Positions 1-64,000 of a DNA stretch of 64,000 nucleotides are shown here, piece by piece. This DNA comes from Raja brachyura. Taxonomy: Eukaryota. Within the stretch, counting starts at the first letter, position 1. Every line of letters begins with the position of its first letter. The notes below the pieces were generated by a model. That model was given only the letters and a program-made list of their open reading frames with translations. It did no database searches and was not told the DNA's origin. The position numbers and the translations under genes are program-made. The stretch lies in the NCBI GenBank assembly GCA_963514005.1, contig OY740794.1:17670001-17734000 (forward strand), given 5' to 3'.

Positions 1-1041
1 GACGACAATAATTGTTGTTTGAAGAAATTGAGAGGTGATGTTTCAGTCTGAAGAAGGGTCCCAACCAGAAATGTAGCCTATCCATGTTGTCCAGAGATGC
101 TGCCTGATCAACTGGGTTACGCCAGCACGATGCCTTTTTTGCGTAAACCAGCATCTGCAGTCTCTTATGCCTCCTTAATTGTTGTTGACCTTGTTTATTC
201 ATAACCCGACCATTGTTTGATAAGAAGGTGTGAGCACGCCTTGCTGTCTTATGGGTTGGTGAATGTATTTTAGGACTGAATATCAGTACACCAGTTTGAT
301 GCAGAACAAAAGCAGTTTTAAAAAGATGCTCAGTTTCCTTGATTGCCTCTCAAAATGTCTTCAGGAGAGATGGAGATCAGATATTCCGATGCATTTCATG
401 GGAGCGAACAAAGGCACTCACAGTAGATGAGCATCAGCAATGCGATCATTTCAACTAAGAGCCAGTAGGTTTATTGTTAATAAGCAGTGTCTTGCCTTCC
501 AAGCTCTCAAGGTCGGTTGCGGGAAGTGCCACCGCAGCACAAAGATGGATGGGCGAAGAGAGGGACATCGGTTTGCTGGATGAAGGCGACAGCTGGAGGC
601 CCTGCAGCAGCCTGAGGCTCGCCTGGATCGAGCTCCGTTTGGTAAGACCTAGAGCGTGGACTGGACTTTGAAAATGGCTCCAGAACCCAACTCCTCTTGT
701 CTGGACTATTTCTGTACACTTTGCTAATCAGGGATTGGGCTTGGTTATGGCAATACTTTACTGAACTGTAAGCAAAAAAATATTTCACTGTGCAATTGCA
801 GATATGACACCTTTGACCATTGGAAACAAGAACGTGGCACCTTTAAGTCGTCAGTGCATGTTTCTCCATTTAAAAACTCCAAACACATTTTTATCACACT
901 TTTTTGACATAAAATTTTCCGTGAATCCGACGTGTTTAATGGGATGCAAGAAACTGATCCGATGGTGAATTCAGCAGATCATGGGAAACAAAAGCAGCGA
1001 GCTTCACTGCCTACTTTCAGCTAGTTAAACATACAAACTAA

Positions 1042-1335
1042 AGGGCACGGAGGCGCAGCGGTAGAGTTGCTGTGAGACATCACCAGAGACCCGGTTTCGA
1101 TCCTGGCTACGGGTGCTATCTGTACAGAGTTTGCACGTTCGTCCCGTGACCTGTGTGGGTTTTCTCAGAGATCTTTGATTTCCCCCCACACTCCAAAGAC
1201 GTACTGGTTTGGTACAAGTGTAAATTGTCCCAAGTGTGTGTAGGATAGTGTTAATGTGCGGGGATCGCTGGTCAGTGCAGACTCGGTGGGCCGAAGGGCC
1301 TGCTTCTGCACTGCATCTGTAAACTAAACTAAATT
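1042..1335 (+). mobile_element. tRNA-derived V-SINE (HE1-like)
   Basis: Box A/B-like head (ggcgcagcggt ... gtttcgatcc), V-core gagtttgcacgttc...gtgggttt, CR1-like tail gggccgaagggcctg and (aaact)n. Further copies at ~12562-12835(+), 32986-33272(-), 33275-33480(+), 35150-35525(+), 36590-36735(-), 41695-41915(-) and 59385-59525(-). Confidence 0.8.
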
Positions 1336-2039
1336 TACGTCGACTATAGACACAAAAAAGCTGGAGTAACTTAGAGGAACAGGCAGCATCTCTGGAGAGA
1401 AGGAATGGGTAAGGTTTTGGGTCGAGACCCTTCTTCCACCAAACTCCACACCAACCACCCGCCTGGCCCACGGTACAGTCCCCGGCACTAGGTCACACAT
1501 TCGGCTCACGCTTCAGATCACCAGCTTACATTCTAAAGAGCGACATAGATGCTGAACTGCTGGGATTTATGAACAATGGGATACTGGGTTATCAGGAATT
1601 TCCTATAAATTGCAAAGACATTAGTTAAGAGGTCATGATTTGAGAGAAGGCCAGCTTCCTTTCATATGTTGCCACACCCACACGCACCATGTTGCAATCT
1701 ATTTATAGAGAGCAGCTATTGAAGCGATTCAGCCCAGCCCAGGAATGGACAATGCACATTTTTGCCAACGCAATTGGTGGAATATTGGCATGATCCAGAC
1801 AAGGTGCCTTGAAATAGCATCGCATAACTGATGAAATGTTGGGGCTGGTGTTGTCACTAGGCTTCAGAAGGTGGTCAGGTGATATGTATTCTGGAGCAGG
1901 TCCATATGCCAATTCCATTTCTCTCCACCCATCTTACAAATTAATGAGGACATCTGAATCGCAGATTAATTTGGGGATCTTCCCTGCCCCTAAAAATAAT
2001 CCATAGAAAAATTACAATTCTCATTAGAAATTATCTTAA

Positions 2040-2700
2040 AATGTCTTCATAGTGTCAGAGAGTAATAGTGTGGAAACAGGCCCTTCGGCCCAACATGCCC
2101 ACACTGGCCAACATGTCCCAGCTACACGAGTCCCATTCTACTGCATTTGGTCCATATCCTTCCAAACCTTTAAATTCAAATTCAGCAACAAAAGCTCATG
2201 ATCTAAACAAGGGCTGTGGTAGTAATAAAAGACAGTCACACAGCATAGAAACAGGCCAGTTGGGCCAGCTTGCCTAAGCCCGACCAAGGTGCCCCATCCA
2301 CATGACTCCCACTTGCCCATGTTAGTCCCATATCCCTTCAAACCTTTTCTATCCATGTATGTCCAAATGTCTTTTAGGTGTTATAGTTTCTGCCTTAACA
2401 ACCTCCTCCAGCTACTCATTCCATATTCTCACCACCCTCTGGTGAGAGGAGAATGATTTGATGGGAATCTGAGGGGTACATTTTTTCCCCATACAGAGTG
2501 TGGTGGGTATATGGAATGAGCTGCCGGAGAAAGTAGAAACTGTAACAACATTTAAAAGACATTTGGACAGGTACGTGGATAGAGAAGGTTTAGAGGGATA
2601 TGAGCCAAGCACAGGCAGGTGGGACTAGTAGATGGGGCATCTTGGTCGGCATGGGCTGGCAGGGCCGAAGGGCCTGTGTCTGTTCTGTATGACTACGACT
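2040..2700. mobile_element. Cluster of CR1 3'-end fragments in both orientations
   Basis: Repeated ggaaacaggcccttcggccc / gggccgaagggcctg CR1 3' UTR and WNELP-type coding remnant. Confidence 0.75.
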
Positions 2701-3406
2701 AAAATTTAAATCTGTAATTCCACAAAGCAATTTACATGGGATTTTATTATTCAATTTTTGATTCAAAATCCCAGCTTTATACTTTTTGATGCTTGACCAT
2801 TCATTGGATGTCACCAGCAGGAAGCTGGTCACAGAAGATTGCAAAGATGGCTGTGATGGGAAGAGATCTCTTGGCATGAATGACTTTGTTCCACTTCTGT
2901 AGGTTTCCATTGCATTGAACTGAGTCACAATACCATTTTCTGCCACCAGAGAGCTACACACATCCATTCAAGCTAAAATCTAAATGACACAAAGTGCTGA
3001 AGTAACTCGGGTCAGGCAGCATCTCTGGGACACGTGGATAGGTGATGTTTTGAGTAAGGACCCTTTGCTGTCTAAAGCACTGATTCACTCCCGCACTTTG
3101 TGTCCTTTTGTGCGAACCAGCATTTGCAGTTGCTTGTTTCTACACTGGAAAACTGAAGGCCTTGCACACATGTTTAATGACACAATGGGATTGAACTGCG
3201 GAGTTAAATCACAAATTAAACATGAGAGCCACCTACCATCACGTACCATGAGCGGTGTTCACTTTGCCACATGGAAGTGCAGGGAATAGGATATGGACGG
3301 CACTGTCTACTCTTCTAATCTAATCTAAAGTAGATAATGATACCTCAGATTGTGCACTTTTCAATGTGACCACACGTTGGCCCACACACACAGATATTCA
3401 CATTCA

Positions 3407-4021
3407 GGGTTACACAAAAAGCTGGAGAAACTCAGCGGGTGCAGCAGCATCTAAGGAGCGAAGGAGATAGGCGACGTTTCGGGTCGAGACCCTTCTTCAG
3501 ACTGGTCAGGGATCAGGGAAACGAGAGATATAAACAGTGATGTGGAGAGATAAGGAACAATGAGTGAAAGATATGCAAAAAAGTAAGCAGATGTGGCTGT
3601 GGTATCGAGTCTGGGTGAGGATGTGGTCGTAGAGTTGGAGGGAAGGGGGTATCACAGAGGGGGAGCAGTTAGAGAGGAGGTTGTGAAACTGTCTTCGTAG
3701 GGAGGAGGAGAACTTCTTCAAAGTAGGCATACCTTGAGGAGATATCGCAGTGGAGTAGACAAAGTGTTAAAGAACGAACTGCAGATGCTGGAGAATCGAG
3801 GGTTACACAAAAAGCTGGAGAAACTCAGCGGGTGCAGCAGCATCTAAGGAGCGAAGGAGATAGGCGACGTTTCGGGTTGAGACCCTTCTTCAGACTGGTC
3901 AGGGATCAGGGAAACGAGAGATATAAACAGTGATGTGGAGAGATAAGGAACAATGAGTGAAAGATATGCAAAAAAGTAAGCAGATGTGGCTGTGGTATCG
4001 AGTCTGGGCGAGGATGTGGTC
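3407..4021 (-). mobile_element. Mini Penelope-derived element: ~1.6 tandem copies of a 393-nt monomer, two hammerhead-like cores
   Basis: Direct repeat 3406-3628 / 3799-4021 (2 mismatches seen). TSD TCACATTCA at 3398-3406 and 4022-4030. Contains the apparent start of a PLE ORF (MPTLKKFSSSLRRQF...TRYHSHI). Confidence 0.8.
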
Positions 4022-4669
4022 TCACATTCACGTGTGCAGACACAAACAAGAAGCACAGTAGAAATTGGCAGCTAAAGTCATGGCATTTTCAAGTACGGTT
4101 TGAGTGCAGGAAGCAGCACCAGTACAGTCATCCATTTACTGGATGTTTTGATATATTCACTATTACAAAATGCAGCCAAGATTTTGATTTCACTCCATCA
4201 GATTTATTTTGAAAAAAAGGAAGTGGCATTAGCATTTCTCAACCCAAGTGAGCCAGATTCATTTCAACGAAACTGACTAAACTTAGTGCTAAATATGAAA
4301 GTAAGGCATCAATCTCACGACACAAAAGGAAATGCATCACTCGGCTTGCTAACTTATCCATGGCGTGACTGCTGGGCAATACAAGGTGCTAATGATTTCT
4401 GTTCACTCTCCATGACCCTTAATTTCACCAATGGTTTCCCTCCAAATATTTCTACGTTTCACCTTCCTTTCTTCCTTAGTCATCCAATAAATTAAAGTAC
4501 AAAGCTTCGATAGGAGAAACAGATGCAGCTGGTGAAAAGCTGTTTGCGGAGCTGTGGTTTGTCCGAGAGGTTGGTTCTGGGGGGGGGGGGGGGGGCAATA
4601 TCTGATGGCATAAGTAACTTATTACTGCCTTCATTAGATAAATCACTATTTGCAATATTTGAACAAAGT

Positions 4670-6200
4670 GAAAATTATAGAGCAATCCTGGGGTTCAAGT
4701 TCATAGCTCCCCGACAGTAGCAACACAAGTAGATAGAGTGACCAAGGCAGCGCACAGTCGTTTGTCTTCATTGGATGGGACATTGATTTGAGAGTCAGGA
4801 TGTCACGTTGCAGCTTTTGAGAAACCTGTTTATGCTACATTCGGAGCGTGGCCTGGAGTTCTATTTGCCACATTCCAGGAAGGATGTGGAGGCTTTGGAA
4901 AATTCATCAAAATGCTGCCTGGATTAGAGGATATTACCAATAAGGAGAGGTTGGACAAATTTGCATTATTTTCTCTGAAACATCGGAGCCCAAAGAGATC
5001 TGATAAAAGTATAGAAAGATAGAAAATAGGTGCAGGAGTAGGCCATTCGGCCCTTCGAGCCTGCACCGCCATTCATACCGATCATCCAACTCAGTATCAT
5101 GTACCTGCCTTCTCTCCATACCCCCTGATCCCTTTAGCCACAAGGGCCACATCTAACTCCCTCTTAAATATAGCCAATGAACTGGTCTCAGCTACCTTCT
5201 GTGGCAGAGAATTCCAGAGACTCGCCACTCTCCGTGTGAAAAATGTTTTCCTCATCTCGGTCCTAAAGGAATTCCCCCTTATCCTTAGACTGTGACCCCT
5301 TGTTCTGGACCTCCCCAACATCGGGAACAATCTTCCTGCATCTAGCCTATCCAACCCCTTAAGAATAGGTATATAAAACTATGACAAGCATAGAAAAGAG
5401 AGACAGACACAATATTTTTTCAAGGGTGAAAATGTCAAAGATGAGTGAGCATAGATTTAAGGTGACAACAGCAAAGTTTAAAAAGGAGTGGGGCAAGTTT
5501 TTTTTAACAAGGAAGAATGGTGGTTGCCTGAAATTCACAATGAAGGGTGGTGGTGGAGGCGGATACGACAGTGACATTTAAGGGGCTTTTAGATAGGCAC
5601 ATGAATATGCAAGGAATGGAGGGATACGGTTCACCTGCAGGCAGGATTAACTTAAACTGAAATCATGTCCAATGTGGATATTGAAGGGCTTGTTCCTGTG
5701 ATGTACCTTATCTATATTGTTCTGTGAAAGGCTATCAGTTTCAGACAAAGCAGTGCAATGCAGTGGTAAGACTTGCATCTGGAAGAGGGTGCAAAGCTCT
5801 GGTCTCCCTACACATGAATACACTTGCTTTTGAGGATGGGCAATGAAGATTCACAAGATGGATTCCAGGGATGCAGGGTATGTAGAGGAGAGATTAGGCA
5901 GAATGTCCCTGCACACTCATATTTGGAACAATGAAAAACTCTCCTGGCTCAGGTGCCAAGCACTCGGGGCATGTCTTAGAATAAAAGATCAACAATGTGG
6001 GACTGAGATAAGAAGAAATCTCTTCACTAGAAAAGCAGTGAAGCTTTGGAATTCCCACCATGAAGGCAGTGGTGGCAGCATCTTGGTGTATTGAGGAAAA
6101 AGGTACATGTAGAAAAGTGGTTGAGGTAATATATTGGTCACAATGATATAGAACAGCAGGGCTGGAACAGGAAAGATCGAATGGACCACCCTTGCTCATA
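4670..6200. mobile_element. Old plus-strand CR1 remnants with a younger minus-strand CR1 3' end (~5010-5365) nested inside
   Basis: ORF 5097-5354 (TRGHSLRIRG, WNSLPQ) interrupts a diverged CR1 RT C-terminus. Confidence 0.75.
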
Positions 6201-6476
6201 TTTACTACTGGGAAGCACCCATGCAACTTCCAACAGTTCCAAGAAATAGATGACTCTTCAAAACCACGTCAATTTAATCAAAACTCTTTATATTAATACT
6301 CGATCATGATGTCTGGCTTTGTCTATTTTGAAAGCATTATGCACTGCACATTTTGATGCTATGCCTTGGATTTTTCTGTTTTAAAGATCATTTACATCAA
6401 GGTACGTTCCCAATCTAATACAGCGTATTAGATTTATTTAAGCACAAATCAACCTCCACAAGTCAACATTTATTAC

Positions 6477-6608
6477 CGGTTTTATATTTTGGAGAACCCA
6501 GGCTAAACGTAGGGACACGTGCTGTGTGGAGAACTGGATCACACTCGCAGCCAAGAAGCGTTTCTGTCGGGAGAGAAAATGGAGCAGGGCGCTGGATCTA
6601 TGAACTAA
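6477..6608 (-). CDS. GK5: GK5 coding exon 5 (LVHRSSALLHFLSRQKRFLAASVIQFSTQHVSLRLAWVLQNIKP)
   Basis: Polypyrimidine acceptor ttttctttcttgcag|, donor |gtaata, 132 nt, phase 0-0. SLRLxWxLQN is GK5-like. I found no exon 6 in 1-6476, so the gene probably continues beyond the window start. Confidence 0.93.
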
Positions 6609-6939
6609 CTGCAAGAAAGAAAAGAAAAACAATAATTCAATTATTCTGCTTCAGTACACAATGCAGACTCAAGGCCACATGTCTTAATGAATTTCATGCA
6701 CTATTGTTTCAGACCAGAGCCACAATTAATTTTCTGGGTCTGATGCAACGTTTGTTCGGTAATTATGATAATTGTATTCTGGATGGAGATCTGCAGATCC
6801 TGCCACTAATGGCTGTGGAGGCCAAGGCATTGGGTATATTTTAAGATGGAGATTGACAGATTCTTGATCAGTATGAGTGATCAACAGTTATGGGGAGAAG
6901 GCAGGTGAATTGGGTTGAGAGGGAATGATAGATCAGTCA

Positions 6940-7510
6940 ACTTTTGTAGGTTTTTGATGAAGATACAATTTTTTTCCGCCTCGCATCTCCATCCCCACTG
7001 CGGCCCAACACCGTGGAGTTGGTAGCCTTTCCTGGAGACCGACCCGGTGCTCCAAGCCGCGGGAGTCTGCGGGACTTTAACATTACGGAGCTTGCAATCC
7101 CTGTGCCGAGGATCGAAGCTCAAACCGTGGGGCCTGTGGACTTTAATATCATGAAGCCTGCAGTCTCTAGTAAGAAGAGGCCGATTCGGGAGCTCCATGC
7201 GGCGCAGAGAGTTTCAACTGCCCCGACGTGGGAGTTTCGATCACCCTGACGGAGGCTTCGATTGTCGGCTGCGGGGGCTTTGATCGCCCCGACTGCAGAT
7301 GGTTTGACTGCTCCTGACCACGAGAGACCAAAGAGGAAGAAGATTGAACTTTATAGCCTTCCATCACAGTGAGGAATGTGGAATCGATTGTGGTGGATGA
7401 TTACGTCAACTTATGTGGTTGTGTGTCTTGCTGCTTTTCATTTAGTATGGCAACTCAAATTTCACTGTACCATAACTGGTATATGTGACAATAAACTGAC
7501 CTTGAAACCT
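6940..7510 (+). mobile_element. GC-rich non-autonomous retroposon (5'-truncated family member)
   Basis: Shares gcctttcc(t/c)ggagac..acccgg and gccttcca(t/c)cacagtga...tttcactg...gtgacaataaa with 22631-23540. Confidence 0.6.
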
Positions 7511-8659
7511 AGAGGTTTGGTTGCATAGAATCACAATAACACTATTGCGATTCAATGCAACTCAGTTAAAAAAACTTAAGCAGTCTCACCAGAGAAGGCA
7601 CAATGAGCTATTTTCTAATAAACTAATAAAAATAAAATAAATTGGGATCTTCCTACTGCTCAGAACAATGAGCAAGGAACAGACAGGGGAAAATAAATGA
7701 CAGTTGGCACGACCTGAAAGAAAATGTGATTTAAAGTCGCACAACTAGGTTTTGTTCTCTTTACATGCACCAAACTGATAAACAAAATGCTTTAGAAAGT
7801 TCCATGAAAAAGCTTAAGAAAACCAACAACAAGATTACAAAGCTCATGGAGAAATTAAATGCTGGCAGACTGGACACACAGGTTGTTTCTGTGCTGCTCG
7901 CTCTACATAATCAGCCGCCTCCTATATTGAAACACACAAGGAAACTCAGATGCTGGAATCTTGCATAGAACTAAATGCTGGAGTTGCTCAGTGGGTCAGC
8001 ACCCAATTGGGAATACATGGATAGGTGACGTTTCAGGTCAGGACTCGTCTTCAGACTGATTGTAGTTGAATGGAGAAAGCTGGAGAAGGCCAGGGTGTGG
8101 GACAACGCCTGACAAGTGATAAGTGGATATAGGCGAGGGTTTAAAAATATATATTTGCCAGATGGATGGTCAAAGGCAAGAGATGAAAATAATACATAAG
8201 GGGGACCAAAGGAGACATCTTTTGTCACCTTTTTATTTCTGGCTCGTGTGACTGAGAACAAACACATCATTGAGGGTTAATGGTGGCGAGAGTTACTGTT
8301 GAGGAGGTGTTGTCACCTATCCTCACTGACAGAGGTCCGTGGGTCAGAAAATAGGAGATCCAGTGGCAGAGGAGTGAGCTGGTTTCAATGTCCGTAATTT
8401 GTGTGGGATTATGGTGTTGAAGGCTATAGTTGATAAATAGGAGTATAACGTAGGAGACCTTGTTGTCTAGATGTTCCACAGATGAGTTTGGGAATAGAGT
8501 GCCATAAGGATCAAAGCTGGGTCCTTAATGTAATAACAAGGAACTGTAGAATGCTGGTTGATACCAAAGATAGGCACAAAATGCTGGAGTAAGTCAGGTC
8601 AGGCAGCATCCCAGGAGAACATGGATAGGTGACGTTTCAGGCCAGAACCCTCTTCAGAC

Positions 8660-9710
8660 CAATGTTTGTTATATTGACCAATGGTTTGGATGGCAAAGTA
8701 GTCAACGTTGTTCGTAAATTTGCAGATTACATCAAAAATTGTTGGTACAGTGAACAGTGAGGAAGGATATCCAGGCTTACAATTGGATCTAGATCAGTTG
8801 AGAAGGTGGACCAGGAGAAGGCCAATGTAATTAGAGTCTGGAATGTGCGAGGTGTTGCATTTTAGGAGGACAAATCAGGGCAGGACTGACACCATAAATG
8901 ATGGAGCTCTGAGAATGCTACAGAACGAAGAGATACGAGAATACCGGCGCATAGTTCCCTAACAGTGGCGAGACAGGTGGACAGTAAGTCTGAAGAAGGG
9001 TCTCGACCCAAAACGTCACCGATTCCTTCTCTCTAGAGGCGCTGCCTGACCTGCTGAGTTACTCCAGTTTTTGTGTCTATCTATGGACAGCATGGTGAAG
9101 ATGGTATTTGGCACGCTTGCCTTCATTGGAGGACAAATGTTGGGACATGATGATACTGCTGTACAAGTCAGTGGTGAGACCACACTTGGAGTACAGCGCG
9201 TAGTTCTGGTTGCCCAGCTCTCAGGAAAATGTCATTCAGGTGGAAAAAGCGCAGAAGTGATTCACCAGGATGTCACCTGGGCTTGCTTGAGTTGGAGGGA
9301 GAGGTTGGACAGACAAGGACATTTTCCTTTGGAGTGTAGAGAGTGGGGCCGACCTTATTGAGGTGTACAACATCATAAAGTGAATGCTCAGAGTATTTCT
9401 CCAAGGGTAGACAATTTTAAAACCCGAGGGCATGGGCTTGAAATGAGAGGGGAGAGATTTCAAAGAAATGTCAGAGGGAACTTTTTCCTTTCAGAGGGTG
9501 GTCAGTATCTGGACTTCGCTACCAGAGGAAGCTACAAAACGGGAAAACAATTAAGACTTTTAAATGGCATTTGGACAGATGTGTGGATTGGAAAGATTTG
9601 GACAGCTTAGGCTAAATGCAGGCAAATGGGATAGGCCCTGCCAACTAGGTCAGCATGGACCAGGTGTACTGAAGTCTGTTTCCATGTTGTGTAACTCCAT
9701 GACTCTAAGC
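8660..9710 (+). mobile_element. Diverged CR1 with a Penelope-derived insertion at ~8985-9082
   Basis: KFAD, VRPHLEY and TRGH remnants. TGGACAG is repeated on both sides of the inserted hammerhead-bearing piece. Confidence 0.75.
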
Positions 9711-10138
9711 TGGAGGAGCTCAGTGGGTTATGCAACATCCATGGAGGCAAAGGGATGGCCGAAGTTTCAAATCTACACCTGTGCACTACAATTCCTTGGA
9801 TTTGACATTGGATGGTGAACAATGCATGAGCATTGGCCATGCCTAATTGAGTTGTAATGCTTCTACATGATGAAACAGACCGTCTACATTCTCGCCACAA
9901 CTCACTTGAGGAAAGACAAGGCCCATTAGCTAATGCTGTAAAAATTATGGACTAGAGATGAAAGACAAACTTCTTAAAGACTTTGCATCTTGTTTCCTCC
10001 CCAAATATCTTAGTCATTTTAAGTGTTGTGCAAAGCACTTAGATTATTGCAACACTCATCCATTTCAAAATTACATCCTGTGATCATCTGGAGACAAAGT
10101 ATAATGACATAACCCAAAGCAAGTTTCAACATCTGATA

Positions 10139-10342
10139 TGTTTAAGAAAGAACTGCTGATGCTGGAAAAATCAAAGGTAGACAAAAAAGCTGGAGAAACT
10201 CAGCGGGTGAGGCAGCATCTATGGAACGAAGGAATAGGCGACGTTTCGGGTCGAAGAAGGGTCTCCATCCGAAACGTCGCCTATTCCTTTGCTCCATAGG
10301 TGCTGCCTCACCCGCTGAGTTTCTCCAGCTTTTTTGTCTACC
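10139..10342. mobile_element. Palindromic Penelope-derived insertion
   Basis: Inverted arms around a truncated hammerhead core. Flanking direct repeat TTCAACATCTGATA at 10125-10138 and 10343-10356. Confidence 0.8.
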
Positions 10343-10444
10343 TTCAACATCTGATACGTGTTTTTTCTCATGTCTTTAATTATGGCTGGCAAAATAAGCC
10401 AACTCAGCCAGCAAACCCCACAAAGTATAATTTGACCACATTAC

Positions 10445-10538
10445 CCAAAGTAGCAAAGAGCTGTTCCACGATCTGACAAGGTTCACTGCTCGAAGATCTT
10501 GCCAGCAGATGAAGTTATGAAATGGTTTTCCTGTCTTA
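10445..10538 (-). CDS. GK5: GK5 coding exon 4 (KTGKPFHNFICWQDLRAVNLVRSWNSSLLLW)
   Basis: Acceptor tgttgcag|, donor |gtaatg, 94 nt. Contains the WQDLR substrate-binding motif. Confidence 0.95.
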
Positions 10539-10719
10539 CTGCAACAGATACAAAACGCAATGGTTGTAAAGAGAACACAATTCCAATAACACCTCTGAAA
10601 ACTTAACGGGAAACATATTACAAATATCCAAGATGGAAATGACACAAAAGGCATAAAGCACAGATACATGTTGCAAAATAAATTGTACATAAATTTAAGA
10701 AAATCATCCATCATAAAAA

Positions 10720-12410
10720 CACCCCCGTTATCATTGATATACTTCACAATCAGCAGAGGTCTGACCATTGATCTCTGCACAGATCTCCAGTCTGAATAAC
10801 ACCCCTCCACTACTATCTTCTATTGCCTTTGGCCGAGCCAATCTATCATGTTTCCGAGGATCCCAGAATGCTGGACCGGCATCCTCACCAGCTAGGCTTT
10901 AATTTATTCCCACATCTCAGATATGAGCGTACCCCAAAACAGCCGCTCCCACTTTACCCGCCCCAGCTCCTGTCCAATCCTGTTGTAATTAGCCATCGCC
11001 CAATTTAGTCCTGTCTTCCCCCCCTCCATCCCAGATCCAGTCTAATCCTTGTCCAACACTATCTGAAAAAATGATCACAGTTCCCAAAATGTTCTCCCAT
11101 TGAACTCCGACCACCTGGTCTGGCTCATTTTCCAAAACGAGGTCTAGTAAGGCCTCTTCCCTTGTTGGTCCATCAACATACCTTTTTAAAAAAAACACCT
11201 GGATGAACCTAACCATTTCTGCTCTATCTACATCTCTACCACCAAGAAAGTCTCTGTCAATGTTAGGGAAATTAATGTCACCCAATGCAACAACCCTGCT
11301 AAGGTTCCATAGAAAATAGGTGCCAGAGTAGGTCATTCAGCCCTTTGAGCTAGCACCGCCATTCGATATGATCATGGCTGATCATCCAAAATCAGTACCC
11401 TGTTCCTGCTTTTTCCCCCATATCCCTGGATTCCGTGAGTCCGAAGAGCTAAATCTCTCTTGAAAACATCCAGTGAATTGGCCTCCACTGCCTTCTGTGG
11501 CAGAGAATTCCACAGATTCACAATTCTCTGGGTAAAAACGTTTTTCCGCATCTCAGTCCTAAATGGTCTACCCCTTTGTGACTCCTGGCTCTGGACTTCC
11601 CTCAACATCTGGAATAAGTTTCCTGCATCTAGCCTGTCCAATCCCTTAAGAATATATGTTTCAATAAGATCAACTCTCATCCTTCTAAATTCCAGTGAAT
11701 ACATTCTTTCATCATATGACAGTCCCGCCAACTCGAGAATTAACCTGGTGAACCTACGCTGCACTCCCTCAATAGCAAGAATGACCTTACTCAAGTTAGG
11801 AGACAAAAACTGCACATAACACTCCAGGTGTGGTCTCACCAGGGCCCTATACAACTGCAGTAGGACCTCCTTGCCCCTATACTCAAATCCTCTTGCTATG
11901 CCGGCCAACGTGCCATTTGCTTTCTTCACTGCCTGTTATACCTGCATGCTTACTTCCAGTGACTGATGTACCTAGGTCTCAATGCACCTCCCCTTTTCCT
12001 AATCGGACACCATTCAGATAATAATCTGCCTTCTTATTCTTGCCACCAAAGTGCATAACCTCACATTTATCCACATTATGCTGCATCTGCCATGCATCTG
12101 CCCATTCACCCAACCTATCCAAGTCACTCGAAGGGCCGAATGGCCTACTCCTGCACCTATTTTTCTATGTTTCTATGTTTCTATCCTCAAAAAATTCCAG
12201 AAGATTAGTCAAGCATGATTTCCCCTTCATAAATCCATGCTGACTTTGACCGATCCTGTCACTGTTTTCCAAATGCGCTGCTATAACGTCCTTAATAATC
12301 GACTCGAGAAACTTCCCCACTACCGATGTCAGGCTAACTGGTCTATAATTCCCTATTTACTCTCTCCCTCCTTTCTTAACAAGTAGGGTTACACTAGCTA
12401 CCCTCCAGTC
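10720..12410 (-). mobile_element. CR1 fragments (endonuclease remnant ~10990-11300; RT 3' half 11308-12410)
   Basis: ORFs 10989-11336 (GDINFPNID, LLDLVL) and 11372-11929 (LVRPHLE, WNSLPQ). Confidence 0.88.
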
Positions 12411-12561
12411 CGGTGCTACTTTGGGATTTATCATGCCAGACCAGACATTACTGGAGGAATGTTGCCCCCTCCTGTCCTTGAGAATCACCCAGGGACAGCA
12501 CGGTTGGGTGTAAAATGTGTAAAAACTATTTGTGCAATTTACTGCCTTTGAATCACAAGAG

Positions 12562-12835
12562 CAGCATGGTGGCGCAGCGACAGAGTTGCTGCCTTACAGC
12601 CACAGAGACCCTGGTTCGATTCTGACTACAGGTGCTGTCTGAATGGAGTTTTTACGTTCTCCGTGACTGCGTGGGTTTCCTCCCACATCCCAACAACGTA
12701 AAGGTTTGTTGATTAATTGGCATCTTTAAAATTGTCCCTAGTGTGTAAGATAGTGCTAGTGTATGGGGATCACTCATCAGCACAGACTTGGTTGGCTCGA
12801 AAAGCCCGTTTCTGCGCTGTATCTCTAAATTAAAT
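12562..12835 (+). mobile_element. V-SINE (HE1-like)
   Basis: Same head, core and tail as 1042-1335. Confidence 0.8.
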
Positions 12836-14627
12836 AGCTCCTGTCTGCCAATCTGATCATGAGTCTTTGGTGCGAAACATGAACTCTGTTTCTTTCTTCA
12901 CAGTTGCTGTTTTGAAAGAGTTTAGTGAAGTAGAAGTTACAAAATGGATTCTGCTGTAGATTTAGAAGTTGCAAAATAGATGTATTCTATTACACTAGTG
13001 AGATTTCTGCACAAAAACACCAGGTGTCTTGTCCTATAATATAAACACTAGTGAGATGACAGCACAATAACATGAATGTTTTGCCTTTCTTCTATTACAC
13101 TCGCGAGTTTTCAGCACAATCACACTAGATATTTTGCTCTACGATATAAAAAAATCAGAAAGATATTCAGACAACTCGGTTCTTACCCTCTACTCTACAG
13201 ATAGTACTGTACAGACAATTAATCAACAAGGTCACAAAACAAGATTGCTTGAATCTGCAAAAAATAGCTCCTTCAGCTTAACCATATATGGGCTAACCTT
13301 TCCTCTATCGGAAGAACCTGTCAATCTTTGATATTAACCATATGTGGACAAGGCAAGAGGCTGTACAAAGCTCTGTAAGATAATTGCTGATTATTGGGGT
13401 ATATGTACATGTGATTGAACATTACATCTGTGTGTGGAATATGAGCAACTCTGTAGTCTGTGTTTACATACTAGAGTTGGCTCCCACACCCGCCTGGGCA
13501 TAATGAAGATGTTACTGTATTACTGATTTTTGTGTTGTTATCTGTTTGAAGCAAATCGGACTTCAACAGTTTGACCTGCTGAGTATTTCTAGCATTAACT
13601 TTCTTTTGTATTTCTCGCATCTACAATTCTTGCATTTAATTAAGAAAGTCTTTAATGGATCTTAAGAAAGTCTAAAAAAAAACCCAGCTACAGTACATGT
13701 CTGGTGACCCGTTTAACAAAGTACTACAAATTGCATGGCTCATAGCTGACATTCCCTCATCACCATTACCTCTGGAACGCATATTAACTGGGTTCTCCCT
13801 TATGCTAATCTGCTTCTGCTGAAGCCACGGCATGCCAAGGGGAATTTGGCAAAGGGAAGCAAATATAGACACTTTGATTCCACGATAAGGAAATGCAAAA
13901 ATGCCAAGTGCTTTTAACCTTCAGTGGCATCGTCGATTGGTAAAACTAGGCAGTAAAATGTTTCAAAGCTGTAACAAGCTAAAAGCAGAGCATAAACGCA
14001 TTGCATCTGCTGCTGGAAGGATCATGCTGTTCTTCCACAGCTCCCCACCTATTCCCAATGGCTGCGACGTAATCATAAGTGCACCACAGGGTCATTATTG
14101 GGTAAATAAATCCAATCTATCCCACTGACTCTCAGCAAGCAACCTTCGAATCTGCACCACTGGAAGCAACTTTTCTACATGTTATATTCACTCAAATTTG
14201 AACCGCGTTAAGATTAAAAATAGAATCTATTTTGATTCTTCCAGCAGTTTCACAATTTAATTCGTTTGCAATCAGCTTCTTTCTACAAATTACTTCTCAA
14301 ATTTTAATTCCCCCCAGATGTTCTATGCAACACAGAAGCCTGAAAACGTTATTGTTTTGATATTCCCTAAAACATTATGAAGGAATGTTCTTAAGCACTC
14401 CACAAATCATTTCAGGAGTTCAAACAAAAAAACTCTTTGGTAAAATGCCAGAAAACTGCCTAGAACTTTTAATTTTTTTTAAGTGTGGCTCAAATACCTT
14501 TTTTTCCCTTCATTCTACAACTAATACAATAGTTCAGCCAACTGAATTTCCAAACACCACAACTGCAGGTCTGAAATGTGATCCTCAATGTTCCAGACTT
14601 CCAGCAGATAATATTCTCTTCACTTAC

Positions 14628-14703
14628 TTGTCCCAAGTAACAAACGTTGCTCTCTGCGTTGAAATGCCTAGAGCTACCATCTGCTTCATATGCAAGTTTG
14701 AAG
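14628..14703 (-). CDS. GK5: GK5 coding exon 3 (ASNLHMKQMVALGISTQRATFVTWD)
   Basis: Not in the ORF track; translated by hand. Acceptor ttttgtttctag|, donor |gtaagt, 76 nt. Contains the GISTQRAT motif. Phases join exons 2 and 4. Confidence 0.95.
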
Positions 14704-14937
14704 CTAGAAACAAAAAAGTAACAGTCAGTATTTTAAGTTGAAATGCGGTTGACATTTTGACATTTTAAAAAAACAGCTGGTAGAGCCAGTGAGTCAGACA
14801 ACATCTGTGGAAGGATGGACACAAAGTGCTGGAGTAACTCAGCGAGTCAGGCACATCCTTAGAGAACATGCATAGGTGATACCTCGGGTCAGGACCCTTC
14901 TTCAGGCTGTCCATTTCCCTCCCTTCAGTAGGGTAAA

Positions 14938-15500
14938 ATTCAATTCAATTCAATTCAACTTTAATGTCATTGCACAAATACAAGTATGGGTACAACGAAA
15001 TGCAGTTTAGCGTCAGTTCGTAGTGATAGCAATATAGAAAATAAATACAGAATGCAGACAATGTGGACGAAGAGACTGGAGAAATCTATTGGCGGGACTC
15101 CGAGTTCAGCAGTGTGATGGTGTTATTGTAGAAGCTGTTCCTCATCCTACTAGAGCGGTACCTGAGGTTCCTGTACCGCCTCCCTGATGGTAGGAGGGCA
15201 AACAGTCCATGGTTAGGGTGTGAGGGGTCCTTGATGATCTTCCCGGCCTGTTTCAGACACCGTTTTCGGTGGAGGGCATCCATGGCAGGGAGCGGGGCAC
15301 CGATGATGTACTGAGCGGTTTTCACCACCCGTTGTAGTGCCTTCCTATCTGCCACGGTGCAACCGCTGTACCATATGGTCGATGGTACAGCGGTAAAAGT
15401 TGGTCAGGATCTGGGGGGGACAGGTGGGCTTTTTTGAGTCTCCTCAGGAAGTAAAGGCGCTGCTGCACCTTTTTGATCAGCTTGGAGGTGTTGAGGGACC
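14938..15500 (-). mobile_element. Rex1/Babar LINE 3' fragment
   Basis: QQRLYFLRRLKK, LQRVVKTA, DPSHP and LPSGRRYR motifs; (ttgaa)n tail. Confidence 0.88.
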
Positions 15501-16155
15501 GCAACGTGGACAGCAACGGACAGCAACGTTACTTCATTTGGTCGCCTTTACTTTGCTGTGGATTCCAGCATCATGGATCAGGATGGCAATCTAAGCTGGT
15601 CCCATTTGGCCAAGTTTGTCCCAAATCCCTTTCAATCTTTTCCATCCATATATCTGTTTAAATGATTTTTTTTATGAATGTTATCAGGCCTGCCTCAACT
15701 TCTTCATCTGGCAGCTCATTCTGTGTGGAAAACGTTGCATCTCAGGTTCCTAATAAATCCTTCTCACTCACCTTAAACATATGCCCTCTATTTCTTGATT
15801 CCTCTACCCATGATCACCCCTCAACTTTGTGCTCCTAGCCTGCTCAACCTCCCCATATCCAAATTACATTATTTAAGCCATTCCGTGGACGATTTGCCCT
15901 GATGATGAAGGACACTCTGCTGATGACAGTAAAATAGTTGGTATGGTGGACACTGAGGACTATAATCAAGAACTTACTAATTATGCTTTGCACATTTTCA
16001 TCCAAACCATTGATTCAAATGACAAACAGCAACACCCTCACTACCAAACCAAAGAATACCACTAGCCACAAACAACAATGGCCCCAGTTACCAAACCATC
16101 CTTTCACGACCACCCCCCTGCTTCCTACAAATGGACCTATCCTTTAATCTCACAT

Positions 16156-16451
16156 GTGTGGGAAAGAACTGCAGATGCTGGTTTAAATAGAAGGTAGACA
16201 CAAAATGCTGGAGTAAGTCAGCGGGTCAGGCAGCATCTCTGGAGAGAAGAATGGGTGACATTTCTGGTTGAGATCCTTCTTCAGACTCAGGGGAGATGGA
16301 GATATAGACGCATGTTTTCACATCTTACCCTTACCTATGTCTCACTCTCCCCAACTCAGACTGAAGAAGGGTCTCGACCCGAAGCGTCTCCCATTCCTTC
16401 TCTCTAGAGATGCTGCCTGACCCCTCGTGTTACTCCAGCATTTTGTGTCTA
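16156..16451. mobile_element. Palindromic Penelope-derived insertion
   Basis: Inverted arms with a hammerhead-like core on each strand. TSD CCTTTAATCTCACAT at 16141-16155 and 16452-16466. Confidence 0.82.
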
Positions 16452-17269
16452 CCTTTAATCTCACATAAATGAAAAGGTACAGGAAATGGTTACATTAAAT
16501 AATTGTGAAAGTTTTTAGTTTTGGAGTCACCACAACTGTAGCATGATAGCTCAATACAGTGCTTGTTTTGTAGACAAAGAGGTGCTGGTACGCATATTGG
16601 TACAGTGTGTGGTACATGGTGTGTCTCGTCACAAAATAAGCAATGGCTCTATATATTCTGTCGGATCCAATGGTTCTGCCCTGTGCAGTTCCAGTTGCAT
16701 GGTAGTGCAACATCACTGCACAGCACTTGCACAATAAATGTACTGCAAATTTGTCCTAAAGTTTCAGGCTTTGCACAGTTATTTTTAGCTTTACAAAATA
16801 AGCTCTGAAAATGCTTCCAGCATAACCCAATGTACAGCTCTTAATTCAGAACATGGAGTTGAAGTTGCACGTAATGGTTTTCAGTTCCATCTCACTAGAG
16901 TTTAAATCCAGAGAGAGCAGCAGACTGTACAATGGGGTTGAACACAGAATCATATCCAAGGCTCCTTTGCACAGTGAGCTCCTGGGCCTGGCCCAAGCTA
17001 AAGGAATAATAACCAAACACAGCTGGAAGAATGACAAGAAGCTTCTTCCAAGCTAGTGTGAATTAGTATTGGAAATCAATGTTGCATACTTATTTGGCAT
17101 GACATGAATTTTACCACTGTGGTTGATGTGGTTAATTCAAGAAGTGAAAGTCACTGGAGTAACAGTCGAATGTTAGATATGGTGATCACGAATCTACTGG
17201 ACTATTGTGAAACCCATCCAATCACTAGTATACGTCAAGGGAGGAAATTACTGGTGAACACTGGCCCTA

Positions 17270-18085
17270 TCAAGATACAAGATACATTTATTTGTCACAT
17301 GTGCCAGATGGCACAGTGAAATGAATCACCATACAGCCACACACGAAAATAAAGAACACAACACACGATAGAGTTCAACATAAAATATCCCCACACAGCA
17401 GAATCAAAAGTACCCCAATGTGAGGGAAGACACCAAAGTCAGTCTCTTCTTCGATGCTCTCCTGTGGTCGGGGCCTCCGGAGCCCTCCGCAGTCGCCGCT
17501 ACGGGCAGCTCGCCGCTCAGGCCCGCTCGGCGGGATGATGCAAGTTCGACCTCAGGACTGGAGGCCAACCTCAGCGGCTTGGACCTCCAAAACGGCCGCT
17601 TCCCACCAGAGTCCGCAGCTCCCGACGTCCCCCAGGCCGTGCCGGATGGAGACTCCCGCTGGCGGCCCTCGGCAAAGGGCCCCAGGACTCGGCAATGTCG
17701 CCCGCATTGGGAGCTTCTCGACCCCAGCTCCATGATGTTGGAGCAGCAGGCCCAACGCTCGGAGCTCCAACGGCGATCCAGTTAGGCATCGCCCGCTCCG
17801 TGGTGAATTCAGCGCTGCGCCGCCACTGTTGCAGCTCTGGTCCGGTTCCCGTTCCCCGGCAGGAAAGGCCGCTCCGATCCAGGTGGTAGGCCGCGAGGAA
17901 GGGGGCGAGGACGCGACTTGGAGAAATAGTCTCGTCCCCGCCAGGAAGCGACTGGGAGACAGTTTCCCCCTTACCCTGCCCCCCTCCCCCACATAGAAAA
18001 GCTAAAGTAACCCCAAAACAAACAATTTAGACAAACTAAAATTAAAAGAAAGGGAAAAAACGGACAATCCCCGAACTCTATCTCC
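17270..18085 (-). mobile_element. GC/CpG-rich non-autonomous retroposon
   Basis: Minus-strand 3' end atttcactg...gtgacaaataaa + (tcttg)n-like tail. The 5' block is homologous to 22756-22875. Confidence 0.7.
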
Positions 18086-18089
18086 GTAA

Positions 18090-19345
18090 CATTGCCGGCT
18101 GCTACCTCTTGCACCCATGCAGAACTCACGGACTTCATCAACTTCACCACCAATTTCCATCCTGCACTCAAATTTACTTGGACCATCTCCCTCCCCTTTC
18201 TTGATCTCAGACTCCATCACACAAAATGGACTATCGACAGACGTCTGTAACAAACCCACTGACTCCCACAACTACGCTTCTTCCCACCCTGTTTCTGGCA
18301 AGGACTCTATCCCCTACTCCCAATTCCTCCGTCTACGCCGCTTCTGCGCTGAAGAGGAGGTGTTCCATACCAGGACATCCGAGATGTCCTCATTCTTTCA
18401 GGAAAGGGTATTCTGCTCTCCCATCATAGATGAGGCCCTCGCTTATATCTCCTCAGTACTCCGCAGCTCTGCCCTTGTTCCCCCTCCCTCTAGGCGCAAT
18501 AGAGTCCCTCAAGTCCTTACCTTACACCCCGTCACATTCAACACATAATCCTCCAAAATTTTCGCCACCATCAACGGGATCCCAACACCAGTTATATCTT
18601 CCCATTTCCACCCCTTTCTGCCTTCCGCAGAGACCGTTCCCTCCGCCTCTCCCTAGTCAACTCATCCCTTCCAACCCAAACCACATCCTCCCCAGGTACC
18701 TTCCCCTGCAACCGCAGAATATGCGACACCTGTCCCTATGCCTCCTCCCTCGACTCTGTCCAGGGGCCCCGACAGCCCTTTCAGGTTAGGCAGAGGTTCA
18801 CTTGCACCATCTCCAAGCTCATCTACTGTATCCGTTGTTCAAGATGTAGACTCTTACACATTGGCAGGACCAAACGTAGACTGGGCGATCGTTTCACTGA
18901 ACACCTTCGCTCGGCCCGCCTGAGCCTACCCGATCTCCAGGTTGTTAAATACTTTAATTCTCCTTCCATTACCACACAGACGTTTATGTCCTAGGCCTCC
19001 TCCATTCTCAGAGTGAGGCTAAACGCAAATTGGAGGAACGGGATCTCATATTTAGCCTGGGCAGCTTACAGCCCAGTGGTACGAATATTTATTTCTCTCC
19101 CTCCCTCTCAAGTCACACTATCTTCTCGTTATCACCTAACCAACACCTAACCAATGGCCTGTTTTCTTTTTCATCGTTACTTTTTTGCATTTCTTTCATT
19201 CATTGTTCTTTATCACTCAACATCATTGTCTATATCTCTCGTCTCGCTTATCCCTAAACAGTCTGACGAAGGGTCTCGACCCGAAACGTCACCCATTCCT
19301 TCTCTCCAGAGATGCTGATTTACTCTGCCTTTTTGTGTCTATCTT
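18090..19345 (+). mobile_element. Penelope-like element 3' part (RT thumb + GIY-YIG endonuclease + hammerhead-bearing end)
   Basis: PFLD, KPTDSH and SSHP...IPYSQFLRLRR motifs. GIY-YIG-like LIYCIRC...HIGRTKRRLGDRF at ~18818-18900. Core CTGACGA-AGGGTCTCGACCC-GAAACGTC at 19263-19290. Confidence 0.88.
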
Positions 19346-19553
19346 CGAGGAAATTCATACTTTTTTTTACCAATGTGGACATTGTGACTACTTCAGAATT
19401 GAGGCCTCGCAATGTAGTTAACTTTTAAATAGTCCTTCAAAACTGCATGACAAGCCACTGAATTTATACAATTAATTATATTCAAGGGATTGGAACGTCA
19501 TTGACCAGTAAAACAAAAAGCAAAGGAAACTTGATGTAAAATCTTCCACTTAC

Positions 19554-19647
19554 CTTCCACTGCCTCTTTCACAACAGCAACAAACTGTTCAAACATCATT
19601 TCTGGATCGATTTCAACCCATCCAGGTTTGGGATACAATATCTCTAT
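19554..19647 (-). CDS. GK5: GK5 coding exon 2 (IEILYPKPGWVEIDPEMMFEQFVAVVKEAVE)
   Basis: Acceptor ttcccacag|, donor |gtaagt, 94 nt. PGWVEIDP motif is typical of glycerol kinases. Phase 0 in, phase 1 out. Confidence 0.95.
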
Positions 19648-19739
19648 CTGTGGGAAGAACAATAGGCAACAGTCAAACAGAGAAAGGACATTTATGGAAA
19701 ACAATGTGTACCATTTTACAGTCTGTCACTTTATTTAAT

Positions 19740-20310
19740 CCAGGCTAGTCCCTCAAGGCAATGCCTTGGGCCCAAACATCTTCAGCTGTTTCATCACTGA
19801 CGGTCCTTCCATTAGATGATCAGATGAGGAGATATTTTCTGATGATTATATAATGCTCAAGTCCATTCACAGCTCCTCAGCAAGAGCCTCCGCCATCCCC
19901 GTGTGCAGGAAGATCTACTCGATAAATAACATCAGTGCCACTAAATGTGTCAGGGACCGGCCATGCCCAGCGAGAGTTGAACTCCCTGCCCTGAATTATC
20001 ATCACTAGGTCCCACATAAACAACATCTGTTTGAGCAAGCTCTGACCAGAAAGTCAACCGGACCAACCACAAAAATACCACAGCTACATGCACTCGTCAG
20101 AGATTGGGTCTCTCCTGGTAAGTTATTCATCTCCTAAAAGCGCAAGATCTCATCACCTTCAGTACGGCAATTCTCTGCTTATCCAGTGAATACAACACCA
20201 AGGCTGCTTGACTGGACAAAGTGGTCAACTAGATCGGCATCATATTTACCACTTGAATAGTCAATGATGTTGTGGCTATAGTTTCCACTATCTACAAAAC
20301 ACACTGCAGT
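19740..20310 (+). mobile_element. Ancient CR1-like RT remnant (similar remnant at ~42840-43590)
   Basis: Degenerate PQG..LGP.IFS.FI.D block, heavily mutated. Confidence 0.5.
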
Positions 20311-20329
20311 TACTGCATACACATTCCAC

Positions 20330-20820
20330 TTCTCCGTGGATTGTCACCTTGTCATGGTGGAGAACCTTGTGTGGTCCTCAGAACGATGCCGTCTGTAGCT
20401 ATGCTCCTGGTAGGGCCACCCATGGCAGTAAGGTCGAGGGGGAGGTCTCTGACAAAGAGCAATCCAACCAAGACCTCAACAGTGGAACAGGCGGAGGACA
20501 ATAGCTGACTTTAGTGGAGCGTCACAACAGCTGGGAAGGCGGATGAAGGCTGCAGCAGAAAAGGGTCTCCGGTCATAGAAACATAGAAAATAGGTGCAGG
20601 AGGCAGCCATTCGGCCCTTCAAGCCAGCACCGCCATTCATTGTGATCATGGCTGATCATCCCCATATCACTGGATCCCGACCCAGATCTGTCAAAAGGAC
20701 CGTGGAGTGGCTGTTTGTGCACCAGTCTCCCCACGTTAAACAAAGTTAGGCACAGGCATCCTCCATATAGGGAATAGCACCCATTGTCAGCCATGACCGA
20801 AGGGGGCCTAAGAAGAAGAG
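20330..20820 (+). mobile_element. RTE-clade (Rex3/Expander-like) non-autonomous element with a CR1 3' piece inserted (~20573-20660)
   Basis: Resembles, from memory, RTE 5' UTRs (ccttgtcatggtggag...tagggccacccatgg...tctgacaaagagc). Ends in (aag)n. Confidence 0.55.
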
Positions 20821-22630
20821 ACTGAACTATACGATTCTATACAAATCACAGCAGCAGAGAAAGTTCGAGAAATAACAAATCTGGAATTAACTGGACTCAC
20901 TTGAACATATGAGGATTGATTAGAAGCAAAAAAAAAAAAACTGCTGGAGGAATTCAGTGGGTTTACCAGCACCCGTGGATGGGGGTGCGAGAGAAATTGT
21001 TGACTTTACGGATCGGCACTCTACAGCAGGACTAATGCAGGGTCTCAAAACTAAAAGCTGACAACTCTGTCTCCTTCTCCTCCTCCCCCGTCCCTCCCAT
21101 CCCCTCCCTCCCATTGACGCTGCTTGGCAAACTGAGTTTCTTAAGTAGGATATATTTTGCCTCAGATTCCAGCAATTGCAATATCCTGTGTCTCTTGAAA
21201 GTTAATTTCAAAGTTTATGATGGATTTGTCTAATCTGAAAGATTTTTTTGATGAAATGCAGTGCCCTCCATAATGTTTGGGACAAAGACCCATCATTTGT
21301 ATATTTGCCTCTGTACTCCACAATTTGAGATTTGTAATAGAAAAAAATCACGTGTGGTTAAAGTGCACATTGTCAGATTTTAATAAAGGGTATTTGTATA
21401 CATTTTGGTTTCACCATGTAGAAATTACAGCTGTGTTTATACATTGCCTCCTTAATGCAGGTAGAGAGCTCTCAGCACCTTGTCTTTCATCTAGTCTTGG
21501 AAACTTTTATTGCTGTTTATCAACATTACGACCAAAGTTATGCAATGGAAGTCAAAGAAGCCATTATGAGACCGAGGAACAAGAATAAAACTGTGAGAGA
21601 CATCAGCCAAACCTTAGGCTTACCAAAATCAACTGTTTGGAACATCATTAAGACGAAAGACCACTGGTGAGCTTACTAATCGCAAAGGGACTGGCAGGCC
21701 AAGACCTCCACAGCTGATGACAGAAGAATTCTCTCCATAATAAAGAAAAATCCCCAAACACCTGTCCGACAGATCAGAAACACTCTTCAGAAGTCAGTTG
21801 AGGATTTGTCAATGACCACTGTCCACAGAAGACTTCATGAACAGAAATACAGAGGCTACACTGCAAGATACAAACCACTGGTTAGCTGCAAAAATAGGAT
21901 GGCCAGGTTACTGGTTGCCAAGAAGTACTTAAAAGAGCAACCACAGTTCTGGAAAAAGGTCTTGTGGACAGATAAGACAAAGATTAATTTATATCAGAGA
22001 GCAAAGTATGGAGAAGAGAAGGAACTGCCCAAGATCCAAAGCATACCACCTCATCTGTGAAACACAGTGGTGGGGGTGTTATGGCCTGGGCATGTATGAC
22101 TGCCGAACGTACTGGCTCACTTAATGTCATTGATGATACAACTGCTGATGGTAGTAGCATAATGAATTCTGAGGTGTATAGACACATCCTATCTGCTCAA
22201 GTTCAAACAAATGCCTCAAAACTCATTGGCCAGCGGTTCATTCTACAGCAAGACAATGATCCCAAACATACTGCTAAAGCACAAAGGAGTTTTTCAAAGC
22301 TAAAAAATTGTAGATTCTTGAGTGGCCAAGTCAATCACCCGATCTGAACCCAATTGAGCATGCCTTTTATATGCTGCTTTAAGGCTAGGGTGCATAAGGA
22401 GGTGGAGTCGCCATAATGTTTAATGACTCACTCCAATGCAAGCAGATATTGTATCAAAATGTTGCTTCTTTTGAGTATGTGGCTCTTCAGCTGAGTTCAT
22501 CCTCTCGAGGAGCTATGTTCCTAAATATCTACAGGCCACCTAAATACTGTGCAAGCTTCTTTGATGAGTTTACTGAACTGCCGTCCATAATCTGTATTGA
22601 CTTTGATTGTGTAGTTATTGTTGGTGATTC

Positions 22631-23540
22631 TAGGTCGGTGAGGGCTCTGCGAGCCGGCAGCCCTGCCAGCGGCATGTTCGTTTGTTCTACTTTTGTTTTT
22701 TTTTTAAAGTGTGTCTCAATGTGTGTTTTTAATGTTTCTCTGTGCGTCTTGCGTGTGGGGGTAAGGGAGAAACCGCTTCAGTCGTCTCCTCCACGGAGAG
22801 GCGACTTTTTCCATGTCGCCTCCCCCGTGGCCTAGCATCGAGGATCGGTGCGGCCTTTCCCGGAGACGCGCCCGGGGCTTCAGCTGCGGGCGCAGCACGG
22901 ACTCTTTCATCGTGGAGCGGGCGAGTCCTCGCCAGGGGTCGCCGGAGGGGAGCGCTCTGTTCGCCGGCCCACGGCATTCTGAAGCCGTAGTCTGCAGAGC
23001 TCCATCTGGCGCGGCGTCTGGAACCTGGGATCCCTCGTTGGGGACCCCGGAGGAGAAGAGTTCTGACTGCCGGCCCGCAGCCTACTTCTAACCGTGGGTG
23101 CGGCGGGGACTTGCCATCCGGAGCGGGATCCCTCGCCGGGGATCCCTGGAGAGGAGCTTCGACTGCCGGCCCTGCAGTCTGTGGTGCTTCTGGCTGCAGC
23201 GCGGCTGGGACTTTAGATTTTTGACCGCCGGCCTGCGGCCTACACCATCTTGAAGCCGCGGTCTCCGGTGGGAAGGCACCGATTCAGGACTTACCTTGTC
23301 TGTACATCTGGACGCCCACAGCGGCGACTGCGGTGGGTTATGGTCCCGACCATGGGGGAAAATGGAGGAGGACTGACCAAATGTTGTGCCTTCCACCACA
23401 GTGATGAATGCTGTGGTGGATGTTTGTGTTCAATTTTTATTGTGTACCGTGTGTTCTTTTTTTAAATTGTACCGCTGCTGGCAAATTAATTTCACTGCAC
23501 TTTATGTGGACGTGACGAATAAAACTTGGCTTGACTTGAT
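22631..23540 (+). mobile_element. GC/CpG-rich non-autonomous retroposon inserted in the L2
   Basis: Interrupts the L2 at the GD|FNI codons. Ends in tttcactg...gtgacgaataaa + (cttga)n. Homologous to 17270-18085 and 6940-7510. Confidence 0.7.
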
Positions 23541-24839
23541 TTTAACATTCAATGTCGACAACTCCCAGGACAGAGGGACTAAAGAACTTTGTGTTCTTGA
23601 TAACTACGGACTGACTCAGCATGTGACAGAGCCCACACACAACAAGGGGCACACTCTGGACAATTATCTCCAAGGGTCTGAACATTTCCAAGGTTGTGGT
23701 GACTGATGTTGCTCCCTGTGATCATTCCTGTGTTTTCTTTGACAGCACTATCTCCGTGCACACCAATGTTCAAAACGAGATAGTCACTAAACGGTATATC
23801 AGTGAACCATTTATTCGGCTTTTCCCTTCCACACCCGCCCTCTCTTGGCTCTCAGTTAATGAGCTTGTAGATCATTTCAATTACAAAATTACAAATGTTA
23901 TTGATGCCGTTGCACCCACTAAGGTGAAGGCTGTCTCTAGTAAGAAAAGATCTCCATGGAGAAATGCCACACGGGTAAGAACAAAAAAGAGTGTCAAACA
24001 GCTGAACGCAGGTGGCGAGAAACAAATCTCCAGGATCACTATGACATCTATAGGGAAAGACTTGGCTTTTAAGGCTTGGAGCTGAGAAATGCAAGGCAGT
24101 CCTTCTTCTCCAACATCATCGCCAAAAACAATAATAATGCACGTGCCTCGTTTGCTACTGTCGACAGGCCAACAAACATTCCCGTGTCAGTGGCCTCTGA
24201 ACTTCTTCCCACCAGGGCCCACAATGAATTTGCCTCCTTCTTCACTGACAAAATTCAGAAAATTAGACAAGCAATCAGTGCCTCCATATCAGGTACAGGA
24301 TGTGTGTCGTCCGTGTGTCCACCGAAAACCGATTTAAATGGCATGACACAATTTTGTGCAATCAGCCATAAAAACCTGGAGGACATTATACAACATCTGA
24401 AATCCTCCTCATGCTGCCCTGATATTCTGCCAATAGGATTTTTCAAAAAATGTTTCAAATTATTTGGCCTCACATCTTCTATAAATCGTAAACACGTCAC
24501 TTCTCTCAGGTGCCTTCCAAAAGGCCCTGAAAACTGCAGTCATCAAGCCACTCGTAAAAACGAACAATCTAGACACGTCACTAATGTGCCATTACAGGCC
24601 CAAATCAAACCGTCCATTTTTAAGTAAAATGGTTGAAAAAGCTGTTTTTCAACAATTAACTTTTTGTCACCAAACACCTGTTTTGATGTCTTCCAGTCAG
24701 GTTTTTGACCACACCACAGCACCAAGACTGCTCTTGTTAAGGTCTTCAATGACATCCACTTAAATACAGACAGTGGCAACATTTCAGTCTTAGTATTACT
24801 GGATCTCAGTGCTGCATTTGACACGTCGACCACACCACA

Positions 24840-25693
24840 TTATTTATTTTTAATTTATTTCAAAATAGACTTTATTCAAGTAATAAATATATACGTGAAC
24901 CATGCAAAAAATTCATGCGACATTTTCGGAGGCTATACAAATAGTTCAATAGTCTCTACGTTTCTCAAATCTGTCCCCCTCCCGTGCCACTTATGTGGCC
25001 CCCTGGTGTGGGATACCTTCCCTTATTTTGAGGGGCATCTCCACCATATCCCCCCATGTCCAGCAGCGGAAGGACCCTAGACTGTGGCCCTCCCCCACCC
25101 ATTACTTTTCTCTTTATTTATTTTATTTTTTTTTTAATTTCAAAATAGACTTTATTCAAGTAATAAATATATACAATACATCAACCGTGCGAAAAATCCA
25201 TCCGACATTTTCGGAGGCTATACAAATTGTTCCATACAGTCTATACATTTTTCAAATTTCGCAAATCGATCCCCCACCCGTGCCACTCATGTGGCCCCCC
25301 GGCATGGGATACCTTCCCTTAGTTTGAGGGGCATCTCCACCATACCGTGCCCCCCATGTCCAGCAGCGGAAGGACCTTAGACTGTGGCCCTCCCCCACCG
25401 AGCCTTGGCATTGGCTGCACCGAGCTTCAGTGCGTCCCTCAGCACGTACTCCTGCAGTCTGCAGTGGGCCAGTCGGCAACATTCCCCGATGGACACCTCG
25501 CTCTGCTGGGTGGTGAACAACGCTCGGGCAGACCAGAGAGCGTCTTTCACTGAGTTGATAACCCTCCAGCAGCACTCGATGTCAGTCTCTGAATGTGTCC
25601 CTGGGAACAGTCCGTAAATCACAGAGTCCTCTGTGACGGAGCTGTTTGGAATAAAGTGTACCAGGGACCCTTGCATTTTTCTCCAGACTGGGC
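24840..25693 (-). mobile_element. Tx1/L1-clade LINE 3' fragment with duplicated 3' end
   Basis: ORF 25377-25775 (IYGLFPG...VKDALWSAR...YVLRD...W) resembles Tx1 ORF2 C-termini. The 3' UTR with polyA signal and A-rich tail occurs twice (~24840-25100 and ~25110-25400). Confidence 0.75.
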
Positions 25694-26184
25694 TGATTGA
25701 AAAACTGGGTTGGACTTTCTGGCACAGTACTAAACTGGTTTGAATCCTACTTAAAGAATAGGGACTACTTTGCATCTACAGGTGATAACACATCAGAGCG
25801 GACAAATATGACGTGGAGTTCCCCAGGCCTCCATTCTGGGGCCTCTTCTATTTAACATCGACTTGCTCCCACTGGCTCAGATTATGGAAAACAACAAAAT
25901 AAGTTACCATAATTATGCAGACGACACACAAATTTACATAACCAAATCACCATGGGATTATGGTCCAATACGAATACTGAATAAGTGCATCAAACAAATC
26001 AACGTTTGCATGTGCCAAAAATTTCTTCAATTAAACAAAGACAAAACTGAGGTAGTTGTTTTTGGAGCCAAAGAGGAACGATTAAAAGTCAGTGCTCAGC
26101 TTCAATCGGCAATGTTAAAAACCACAGACAAAGCCAGAACTCTTGGTGTAGTCATGGACTCAGACCTGAAATGCAACAGCCATT

Positions 26185-26688
26185 TCCTGGCTGATAGACT
26201 GATTCCAGACTGATTCCTGGGATGTCAGGACTGTCTTATGAACAAAGACTGCATAGACTCGGTTTATACTCTCTAGAATTTAGGAGATTGAGAGGGGATC
26301 TTATAGAAACTTACAAGATTCTTAAGGGGTTGGACAGGCTAGATGCAGGAAGATTGTTCCCGATGTTGGGGACGTCCAGGACAAGGGGTCACAGCTTAAG
26401 GATAAGGGGGAAATCCTTTAGGACCGAGATGAGAAGGAATTTTTTCACACAGAGAGTGGTGGGTCTCTGGAATTCTCTGCCACAGAGGGTAGTTGAGGCC
26501 AGTTCATTGGATATATTTAAGAGGGAGTTAGATGTGGCCCTTGTGGCTAAGGGGATCAGAGGGTATGGAGAGAAGGCAGGTACGGGATACTGAGTTGGAT
26601 GATCAGCCATGATCATATTGAATGGCGGTGCAGGCTCGAAGGGCCGAATGGCCTATTCCTGCACCTAATTTCTATGTTTCTATGTTTC
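26185..26688 (+). mobile_element. CR1 3' fragment inserted in the L2
   Basis: ORF 26222-26593 ([29 protein letters not shown]); (tttctatg)n tail. Confidence 0.92.
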
Positions 26689-28086
26689 AAGACAATCACA
26701 AAATCAGCCAACTATCACCTTAAGAATATATCAAAGGGTTAAAGGACTTATGGTTCAGCAAGATTTGGAAAAATGTGTCCATGCATTTATCCGCAGTAGA
26801 CTTGACTACTGTAACGCTGTCTGCACAGTTCTCCCTAAAAAATCGACTAGACAGCTGCAGGTGATTCAGAACACTGCTGCTCGAGTCCTCTCCAAGACCA
26901 AGAAAGTCGATCGCATCACTCCAGTTTTGAGGTCTTTACACTAACTTCCAGTCTGTCAAAGAATTGATTTCAAACTATGACTGTTGGTTTATAAAGCACT
27001 GAATGGTCTAGCGCCAAAATACATTTCCGATCTTCTGCTACATTATGAACCATCCAGACATCTGAGGTCGTCTGGGACAGGTCTGCTTTCAGTCCCCAGA
27101 GTCAGAACTAAACGTAGAGAAGCAGCGTTTAGTTTTTATGTACCACATAAATGGAACAAACTTCCAGAAAAATGCAGGTCCACTCCAACTCTCAGTTCTT
27201 TTAAATCGGGGCTGAAGACTTTTCTGTTTGACACTGCTTTTAATTAAATTAAATAATTATTAATATCTTACAAGAATAAAAGTTACGGTGCAGTGTATTT
27301 TATACTTGTCTTATTCTATTTTAGCTTGTTTTTATTTTCTATTATTTTTAATGACTGCTTTTAATTGTTTTTTAATGCTTTGTGTATAGCACTTTAAATT
27401 GCCTTGTGGCTGAAATGTGCTATATAAATAAACTTGCTTGCTGAAGAGAAAACTGACGGAGGTTAGACCCCAAATCAAGCATAAGCTAACGATGGCTGCA
27501 ATCCAGACCTGGCAGAGCATCACCAGCAACTGTTGATGTCTATGAATCGCAGACATCAAGCAGTCATTGCATGCAAAGGATATGCAACAAAATACTAAAC
27601 ATGACTACTTTCATTTACATGACATTGCTGTGTCCCAAACATTATGGTGCCCTGAAATGGGGGGACTATGTATAAACACTGCTGTAATTTCTACATGGCG
27701 AAACCAAAATGTATAAAAATGGCCTTTATTAAAATCTGACAATGTGCACTTTAACCACACGTGATTTTTTTCTATTACAAATCTCAAATTGTGGCGTACA
27801 GAGGCAAATAAATAAATGATGGGTCTTTGTTCCAAACATTATGGAGGGACATTGTAACACAGAGTGTCAATAAGGGAAATGTACTTGCTGTGGGACACAT
27901 TAACTTCCAAAAGGCATTCGATAATTTGCCATATAATAAACTTGTCGTTTAGATGGATAGCCATGGAATGTAAGTGGCTACAGAACCACGAACATAAAGT
28001 CTGCTGATTAATCCAGAACAGCAATGCTGGAAGACTGGAGTGGGGTTTCCCCAAGGGTCAGGACAACAGCGACTGCTTTTCTTTAA

Positions 28087-28247
28087 GAAGGAACTGCAGA
28101 TGATGGAAAATCAAAGGTAGACAAAAATGCTGGAGAAACTCTGAAGAAGAATATTCTGAAGAAGGGACTCGACCCGAAACGTTGCCTATTTCCTTCGCTC
28201 CATAGGTGCTGCCTCACCCGCTGAGTTTCTCCAGCATTTTTGTCTAC
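28087..28247. mobile_element. Palindromic Penelope-derived insertion
   Basis: Inverted arms, core at 28156-28183. TSD CTGCTT(T/A)TCTTTAA at 28073-28086 and 28248-28261. Confidence 0.78.
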
Positions 28248-29055
28248 CTGCTTATCTTTAATATATTTTAATGATTTATACAGAGGTGGACAGGATGCAT
28301 TCACAAATTTGGAGATTCTGCAAAAAAAACTTAAAGGCATGGTGAATCGAGAGAACAATCGTTCTGGTTGAATGTGTGGAACGCAAATTTAATGTTGATA
28401 AATATGAAGCGTTATTTTTAAAAAGAAAAAAATGAGAATGCACCATTTCACAAGGAGTACGTGAACAGTGATTGGAAGCACCGTGACTGGACAGGTTGAG
28501 GTAATGTTATACTAACATGCCAGGCCCTGGTCCTTATAGAGGCATGGAACATGAGCAAGGAACTCACAATAAACTTGTGTAAAACACTGGTTCCACAAAT
28601 GAAGTTGCGTGTTCAGCGTTTTGGTCTCATACTTACTGAATAGCCAATGGTTTGGAAAGAATGCAGAATAGTGAGGGTACACAAAAGGCCGGAGAAACTC
28701 AGCGGGAGCAGCAGCATCTAAGGAGCGAAGGAGATAGGCGATGTTTCGGGTCGAGACCCTTCTTCAGACCCTGTAGAATAGTTACTTTGCTTAGCGGGGG
28801 TCAACCGAAGAAGCAACGTTCCTCTCCCAGAAAGAGGGGACGTTTTTAAGATGGAGGGTAAAAACAAAGTAGATAGAGAGAATCGTATCTTATTGCCAAG
28901 GAAGTTATCAATGAGACAAACAAAGAATTGAAGAGCAAAAAGACTATATGCTGTGAGTAGTTGGGCCAGGAGTAGCAGGGAACTCAATGCTTGCATTCAA
29001 ACGGGAATGGATAAGTATTTGAAAGGAAGAATTTGCAAGAAAATGGAGAAAGGTC

Positions 29056-29640
29056 CAACTGGATTTCCATTGGTACTCTGAAACGATATCATTTTTTAAT
29101 TTAGAAAAAATTAGTGACATTGTTGAACCCTTGGTTAAATTTGATAGGACTTGGGGAAGATTTATTCAACATTTTCATTCGACATAAATTGTCCCCTCTC
29201 CAACTGTTATAATATTTTTTTTTACCGTTATCCGGTGGAACTGAGTTGATGACAAACAGGGACTTAATTCATTTCATGAATAATAAATTATTGAAATTCT
29301 TTGCAGCCCAGATTCTGTTTTTGCTTTTTTTCTCTCTTTAGTTTAGGGGGGTTTTGTTTTTTCCTTTTTTCTCTTTTTTTCCCTTCTTTCTTTTAAAAAA
29401 AAATTTTGTTTTTATACAGTTGTTCTCTTTTAAACACTTAACTATATTTACAGAGAGACCGGGAGGTCTATATTCAATATGCATTTTGACACTGGACTCA
29501 TATTTAGCTGATACATGCCATTAATGTAACCCTGATCCCTATATATCAATATCACTGTTATGTTTATCATTATTTATTTGTTTTGTTTTTGCTTTTGAAA
29601 AAAACTAATAAAAAGATTTTAAAAGAAAGAAAGAAAGGAT
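29056..29640 (+). mobile_element. L1-clade LINE 3' fragment
   Basis: Reads LEKISDIVEPLVKFDRTWGRFIQHF-stop, like L1 ORF2 C-termini. T-rich 3' UTR, AATAAA and an A-rich/(gaaa)n tail. Confidence 0.65.
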
Positions 29641-30199
29641 TTATTTTATGTAGAGCTGGGAGCAACGACAGGCAGAATGTCCTTTTTTTAAGAATGATCT
29701 CAATATGGTTGATAAAACCTTGAAATTTATACAAAACAAGAATAGGACACTGCCACCTTCCTCAGGTTTTGACCCAATCTGTAAGTCAAGCAAAACAAGG
29801 CACTTCTCCTCTAATTCCCTGGCACCAGAATGTTGATAGGAGAGACACCTCTCCACTGTCTCCCTGGCACTGATTGATTGGTAAATCTGGCCATCAAATT
29901 TTCAAAACATCAATAATAAATCAGAAAATTCATGTGTCCTATGCGCAGCTCAGTAATGAGATAATCTGAAAATCTTAATGCAATTAAGTTGGGTTTGGTA
30001 TAAGGATGTGCACTCCCCTTTGAAATTTTCTAAAAAGCCCCATGCAAAGCCTTCCATAACACAATGTAGGACAAACTTTAATTCTTCCTTTATAAAATGG
30101 GTGAGGTTTTTTTTTCAAACCTGATTTGCAGTAATAAATATTTGGGTGGAGGATCTCGAGCCAAGCTGCAGCCCCTCCAGAACAAAACGGTGCTAACTT

Positions 30200-30925
30200 G
30201 TGTCTTATCCGTGATCCTGGATCCTGGACTTCCTGACGGGGAGACCCCAGACAGTCCGGATCGGCAGCACCACCACACTGAGCACAGGGGCCCCCAGGGC
30301 TGTGTGCTCTGCCACTGCTGTTCACACTGCTGACTCACAACTGCACTGCGCTGCTCAGCTCGAATCACATCATCAAGTTCGCCGATGACACGACCGTGGT
30401 GGGTCTCATCAACAAGAACGACAAGTCAGCATACAGAGAGGAGGTGAAACAACTGCCAACTTTGTGTAAAGTCAACAACCTGTCCCTGAATGCAGACAAA
30501 ACCAAAGAGATGGTTGTTGACTTTAGGAGAGCACAGAGGGACCATGCGCCACTGGACATCGACGGCTCCCCAGTGGAGATTGTGAAGAACACTAAATTCC
30601 TTGGTGTCCACCTGGTGGAGAACTTAACCTGGTCCCTCCACACCGGCTCCACTGTGAAGAAAGCCCAGCAGCGTCTCCACTTCCTGAGGAAGCGGATGAA
30701 AGCCCACCTCCCGCCCCCCCCCATCCTCATCACATCTTACAGAGGGACTATAGCGGGCATCCTGAGTAGCTGCATGTTTGGCACCATGTGTATAGCGTAA
30801 TATATCTATATATGTAGCATATTGTTCAATTGTGTTCTATGTAGCACCGAGGTTCTAGGGAAACGCTATCTCATTGCACAGTGCACTGTGTATACGGCTG
30901 TAATGACAATAAACCCTCGAATCTT
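30200..30925 (+). mobile_element. Rex1/Babar RT fragment
   Basis: [38 protein letters not shown] and KAQQRLHFLR motifs. Confidence 0.9.
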
Positions 30926-31159
30926 GAAACGTCACCCATTCCTTCTCTCCAAAGATGCTGCCTGTCCCGCTGAGTTACTCCACCATTTTGTGTCTACCAA
31001 GTATTTTTCAGTTGGCCCCAACCAAACGGAAACTGAGAAATGTGCGCATCACACTTCTACGGGAATTCTATGATTTAAACCAGTTACACATTTACCCAAG
31101 AGAAAGAACAATTTTTTGTGAGATACAAAAGAAACTATTACAGAGACATATGTTTATAA

Positions 31160-32020
31160 TATGATACGATAGAACTTCATTTTTCCCAGGGAGGGGGGTG
31201 TGGGGGAGGGATTTGATCTGCCTCAAGATACAGAAAACATGCAACTAAAGTGATGAGTGGAAAGGATTGGGGATGATTTTGGGGAGGGGGGGGGGGAAGA
31301 GAAGAGGGGAGTCAGTCTACGCCATGGCAGAAAGGGGAGGAGTTGTGCAGTTCGATAGCCACGGGGAAGAAAGATCTCCTGTGGCGTTCTGTCTTGCATC
31401 TTGGTGGAACCAGTCTCTTGCTGAAAGTATTCCTCAGGTTGACTAGTGTGTCATGGAGGGGGTGAGCTGTATTGTCCAAGATGCTCCACAGTTTGAGGAG
31501 CATCCTCCCCTCCAAGGCCACCTCCCATAAAACCACCTCCGCACCCAGGACGGAGCCATCCTCCCTAATGCGTTTGTTAATCCTGTTGGCATCCGCGGCC
31601 TTCGCCCCGCTGCCTCAACACACGGCAGCAAAGAAGATGGCACTGGCTACCATCCATTGGTAGAACATCTGCAGCATCTTACTGCAGAAGTTGAAGGAGT
31701 GGAGCCTTCTCAAAAAGTACAGCCGGATCTGTCCCGTCTTTTACAGGGCCTCAGCGTTCCTGGACCAGTCAAGTTTACTGTCCAGGTACACTCCAAGTCA
31801 TTTGTACTCCCTGGTAAACTGCACATCCACACCATTGTTGGAGACAGGGGACAGGGGTGTCCCTCTCCTCCTAAAGTCCATCACAAAGTCTTGTCAGTGT
31901 TGAGCTGCAGGTGATTCAGCCCACACTACTCAAAGTCATTGACTACACCTCTGCCATTCAGCTTCCCTCCCCTCACTGATGCAGCCCACAATTGCAAAGT
32001 CATCCGAGACCTTCTGCAGT
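31160..32020 (-). mobile_element. Rex1/Babar-type LINE 3' fragment (different subfamily)
   Basis: HPLH...PRCKTERHRRSFFP C-terminus; upstream KTKxxVxDFRR and YLGV remnants. Confidence 0.8.
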
Positions 32021-32281
32021 GATTCCCATCATAATTTGAACTCTCTTTCCTCTGGGGTGTAAGTTATGATGGGAATCACTGAAAAATAGTTCCATTAGAG
32101 ATAAAGATAAAAAACAAATTACATTGAATCACTGAGCAACTTAAAAAATGTTTAGACTTTCATAAGCTGTCACTCACTGGTCAGTATTATGAAAATGTCA
32201 TAAATTGTTAATACCCAATAACTAGAACCAGCAGCAATAGTTTTGACCCGACTATTTACCCCAATCTCTTACGTAACTGTG

Positions 32282-32433
32282 TTAAAGAAGGAACTGCAGA
32301 TGCTGGAGAATCGAGGGTACACAAAAGGCTGGAGAAACTCAGCGGGTGCAGCAACATCTAAGGAGCGAAGGAGATAGGCGACGTTCTGAAGAAGGGTCTC
32401 GACCCGAAACGTCTCTCCAGCCTTTTGTGTACC
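32282..32433. mobile_element. Palindromic Penelope-derived insertion
   Basis: Inverted arms, core at 32386-32413. TSD CTCTTAC(G/A)TAACTGTG at 32266-32281 and 32434-32449. Confidence 0.8.
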
Positions 32434-32985
32434 CTCTTACATAACTGTGACTGTTTCAAGATGCCCTCAATGTGAATCAAAAATTCCAAACAGCTTCACA
32501 TTTCTGAATAGGGTTATTATTCTCTGACCAAAACTCCCAGTGGGAGCTGAATTTCAACCTCGGTTGGTAACAGGTCCAAGATAAATTCCCTTTATCTTGC
32601 ACAACACTGAAGAGCACCACACAGCATTTGCAAAGAATATCACATCTATTTGAATCATTGGAATTTATCATACACAAGTATTAAATACTGGGTAGATTAA
32701 AGCCACCTACGTGTGCATTTTTTCTACTGACCCTCCAGCGTACAGCCTATTCATTATTTGTGATGAAATATTTCAGTGCTTCACTCAATTCTAATTTTTA
32801 GGATTAGCCGAAGCACAAGGACTGAAGTTACCTTTGCACTGCTTTTCAAATTCTCATTCCTTTTTCAAATGCAGAATTTTGTTCATTCCATCGTTATTCC
32901 CCCCACCCCCCCCTCCAAAATGGCGGCATGGCGTTGCAGCGGTAGAGGGGCTGCCTCACAGCGACATAGCCACTGTGTGATTTCC

Positions 32986-33480
32986 AGTTTAGTTTAGAGA
33001 TACAGCGCGGAAACAGGCCTTTTGAGTCCACGCCAACCAGTGATCACGTACACTAGTACTATCCCTACACACGAGGGACAATTTACAATCTTTACCGAAG
33101 CCAATAAACCAACAAACCGGTACGTCTTTTGAGTGTGTGAGGAAACTGGAGCTCCTGGATAAAACCCATGCAGCCACGGAAAGAACATACAAACTCCATA
33201 CAGACAGCACCCGTAGTCAGGATCAAACCCAAGTCTCTGGCGCTGTAAGGCAGCAACTCTACCACTGTGCCACCTAATGTCTATGTGGAGTTTGCACGTG
33301 ACCGCGTGTGTGTTTCCTTCCGGTGCTCTGATTTCGTTCCACATCCCAAAGACGTGCAGGTTTGCAGGTTAATTGGCCTCTGTAAATTACCCCTCGTGTG
33401 GTGGAATAACTCGTGTGAATGGACAATGGTCGATGTGGACTCAGTGGGCCCGTTTCCAAGCTCTATCACTAAAACCTTCT
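32986..33480. mobile_element. Two V-SINEs in opposite orientation
   Basis: Minus copy at 32986-33272 followed by a head-less plus copy at ~33275-33480. Confidence 0.75.
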
Positions 33481-34626
33481 AATCTCTGCATGTACGAGAT
33501 TCAATCAAAACATTATGTCCTGCTGTGGAATTGAATGTACAGTATTAGTAACTTTTCAGAGACTAACCAGTTCCAAACTGGGTAACAGCCTTCAACTGTT
33601 CAGAGACCCAAAGGACTAAAACGTTTTATATTTTGAATACTTGTTATTTTTTGCTCATCAGTAAGTCATGGCTGTAAGACACATCACCGGACTTGAACAC
33701 AAACTAAAATGTCAAGAAATTGCAGACAACACTATTGTGTGTTGTAAGCACAAGGCTGCAGACAAACCTCTGAAATATGACTGTGTGTTGAAGGCGAGAA
33801 GGTTTCCAGTGCAAATACTAAAAATGCTCATTCCACCAACAGAAATGCATCATATTTCTTCTTTGTTGAACACTCGCATTTAAACTTGCTAGAGCAGTGA
33901 CTATATTTTCAAGTATGTGATTTTTGGCAAGAGAGCTAAGGTGAATGGTAACTTCCAACACAATTTGGACTTTGCTCTTCCAAACATCATCTGATATAAA
34001 ATGATTATGATCTTGATGAAGAATCAACCTTGACCTTAATTTACTTTCCATTTTACTGCAGGCTTTGAATGAAAATAACCTTTGCCTTTTTTGCGAGTGT
34101 CAACGTTGATGGTGAGAGAGTGAAGATATTTTAAAGCGGTATGCACCTACCGCCTGCTAAGCTTTGCCTGACCCCTACCTCAATTGTCCAGCTTTGCCCT
34201 CGTCCTCCCCGCCACTTCATGAGTATGAAGGGTCCTGTCCCAACACCGTATTTCCCTCCACATATGCTGCTGACCTGCTAGGTTCCTCCGGCACTTCTCC
34301 CCCTTTGGTTAGAAAATAGTTTTGTTGTTGCCCAAGAGTGCCTCACTGCGTGGAGAGTTCTGAAGCACAAGTCCTTAGCACTATCCCAGCCGTTGCAAAA
34401 TGTAGTGCGTTTCTTCACATTTGTGTGAATCAAATTTAAAAGGATTAGAATCATTGGTGATGGGAATGATAAGAATCAAAGGTTGATGACGTACATCACT
34501 ATGAGTGATGTCAAGAATGCCTGCTAATATTACAGCTTTACCGTTGGCATTCACACCTATAAAGATCAGGCATGCAGATTCTTCTTCTCGTTCTCTCTGA
34601 TTGAGCGGAGTTAATCAATTTTCTAA

Positions 34627-34853
34627 AGGGTCTCTCCCACTTTTATGACCTAATTCACAACCTCTGAAGAGTTTGCCCTCGACTCATACTTGAAGCATGG
34701 TCGTCACGAGGTCGTAGGTAGGTCGTAGCAGGTTGTGATGCTAGTCGTAGGTACTCGTGGCATCAAGTAGGTCGGGGCGTTTTTTCAACACGATGAAAAA
34801 TGTCCACGGATATAAAAGGTCGTGAATTAGGTCGTGAAAGTGGGACAGGGGCT
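34627..34853. mobile_element. PIF/Harbinger-type MITE
   Basis: ~35-bp imperfect TIRs (agggtctctcccacttttatgacctaattcacaacct / aggtcgtgaattaggtcgtgaaagtgggacaggggct) with TAA on both sides. Confidence 0.75.
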
Positions 34854-37800
34854 TAAAGAAGTGAACTCGCTTCCTGAACTAACATACTTGGTAGCCTGGT
34901 AAAAGCGCTGAGCAGAAGTTACCCGCAGGGCACCTAATGCAGAGATCCAAAATAAGCCACTACTTTCTTCATCTTCAAATATGCACCCTTTAGACTGGAT
35001 TTCCACTCTACTTAATTCCATCAACAATAATGGACAAACCCAACACTGCCAACCCAGGCGTTCAAAGTTGCAGGTGTAATTAGTGCCTGATTACACATGC
35101 TTCAATGTTCGTGCATCACTAGTGTGAAGGAGTGCCGCGAATGGGGGGAGCACAGCACAGAGAACCAGGTTTGATGCTGATCTCCAATGCTGTCTGTGTG
35201 GTGTTTGCATGTTCTCCCCATGACCGCATAGGTTTCCTCCAGGTGCTCTGGTTTCCTCGCACATCCCAAAGATTATGGGTTTGTAGAGAATGATAATCCT
35301 GCACCTATTGTCCAGTATTGGGGATGATCAGCCATATCACATTGAATGGCGGTGCTGGCTCGAAGCGCCGAATGGCCTACTCCTGCATCTATTGTCTATT
35401 GTAGCTTAATCAGCCTCTAAAATTACCTCAGTGTGTAGGGAATGGAAATAAAAATTGGATAACAGACAGCGATTGGGTGATCGATGGCCAGCGTGCATGC
35501 TGTACATCTAAACTAAATTAAACTGGAAAGCCTCCATTATCTCACGCCATGCACATGGCACAATGCTAACATGTTTCACAAGAAATGATGTGAAACACAA
35601 CCTCTACTGCAGGATGTGAAAGACGGACTAGTCATGAACATTTCTTCACATCGGAAAAAAACACGGTATCAGTGGGAAGGAAAACAGGAAAGAAGAGTTA
35701 ATGTTTTGAATCAGAAGAGCACGAGAGGAAACAAGTTATTATCCCCTTGCATGGCCGGAGTTGGTGGGGTGTTAGGCCAAGGGGACGAAAGGAAGCGGGA
35801 AGGACAAGTGTTTATCTCTAAACTCTGATAAAGTAAAGCCAGCGTTTGCCCAGTGTATCTGGTTAATAGATGAAGGAGTGCAACGTGAGGCAGTGGGAGA
35901 GGCAGTGCAGGAGTCTAACAAAAGGGGCACATGGAAAGCAAGTCACAACTGCTCCCAAAGTTAAAAAAAAAACAGCACCTAATTTTCCATCTGGGCTTGT
36001 TGCAGCCTCTGCACTGAATTCTACAACTTCTCATAACTTTATTTCTCTGCATCAGGCATCCATCTGTGATCTCCCCAGTCACCTCCATCAAGCTTCACAT
36101 TTCACGCCCTTCTCTACTTATCTCACAGCCTTATGTTTTCTTCCAACCTCTGTCCACCTGACGCCAATCAATCCCTGAGCTGTATCCATCTATCACTAGC
36201 CTAACAAAGTCCCGCCTCCATCTCTATCAGTTTCCCCCCCCCTACTACAATGAGTCTGATGGGTCCCAACTGGAAACATGCCTGTCCATGTTCTCCAGAG
36301 ATGCTGCCTGGCCCACTGAGTTACTCCTGCAGTTTGTGTCTTCTCTTTTGTAAACCACCATCTTCAGTTCATAGAGCGAAAGAGTTGCAGCACACAAACA
36401 GGCCCTTCAGCCCAACATGCCCATGCTGACCAAGATGCCCCGCTACATGCCTCCAAACCTTTCCTGTCCTTGAACCAGTTCAAATGTCTTTTAAATGTGG
36501 TGTCTCTAACCTTCTATGATATTGGCTCAGCTCCTTTGTTTCCCCACTCTTCGCGTTCTATTGTCCTCTGGGAATATCTAGCATTATCCAACACACAAGG
36601 GACAATTTTTACCGAAGCCAATTAACCTACAAACCTGTACGTCTTAGGTGTGTGGGAGGAAACCAGAGCGCGCCAGGTTGAACCCGGGTGTCTGGCGCTG
36701 TACGGCAGCAACTGTACTGCTGCGCCACCGTGCCGCACTCTACTACTCCGATAATCTTTTACTGTCATCCTCAAACTACAATTCATTCACTAACGAGAGA
36801 TCCTCGTTCACAACCCGTCCCCAGGGTCACATCCCTTGACCCAATCAGAAAAACCTCCCCTTCCCCCATAGCTTTACAAGCTTCTTGTCACCTTCCCAAA
36901 TTGCCAAAGTCTCTTTGTCCCAAAGCCCTTTCACCGTTCCCCCTTCCCACGGATGCATCCCAACCTGCAAAGTACTTTGCACTTTGTTCTTGTCCAGCAC
37001 TTTGCACCAGCACCTTGTCCAGCACTTTGTTCGTATACTGATATCTTAGCATGACCATCATTCCATATCTTCCACTCGCTGAAATTGGGGACATCAAGGC
37101 TATAGTTTCCGGCATCGCTATCCAGCTGCTCCCTTTCTTTTCCACCGTCTCAGGCCAGAATATACGGAGGTTTACAAACTAAAAATGGACACAAAGCTCT
37201 GGAGTAGCTCAGCGGATCAGGCCGGCACCTCTGGGGAACATGGAGAAGCGATGTTTTGGATCTGGACCCTTCTTCCAACAAGAAAAGTGACCAACTATGC
37301 TTCAGTGCTTCAACTGCCCCCACGTCCTCCTCTTCAATAATGACTGCCCAAAAGCTACCCCCCGCCTTGCATACACTCAATTCTCTTTCTGTTGCCGCTA
37401 CTGGTGAAAGCCAATGGCTTTTGTCACCTCCCAGATCAAATTATAACTCCGAGCCAGGTGTTCCTTTGTCTCCCAAACCGAACCTCTGCCAGGTATTCGA
37501 GCGACATTTCTTTTTGACGCTAAAGCAAGGGAGGGGGGGAGGGCGTTGTCTGACTTAGATGATATCAGGGTGTGTTATGAGTCTTCGTGACCCACAATCA
37601 CAATGGTTTCAACAAAACAGTCTGCCTCTGGTAAAAAAACTCCAAGGAAATACACAGTTCAATGACACAATAAATTTACTAGGTGGACAAGCCTCCACAC
37701 TCAAAAGATGAAACCGTCACATTGCCTAGTTAACGAGAACAAAAAGAAAAAGCAGATGCTTCAAATCCAAAAGAAAATCAAGATGCTACAGTGCCCTCCA

Positions 37801-37875
37801 TAATGTTTGGGACAAAGACCCATCATTTATTTATTTGCCTCAATACTCCACAATTTGAGATTTGTAATAGAAAAA

Positions 37876-39538
37876 CAAATATGCCGAACATAGTAAACAC
37901 TTCCCTTCGATTGGGGCATTTTCCCAAAGCCTTAAAAACTGCAGTGATCAAGCCCCTATTGAAGAAGCCTAATCTGGATGCCTCAGCTTTGAGCAGCTAC
38001 AGGCCCATATCTAATTTAGTATTTCTGGCAAAGATCATTGAAAGGGTAGTTTATAAACAAATTTACAGCTTTATGATCCAAAACAATATTTTTAATGTTT
38101 TCCAGTCGGGATTTCGGCCACATCACAGCACTGAGACTGCACTTACTAAGGTCCTAAACAACATACATCTAAACCGTGATGCATCAAAAGCTTCAGTTTT
38201 GGTACTTCTAGATCTCAGTGCTGCTTTTGATACGGTGGACCATAACATACTGCTTGACAGACTGGAGAAGTGGGTAGGACTCTCTGGTTCTGCGCTGGAC
38301 TGGTTCAAATCCTACTTGAAAGATCGGGATTATTTTGTTTCCCTTGGTAATTATGAATCAGAACGTACAAAACTCACATGCGGGGTTCCCCAGGGCTCCA
38401 TTCTTGGACCCATCTTGTTCAATATTTACATGCTCCCCCTAGCTCAGATCATAGAGTATTTTAACATATCCTACCATACTTATGCCAATGACACACATCT
38501 TTACATCGCAGTCTCACCACATGACCATAGTCCCCTACACTCACTGAGTCAGTGTGTCAAACAAATCAATGAGTGGATGAACCAGAACTTCCTCCAGCTC
38601 AATGCAAATAATATAAGGCTAGAGATAAGTGCTCAACTTAACTCAATCGCACTGAAAACCACAGACAAAGCCAGAAACCGTGGTGTAGTTACGGACTCGG
38701 ATTTGAATTTTAACAGCATATAAAGACCATTATCAAATCTGCCTACTACCATCTAAAAAACATTGCAAGAATCAAGGGATTTCTGTCCAAAGAAGACACT
38801 GAAAAACTTGTTCATGCATATATCTTCTGTGAGTTAGATTATTGTAATGGTATCTTTACAGGTCTCAGTAAAAAATCAATTAAACAACTGCAGCTTATCC
38901 AGAATGCCGCTGCCAGAGTCTTGACCAACACCAAGAAAATGGACCACATTACACCTGTCCTTAAATCTTTGCACTGGCTCCCTGTGTGTAAAAGGATAGA
39001 TTTTAAAATTCTGTTACTGGCCTACAAGGCACTGAATGGTCTGGGTCCAAAATACATCTCTGACCTTCTTGTTGTATATGAGGCACCTAGACTCCTCAGG
39101 TTTTCAGGGACAGGTTTACTCTGTGTTCCCAGGGTCAGAACTAAAAAGGCTGAAGCAGCGTTCAGTTTTTATGCTCCACACCTGTGGAACAAGCTCCCTG
39201 AACACCTGACGTGTGCACAGACTGTAACCTCATTTAAGTCAGGCCTAAAAACACTGTTGTTTACTGTAGCTTTTCCATAACCCAACATGCAGGTAATCTT
39301 AATCGTCTAATCTTAACCCTTTTATGTGCTTTTAAAATCGTTTTAATATTTTAGTGATTTTGTTTTACTATTCATGCAATTGTTTTATTGCTTGTTATGT
39401 AATTTTTGATTTTGGCTATTTTGTTGTCCTGTGTTGTATTGTGGTTCTGCAATGTTTTTAAACTATGTTATTCTTTTGTAAAGCACTATGAATTGCAGCT
39501 TGTACGAATGTGGCTATATAAATCAGCTTGCCTTGCCT
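37876..39538 (+). mobile_element. L2-clade LINE, 5'-truncated
   Basis: RT ORF with YRPISNL, QSGFRPHHSTETAL, LLDLSAAFDTVDH and GVPQGSILGP. C-terminus HITPVLKSLHWLP. (cttgc)n tail. Confidence 0.92.
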
Positions 39539-39539
39539 C

Positions 39540-40200
39540 CTGATTTCACCTTGTTGGAGGTGATAGCATTCAAGCCCTGCCAACAGCTTGGAGCAGGTCC
39601 CTTTTGGCCTTTTTGATGGCCTTACCAAGGTCATTCTGGACTTCTTATAGACCTCTGCATCGCCAGACCTGAATGCCCGGGATCTGGACTTCAGAAGAAT
39701 GTGGATCTCATGGTTCATCCAAGGCTTCTGGTTAGGAAACACTCGGAAGATAGCAGTCCTGGAGTTGTTCCTCTGCCTCCGTCGACCAGCTCTGTACAGT
39801 CCTCACCTCAGGGGGTGCTTTCTTCAGTTGCTACCCGTATGCAGGAAGAAGCAGCGCCGCTGAGTGGTCGGATTTTTCCAAGTGAGGGGAAGGGATAGAG
39901 CGATAGGCGTCTTTGATGGTGGTGTAGCAGTGGTCAAGAGTGCTGCAGGAGACATGTTGGTGGAAGTTAGGGAGCAATTTCTTCAGGTTGGCTTTGTTGA
40001 AGTCTCCGGCTACGGTGGTAAATGCCTCGGGTTAACCCGTCTGGTGCTTGTTGACCACGGCGTGCAGCTCCTCCAGTGCCTGACGGACGTCTGCCTGGGG
40101 TGGGATGTAGACGGTGGTCAGGATGATGGAGGTGAATTCCCTCGGTAGGTAGAAGGGTCAGCAGTTCACCGCCAGAGGGGATCGGGTGAAACTTTTTTTC
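39540..40200 (-). mobile_element. Rex1/Babar LINE fragment (endonuclease region, internally deleted)
   Basis: FPNQKPW motif; minus strand also reads PFYLPREF..., VYIPP and AGDFN. Confidence 0.7.
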
Positions 40201-43200
40201 AAGTTCCTACCTTCTCGGACATGTGATCAATTTTCTGTTGTGCCGCTAGCAAAATGTCGACGCGGGTAGGTGCCATCTTAGACGTAGGTGCTCTCAATGC
40301 CTAGTCTTTCCCCCAGTCTTTCCATCACCTTTGGAAACGTTTATTGCTGTTTATCAACATGAGGACCAAAGTTGTGACAAATGAAAGTTAAAGAAGCCAT
40401 TATGAGACTGAGAAACAAGAATAAAACTGTTAGAGACATCAGCCAAACCTTAGGCTTACCAAAATCAACTGGAACAAAGAAAGAGCACTGGTGAGCTTAC
40501 TAATCGCTAAGGGACTGGCAGGCTAAGGAAGACTCCACAGCTGATGACAGAAGAATTCACTCTAGAATAAAGAAAAACCCCCAAACACCTGTCCGACAGA
40601 TCAGAAACACTCTTCAGGAGTCAGGTCAATGACCACTGTCCAAGAAGACTTCATGATCAGAAATACAGAGGCTACACTGCAAGATGCAAAAACCACTGGT
40701 TAGCCGCAAAAATGGTTGGGTTACAATTTGCCAAGAAGTACTTAAAAGAGCAACCACAGTTCTGGAAAAAGGTCTTTTGGACAGATGAGACAAAGATTCA
40801 TTTATATCAGAGTGATGGCAAGAGGAAAGTATGGAGGAGAGAAGGAACTGCCCAAGATCCAAAGCATACCACCTCATCTGTGAAATCTGTACTGGCTCAC
40901 TCATCTTCATTGATGATACAACTGCTGATGGTAGCAGCATAATGAATTCTTAAGTGTATAGACACATCCTATCTGCTCGTTCAAACTAATGCCTCAAAGC
41001 TCATTGGCCGGCGGTTCATTCCACAGCAAGATAATGATCCCAAACATACTGCAAAAGCAACAAAGGAGTTTTTCAAAGCTATAAAATGGTCAATTCGTGA
41101 GTGGCCAAGTCAATCACCCGATCTGAACCCAATTGAGCATGCCTTTTATATGCTGAAGAGAAAACTGAAGGGGACTACCCCCCAAAACAAGTATAAGCTA
41201 AAGATGGCTGCAATACAGGCCTGGCAGAGCATCACCAGAGAAGACACCCAGCAACTGGTGATGTCCATGAATCGTAGACTTCAAGCAGTCAATGCATGCA
41301 AAGGACATGCAACAAAATACTAAACATGACTACTTTCATTTACATGACATTGCTGTGTCCCAAACATTATGGTGCCCTGAAATGGGGGGGACTAAGTGTA
41401 TCGCTGCTGGCAAATTCATTTCACTGCACCTTTGGGTGCATGTGACAAATACATTTGACTTTGACCATGTATAAACACAGCTGTAATTTCTACATGGTGA
41501 AACCAAAATGTATAAAAATGGCCTTTATTAAAATCTGACAATGTGCACTTTAACCACGTGTGATTTTTTCTATTACAAATCTCAAATTTTGGAGTACAGA
41601 GGCAAATAAATAAATGATGGGTCTTCGTCCCAAACATTATGGAGGGCACTGCAGAAGTACTCAGAGTGATGTTAGAATACTCAAGAATTCCACAGAGTCC
41701 GCGCTGACCAGCGATCCCCGCACACTAACTCTATCCTGCATACACAAAGGACAATTTACAATTTTGACAAAGCCAATCAGCCTACAAACCTGTACGTCTT
41801 TGAAGTGCGTGAGGAAATTGGAGCACCCGGAGAAAACTCCTGCAGGTCAGGGGGAGAATGTACAGACAGCACCCGTACTCAGGATGGAAGCTGGGTTCTG
41901 GCGCTGTAAGGCAGCATGGTGGCACAAAGGTAGAACTCAGATCCCAGGATCAATCCTCCCATCAACTCCATCCACACTTCACACTGCCTCAGGAAAGCAG
42001 CCAACAAGGGCTATTTCTGCCTTGGTCAATCCACCTCTCTCTTTATGAAGGTAAAAAACCTTGAAACAAAGTACCAACAGATTCAGGAACAGCTACTTCC
42101 CTGCAGTTATTAGACTACTAAATAAACGTCTCACAGGCTGAAGTTGTTGTCCCACTCTCCACACCTTCCTGATTGTATCATTGCATTTTTTCAATCTGCA
42201 CTTCCTCTGTAACGTAACATTCTATTCTGCACTGTGATTATTTCCCTTCTTGCACTACCTGTTGCACCGATTCATGGCTTGCTTGTATTCATGTATGGAA
42301 TGCCTTGACTGCATGACAAGCAGAACAACAATTTTCATTGTCTCTCAGTGGATGTGATAATAATAAACCAATTAAATAAGTGTATGAAATAAGATCACCT
42401 ATTCAGCGAAGTACGCAAAATTACAGGTGCCTCTAGTTGTTTAACATTGATACCCACCCTACAAATATTTCTACATTCAGCAGCACGCAATGATTTACTT
42501 GGTCTTGCTGTGTTAATGCAACCAGTCAGTCACGATCAAAGATTAGAGTTACAGATGACATTAATTCCCATTCCCTGACAACTGTTCAATGTTATACCTG
42601 GTTTACACTAGCAACGCCACCATACAACGCCAACAACCAAGCCAATTGGCGATTTCACCATCCCACTATCCCCATGTTAACGAGAGCACAGAATGTGATG
42701 TTCAAAGCAATGTTAAAATCCCAATCTTGAGTAATAAAATAGCATTTTGTTGACATCATAGCTGTGGTGCAAATTTTAACTTAGGAAGTGAAATCTAGGG
42801 GCAAACTGGGTGAGAGTGTAATCAAAGCCATGTGTGAACAAGTGCAACATCAAGGACGCTGGTTAGAAATGTCAATGGGCATCAAGAGGAATCGGTTGCC
42901 CAATTGCCAAAAGTGAGATGATTGTGGTTGTTGAAATCCATTCATCTCTGGAAACCTCTGCAGCTATTCCTCATGGTAGTCCTAGTCTCAACCATCCTTG
43001 GCCGATTCATCAATGATCTCCCTTGCATCAAACGGTCGGAACTGGAGAAGCTCACTAATGACTGCTCAAAGATCACTTCCATTTATAATCTCCCTGCAAA
43101 TAAACCAGATCATTCCAGCACTGAGCTAAACCTGGGCAATATCTCGTTTACTTTACTCTATCACATGCAATGAAGTACAGTGAAAAGATTTTGTTGCAAG

Positions 43201-43594
43201 CTAACGAGACAGCAGAAAGACAATACATGTTTACAATCGAGCCACCCATGATGTACAGATACATGATAAACAGAATAATGTCTAGTGCAAGATAAAGTCC
43301 GATTAAAGACAGTCCAAGGGGTTCCAATGAGGTAGATAGTAGCTCAGGGCCGCTCTCTGGTTGTTGATAGGATGGATTAGTTGCCTAAATATGGCTGATT
43401 AGTGGCAAGTCCAGCATTAAAGTGCCAGGCAAGGATCATCTCCAATAAAGGAGGACAATCACTTGCCCTTGACATTCAATGACATTACCATCACCATGTC
43501 CTTTGCCATCAACATGCAGGGGGATCACCATCAACCAGTCACATTAATACGACAGGTAGAAGCGCAGGTCAAATGCTGGGTACCCAATGGCGAG

Positions 43595-44922
43595 TCATAG
43601 AGTCATAGAAATTAGGTGCAGGAGTAGGCCATTCGGCCCTTCGAGCCTGCACCGCCATTCAATATGATCATGGCTGATCATCCAACTCAGTATCCCGTAC
43701 CTGCCTTCTCTCCGTACCCTCTGATCCCCTTAGCCACAAGGGCCACATCTAACTCCCTCTTAAATATAGCCAATGAACTGGCCTCAACTACCCTCTGTGG
43801 TTCCAGAGACCCACCACTCTGTGTGTGAAAAAAGTCCTTCTCATCTCAGTCCTAAAGGATTTCCCCCTTATCCTTAAGCTGTGACCCCTTGTCCTGGACC
43901 TCCCCAATATTGGGAACAATCTTCCTGCATCTAGCCTGTCCAACCCCTTTAGAATTTTATAAGAATTTTATACCTCTATAAGATCCCCCCTCAATCTCCT
44001 AAATTCTAGAGTATAATTCGACTCTATCCAATCTTTCTTCAGAAGACAGCCCTGTCATCCCAGGAATCAGTCTGGTGAACCTTCGCTGCACTCCCTCTAT
44101 GGCAATAATGTCCTTCCTCAGATTTGGAGACCAGAACTGTACGCAATACTCCAGGTGTGGTCTCACCAAGACCCTATACAACTGAAGTAGAACCTCCCCG
44201 CTCCTATACTCAAATCCTTTTGCTATGAAAGCTAACATACCATTCACTTTCTTCACTGCCTGCTGCATCTGCATGCCTACTTTCAATGACTGGTGTACCA
44301 TGACACCCAGATCGCGCTGCATCTCCCCTTTTCCTAATCGGCCACCATTTAGATAATAGTCTGCTTTCCTATTTTTGCCACCAAAGTGGATAACCTCACA
44401 TTTATCCACATTATACTGCATCTGCCAAACATTTGCCCACTCACCCAGCCTATCCAAGTCACCTTGCAGTCTCCTAGCATCTTCCTCACAGCTAACACTG
44501 CCCCCCAGCTTAGTGTCATCTGCAAACTTGGAGATATTGCCTTCAATTCCCTCATCCAGATCATTAATGTATATTGTAAATAGCTGGGGTCCCAGCACTG
44601 AGCCTTGCGGTACCCCACTAGTCACTGCCTGCCATTGTGAAAAGGATCTGTTTACTTCTACTCTTTGCTTCCTGTTTGCCTGCCAGTTCTCTATCCACAT
44701 CAATACTGAACCCCCAATGCCGTGTGCTTTAAGTTTGTATACTAATCTCTTATGTGGGACCTTGTCGAAAGCCTTCTGGAAGTCCAGATACACCACATCC
44801 ACTGGTTCTCCTCTATCCACGCTACTAGTTACATCCTCGAAAAATTCCACAAGATTCGTCAGACATGATTTACCTTTCGTAAATCCATGCTGACTTTGTC
44901 CAATGATTTCACCACTTTCCAA
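43595..44922 (-). mobile_element. Young 5'-truncated CR1 with an uninterrupted RT core
   Basis: 307-aa ORF (QHGFTKGKSCLTNL, DFQKAFDKVPH, GVPQGSVLGP, KFADDTK); intact CR1 3' UTR. Confidence 0.93.
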
Positions 44923-46739
44923 AGCAACTCATCTCCTGATGCCACAGAGCCTTTCCACCATTAACAAAGGTGAGAGGGGGGGAAAATATAAGAGATGTTT
45001 TTTCTTATATTACGACACAGAGCAGTGGGGGCCTAGAAAGCATTGCCAAGGGTGATGGTGGAGAAAGGTACGACAGGAGCGTTTAAGATGCTTTTAGATA
45101 GGCATATGGAAGGGCAGGGAATAGAGGGATAAGGATCACGTGCAGGTAGATGTGATCAGTGTCACTTGGCATCATGCTCAGAACAAAAACATGGGCCGAA
45201 GGACCTGCTCTTATGCTATTCTATAAAGTACATATGAGGAATACAGTCTACTTCTCACCTGGCTGGGCAAGTGCACCACAAATGTGAGGCTCAACATCAC
45301 GAGGACAAACCAGACCAGTAATCATAAGATCATAAGTAAAAGGAGCAGAATTAGGCCATTCAGCCCATCAAATCTACTCCGTCATTCAATAATGCTGATC
45401 TATCTCTCCTTCATAACCCCATTATCCTGCCTTCTCCCCATAACCTCTGACATCCATACTAATCAAGAATCTATCTATGCATCTCTGCCTTAAATATCTC
45501 CACTGAATACTGCAAGATGGTGCTGGAACATGGTGACTGTGTGTGCTCTTCCCAGAGGGATGTACCATCATCTGATACAATCACTCTAAATCTCTTTCCT
45601 ACCTCGTCTCTGTAAATCTAACACCATTTCTAAACAGTCTCTTCTTTGTTCTACCTATTGTACTCGAGTTTGATAGAGACAAAGTGCCGGAGTAATTCAG
45701 CGGGTCAGACAACAACATCAGACAACAGTAATTCAAAGGGTCAGATGACTTTTTGGGTCTGGACCCTTCTTCAGACTTTGAAGCAAAGCCCTAACCTGAA
45801 ATATCACACATCCCTTTTCTCTAGAGATGCTGCCTTACTGAGTTACTCCAGCACTCTGTGGCTATCTTTGGTATAAACTAGCATCTGTAGTTCTTTCTTT
45901 CTGCATACTTGAGTTTGACTTGCTTGTATTTTTTTTACAGATCTGAATGAAGACTATGCAAAACAAAGCTTATTACTGTACCACATTACAATAATAAACC
46001 TAGACTGGCATCTCATCCCACTACTCTATAACTGCAATGATTTCCTTGCATGACACCTTAGCTGCAATGCTGCATCCATAACCTCCACTGCAGTTAACCA
46101 CTTTGACAACAGAGGACACAATCCCCACCACCAATGGGTACTAGGGCAGCAGGAGATTGGATACACCGCCACAACCTTACAGGCTCACCTCCAAATCTCA
46201 AATGATCACAATTTGGAAATAATATTGCTGATATTTTAGCATTATTGGGCCTCCAACATTATTAGTGGGACTCTTCCTCCCCCAACAACTCTTTGCGAGC
46301 ACTGTTTGAAGCCTAACTTCCCCAATGAAGTCTGACAGGAACAGAACATGTGTCAGGTTGGGGGCAAGGTATACATTTAACTCGAGACAGGTGTTGCCAT
46401 TTCACCCCGGCTCAGCACCTCACATAAATCCAGGTTGATTTTGCCTCATGCCACCAAGTGGGATGGGCTGCAAACTCTGGCCTTGCCAGTGGCAGACACA
46501 TACCCCAAAACAGGAGGGGTTAGATATTTCAATCGCTGGTTCTGGTTGATGTTTGCTCAAACACCTCACCCGTGGCTGTCTGGCGCAGGATTTCACATCT
46601 AACTGCTAACACGTTTCACAGTTCATGTTACAGGGAAGTGGGTTCATTCAGTCACTACGATAACATGAGGTTGACGTCGTGACTAAGTGCCTGGGGTAGA
46701 GAATCTAACGTCGCTTTCCCATGACAACATAGACAACCA

Positions 46740-47650
46740 CAGGCCGGGGCACCTCTCCCCGAGGCCGGGTTAGACATGAGCTGCACCCCCCGGGCGTTTG
46801 TTCCTACGGTTCATGAATCTTACCGGTTTGCTGCTGAAGCCTTGGATCTTGGCGGCTCGGTCGTAGATGGAGCATCTAATGGACGTGGATCCAACATCGA
46901 CGGCCAGGACGTAAGTGTCGCTGCGTAGAAACCCGTTTTTGACAGAACCCATAGCTGGGCGCTGGGCACCAAACAGCGGCCGGGGAGGAGGGAAGGAGGC
47001 GCTTGCGAGAGTCACAGAGCGAGGGCACGGAGCGGCTGCAGAACCATGGAGGAACAACAACCCAACAAAACCAAATAACCTCAGGGGAGAGACACAGAGA
47101 GCGAGAGAGGGGAGGAAGGAAGGGAAGGGATCAGGCGGCGAGGTTGGACATGCAAGCGCGCCCCGGTTACTAGGAAGCGGCGGCTCCGAGTAACTTCAGC
47201 TGATACTTGGCGTTCCAGGAAGTTACACGTGTATCCAGATGAACCATACGCATCCTTCTGCTGCTGCTTCTTCTCGCAGCGGCTTTCCCCGCCGCAGGAG
47301 CAGCAAGTGAGATGATGCTCAGAGGCAGGCTGCGGGGTGTGGTAGACACAGGCTGCTGCCGCCTGGAGCTGGAGCTGGAGCTGGGGCTGGGGCTGGAGCG
47401 CCCATGGAGCTGGAGCTGGGGCTGGGGCCGGCGCCGTCCGCACGGAACGTGAGCTCGGCTGTTTTGCTACTTTTCCGCCGGTCATTCACCCCGCCTGTGA
47501 CGTCCGCGTCACACATCAGCCCATCTAAAAGGGGAGGCGCGCCGGCGGCTCACAACACACGCTCCTCACGCTGGGGACCGCGGCGTTGCAGCCGCCTCAC
47601 AGCGACAGCGATAGCGACAGCAGTTCGATCCCTGTCACATCTTCGCCTCA
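46740..47650 (-). promoter_or_regulatory. CpG island / probable GK5 promoter and 5' UTR
   Basis: Abrupt CpG- and GC-rich tract around exon 1. Contains a CRE-like TGACGTC (~47498), an E-box CACGTG (~47226), GC boxes and a (GAGCTG/GGGCTG)n tract at ~47363-47430. The TSS cannot be determined. Confidence 0.75.
46824..46952 (-). CDS. GK5: Glycerol kinase 5, coding exon 1 (MGSVKNGFLRSDTYVLAVDVGSTSIRCSIYDRAAKIQGFSSKP)
   Basis: FGGY-kinase phosphate-1 motif (LAVDVGSTSIRC). 129 nt = 43 codons, followed by donor CCG|GTAAGA (phase 0). Lies in a CpG island. Resembles the recalled vertebrate GK5 N-terminus (VLGLDVGSSVIRCHVYDRAA). Confidence 0.93.
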
Positions 47651-47657
47651 CATGTGG

Positions 47658-47682
47658 AATAATAATAATAATAATAATAATA
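47658..47682. repeat. (AAT)n microsatellite between the CpG island and the CR1
   Basis: About 8 AAT units seen directly. Confidence 0.9.
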
Positions 47683-50350
47683 CTGAACTCTCTTTTGAAT
47701 GCAATCCAGTGAATCACCTCCACTGCCTTCTGTGGCAGAGAGTTGCACGAATTCATAACTCTCTGTGTGAAAAAGTTGTTCCTCCTCTCAGTTCTAAATG
47801 GCCTACCCCTTCTTAAACTGTGGCCCCTGGTTCTGGACTCTCCCAACATCTGGAATGTTTCCTGCATCTAGTGCGTCCAATCCCTTCATAATGTTATATG
47901 TTTCTATAAAATCCCTTCTCATCCTTCTAAATTCCAGTGAATACAGGCTCAGTCGCTCCATTCAGTCCCACCATCCTGGGAATTAACATCGTGAACCTAT
48001 GCTGCACTCCCTCAATAGCAAGAATGTCCTTCCTCAAATTAGGAGACCAAAACTGCACACAATACTCCAGGTGTGGTCTCACCAGAGCCCTGTACAAATG
48101 CAGATGGACCTCTTTGCTCCTATACTCAACTCCTCTTATGAAGGCCATTAGCTTTCTTCACTGCCTGTATGCTGTATGTACCTGTATGCTTACTTTCAGT
48201 GACTGATGTACAAGGATACCCAGGTCTCGTTGTACCTCCCCTTTTCCTGACCCGACACCATAAAGATAATAATCTGCCTTCCCGTTCTTTCCACCAAAGT
48301 GGTTAACCTCACATTTATCCACATTATACTGTATTGCCATGCATCTGCCCACTCACCCAACCTGTCAGTCACCCTGCATCCTCACAGCAGCCTCTTCACC
48401 GTTCACACCGCTACCCAGCTTTGTGTCATCTACAAATTTGCTAATGTTACTTTTAATTCATTCATCTAAATCATTAATGTATATTGTAAATAGCTGCGGT
48501 CCCAGCACCAAGCTTTACGGCACCCCACCAGTCACTGCTTGCCATTCTGAAAGGGACCCGTTAATCCCGACTCTTTGTTTCCTTTCTGCCAACCAATTTT
48601 CTATCCATGTCAATACCCTACCCCCAATACCATGTGCTCTAATTTTGCCCACTAATCTCCTGTGTGGGACCTTACCAAAGGCTTTCTGAAAGCCCAGGTA
48701 CACTACATCCACTGGCTCTCCCTTGTCTATTTTACTTCTTACATCCTCAAAGAATTCCAGAAGATTAGTCAAGCATGATTTCCCATTCATTAATCCATGC
48801 TGACTCGGACCGATCCTGTTACTGCTATCCAATTGAGCCGCTATTACATCTTTAATAATTGACTCCAGCATCTTCCCCACCACCGATGTCAGGCTAACTG
48901 GTCTATAATTCCCTGCTTTCTCTCTCCCTCGTTTCTTGAAAAGTGGGATAACATTAGCTACTCTCCAATCCATAGGAACTGATCCAGAATCTCTAGAACA
49001 TTGGAAAAAGATCACCAATGCATCCACGATTTCCAGAGCCCACTCCTTGAGTACCCTGGGATGCAGTCCATCGGGACCTGGGGATTTATCAGCCTTCAGT
49101 ACCATCAGTCTACCAACACCATTTCCTGACTAATGTGAATTTCTTTCAGTTCCTCCAATACCTTAGGTCCTCTGTCTCCTAGTACATCTGGGAGATTTGT
49201 TCTGTCTTCACGAAGGAAGACACAAACAAAGTACCTATTCAACTCATCTGCCATTTCCTTGTTCCCCATGATAAATTCACCTGTTTCTGTCTTCAAGGGA
49301 CCCACATTTGTCTTAACTAATTTTTTCCTCTTCACATACCTAAAGAAGCATTTACTATCCTCCTTTATATTCTTGGCTAGCTTAACTTTGTACTTCATCT
49401 TTTCTCCCCATATTGCCTTTTTAGTTACCTTCTGTTGATCTTTAAAAGTTGCCCAAACCTCTGGCTTCTCGCTCATCTTTGCAATGTTATATGTCTTCTC
49501 TTTTATTTTTATACTGTCCTTGACTTCCCTTGTCACCCACGGTCGCCTCTTATTCCCCTTAGAATCTTTTTTTCCTCTTTGGAATGAACTGATCTTACAT
49601 CTTCTGGATTATTCCCAAAAATACATGCCTTTGCTGTTCCACCGTTATCCCTGCTAGGGTCCATTTCCAGTCAACTTTGGCCAGCTCCTCCCTCGTACCT
49701 CCATAATCCCCTTTCTTCAACTGCAATACTGACATTTCCGATTTTAACTTCTCCCTCTCAAATTGCAGATTAAAACGTATCATTTTATGATCACTACCTC
49801 CTCATGGTTCCTTTACCTTGAGTTCCCTTACCAAATCCGGTTCATTACACAACACTAAATCCAGAATTGCCTTTTCCCTGGTCGACTCCAGTACAAGCTG
49901 CTCTAAGAATCCATCTCGGAGGCACGCTACAAATTCCCTTTCTTGGGATCCAGTACCAACCTGATTTTCCCAGTCTACCTGCATGTTGAAATCTCCCATA
50001 ACCACCATTGCATTACCTTTGTAACATGCTACTCCAGGCTACTCTTTGGGGACTAGTAGATGACTCCCATTATGGTCTTTTTACCATTTACAATTTCTCA
50101 GTTCTATCCACAATGACTCTACATCTTCTGATTTTACTTCGGAGTCACGTGAGTGACTACGTGAAGAAGCCCCGCCTGACGCTGGATCGGCATTACGTCG
50201 TCGCTGTCGGCAGCGAAAGAGCTGCAGAGCGCAGCTCCACACAGCGGTAAGGAACCGGCCCGCAGGTAAGAGAGTTTTACAAAATTTAGGGCGAGGCTCC
50301 AGAACTCCGTAGCCTGGTGGGTAAACCAGGAGGAGTTAGCAAAAAACAAA

Positions 50351-52747
50351 ATGGAGAAGGCCAAAAAACAGCGGGTAAAACGTGCGTCCCAGGGTGATGA
50401 GTCGGGACAGGAGATTATTGCGGAGCCGGTTCCGATACCGGTGGCTGTTGAAATACCCATTAGTGAGGCTCTGATTGCTCCACAAACAGAAACTGTAGAG
50501 GAAACCCCAGTGCCTAAAAAATGTAAAAGAAAAGCTGAAAGGCCTAGGGGTTCTGATGAATCAGATTCAGAAGGTCCAGAAAGAAAAGCCTTATGGCTCA
50601 GAATGGACCAGATGGAGAAAATGCTCCAAACTATTATCAACCAAGGGTCTAAGAACGCAGAATATTCCCAGGCAGCCCCTGAGGGGGTTCCATATCGTGA
50701 ATATAGTGCCAGTTTGAATTGGGAATTTGAAACTCCAGTGCCTGGGATTGGACTGGAGGAAGTCTCCTTTGAACAAGTTTCAGGAATACCAGGGCTGTAT
50801 GAGACAGACCCTGAAAGTGGTGATTGCGGTCTGGAGTACACACCACAATACAATTATATGGATCCAGGTGTGCCTGATGTGGCACAAGATTTTGCTATAC
50901 CTGGAGGAGGCGGTGAGGCCATGGAAGATAACCTGGCGGCCAATATTAATTATATGGTCTCTCACCCGCTTCAAGAAGCTGTTATGGTTGAGACAGCAGA
51001 AATGTATAAAACACCTATCAATTGTGCCTCATTGAAGGTACCTACGGTGAATCCGGCTGTTTGGGCGTCAATGTCATCAATAATGCGGGCGCAGGATATT
51101 CGATTTCAAAGAGTCCTCATGCTGATTTCAGCTGGCATTACTGCACTTGGTAGACAAGTGGAAGGTTGTGGAATGACCAAAGTGCAGAAACATATGTTGG
51201 CCTTATTTTGCAACTCATTTTTTGAGATAAATTGCATGAGGAAGATTGCCATTCGACCTCTGTTACATCCAAGATTTGCAGGGTTGTGTAAACCAAGCAA
51301 TGTTCAAACTCCTGGTTATTTGTTCGGAGAGGATTTGTCTAAGCAAATTAAAGAAATGGATGAAGAGGCAAAGACTTTTGGTCGTATGAAACCCTTCAGC
51401 TTTGGCCAGAGATGGACTGGCTATATGAGAAAGGGCTTTGATTTTGGAGCTAGTACAAGCCGAGGCAGGAGTATGATAAGGAAAAATTTCCAGCCAACAC
51501 AGCCGAATGTACGCCCATTCATTGGGAAAAGGAGATCATTTCGTCGAGCTGGAGAGGTACATAAACATTATCCTATTAAAGAGGAATGTTGGGATGAGCC
51601 ACAGATTGGTGGTAGACTCCAAATGTTTTATAAGGAATGGGACAATATAACAGTTGATCGTGTGGTATTAGACACTGTGCTAGGATCTACCATTGATTTT
51701 GTGGAAGGTATGGTTCCATTGGGACAGAATGAGCCTAGTCATTCCTTGATGTTCTCAGAGCTTGAGAAAATTCAAATTGACAAAGAAATTAAGAATTTGA
51801 GTAAAAAAGGAGTTATCGAGAAAACAGGAGAGGATCCACAACAATTTGTATCAAACATTTTCCCCAGACCAAAGAAAGATGGGGGTTGTAGGATCATTTT
51901 AGATCTCACACTTTTGAATACATTTGTCCAGTATAAACATTTTAAAATGGACACATTCTACACTGTAATGCAGTTGGTATCAACAGGCTGTTATATGGCT
52001 ACAATAGATTTGAAGGATGCATATTATTCGGTCCCAATTCATCATAGTTTTCGCAGGTATTTAAAGTTTAAATGGATGGGACAGCTGTGGCAATACAAAG
52101 CTTTGCCTAATGGATTAAGTTCAGCACCTAGATTGTTCACTAAATTGTTAAAGCCAGCACTTGCACTGCTAAGGGCACAAAAACACATCGTTATGGCTTA
52201 TCTAGATGACATTTTAATTGTCAATGCTAATCAGGAATCAGCTGAAAAATCAGTCTCAGCAACTATTAGCTTGTTTGAGAAGTTGGGTTTCCTGATCCAT
52301 CCAACAAAATCTAAGTTACAGCCATCCCAAACCATTGAATATCTGGGGTTTGTGATTAACTCAGTTACCATGTTGGTAACTTTACCAATGGATAAGGTGT
52401 TAGATTTGACAAATGTGTGTCAAAACCTGATTAACAAACCTTATCCCTCCATCCGAGAGGTTGCCAAGGGTATTGGTAAATTGGTAGCAGCATTTCCAGC
52501 AGTAGAGTTTGGTCGTCTACATTACCAAAATCTTCAAAGGGCAAAAACTAAAGCGCTAATTCAGCGAGCAGGCCATTTTGATAGGCCAATGCAATTGCCT
52601 AAGGAAGCTTTATCAGAATTACATTGGTGGATTGAGAATGTTCCACAAGCTGCTAAGAACATTTTAGTTCATCAGCCAGTCGTGTTTTTACAAACTGACG
52701 CAAGTCCTCTCGGATGGGGGGCTACGGACAATGAGACCAGCTGTTGA
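50351..52747 (+). CDS. DIRS gag-like + reverse transcriptase + N-terminal RNase H (798 aa, premature stop)
   Basis: Gag-like C-terminal LFGEDL; RT motifs PKKDGGCRIILDL, IDLKDAY, LPNGLSSAPRLFTK, YLDD, YLG; RNase H start TDASxxGWGA, then TGA. Confidence 0.92.
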   Translation: MEKAKKQRVKRASQGDESGQEIIAEPVPIPVAVEIPISEALIAPQTETVEETPVPKKCKRKAERPRGSDESDSEGPERKALWLRMDQMEKMLQTIINQGSKNAEYSQAAPEGVPYREYSASLNWEFETPVPGIGLEEVSFEQVSGIPGLYETDPESGDCGLEYTPQYNYMDPGVPDVAQDFAIPGGGGEAMEDNLAANINYMVSHPLQEAVMVETAEMYKTPINCASLKVPTVNPAVWASMSSIMRAQDIRFQRVLMLISAGITALGRQVEGCGMTKVQKHMLALFCNSFFEINCMRKIAIRPLLHPRFAGLCKPSNVQTPGYLFGEDLSKQIKEMDEEAKTFGRMKPFSFGQRWTGYMRKGFDFGASTSRGRSMIRKNFQPTQPNVRPFIGKRRSFRRAGEVHKHYPIKEECWDEPQIGGRLQMFYKEWDNITVDRVVLDTVLGSTIDFVEGMVPLGQNEPSHSLMFSELEKIQIDKEIKNLSKKGVIEKTGEDPQQFVSNIFPRPKKDGGCRIILDLTLLNTFVQYKHFKMDTFYTVMQLVSTGCYMATIDLKDAYYSVPIHHSFRRYLKFKWMGQLWQYKALPNGLSSAPRLFTKLLKPALALLRAQKHIVMAYLDDILIVNANQESAEKSVSATISLFEKLGFLIHPTKSKLQPSQTIEYLGFVINSVTMLVTLPMDKVLDLTNVCQNLINKPYPSIREVAKGIGKLVAAFPAVEFGRLHYQNLQRAKTKALIQRAGHFDRPMQLPKEALSELHWWIENVPQAAKNILVHQPVVFLQTDASPLGWGATDNETSC

Positions 52748-53483
52748 GGCAGATGAGCTATTCCAAGAGGATTTGTTGCTCCAAACATATGGTATTAATT
52801 ATTTGGAGCTACTGGGAGCATTTTATGGATTAAAAGCTTATTGCTCTTCATTAAAGGATTTGCATGTCCAAGTACAAATAGATAATACCACAGCTGTGGC
52901 ATATATCAATCACATGGGTGGTGTCAGATCAATATCATGTTATCATCTGGTAAACCAGATATGGCAACGGTGTTTGGCAAAAAATATTTGGCTTTCAGCT
53001 ATTTATCTCCGGGGGAGAGACAATGTTGTGGCAGACAAAAGATCACGAATATTTAAAGACAATACAGAATGGATGTTAAATCCACAAATTTTCAAAAATA
53101 TTGTCAGTCGGTATGGAGTACCAGACATTGATCTGTTTGCATCTAGATTGAATCACCAATTGCCGAAATACATGTCTTGGGAACACGATCCAGGGGCAGC
53201 AGCGGTGGATGCTTTCTCGCTACACTGGGGGAATACGTTCTTTTATGCTTTTCCCCCATTCTGTCTCATTGGGCAATGTCTCAAGAAAATAGCGCAAGAC
53301 GCTGCCAAAGGCATTTTGGTGGTGCCAAATTGGCCCACGCAGTCATGGTTCCCATTGATGCTAAAAATGATTATTGAACCATGTATGACAATTCTCAGTT
53401 GCGACAATCTGTTGACACAACCAGTAACAAAAGAAATTCATCCATTGCATGATCATATGAATTTGTTAATCTGCAGGTTCTGA
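52731..53483 (+). pseudogene. DIRS pol C-terminal part (RNase H remainder + Dam-like N6-adenine methyltransferase domain), frameshifted from the upstream ORF
   Basis: RNase H motifs INYLELL, DNTTAVAYIN and NVVAD; methyltransferase motifs IDLFAS, DAF, YAFPPF and LVVPNWPTQSWF. Confidence 0.9.
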
Positions 53484-53491
53484 CCAGACCA

Positions 53492-54541
53492 TTGCAAGAG
53501 TTTGAACTGTCGGACAGGACCATGGATGTTATAGATGCAGCTTGGAGGACTAGCACTAAAAAACAATATATGTCGCATATAAGGAAATGGGAAGCTTTTT
53601 GTACACAGTCAAAGATATCTTATCATACTGCAAACATTTCAAATGTATTGGAGTTCCTTGCTGGGTTACACTTTGATGAGCATTTGAGTTATAGTGCCAT
53701 TAATTGTGCTCGGAGTGCACCGTCATCCTATTTAGGACAAAATTCGGATCGGGATTCAGTTGGGTCTCACCCACTAGTATCCCGATTCATGAAAGGTATT
53801 TTTAATAAAAATCCTCCCAAGCCCAGATATACAGATATTTGGGATGTTAGCATTGTTCTCACTTTGCTTAAACAATGGACTCCAATTAATTCAATGTCTT
53901 TGCAGAAATTAACATTCAAGGTGGTTATGTTAATGGCATTGGTATCAGCTCAAAGAGTACAAACTTTGCAATTGTTAAGGTTGGATTGCATGCATGTGAC
54001 TACAGATAACATTGTGTTTTATGTTTATGACTTGATCAAACAAAGCAGACCAGGGAGAACTGGAATGAAGGTAATGCTTAAAGCATATCCTATTGATGAA
54101 ACAATGTGTGTAGTTAAGCATTTAACTCAATACATTGAGGTAACCAAAAATCTCAGAGGTTCTGAGAAAGCGTTATTGATAACACACAAAAAACCACATA
54201 CAAAAGTTTCAGTTCAAACCATTTCTAGATGGTTAAAACAGGTTTTGGGTCTAGCAGGAATAGACACTGATGTGTTTAAATCTCACTCCACTAGGGCGGC
54301 AGCTACGTCCGCGGCGAAGGTACAGGACGTACCACTCGATCAAATTTTAGAGGCCGCAGGGTGGTCTAGAGAAGAAACTTTTTCAAAGTTCTACAATAAA
54401 CCTGTTGTCACGGTGCCAGGATTTGGACACAGTACTGGGTTCTCTTTAAATGCTTGCTTTGTTTATATTATCGATTTATATTATCGATTTGTTACCATTG
54501 ACATCATTTATCAATTATTTTGTAATTTTCCCCTGCGATAG
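53492..54541 (+). CDS. DIRS tyrosine recombinase (first ATG at 53522)
   Basis: SAM-like N-terminus followed by catalytic R (SAQRVQTL), K (KQSRP), HSTR, AGWS and FSKFY. The last ~40 codons look like read-through into AT-rich UTR. Confidence 0.92.
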   Translation: MQEFELSDRTMDVIDAAWRTSTKKQYMSHIRKWEAFCTQSKISYHTANISNVLEFLAGLHFDEHLSYSAINCARSAPSSYLGQNSDRDSVGSHPLVSRFMKGIFNKNPPKPRYTDIWDVSIVLTLLKQWTPINSMSLQKLTFKVVMLMALVSAQRVQTLQLLRLDCMHVTTDNIVFYVYDLIKQSRPGRTGMKVMLKAYPIDETMCVVKHLTQYIEVTKNLRGSEKALLITHKKPHTKVSVQTISRWLKQVLGLAGIDTDVFKSHSTRAAATSAAKVQDVPLDQILEAAGWSREETFSKFYNKPVVTVPGFGHSTGFSLNACFVYIIDLYYRFVTIDIIYQLFCNFPLR

Positions 54542-54697
54542 AGGGGTTATTATTAAAAAAAGTTGTTCTTTTTATAATTAAAGGATTTATTACATAAATT
54601 ATAACAATGTGTTAAAATACTTTTTACTCACTACTGTTTTGACTAAACAGAGTCGTATGAAATGAATTTACGACATGGAAAACACAGAGCTTTAAAA

Positions 54698-54810
54698 TCT
54701 TCACGTAGTCACTCACGTGACTCCGAAGTAAAATAGTGAGATTAAACGAGAACTTACCTGTTCGAAGTTTGATCTTTATTTTATGAGGAGTTACGATGAG
54801 GGATTACGTG
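54698..54810. repeat. DIRS internal complementary region (ICR)
   Basis: 54698-54734 is the exact reverse complement of 50131-50167. 54732-54810 is the exact reverse complement of 54958-55036. The two parts overlap at AAT. Confidence 0.95.
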
Positions 54811-55696
54811 CCCTCCACTCCCAACCCTCATAATGTAAATGATCATCTGGTAGTTCTAGTCTATTTTGAGCCTTACTATTTTACTCCGGCTATTGGTTCT
54901 GTGTTTTTCATGCCGCTGCTTTGAAGTATGCCGATCCAGCGTCAGGCGGGGCTTCTTCACGTAATCCCTCATCGTAACTCCTCATAAAATAAAGATCAAA
55001 CTTCGAACAGGTAAGTTCTCGTTTAATCTCACTATTCTATGTCACCCCTCGCAAGGGACTGAATTTCATTCCTTACCAACGGAGCCACCTCACCCCCTCT
55101 GCCCACCTGTCTGTCTTTTCGATAGGACATATATCCCTGAATATTCAGCTCCCAGCTCCGATCCTCTTGCAGCCATGTTTCTGTAATTCCCACAACATCA
55201 TACATACCAATTTCAATCTGAGCCTGAAGCTCATCCACTTTATTTCTTATACTTCACGCATTCATATATAACACTTTTCATTCGGTATTCACCTCCCCTC
55301 TCACACAGGTTCCTATTTCACCTGACCTTACTCTCTTACCCCTTCTTGACCTTTCCGTCCCATTAATTCGGTGTCTTTCGTAACTTTTCCTGCACTCTCT
55401 TCCCCTTTTAACTCCATCCTTATATTCCCAATTTGTCAATCCATCCCCCCAGTTATATAGTTTAAACCCACCCGTGTTGCACTAGCAAACCTGCCTGCCA
55501 GCATGTTGGTCCCCCTCCAGTTAAGGTGTAACCTGTCCCTTTTGTACAGGTCACCCTACCTCAGAATAGATCCCAGTGGTCTAAAAATCTAAATCCCCGC
55601 TCCCTGCACCAGACCCTCAGCTACACATTTGGATCCCCTATCTCCCTGTTCCTGCCCTCACCAGCATGAGGTACTGGAAGCAATCCAGAGATAACA

Positions 55697-57415
55697 TAGA
55701 AAATAGGTGCAGGAGGAGGCTAATCATTGTGATCATGGCTGATCGTCCCCAATCAATAACCGTGCCTGCCTTCTCCCCATATCCCTTGATTCCACTAGCC
55801 CCCAGAGCTCTATCTAACTCTCTCTTAAATCCATCCAGTGATTTGGCCTCCACTGCCCTCTGTGGCAGGGAATTCCATAAATTCACAACTCTCTGGGTGA
55901 TTTTTTTTTTCTCACCTCAGTCTTAAATGGCATCCCTTTTATTCTAAGACTGTGGCCCCTGGTTCTGGACTCGCCCAACATTGGGAACATTTTTCCTGCA
56001 TCTAGCTTGTCCAGGCCTTTTATAATTTTATATGTTTCTATAAGATATCCCCTCATCCTTCTAAATTCCAGTGAATACAAGCCTAGTCTTTTCAATCTTT
56101 CCTCATATGACAGTCCCACCATCCCAGGAATCAATCTCGTGAACTGCCTCAATCACAAGGATGTCCTTCCGCAAATTAGGATGCCAAATCTGTACACAAT
56201 ACTCCAGATGTGGTCTTACCAGGGCCCTATACAACTGCAGAAGAACCTCTTTGCTCCAATACTGAAATTCTCTTGTTATGAAGGCCAACATCCCAGCTTT
56301 CTTCACTGCCTGCTGCACCTGCACACCAACTTTCAGTGACTAGTGTACAAGGACACCCAGGTCTCGCTGCACCTCCCCCTTACCTAATCTAACCCCATTG
56401 AGATAATAATCTGCCCCCTTGTTTTTGCCACAAAAGTGGATAACCTCACATCTATTTATATTATACTGCATCTGCCACACATCTGTCCACTCACTCAACC
56501 TGTCCAGGTCACCCTGCAACCTTCTAACATCCTCTTCATAGTTCACACTGCCACCTAGCTTTGTGTCATCCACAAACTTGCTAGTGTTGATCCTAATTCC
56601 CTCTTCCAAATCTTTAATATATGGGAAACAGTTGCAGCCCCAACATCGAGCCTTGTAGCACTCCACTCGCCATTGCCTGCCATTCTGAAAAGGACTCGTT
56701 CACTCCTACTCTTTGCTTCCTGTCTGCTAACCAATTTTCTATCCACGTCAACACCCTACCCCCAATACCATGTGCTCTAATTTTAGTTACCAGTCTCCCG
56801 TGCGGGACCTTATCAAAGGCTTTCTGAAAGTCTAGATACACTACATCCACTGGCTCCCCTTCATCCATTTTACTTGTCACATCCTCAAAAAATTCCAGAA
56901 GATTAGTCAAGCATGATATTCCTTTCATAAATCCATGCTGACTTCGACTAATACTTTTACTGCTATCCAAATGCCCCATTATTACCTCTTTAATAATTGA
57001 CTCCAGCATCTTTCCCAGCACCGAAGTCACGCTAACTGGTCTGTAATTCCCCTTTTTCTCTCTCTCGCCTTTCTTGAAATGTGGGATAACATTAGCTATC
57101 CTCCAACCCACAGGAACTGATCCTGAATCTATTGAACATTGGAAAATGATCACCAATGCGTCCATTATTTCTAGCCACCTCCCTGAGGACCCTAGGAGGC
57201 AGACCATCAGGCCCAGGGGATTTATCATCCTTCAGTCCCATTAGCCTACCCAATACTATTTCTCGCCTAATGAAAATTTCTTTCAGTTCCTCTACCCCCT
57301 TAGATTTTCTGTCCGCCAGTACTTCTGGGAGATTGTGTCTTCCTTAGTGAAGACACATCCGAAGTACCTGTTCAACTCTTCTGCCATTTCCTTGTTCCCC
57401 ATAATAATTTCACCC
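55697..57415 (-). mobile_element. 5'-truncated CR1 LINE
   Basis: RT ORFs 56614-57228, 56340-56666 and 55883-56324. CR1 3' end (cctgcacctattttctatg) at ~55700. Confidence 0.92.
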
Positions 57416-57419
57416 AATC

Positions 57420-58494
57420 ATATCCTGCACTCAATACAAATTCAAAGGAATTAGCTTTAATTGCTCTTACCTGTGAAAAAGGCATTCGACAGCTTAAGAA
57501 TCTTGAACTCAATTTATAAAAGTCACTTTAGCCACAGCAAAAAGTGCAGCCCCGAGGTAAAGATTTTGCCAATTTAACTAGCAAAACTATCTATACATAA
57601 CTAAAACTCTGATCCTGTGCTCTTCCGGTTTGCAGTTTTATTCTCTTTGCGGAAAAACAATACATGATAGCGCTATGGTTTTTCGCCAGCTTACTCACCA
57701 TTCTCCTGTGCTCAGGTGAACCAACTTTTGTTCCAATCGATGGTATAGTTTCAAAGTTATTAAGGTTTCAAAATCTTAAAAACCGCACATGCGCAGATTG
57801 GTCTCTGTCAGTGACCGGCACGCAGATTGGTCTCCTGTCCTGGCATTCCCGGCGACCAGCATTGCATGGCCACAGTCACACAGCCAGTCGGCCGGAGGGG
57901 AAGGCCACAGCCGCCGTGGTCCGCAGCTGCTCCGGGTGAAAGGAGCGGCACCATTGAGATCCTGGGGAGGTGAGTGGGGGGGATTGAGGGAGAGGAGGGG
58001 GTAGGGACAGAGAGGGGTGAAAGTGGGGGGGGGGGGGGGATGAGGAGGGAGAGTGGGGGAGGCGAGAAGGGAGAATGGGGAGGAGGGGGAATAGAGGGAG
58101 AGGAGTGGGGGAGGTACAGAGAGGGGAATAGAGGGAGAGGAGGGCAGTGGGGGAGATGAGGAGTGGGGGATAGAGGGGGTAGGGATGGGAGAGGAGTTAT
58201 GGAAGGATGGAGGGAGAGAGTGACTGAGGGTAGGGGAAAGGATAGGGAGGGAGAGGTGAGGGAGGGATTGGGGAGGAGGGGGAAAGAAGAGGGAGAATAA
58301 AGAGGAGGGGGAGGGAGTGCTGGGGGATGAGAGGAAATGAGCCACGCCTGCGCAGTTGGGGGCTATGGGTGAGTGGTGGAATATTGCGCTGGGGGAACAG
58401 TTTGCATTGGGGGAACGGGTGAGTGGTGGAATATTGTGTTGGGGGTCCAAGCCTCCAGTGTGACAGAGACCCAACTGGTCCTACTTAGTCTAGT
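57420..58494 (+). mobile_element. Putative non-autonomous Helitron-like element with a polypurine tract
   Basis: Ends in a degenerate hairpin (gagaccc aac tggtcct) followed ~8 nt later by CTAG|T at 58490-58494. Internal G/A low-complexity tract at ~57965-58335. The 5' boundary is uncertain. Confidence 0.5.
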
Positions 58495-58544
58495 ACATTT
58501 TTAAAATCACCTTAAATGCATTGTATTTCTCTTTAGATCCATTC

Positions 58545-59280
58545 AGATTAGGACATGGGGAAGTGCAACGAGACCTGGGTGTCCTTGTACATCAGTCAAA
58601 AAGTAAGCATGGAGGTATAGCAGGCAGTGAAGAAAGTTAATGGCATGTTGGCCTTCATAATGAGAAGATGTGAGTATTGGAGCAAAGAGGTCCTTCTGCA
58701 GTTGTACAGGACCCTAGTGAGACCACACCTGGAGTATTGTGTGCAGTTTTGGTCTCCTAATTTGAGGAAGGACATTCTTGCTATTGAGGGAGTGCAGAGT
58801 TGGTTCATGAGGTTATTTCCCGCGATGGCGGGACTGTCATATGATGAAAGAATGGAACGACTGGGCTTGCATTCATTGGAACTTAGATGAATGAGAGGGC
58901 ATCTTATAGAAATATACAAAATGATGAAGGGATTGGACAGGCTAGACCCAGGAAACATGTTCCTGATGATGGGAGAGTCCAGAACCGGGGGTCACAGTTT
59001 AAGAATAAGGGGTAAGCCATTTACAACTGAGATGAGGAAAACGTTTTTCACCCAGAGTTGTGAATTTGTGGAATTCTCTGCCTCAGGCAGTGGAGGCCAA
59101 TTCACTGGATGCATTGAAAAGAGTGTTAGATGGAGTTCTTAGGGCTAGCAGAATCAAGGGTTATTGGGGAGAAGGCAGGAACGGGGTACTGATTGTGGAT
59201 GATCAGCCATGATCACATTGAATGGTGGTGCTGGCTTGAAGGGCCAGATGGCCTGCTCCTGCACTTATTTTCTATGTTTC
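58545..59280 (+). mobile_element. CR1 3' fragment
   Basis: [18 protein letters not shown]; CR1 3' UTR and ttttctatgtttc tail. Confidence 0.9.
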
Positions 59281-59566
59281 ATCAAAGAAGATAGATAATA
59301 TGTTTTCCAATTGATTGAAAGATACAGCATGGAAACAGGCCCTTTGGCCAATGCTCACTTTCTCACTTCTCTCATCACGTTAGGGGCAAATTTACAGTTA
59401 ACCTAAAAAAAGCATGTTTTGGGGACATGGTAGGAAACCCATGCAGTCACAGGGAGAATGTGCAAACTCCACACAGACAGAACCCAAGGTCAGGATCAAA
59501 TGTGGGTTTGTGGCTCTGCGAGGCAAATGCTCTATTAGATGGCTACTACGCAACCCCTCGACTTAC

Positions 59567-61121
59567 CAGTCCATTCAGAAAGCATTCACACCCCCTCACT
59601 TTTTCCACAATTTATTACGTTCCAGCCTTCTTCTAAAATTGATTAAATTATTTAATTTTTATCAACAATCTACACACAATATTTCATAATAAAAAAGCGA
59701 AAATTTGGAATTTTGGAAATTGGAATTTTTTGCAAACTAATTAAAAAGAAATAACTGAAATATCACATTTGAATAAGTATTCAGACCCTTTGGTATGACA
59801 CTCAAAATTGAGCTTTGCTGCCACCTTTCCATTGATTATCCTTGAGATTTTTCTACAACTTGATTGGAGTCCACCAGTGGTAAATTAAATTGATTGTACA
59901 TGATTTGGAAAGGCATACACCTGTCTATATAAGGTCCCGCAGTTGACAGTGCATGTCAGAGCAAAAACTAAGCCATGAAGACAAAGGAATTGTCTGTAGA
60001 CTGCCGAGACAGGATTGTGTCGAGACACAGATTTGGGAATGGGTATTAAATTATTTCTGCAGCTTTGCAGTTCCCGAAGCACTGTGGCCTCTGTCATTTT
60101 TAAATGGAAGAACTTTGAAACTACCAGGACTCTTCATAGAGCTGGCCGCCCGGCCAAACTGAGCAATCGGGGGAGAAGGGCCTTGGTCAGGGAGGTGACC
60201 AAGAACCCGATGGTCACTCTGACAGAGTTCCAGAGTTCCTCTGTGGAGATAGGAGAAACTTCCAGGACAACTATGGCCAGACGGAAGCCACTCCTCAGTA
60301 AAAGGCACATGACAGCCTGCTTGGAGTTTGCCAACAGGCACCAAAACAAGATTCTCTGGTCTGATGAAACCAAGATTGAACTCTTTGGCCTGAATGCCAA
60401 GCGTCACATCTGGTGGAAACCAGGCACCGCTCATCACCTGGCCAATACCATACCTATGGTGAAGCATGGTGGTGGCAGCATCACACTGTTTTTCAGTGGC
60501 AGGAACTGGGAGACTAGTCAGGATCGAGGGGAAGATGAATGGAACAAAGTACAGAGAGATCCTTGATAAAAACCTGCTCCAGAGCGTTCAGGACCTCAGA
60601 CTGGGGCAGAAATTCGCCTTCCAACAGGACAACGTCCCTAAGCACGCAGCCAAGACAACGCAGGAGTGGCTTTGTGGCAAATCTATGAATGTCCTTGAGT
60701 GGCCCAGCCAGAGCCCGGACTAGAACCCGATCGAATATCTCTGGAGGGACCTGAAAATAGCTGTGCATCGATGCTCCCCATCCAACCTGACAGAGCTTGA
60801 GTGGATCTGCAGAGAAGCATGGGAGAAATTACCCAAATACAAGTGTGCCAAGCTTGTGGCACCATACCGATGAAGACTTGAGGCTGTAATCGCTGCCAAA
60901 GGTGCCTCAACAAAGTAAAGGGTCTGAATACTTATGTAAATGTGATATTTCGGTTATTTATATTTAATTACTTTGCAAAAATGTCTAAACACGTATTTTC
61001 ACTTTTTTATTATGTGATATTGTGTGTAGATGGATGATAAAACAAAATTTATTTAATCAATTTTAGAATTTGGCTGTAACGTAACAAAATGTGGAAAAGG
61101 TGAAGGGGTCTGAATGCACTG
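59567..61121 (+). mobile_element. Tc1-like DNA transposon with IR/DR-type ends, degenerate transposase
   Basis: TIRs cagtccattcagaaagcattcacacccc and ggggtctgaatgcactg|TA. Inner repeats aagtattcagaccc at ~59776 and its inverse at ~60919. Transposase from ATG 59975 with GRPAKL, WSDETK, KHGGG, FQQDN and WPSQSPD(L)NPIE motifs. Confidence 0.93.
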
Positions 61122-61123
61122 TA

Positions 61124-64000
61124 TCTTTGTAATCTTGATTTCCCCTCTCAAACAGGCTGCTGAAAGTAGTGTTCAAGTGCCATGTTTGTTACACATTTAA
61201 CTTTTAAAAGTAAATTATGATTGGAATGGAGAGATAGGGGTGGTGAAGAGATACAACAAATTGATTTTCTTTTCTGGGATTTAAAGTTACAAAGATTAAA
61301 ATTGCAGTGTAATGATTCCCAGAACATAAAAGCTGAGGAAGTTGACAAACAGCTACAAAACAACCTTGATTTTATCCTCCTTTTCTTGGGACTGTTACAA
61401 GTTACTAACTGATGAAATAAAATCAGCATCATATTTAAACACTTGTAACAAAATGTTTTATTTATCATATCGAGCTTGCCTATACACATCAGCAGAAAGT
61501 GCAACATTAAACTGTACTGTTTTATGAACCAGTCACTGTTCCATTGTTTAATACATAAAATGTAAAAAGTCCACATTCATCAATAAATATGATTAATGTG
61601 CTGCCATTACCTTTCTTTCACTGTACAATTTTAAACCAGTGTGATCTACATGGAAAGGCTTGAACATAACATCAAGAGCACTCATAAATGAAACACAATT
61701 TTAACACTGATAAACGTTAAAATGTTTGTGTCATAAATTGATAAAAATGTTGTAGTATTCTGAAACCAAAAAATGTACATGTATAGGAACCTAGAAATTA
61801 GGCAGTAAATAATTTGAGATTTTATGGTTTCTATAAAATAATCTTAAAAGCACTTCTACAACATCTACATCAGAAAGTGATTTTCTTCTTTGTGTTGTAT
61901 AAAATACATTGCTGTACAAGTACATATTAAGCTTTTGGTATAACTGTGTTATGGACATAATTGACTGTTGAATAAAAACTAAAATTTACATGAAATTTAT
62001 AAAATTAAGCAAAGTCATACATGTTGAGTTGGGATTTTGCATTTAGTGTAGGCTGCTCTTCCTCGGACGTTTGAAGGCAATTCACAAAGTATTGACAGAT
62101 GTGGACAAAATATAGGACCATCAGGTGACATTAAAACTTGATCAGGAATACCTTTAGAAAGACCGATCAATTAAAACACAGTAAAACACATTTAATCACA
62201 GTATTTAATCCATTTCATTGAATATTACTAGAAAATTTAAAAATTCCAAAACATAGGTACTATGTTTAAGCAATGTAAAATTCCAAAATACAAGGACCAT
62301 TCACTGTTTTGATGAGTATTAAAATAAAACTTCAGTTTTATCAAACCCCCGAACATTTAGGTGTATAAAGTATTTCAATTTTTGTATCATAAAGAATGAA
62401 GTCTACTGATTCCTACCAAGTGCAAGGCCATTGGGTTAAATACAAAACCAAGCCACACACTCATACGAGACAGACAAAAAGGAAATGTTGAATATTATAA
62501 AGAAACTGCATTAAAGCATAATATGTATGGATCAATATTTTTCTGCACCACCCCTGATCCAATGCAGCTTTTACTGGTTTAGGTACAGAAATGTGACCCA
62601 TACAATAAGGTTCTTCATGGCATATGGGGTATGACTGCAGTGTTTTGCGAAATGAAATAATCAGCTGAAAATCTATTCTTCAAAGCACTTATCCCAAAAA
62701 ATTAACAATGGCCCAATATACTTCACAAAAAAAAGCACTTTTGTTTAACAAACTAACAGTAGTCCACTTAGAAGCTGAAACAACCCATGCTGTTTACAAA
62801 CAGACGTACTGTGGCCAGTTTCAGTCATGATTAATTAAGCTCAATAAGCCTTTTTTTTAAAAATCAATTGATGCCAAAAAAAATGTGCTCAACATTTGAA
62901 GAAAGTTCTTTTGTTGAAAGGAAAATAATTTGTTGAGGCAAAGAAAGGATGTAAAAGTCCTGAACAATGAAAACTGTACATAGGCTTATATTCTATAGGT
63001 TGACCCAGAATAAAATGTCCAAAAAGGAATTAATTAAAAACAAAATCTATCTTCCACACCAAGGTACAAAACAGAAACAATTAAATGCAAGGCTCGGGTC
63101 TCTACTAATTTTATAGCCAAAAGAAAAATCTATTTGCATTAGAAGTGAATAGTTAGTACCATCACAATTTCTGTAATGCACAACCAATATTAATCCTCAA
63201 AGAATCACAAAATTTGGCAACTCTTCACTTTTGCTCACCATATATAATAAAAGGTCTAAATTGTTTTACTACATAGATTTCTGGAGGAATCATTCGTGTG
63301 ACCAATTTTGTAATTTTCCATACAGTTGCGAGGTTGTTTAAAGCTGAAAAATGTGCAACATCTTATTGCAACCGTGGGAGTTTCATTTCCATTGAGCATG
63401 ATTCAATCCCAGCATTAAAGGCAGTGTAAGAATTTTGATGTTGAAAATACAATTTTACCCAGTAGTGAAAATTCAATTTCTAGATATTGAATATCAAGTA
63501 AAGCAGACAATTAATAATGCCTGCATAACAATATATCGTAAAATAATTATGCAGTATTTTTTATTATGCTCTCCTAATCCCTTTTAATATTAATGTTGAC
63601 AGTTTTTGCTCTTGTTGGCAAAAGTCTGCCTGCTTTCTTGACGATATCATATAAGTCTGGATGATCACTATCCCACAATTTGTCCTCAAGTGATTATGAA
63701 ACCGGACTGTGCAGTGATGCAACACAGCCAATATGAGAATGGTGTCCTTGTTCAAAAAGTTGACCCAAGTTCAACCCCAGCCATTTCAATTGAACTAAAT
63801 ATAAGGTATGTCATGGAACGGGTGGCAAATGTTTCATCTGCTCTTCCTCTATGCCACCAACATCTCAGTCAATTTGATAATTGATACAAGTAAGATTTGC
63901 AAACTGGACGTTCTCACAAATCTTCCACGATAATGCAAATTACTACCCGACTAATCATTTAAAAACAGTATATGGTACTTGCTCTGATAAAATCTTTGAA
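61124..64000 (-). other. AT-rich, repeat-free tract; candidate 3' UTR of the next minus-strand gene
   Basis: No recognisable TE in ~2.9 kb, unlike the rest of the window. U-rich on the minus strand, with AATAAA on minus at ~61457-61462. The identity (XRN1 by human synteny) is inference only. Confidence 0.4.

Follow-up and report, generated by a model that had tools for sequence, protein, structure and literature searches.

The window analysed here comprises 64 kb of Raja brachyura DNA. Its minus strand carries five coding exons of an FGGY kinase gene, at about 46.9, 19.6, 14.7, 10.5 and 6.5 kb; four of the five gave sub-threshold FGGY_N matches in collinear order, and a PDB search with the first exon returned no match. 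Judging from the exon peptides, this gene is probably GK5. Because all five exons are located upstream on the minus strand, the insertion described below (3407-4021, minus strand) is in sense orientation and follows the fifth exon, so that its placement in intron 5 by an earlier sequence-only reading holds. There is no sign of a host function for the insert, which is one of very many hammerhead-bearing fragments of Penelope-like elements (PLEs) in the genome.

The complete insertion is 615 bp long and is bounded by a 9-bp target-site duplication (TSD), TCACATTCA, found at both 3398-3406 and 4022-4030; the left copy and the 3′ end of the element overlap by 1 nt, the last base of that copy. It represents an internally deleted PLE in partial tandem and amounts to 1.57 units of 393 nt. 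A direct repeat of 223 nt (3406-3628 and 3799-4021) recurs with a period of 393, and the two repeats differ at two sites (3485/3878 and 3616/4009). The TSD-flanked insertion of 615 bp and its 393-nt period, as first read, are confirmed; the accompanying description of a tandem of the monomer is right as to repeats and period, but 1.57 units are present, not two. Tandem Repeats Finder did not call the insert with either of two parameter sets (2500-5000 was searched with those of the preprint 10.64898/2026.07.22.740005); since the insert holds 1.57 units, a tandem-repeat step of that kind misses it. Simple local tandem duplication requires a repeat at least as long as the period, and is ruled out by geometry because the repeat (223 nt) is shorter than the period (393 nt). 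As proposed earlier, the insertion is TSD-bounded and non-autonomous; it is also recent and non-coding.

A contig from a closely related organism (organism B) matches the flank to exactly position 3406 and then continues with 655 unlike letters; between its flank and that of the window there are two differences, a substitution and a microsatellite insertion. Judged by this contig, organism B likely has the empty site, without the insert. In the public run X1, 93% of the sampled words of 3300-4130 are present, and one X1 contig passes from the flank into the insert by 24 nt with no difference, the threshold for bridging being 31 letters.

Read along the minus strand, the full unit begins with an optional PLE tail of approximately 36 nt (3799-3764), which is followed by the remaining 5′ UTR (3731-3763), an ATG at 3730 that opens a stub of 48 codons (3587-3730), and a deletion junction at 3586/3585. 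Beyond the junction are the last 86 nt of the 3′ UTR upstream of the hammerhead (3501-3586, with a second copy at 3894-3979), the hammerhead itself, and 66 nt from its cut site to the fixed proximal 3′ end (3407-3472). In the position of a pseudo-LTR (pLTR), a 5′-truncated upstream unit (3800-4021, minus strand) contains stub codons 35-48, the junction, the 3′ UTR and the hammerhead, and ends at the proximal terminus of the PLE family. The tail occupies the interval between the two 3′ termini of the family, which would be start sites of reverse transcription; it was delimited by an inverted copy of the same subfamily at 32279-32436, with one terminus per arm, and by a depth step near 3765. Contigs of other copies span 3669-3786, and the frame of the stub stays open across the junction, reaching a stop after 74 codons. 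The unit, which derives from a PLE pLTR, encodes no protein and has a G+C content of 48.6%.

Over 142 nt, the 3′ part of the unit shares 86.6% identity with the 3′ end of a second element, at about 18090-19345 on the plus strand. This is a 5′-truncated, frameshifted Neptune-type PLE with an undeleted 3′ half (the end of the reverse transcriptase (RT), a CxxxxCxxC motif, GIY-YIG, 3′ UTR and hammerhead), and it lies antisense in the intron after kinase exon 2. Its frames match proteins with RT and GIY-YIG domains, including P0001 (RVT_1 + GIY-YIG), and the named matches are from cartilaginous fishes. The CxxxxCxxC linker is found both in the frame at 18503-18994 and in P0001. A cysteine motif between RT and endonuclease (EN) is a trait of the Neptune or Nematis clades (PMC8557442, PMC3846280). 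Sequence comparison thus points to a Neptune-type PLE, the cysteine linker fitting Neptune or Nematis alike.

For the 48-aa stub, a word-indexed protein search and a Pfam search of its frame gave no match. A full HMMER search returned nine proteins, among which P0007 and P0015 were excluded as repetitive and chance-like. Seven of the nine align from query residue 1 with 53-60% identity, and six of these seven start at their own first residue. One match, P0014, extends further and there shares 60% identity over 159 aa with P0016, an RT protein carrying the DKG motif; compared directly, the stub and P0016 do not match, P0016 being without that N-terminus. Through these matches and the link from P0014 to P0016, the stub is identified transitively as the true start of a PLE ORF. 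Judged by homology, therefore, both halves of the unit are PLE parts (3′ UTR, hammerhead, tail, 5′ UTR and 48 codons), in support of the initial view of the monomer as a Penelope end joined to an ORF start, then put at about 47 codons and now at 48 from the ATG at 3730.

The junction of ORF codon 49 with the 3′ UTR (3585-3586, minus strand; second copy at 3978-3979) shows T/TT microhomology of 1-2 nt, the ORF homology and the 3′ UTR homology overlapping by one or two T at 3586-3585. Within the window the junction sequence has exactly two occurrences, 3570-3601 and 3963-3994, which confirms its reported presence in both repeats. None of the 17 other family loci recognized in the window by BLASTN extends into the ORF stub, and none has the junction. 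Native 3′ UTR sequence continues past 3585 in 27 contigs of run X10, and contigs of runs X3 and X15 match the ORF stub to 3585 and then diverge from the window. Among the matches listed for contigs of public runs, which are the longest pieces, no piece spans the junction; such contigs cannot prove absence. The exact junction pattern had no occurrence in metagenome and viral contigs, nor the ORF-start pattern in metagenome contigs, all of these being collections unlikely to contain DNA of this animal.

Summed depths at 3590-3611, which mix deleted and undeleted copies and are not copy numbers, reached 5,416 in X1, against 6.46 in the flank and 8.8 million at the hammerhead. In X3 the corresponding value was 93,890, against about 110 in the flank. 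Compared with the next bin, the bin at 3590-3611 is higher in X3 (next bin 58,886) and lower in X1 (next bin 15,488). These depths speak neither for nor against further copies of the junction. In X15, guessed to be an RNA run, the depth of 76.5 in this bin equals that of one junction-less contig whose match ends at 3585, and carries no weight.

The upstream unit starts 42 nt before its own junction, and the template therefore carried the junction twice. The double occurrence of the junction thus demonstrates that more than one unit was copied, from either a multimer or a circle, and the earlier suggestion that the template was already one or the other is supported, the repeat being shorter than the period and the junction present twice. 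Back-splicing was considered as the origin of the junction and rejected, because the native 3′ UTR letters on the acceptor side are not AG. We found no published report of this PLE family or of a doubled deletion junction in a search conducted largely outside the subscription literature; the chondrichthyan consensus set in the supplements of 10.64898/2026.07.22.740005 may already hold the unit.

The loose ends of other family copies cluster at 3411 in 163, 137 and 217 contigs of the DNA-type runs X1, X3 and X10, respectively; near this position the window has one extra T relative to most family copies. Within the window, the same-subfamily copy at 28.7 kb has an identical 3′ end, and the inverted copy at 32.3 kb has the same end in one arm and an end 36 nt further in the other. 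The 3′ end of the insert is the fixed end of the family, and its 5′ end at 4021 is an ordinary truncation. It follows that the insert is not freely permuted, contrary to its first description as a permuted tandem. PLEs carry an optional tail of 30-40 nt (PMC8557442, PMC3846280), which has been explained by reverse transcription starting at two internal sites (PMC11167929). The standard arrangement of PLEs is a partial tandem in which a 5′-truncated copy precedes a full one, and one rotifer copy has 218-bp pLTRs and a 9-bp TSD (PMC8557442, PMC3846280). The insert accordingly displays three PLE traits, namely a partial tandem (pLTR), the optional 30-40-nt tail and a short TSD.

Two minimal type I hammerhead cores, one per repeat, are confirmed on the minus strand at 3500-3473 and 3893-3866, with the pattern CTGAAGA-A-GGGT(CTCG/CTCA)ACCC-GAAAC-GTC. 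Loop II is CUCG in the downstream copy (3473-3500) and CUCA in the upstream copy (3866-3893), and the cuts predicted after plus-strand positions 3473 and 3866 had been placed correctly. The pattern has seven matches in the window against 0.01 expected by chance, so that five of the seven are other copies of the same repeat family. Both cores agree in full with the minimal PLE descriptor (CUGANGA, extra nucleotide, G10.1-C11.1, GAAA, palindromic 15.2-16.2 and NUH). The extra A before stem II, once regarded as a caveat, turns out to be a conserved trait of PLE minimal hammerheads (PMC4209133). Stem II has 4 bp, stem I has 2 bp with one G-U pair, and there is no loop 3; a 2-bp helix I has been described in the D. 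virilis PLE (PMC4209133). An Rfam scan of 2500-5000 at E 10 returned no hammerhead and two chance lncRNA matches.

Stem II had a pairing probability of 0.01-0.08 overall and of 0.01-0.07 in the 615-nt RNA, where the two ACGU palindromes cross-pair with a probability of 0.0001; for stem I the value was about 0 in single-core folds. Nearest-neighbour models of this kind take no account of tertiary contacts or of assistance by protein. The minimum free energy (MFE) was -4.8 kcal/mol for the bare cores and -4.8 to -9.0 kcal/mol with flanks, the lower values representing other folds. The linear fold of the 393-nt monomer gave z +0.77 relative to shuffles; the circular fold had -48.5 kcal/mol, compared with -50.6 kcal/mol for shuffled sequences (42 of 60 shuffles were as good), and 39% of the bases were paired, which is not above shuffles. 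Folding does not favour an active hammerhead, and on these models activity is doubtful. In loop II the repeats differ by a CpG transition, by which the upstream unit departs from the usual letter of the family; the difference is therefore uninformative on selection for the fold, and an argument for such selection from it was rejected.

Published experiments are of the same tenor. Single minimal cores showed no cleavage and dimers weak cleavage (PMC4209133), and one of nine Xenopus hammerhead dimers cleaved (10.64898/2026.07.22.740005). The hammerhead of the Anolis PLE was cut only with protein, and RNA-seq showed no ends at its cut site; hammerhead mutants of this element inserted normally, and unprocessed RNA was the main substrate (PMC11167929).

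The minus strand at 3502/3501 and 3895/3894 resembles a 3′ splice site: it has a pyrimidine tract, a CTGAC that looks like a branch point, and a CAG one base before the core. In the D. virilis PLE an intron ends at helix I (PMC4209133). To judge from its letters, this tract upstream of the core, in sense orientation within a host intron, could act as a cryptic acceptor.

Our preferred explanation, which we consider probable, is that a PLE protein, acting in trans, took as its template a multimeric transcript of the deleted unit that had not been cleaved, and copied 615 nt of it from the proximal internal start. The source of the protein would be a very abundant Neptune-type PLE providing RT and GIY-YIG endonuclease. 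An earlier event would have joined ORF codon 49 to the 3′ UTR, giving the 393-nt unit around the pLTR-ORF boundary, the anatomy of which is directly visible. This unit would already have been repeated in the template RNA, most likely by uncleaved read-through of a head-to-tail source array, the linear form of the multimer being our assumption. The PLE protein would then have nicked the intron and started reverse transcription inside the RNA at the proximal site, 3407; the ends and the TSD are observed, and the internal start is suggested by the Anolis PLE. Reverse transcription would have continued across the two intact hammerhead sites and ended after 615 nt, and the insertion would have left the 9-bp duplication. 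The hammerheads would be inherited pLTR parts not needed for insertion, and their cutting is probably weak or protein-dependent, so that an effect on the host pre-mRNA seems unlikely.

By analogy, the fixed 3′ end and the 36-nt tail would match the two internal RT start sites reported in PMC11167929. The Anolis element belongs to Poseidon, not Neptune, and the transfer of its mechanism is our inference. Its protein requires the initial 172 nt of the ORF (PMC11167929); if this requirement carries over, the template extended beyond 3407 and was a multimer or a circle. A circular template is the model proposed for PLE tandems (PMC4209133). Nothing that we found favours the circle, as the monomer folds like shuffles, the hammerhead fold is improbable, and PLE hammerheads in the literature cut weakly and can be dispensed with for insertion in vitro. 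Against the linear multimer stand the full match of both cores to the minimal descriptor and the fact that no contig among those listed spans the junction. Moreover, a linear source array pushes the question back, because an earlier step still had to duplicate the junction. If the requirement of the Anolis protein does carry over, the present daughter copy, read within the intron, could regenerate the full unit only via a circle.

A complete retrozyme cycle, in which dimeric hammerheads, perhaps helped by the PLE protein, cut the RNA, the 393-nt piece is circularised and the PLE RT travels 1.57 rounds, is possible, but we hold it only tentatively. It accounts for the doubled junction in one step, the two cores are intact and minimal with the extra nucleotide 9/10.1 and the palindromic ACGU, and a circle keeps the start sites together with the downstream ORF stub, as the need of the Anolis protein for the first 172 nt of the ORF would demand. 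The fixed 3′ end is compatible with a circle if initiation is internal, and 393 nt falls within the 170-400 nt of animal retrozyme circles, near the chondrichthyan mean of 363 bp. However, known circles have canonical hammerheads and are highly self-paired, and the 393-nt unit is neither; minimal PLE hammerheads, furthermore, cleave poorly, are dispensable in vitro and leave no cut ends in RNA-seq. The fuller version, in which the unit is a circular RNA parasite of 393 nt excised by protein-assisted double hammerhead cleavage and the 1.57-mer is the product of rolling-circle reverse transcription, we regard as unlikely. In that version the unit would keep exactly the cis signals required by a Neptune protein (3′ UTR, hammerhead, both RT starts and the first 146 nt of the ORF). 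If true, the 1.57-mer would stand, as a marked intermediate, between autonomous PLEs and retrozymes, and would prove from nature the circle model for PLE tandems.

Template jumping, by which the RT reaches the 5′ end of a deleted monomer RNA and resumes at the 3′ end of this RNA or of a sister molecule, so that neither a multimer nor a circle need precede, appears improbable. Head-to-tail joints from 3496-3504 to 3756-3770 or 3702-3706 are found in four of four runs, so end-to-end joining of PLE cDNAs is frequent; the insert, however, is seamless native sequence except at the one junction, and jumping would need either precise jumps that neither lost nor gained a letter or two occurrences of one and the same microhomology jump. 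A one-off local event or assembly artefact (a partial in-place duplication of a deleted copy, or misjoined reads) is very improbable even though the junction is absent from all 17 other family loci in the window, because the repeat falls short of the period, a single TSD bounds the entire insert, the repeats differ at two places, and X1 contains 93% of the sampled words of the region together with a contig crossing 24 nt into the insert.

The joints just mentioned deserve notice for themselves. One partner, 3702-3706, is located about 25 nt into the ORF and the other, 3756-3770, at the end of the tail, both being joined to the upstream edge of the hammerhead. They point to short hammerhead units arranged head to tail, about 130-200 nt in length, perhaps with a third RT start site, and such units may be better retrozyme candidates than the locus at 3407-4021.

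The locus is a non-autonomous, internally deleted PLE in partial tandem. Canonical EN+ Neptune-type PLEs are about 3 kb long, whereas here the ORF is cut to 48 codons and the unit to 393 nt; the upstream copy of a canonical PLE holds the endonuclease end, in place of which the deletion junction is found here (PMC8557442, PMC3846280, PMC11167929). Non-autonomous hammerhead tandems of similar size derived from PLEs are already known in vertebrates. Animal retrozymes have been defined as non-autonomous, pLTR-derived hammerhead tandems, and PLE-derived retrozymes were reported in 20 of 31 vertebrates, including the sole chondrichthyan sampled (mean consensus 363 bp), with 42-44% of Xenopus copies intronic (10.64898/2026.07.22.740005). 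Like these non-LTR retrozymes, the present unit is non-coding, pLTR-derived and of similar length, and carries type I hammerheads in consecutive units. It differs from them in comprising 1.57 units, with two consecutive hammerheads but not two full units; the MFE of the bare core, -4.8 kcal/mol, sits at their cut-off of -5 kcal/mol. It also retains an ORF stub, on which the main text of the preprint is silent (10.64898/2026.07.22.740005).

Size within 170-400 nt, G+C content below 50%, a TSD of more than 4 bp and a type I hammerhead are shared with the circular-RNA retrozymes described in PMC7229834. In contrast to those, the hammerhead is minimal and not canonical (loop 1-loop 2), and the monomer is not self-paired. 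The locus works like a retrozyme of the preprint, but the tandem-repeat step used there does not call it, and it lacks two of the circular-retrozyme traits of PMC7229834. With the minimal hammerheads of metazoan PLEs it shares the extra nucleotide 9/10.1, G10.1-C11.1, the palindromic 15.2-16.2 and the absence of loop 3, stem II being 4 bp here as against 7-8 bp in schistosomes and 6 bp in D. virilis (PMC4209133). Chlamys MRC1 is likewise non-autonomous with cis ends kept, and MRC1-type elements make pLTRs and head-to-tail insertions (PMC8557442); R2 SIDEs, too, are non-autonomous and internally deleted with the ribozyme kept (PMC6765202). Both belong to other clades and were shown to be multi-copy families (PMC8557442, PMC6765202), whereas the present unit is seen at one locus of the window.

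The upstream pLTR of an ordinary PLE copy does not allow the routes of regeneration to be distinguished from simple inheritance. Here the private junction marks both units, and more-than-unit copying has thus happened in this lineage. The locus provides a small and cheap test substrate for the regeneration of PLE partial tandems by a circle, multimeric read-through or a template jump. It is, moreover, in line with the proposed derivation of animal retrozymes from PLEs, and gives a pointer to the smallest cis region of a Neptune-type element.

Several other elements were recognized in the window. Inverted pairs of short pLTR fragments are present at 10139-10334, 16162-16448, 28082-28246, 32279-32436 and 2982-3108. 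The first four of these pairs have a tail in one arm, a typical PLE inverted insertion, and the pair at 32.3 kb has a target duplication of about 15 bp. At 50270-54541 on the plus strand, the ORF list contains three long frames of 825, 271 and 362 aa. These are presumably RT, an RNase H/methylase-like protein and a tyrosine recombinase, and we take them to represent a near-complete DIRS-type retrotransposon. The GC-rich start of a second gene, or a 5′ region, is found at 47081-47712, head to head with kinase exon 1, and includes a CTGGAG repeat at 47363-47425.
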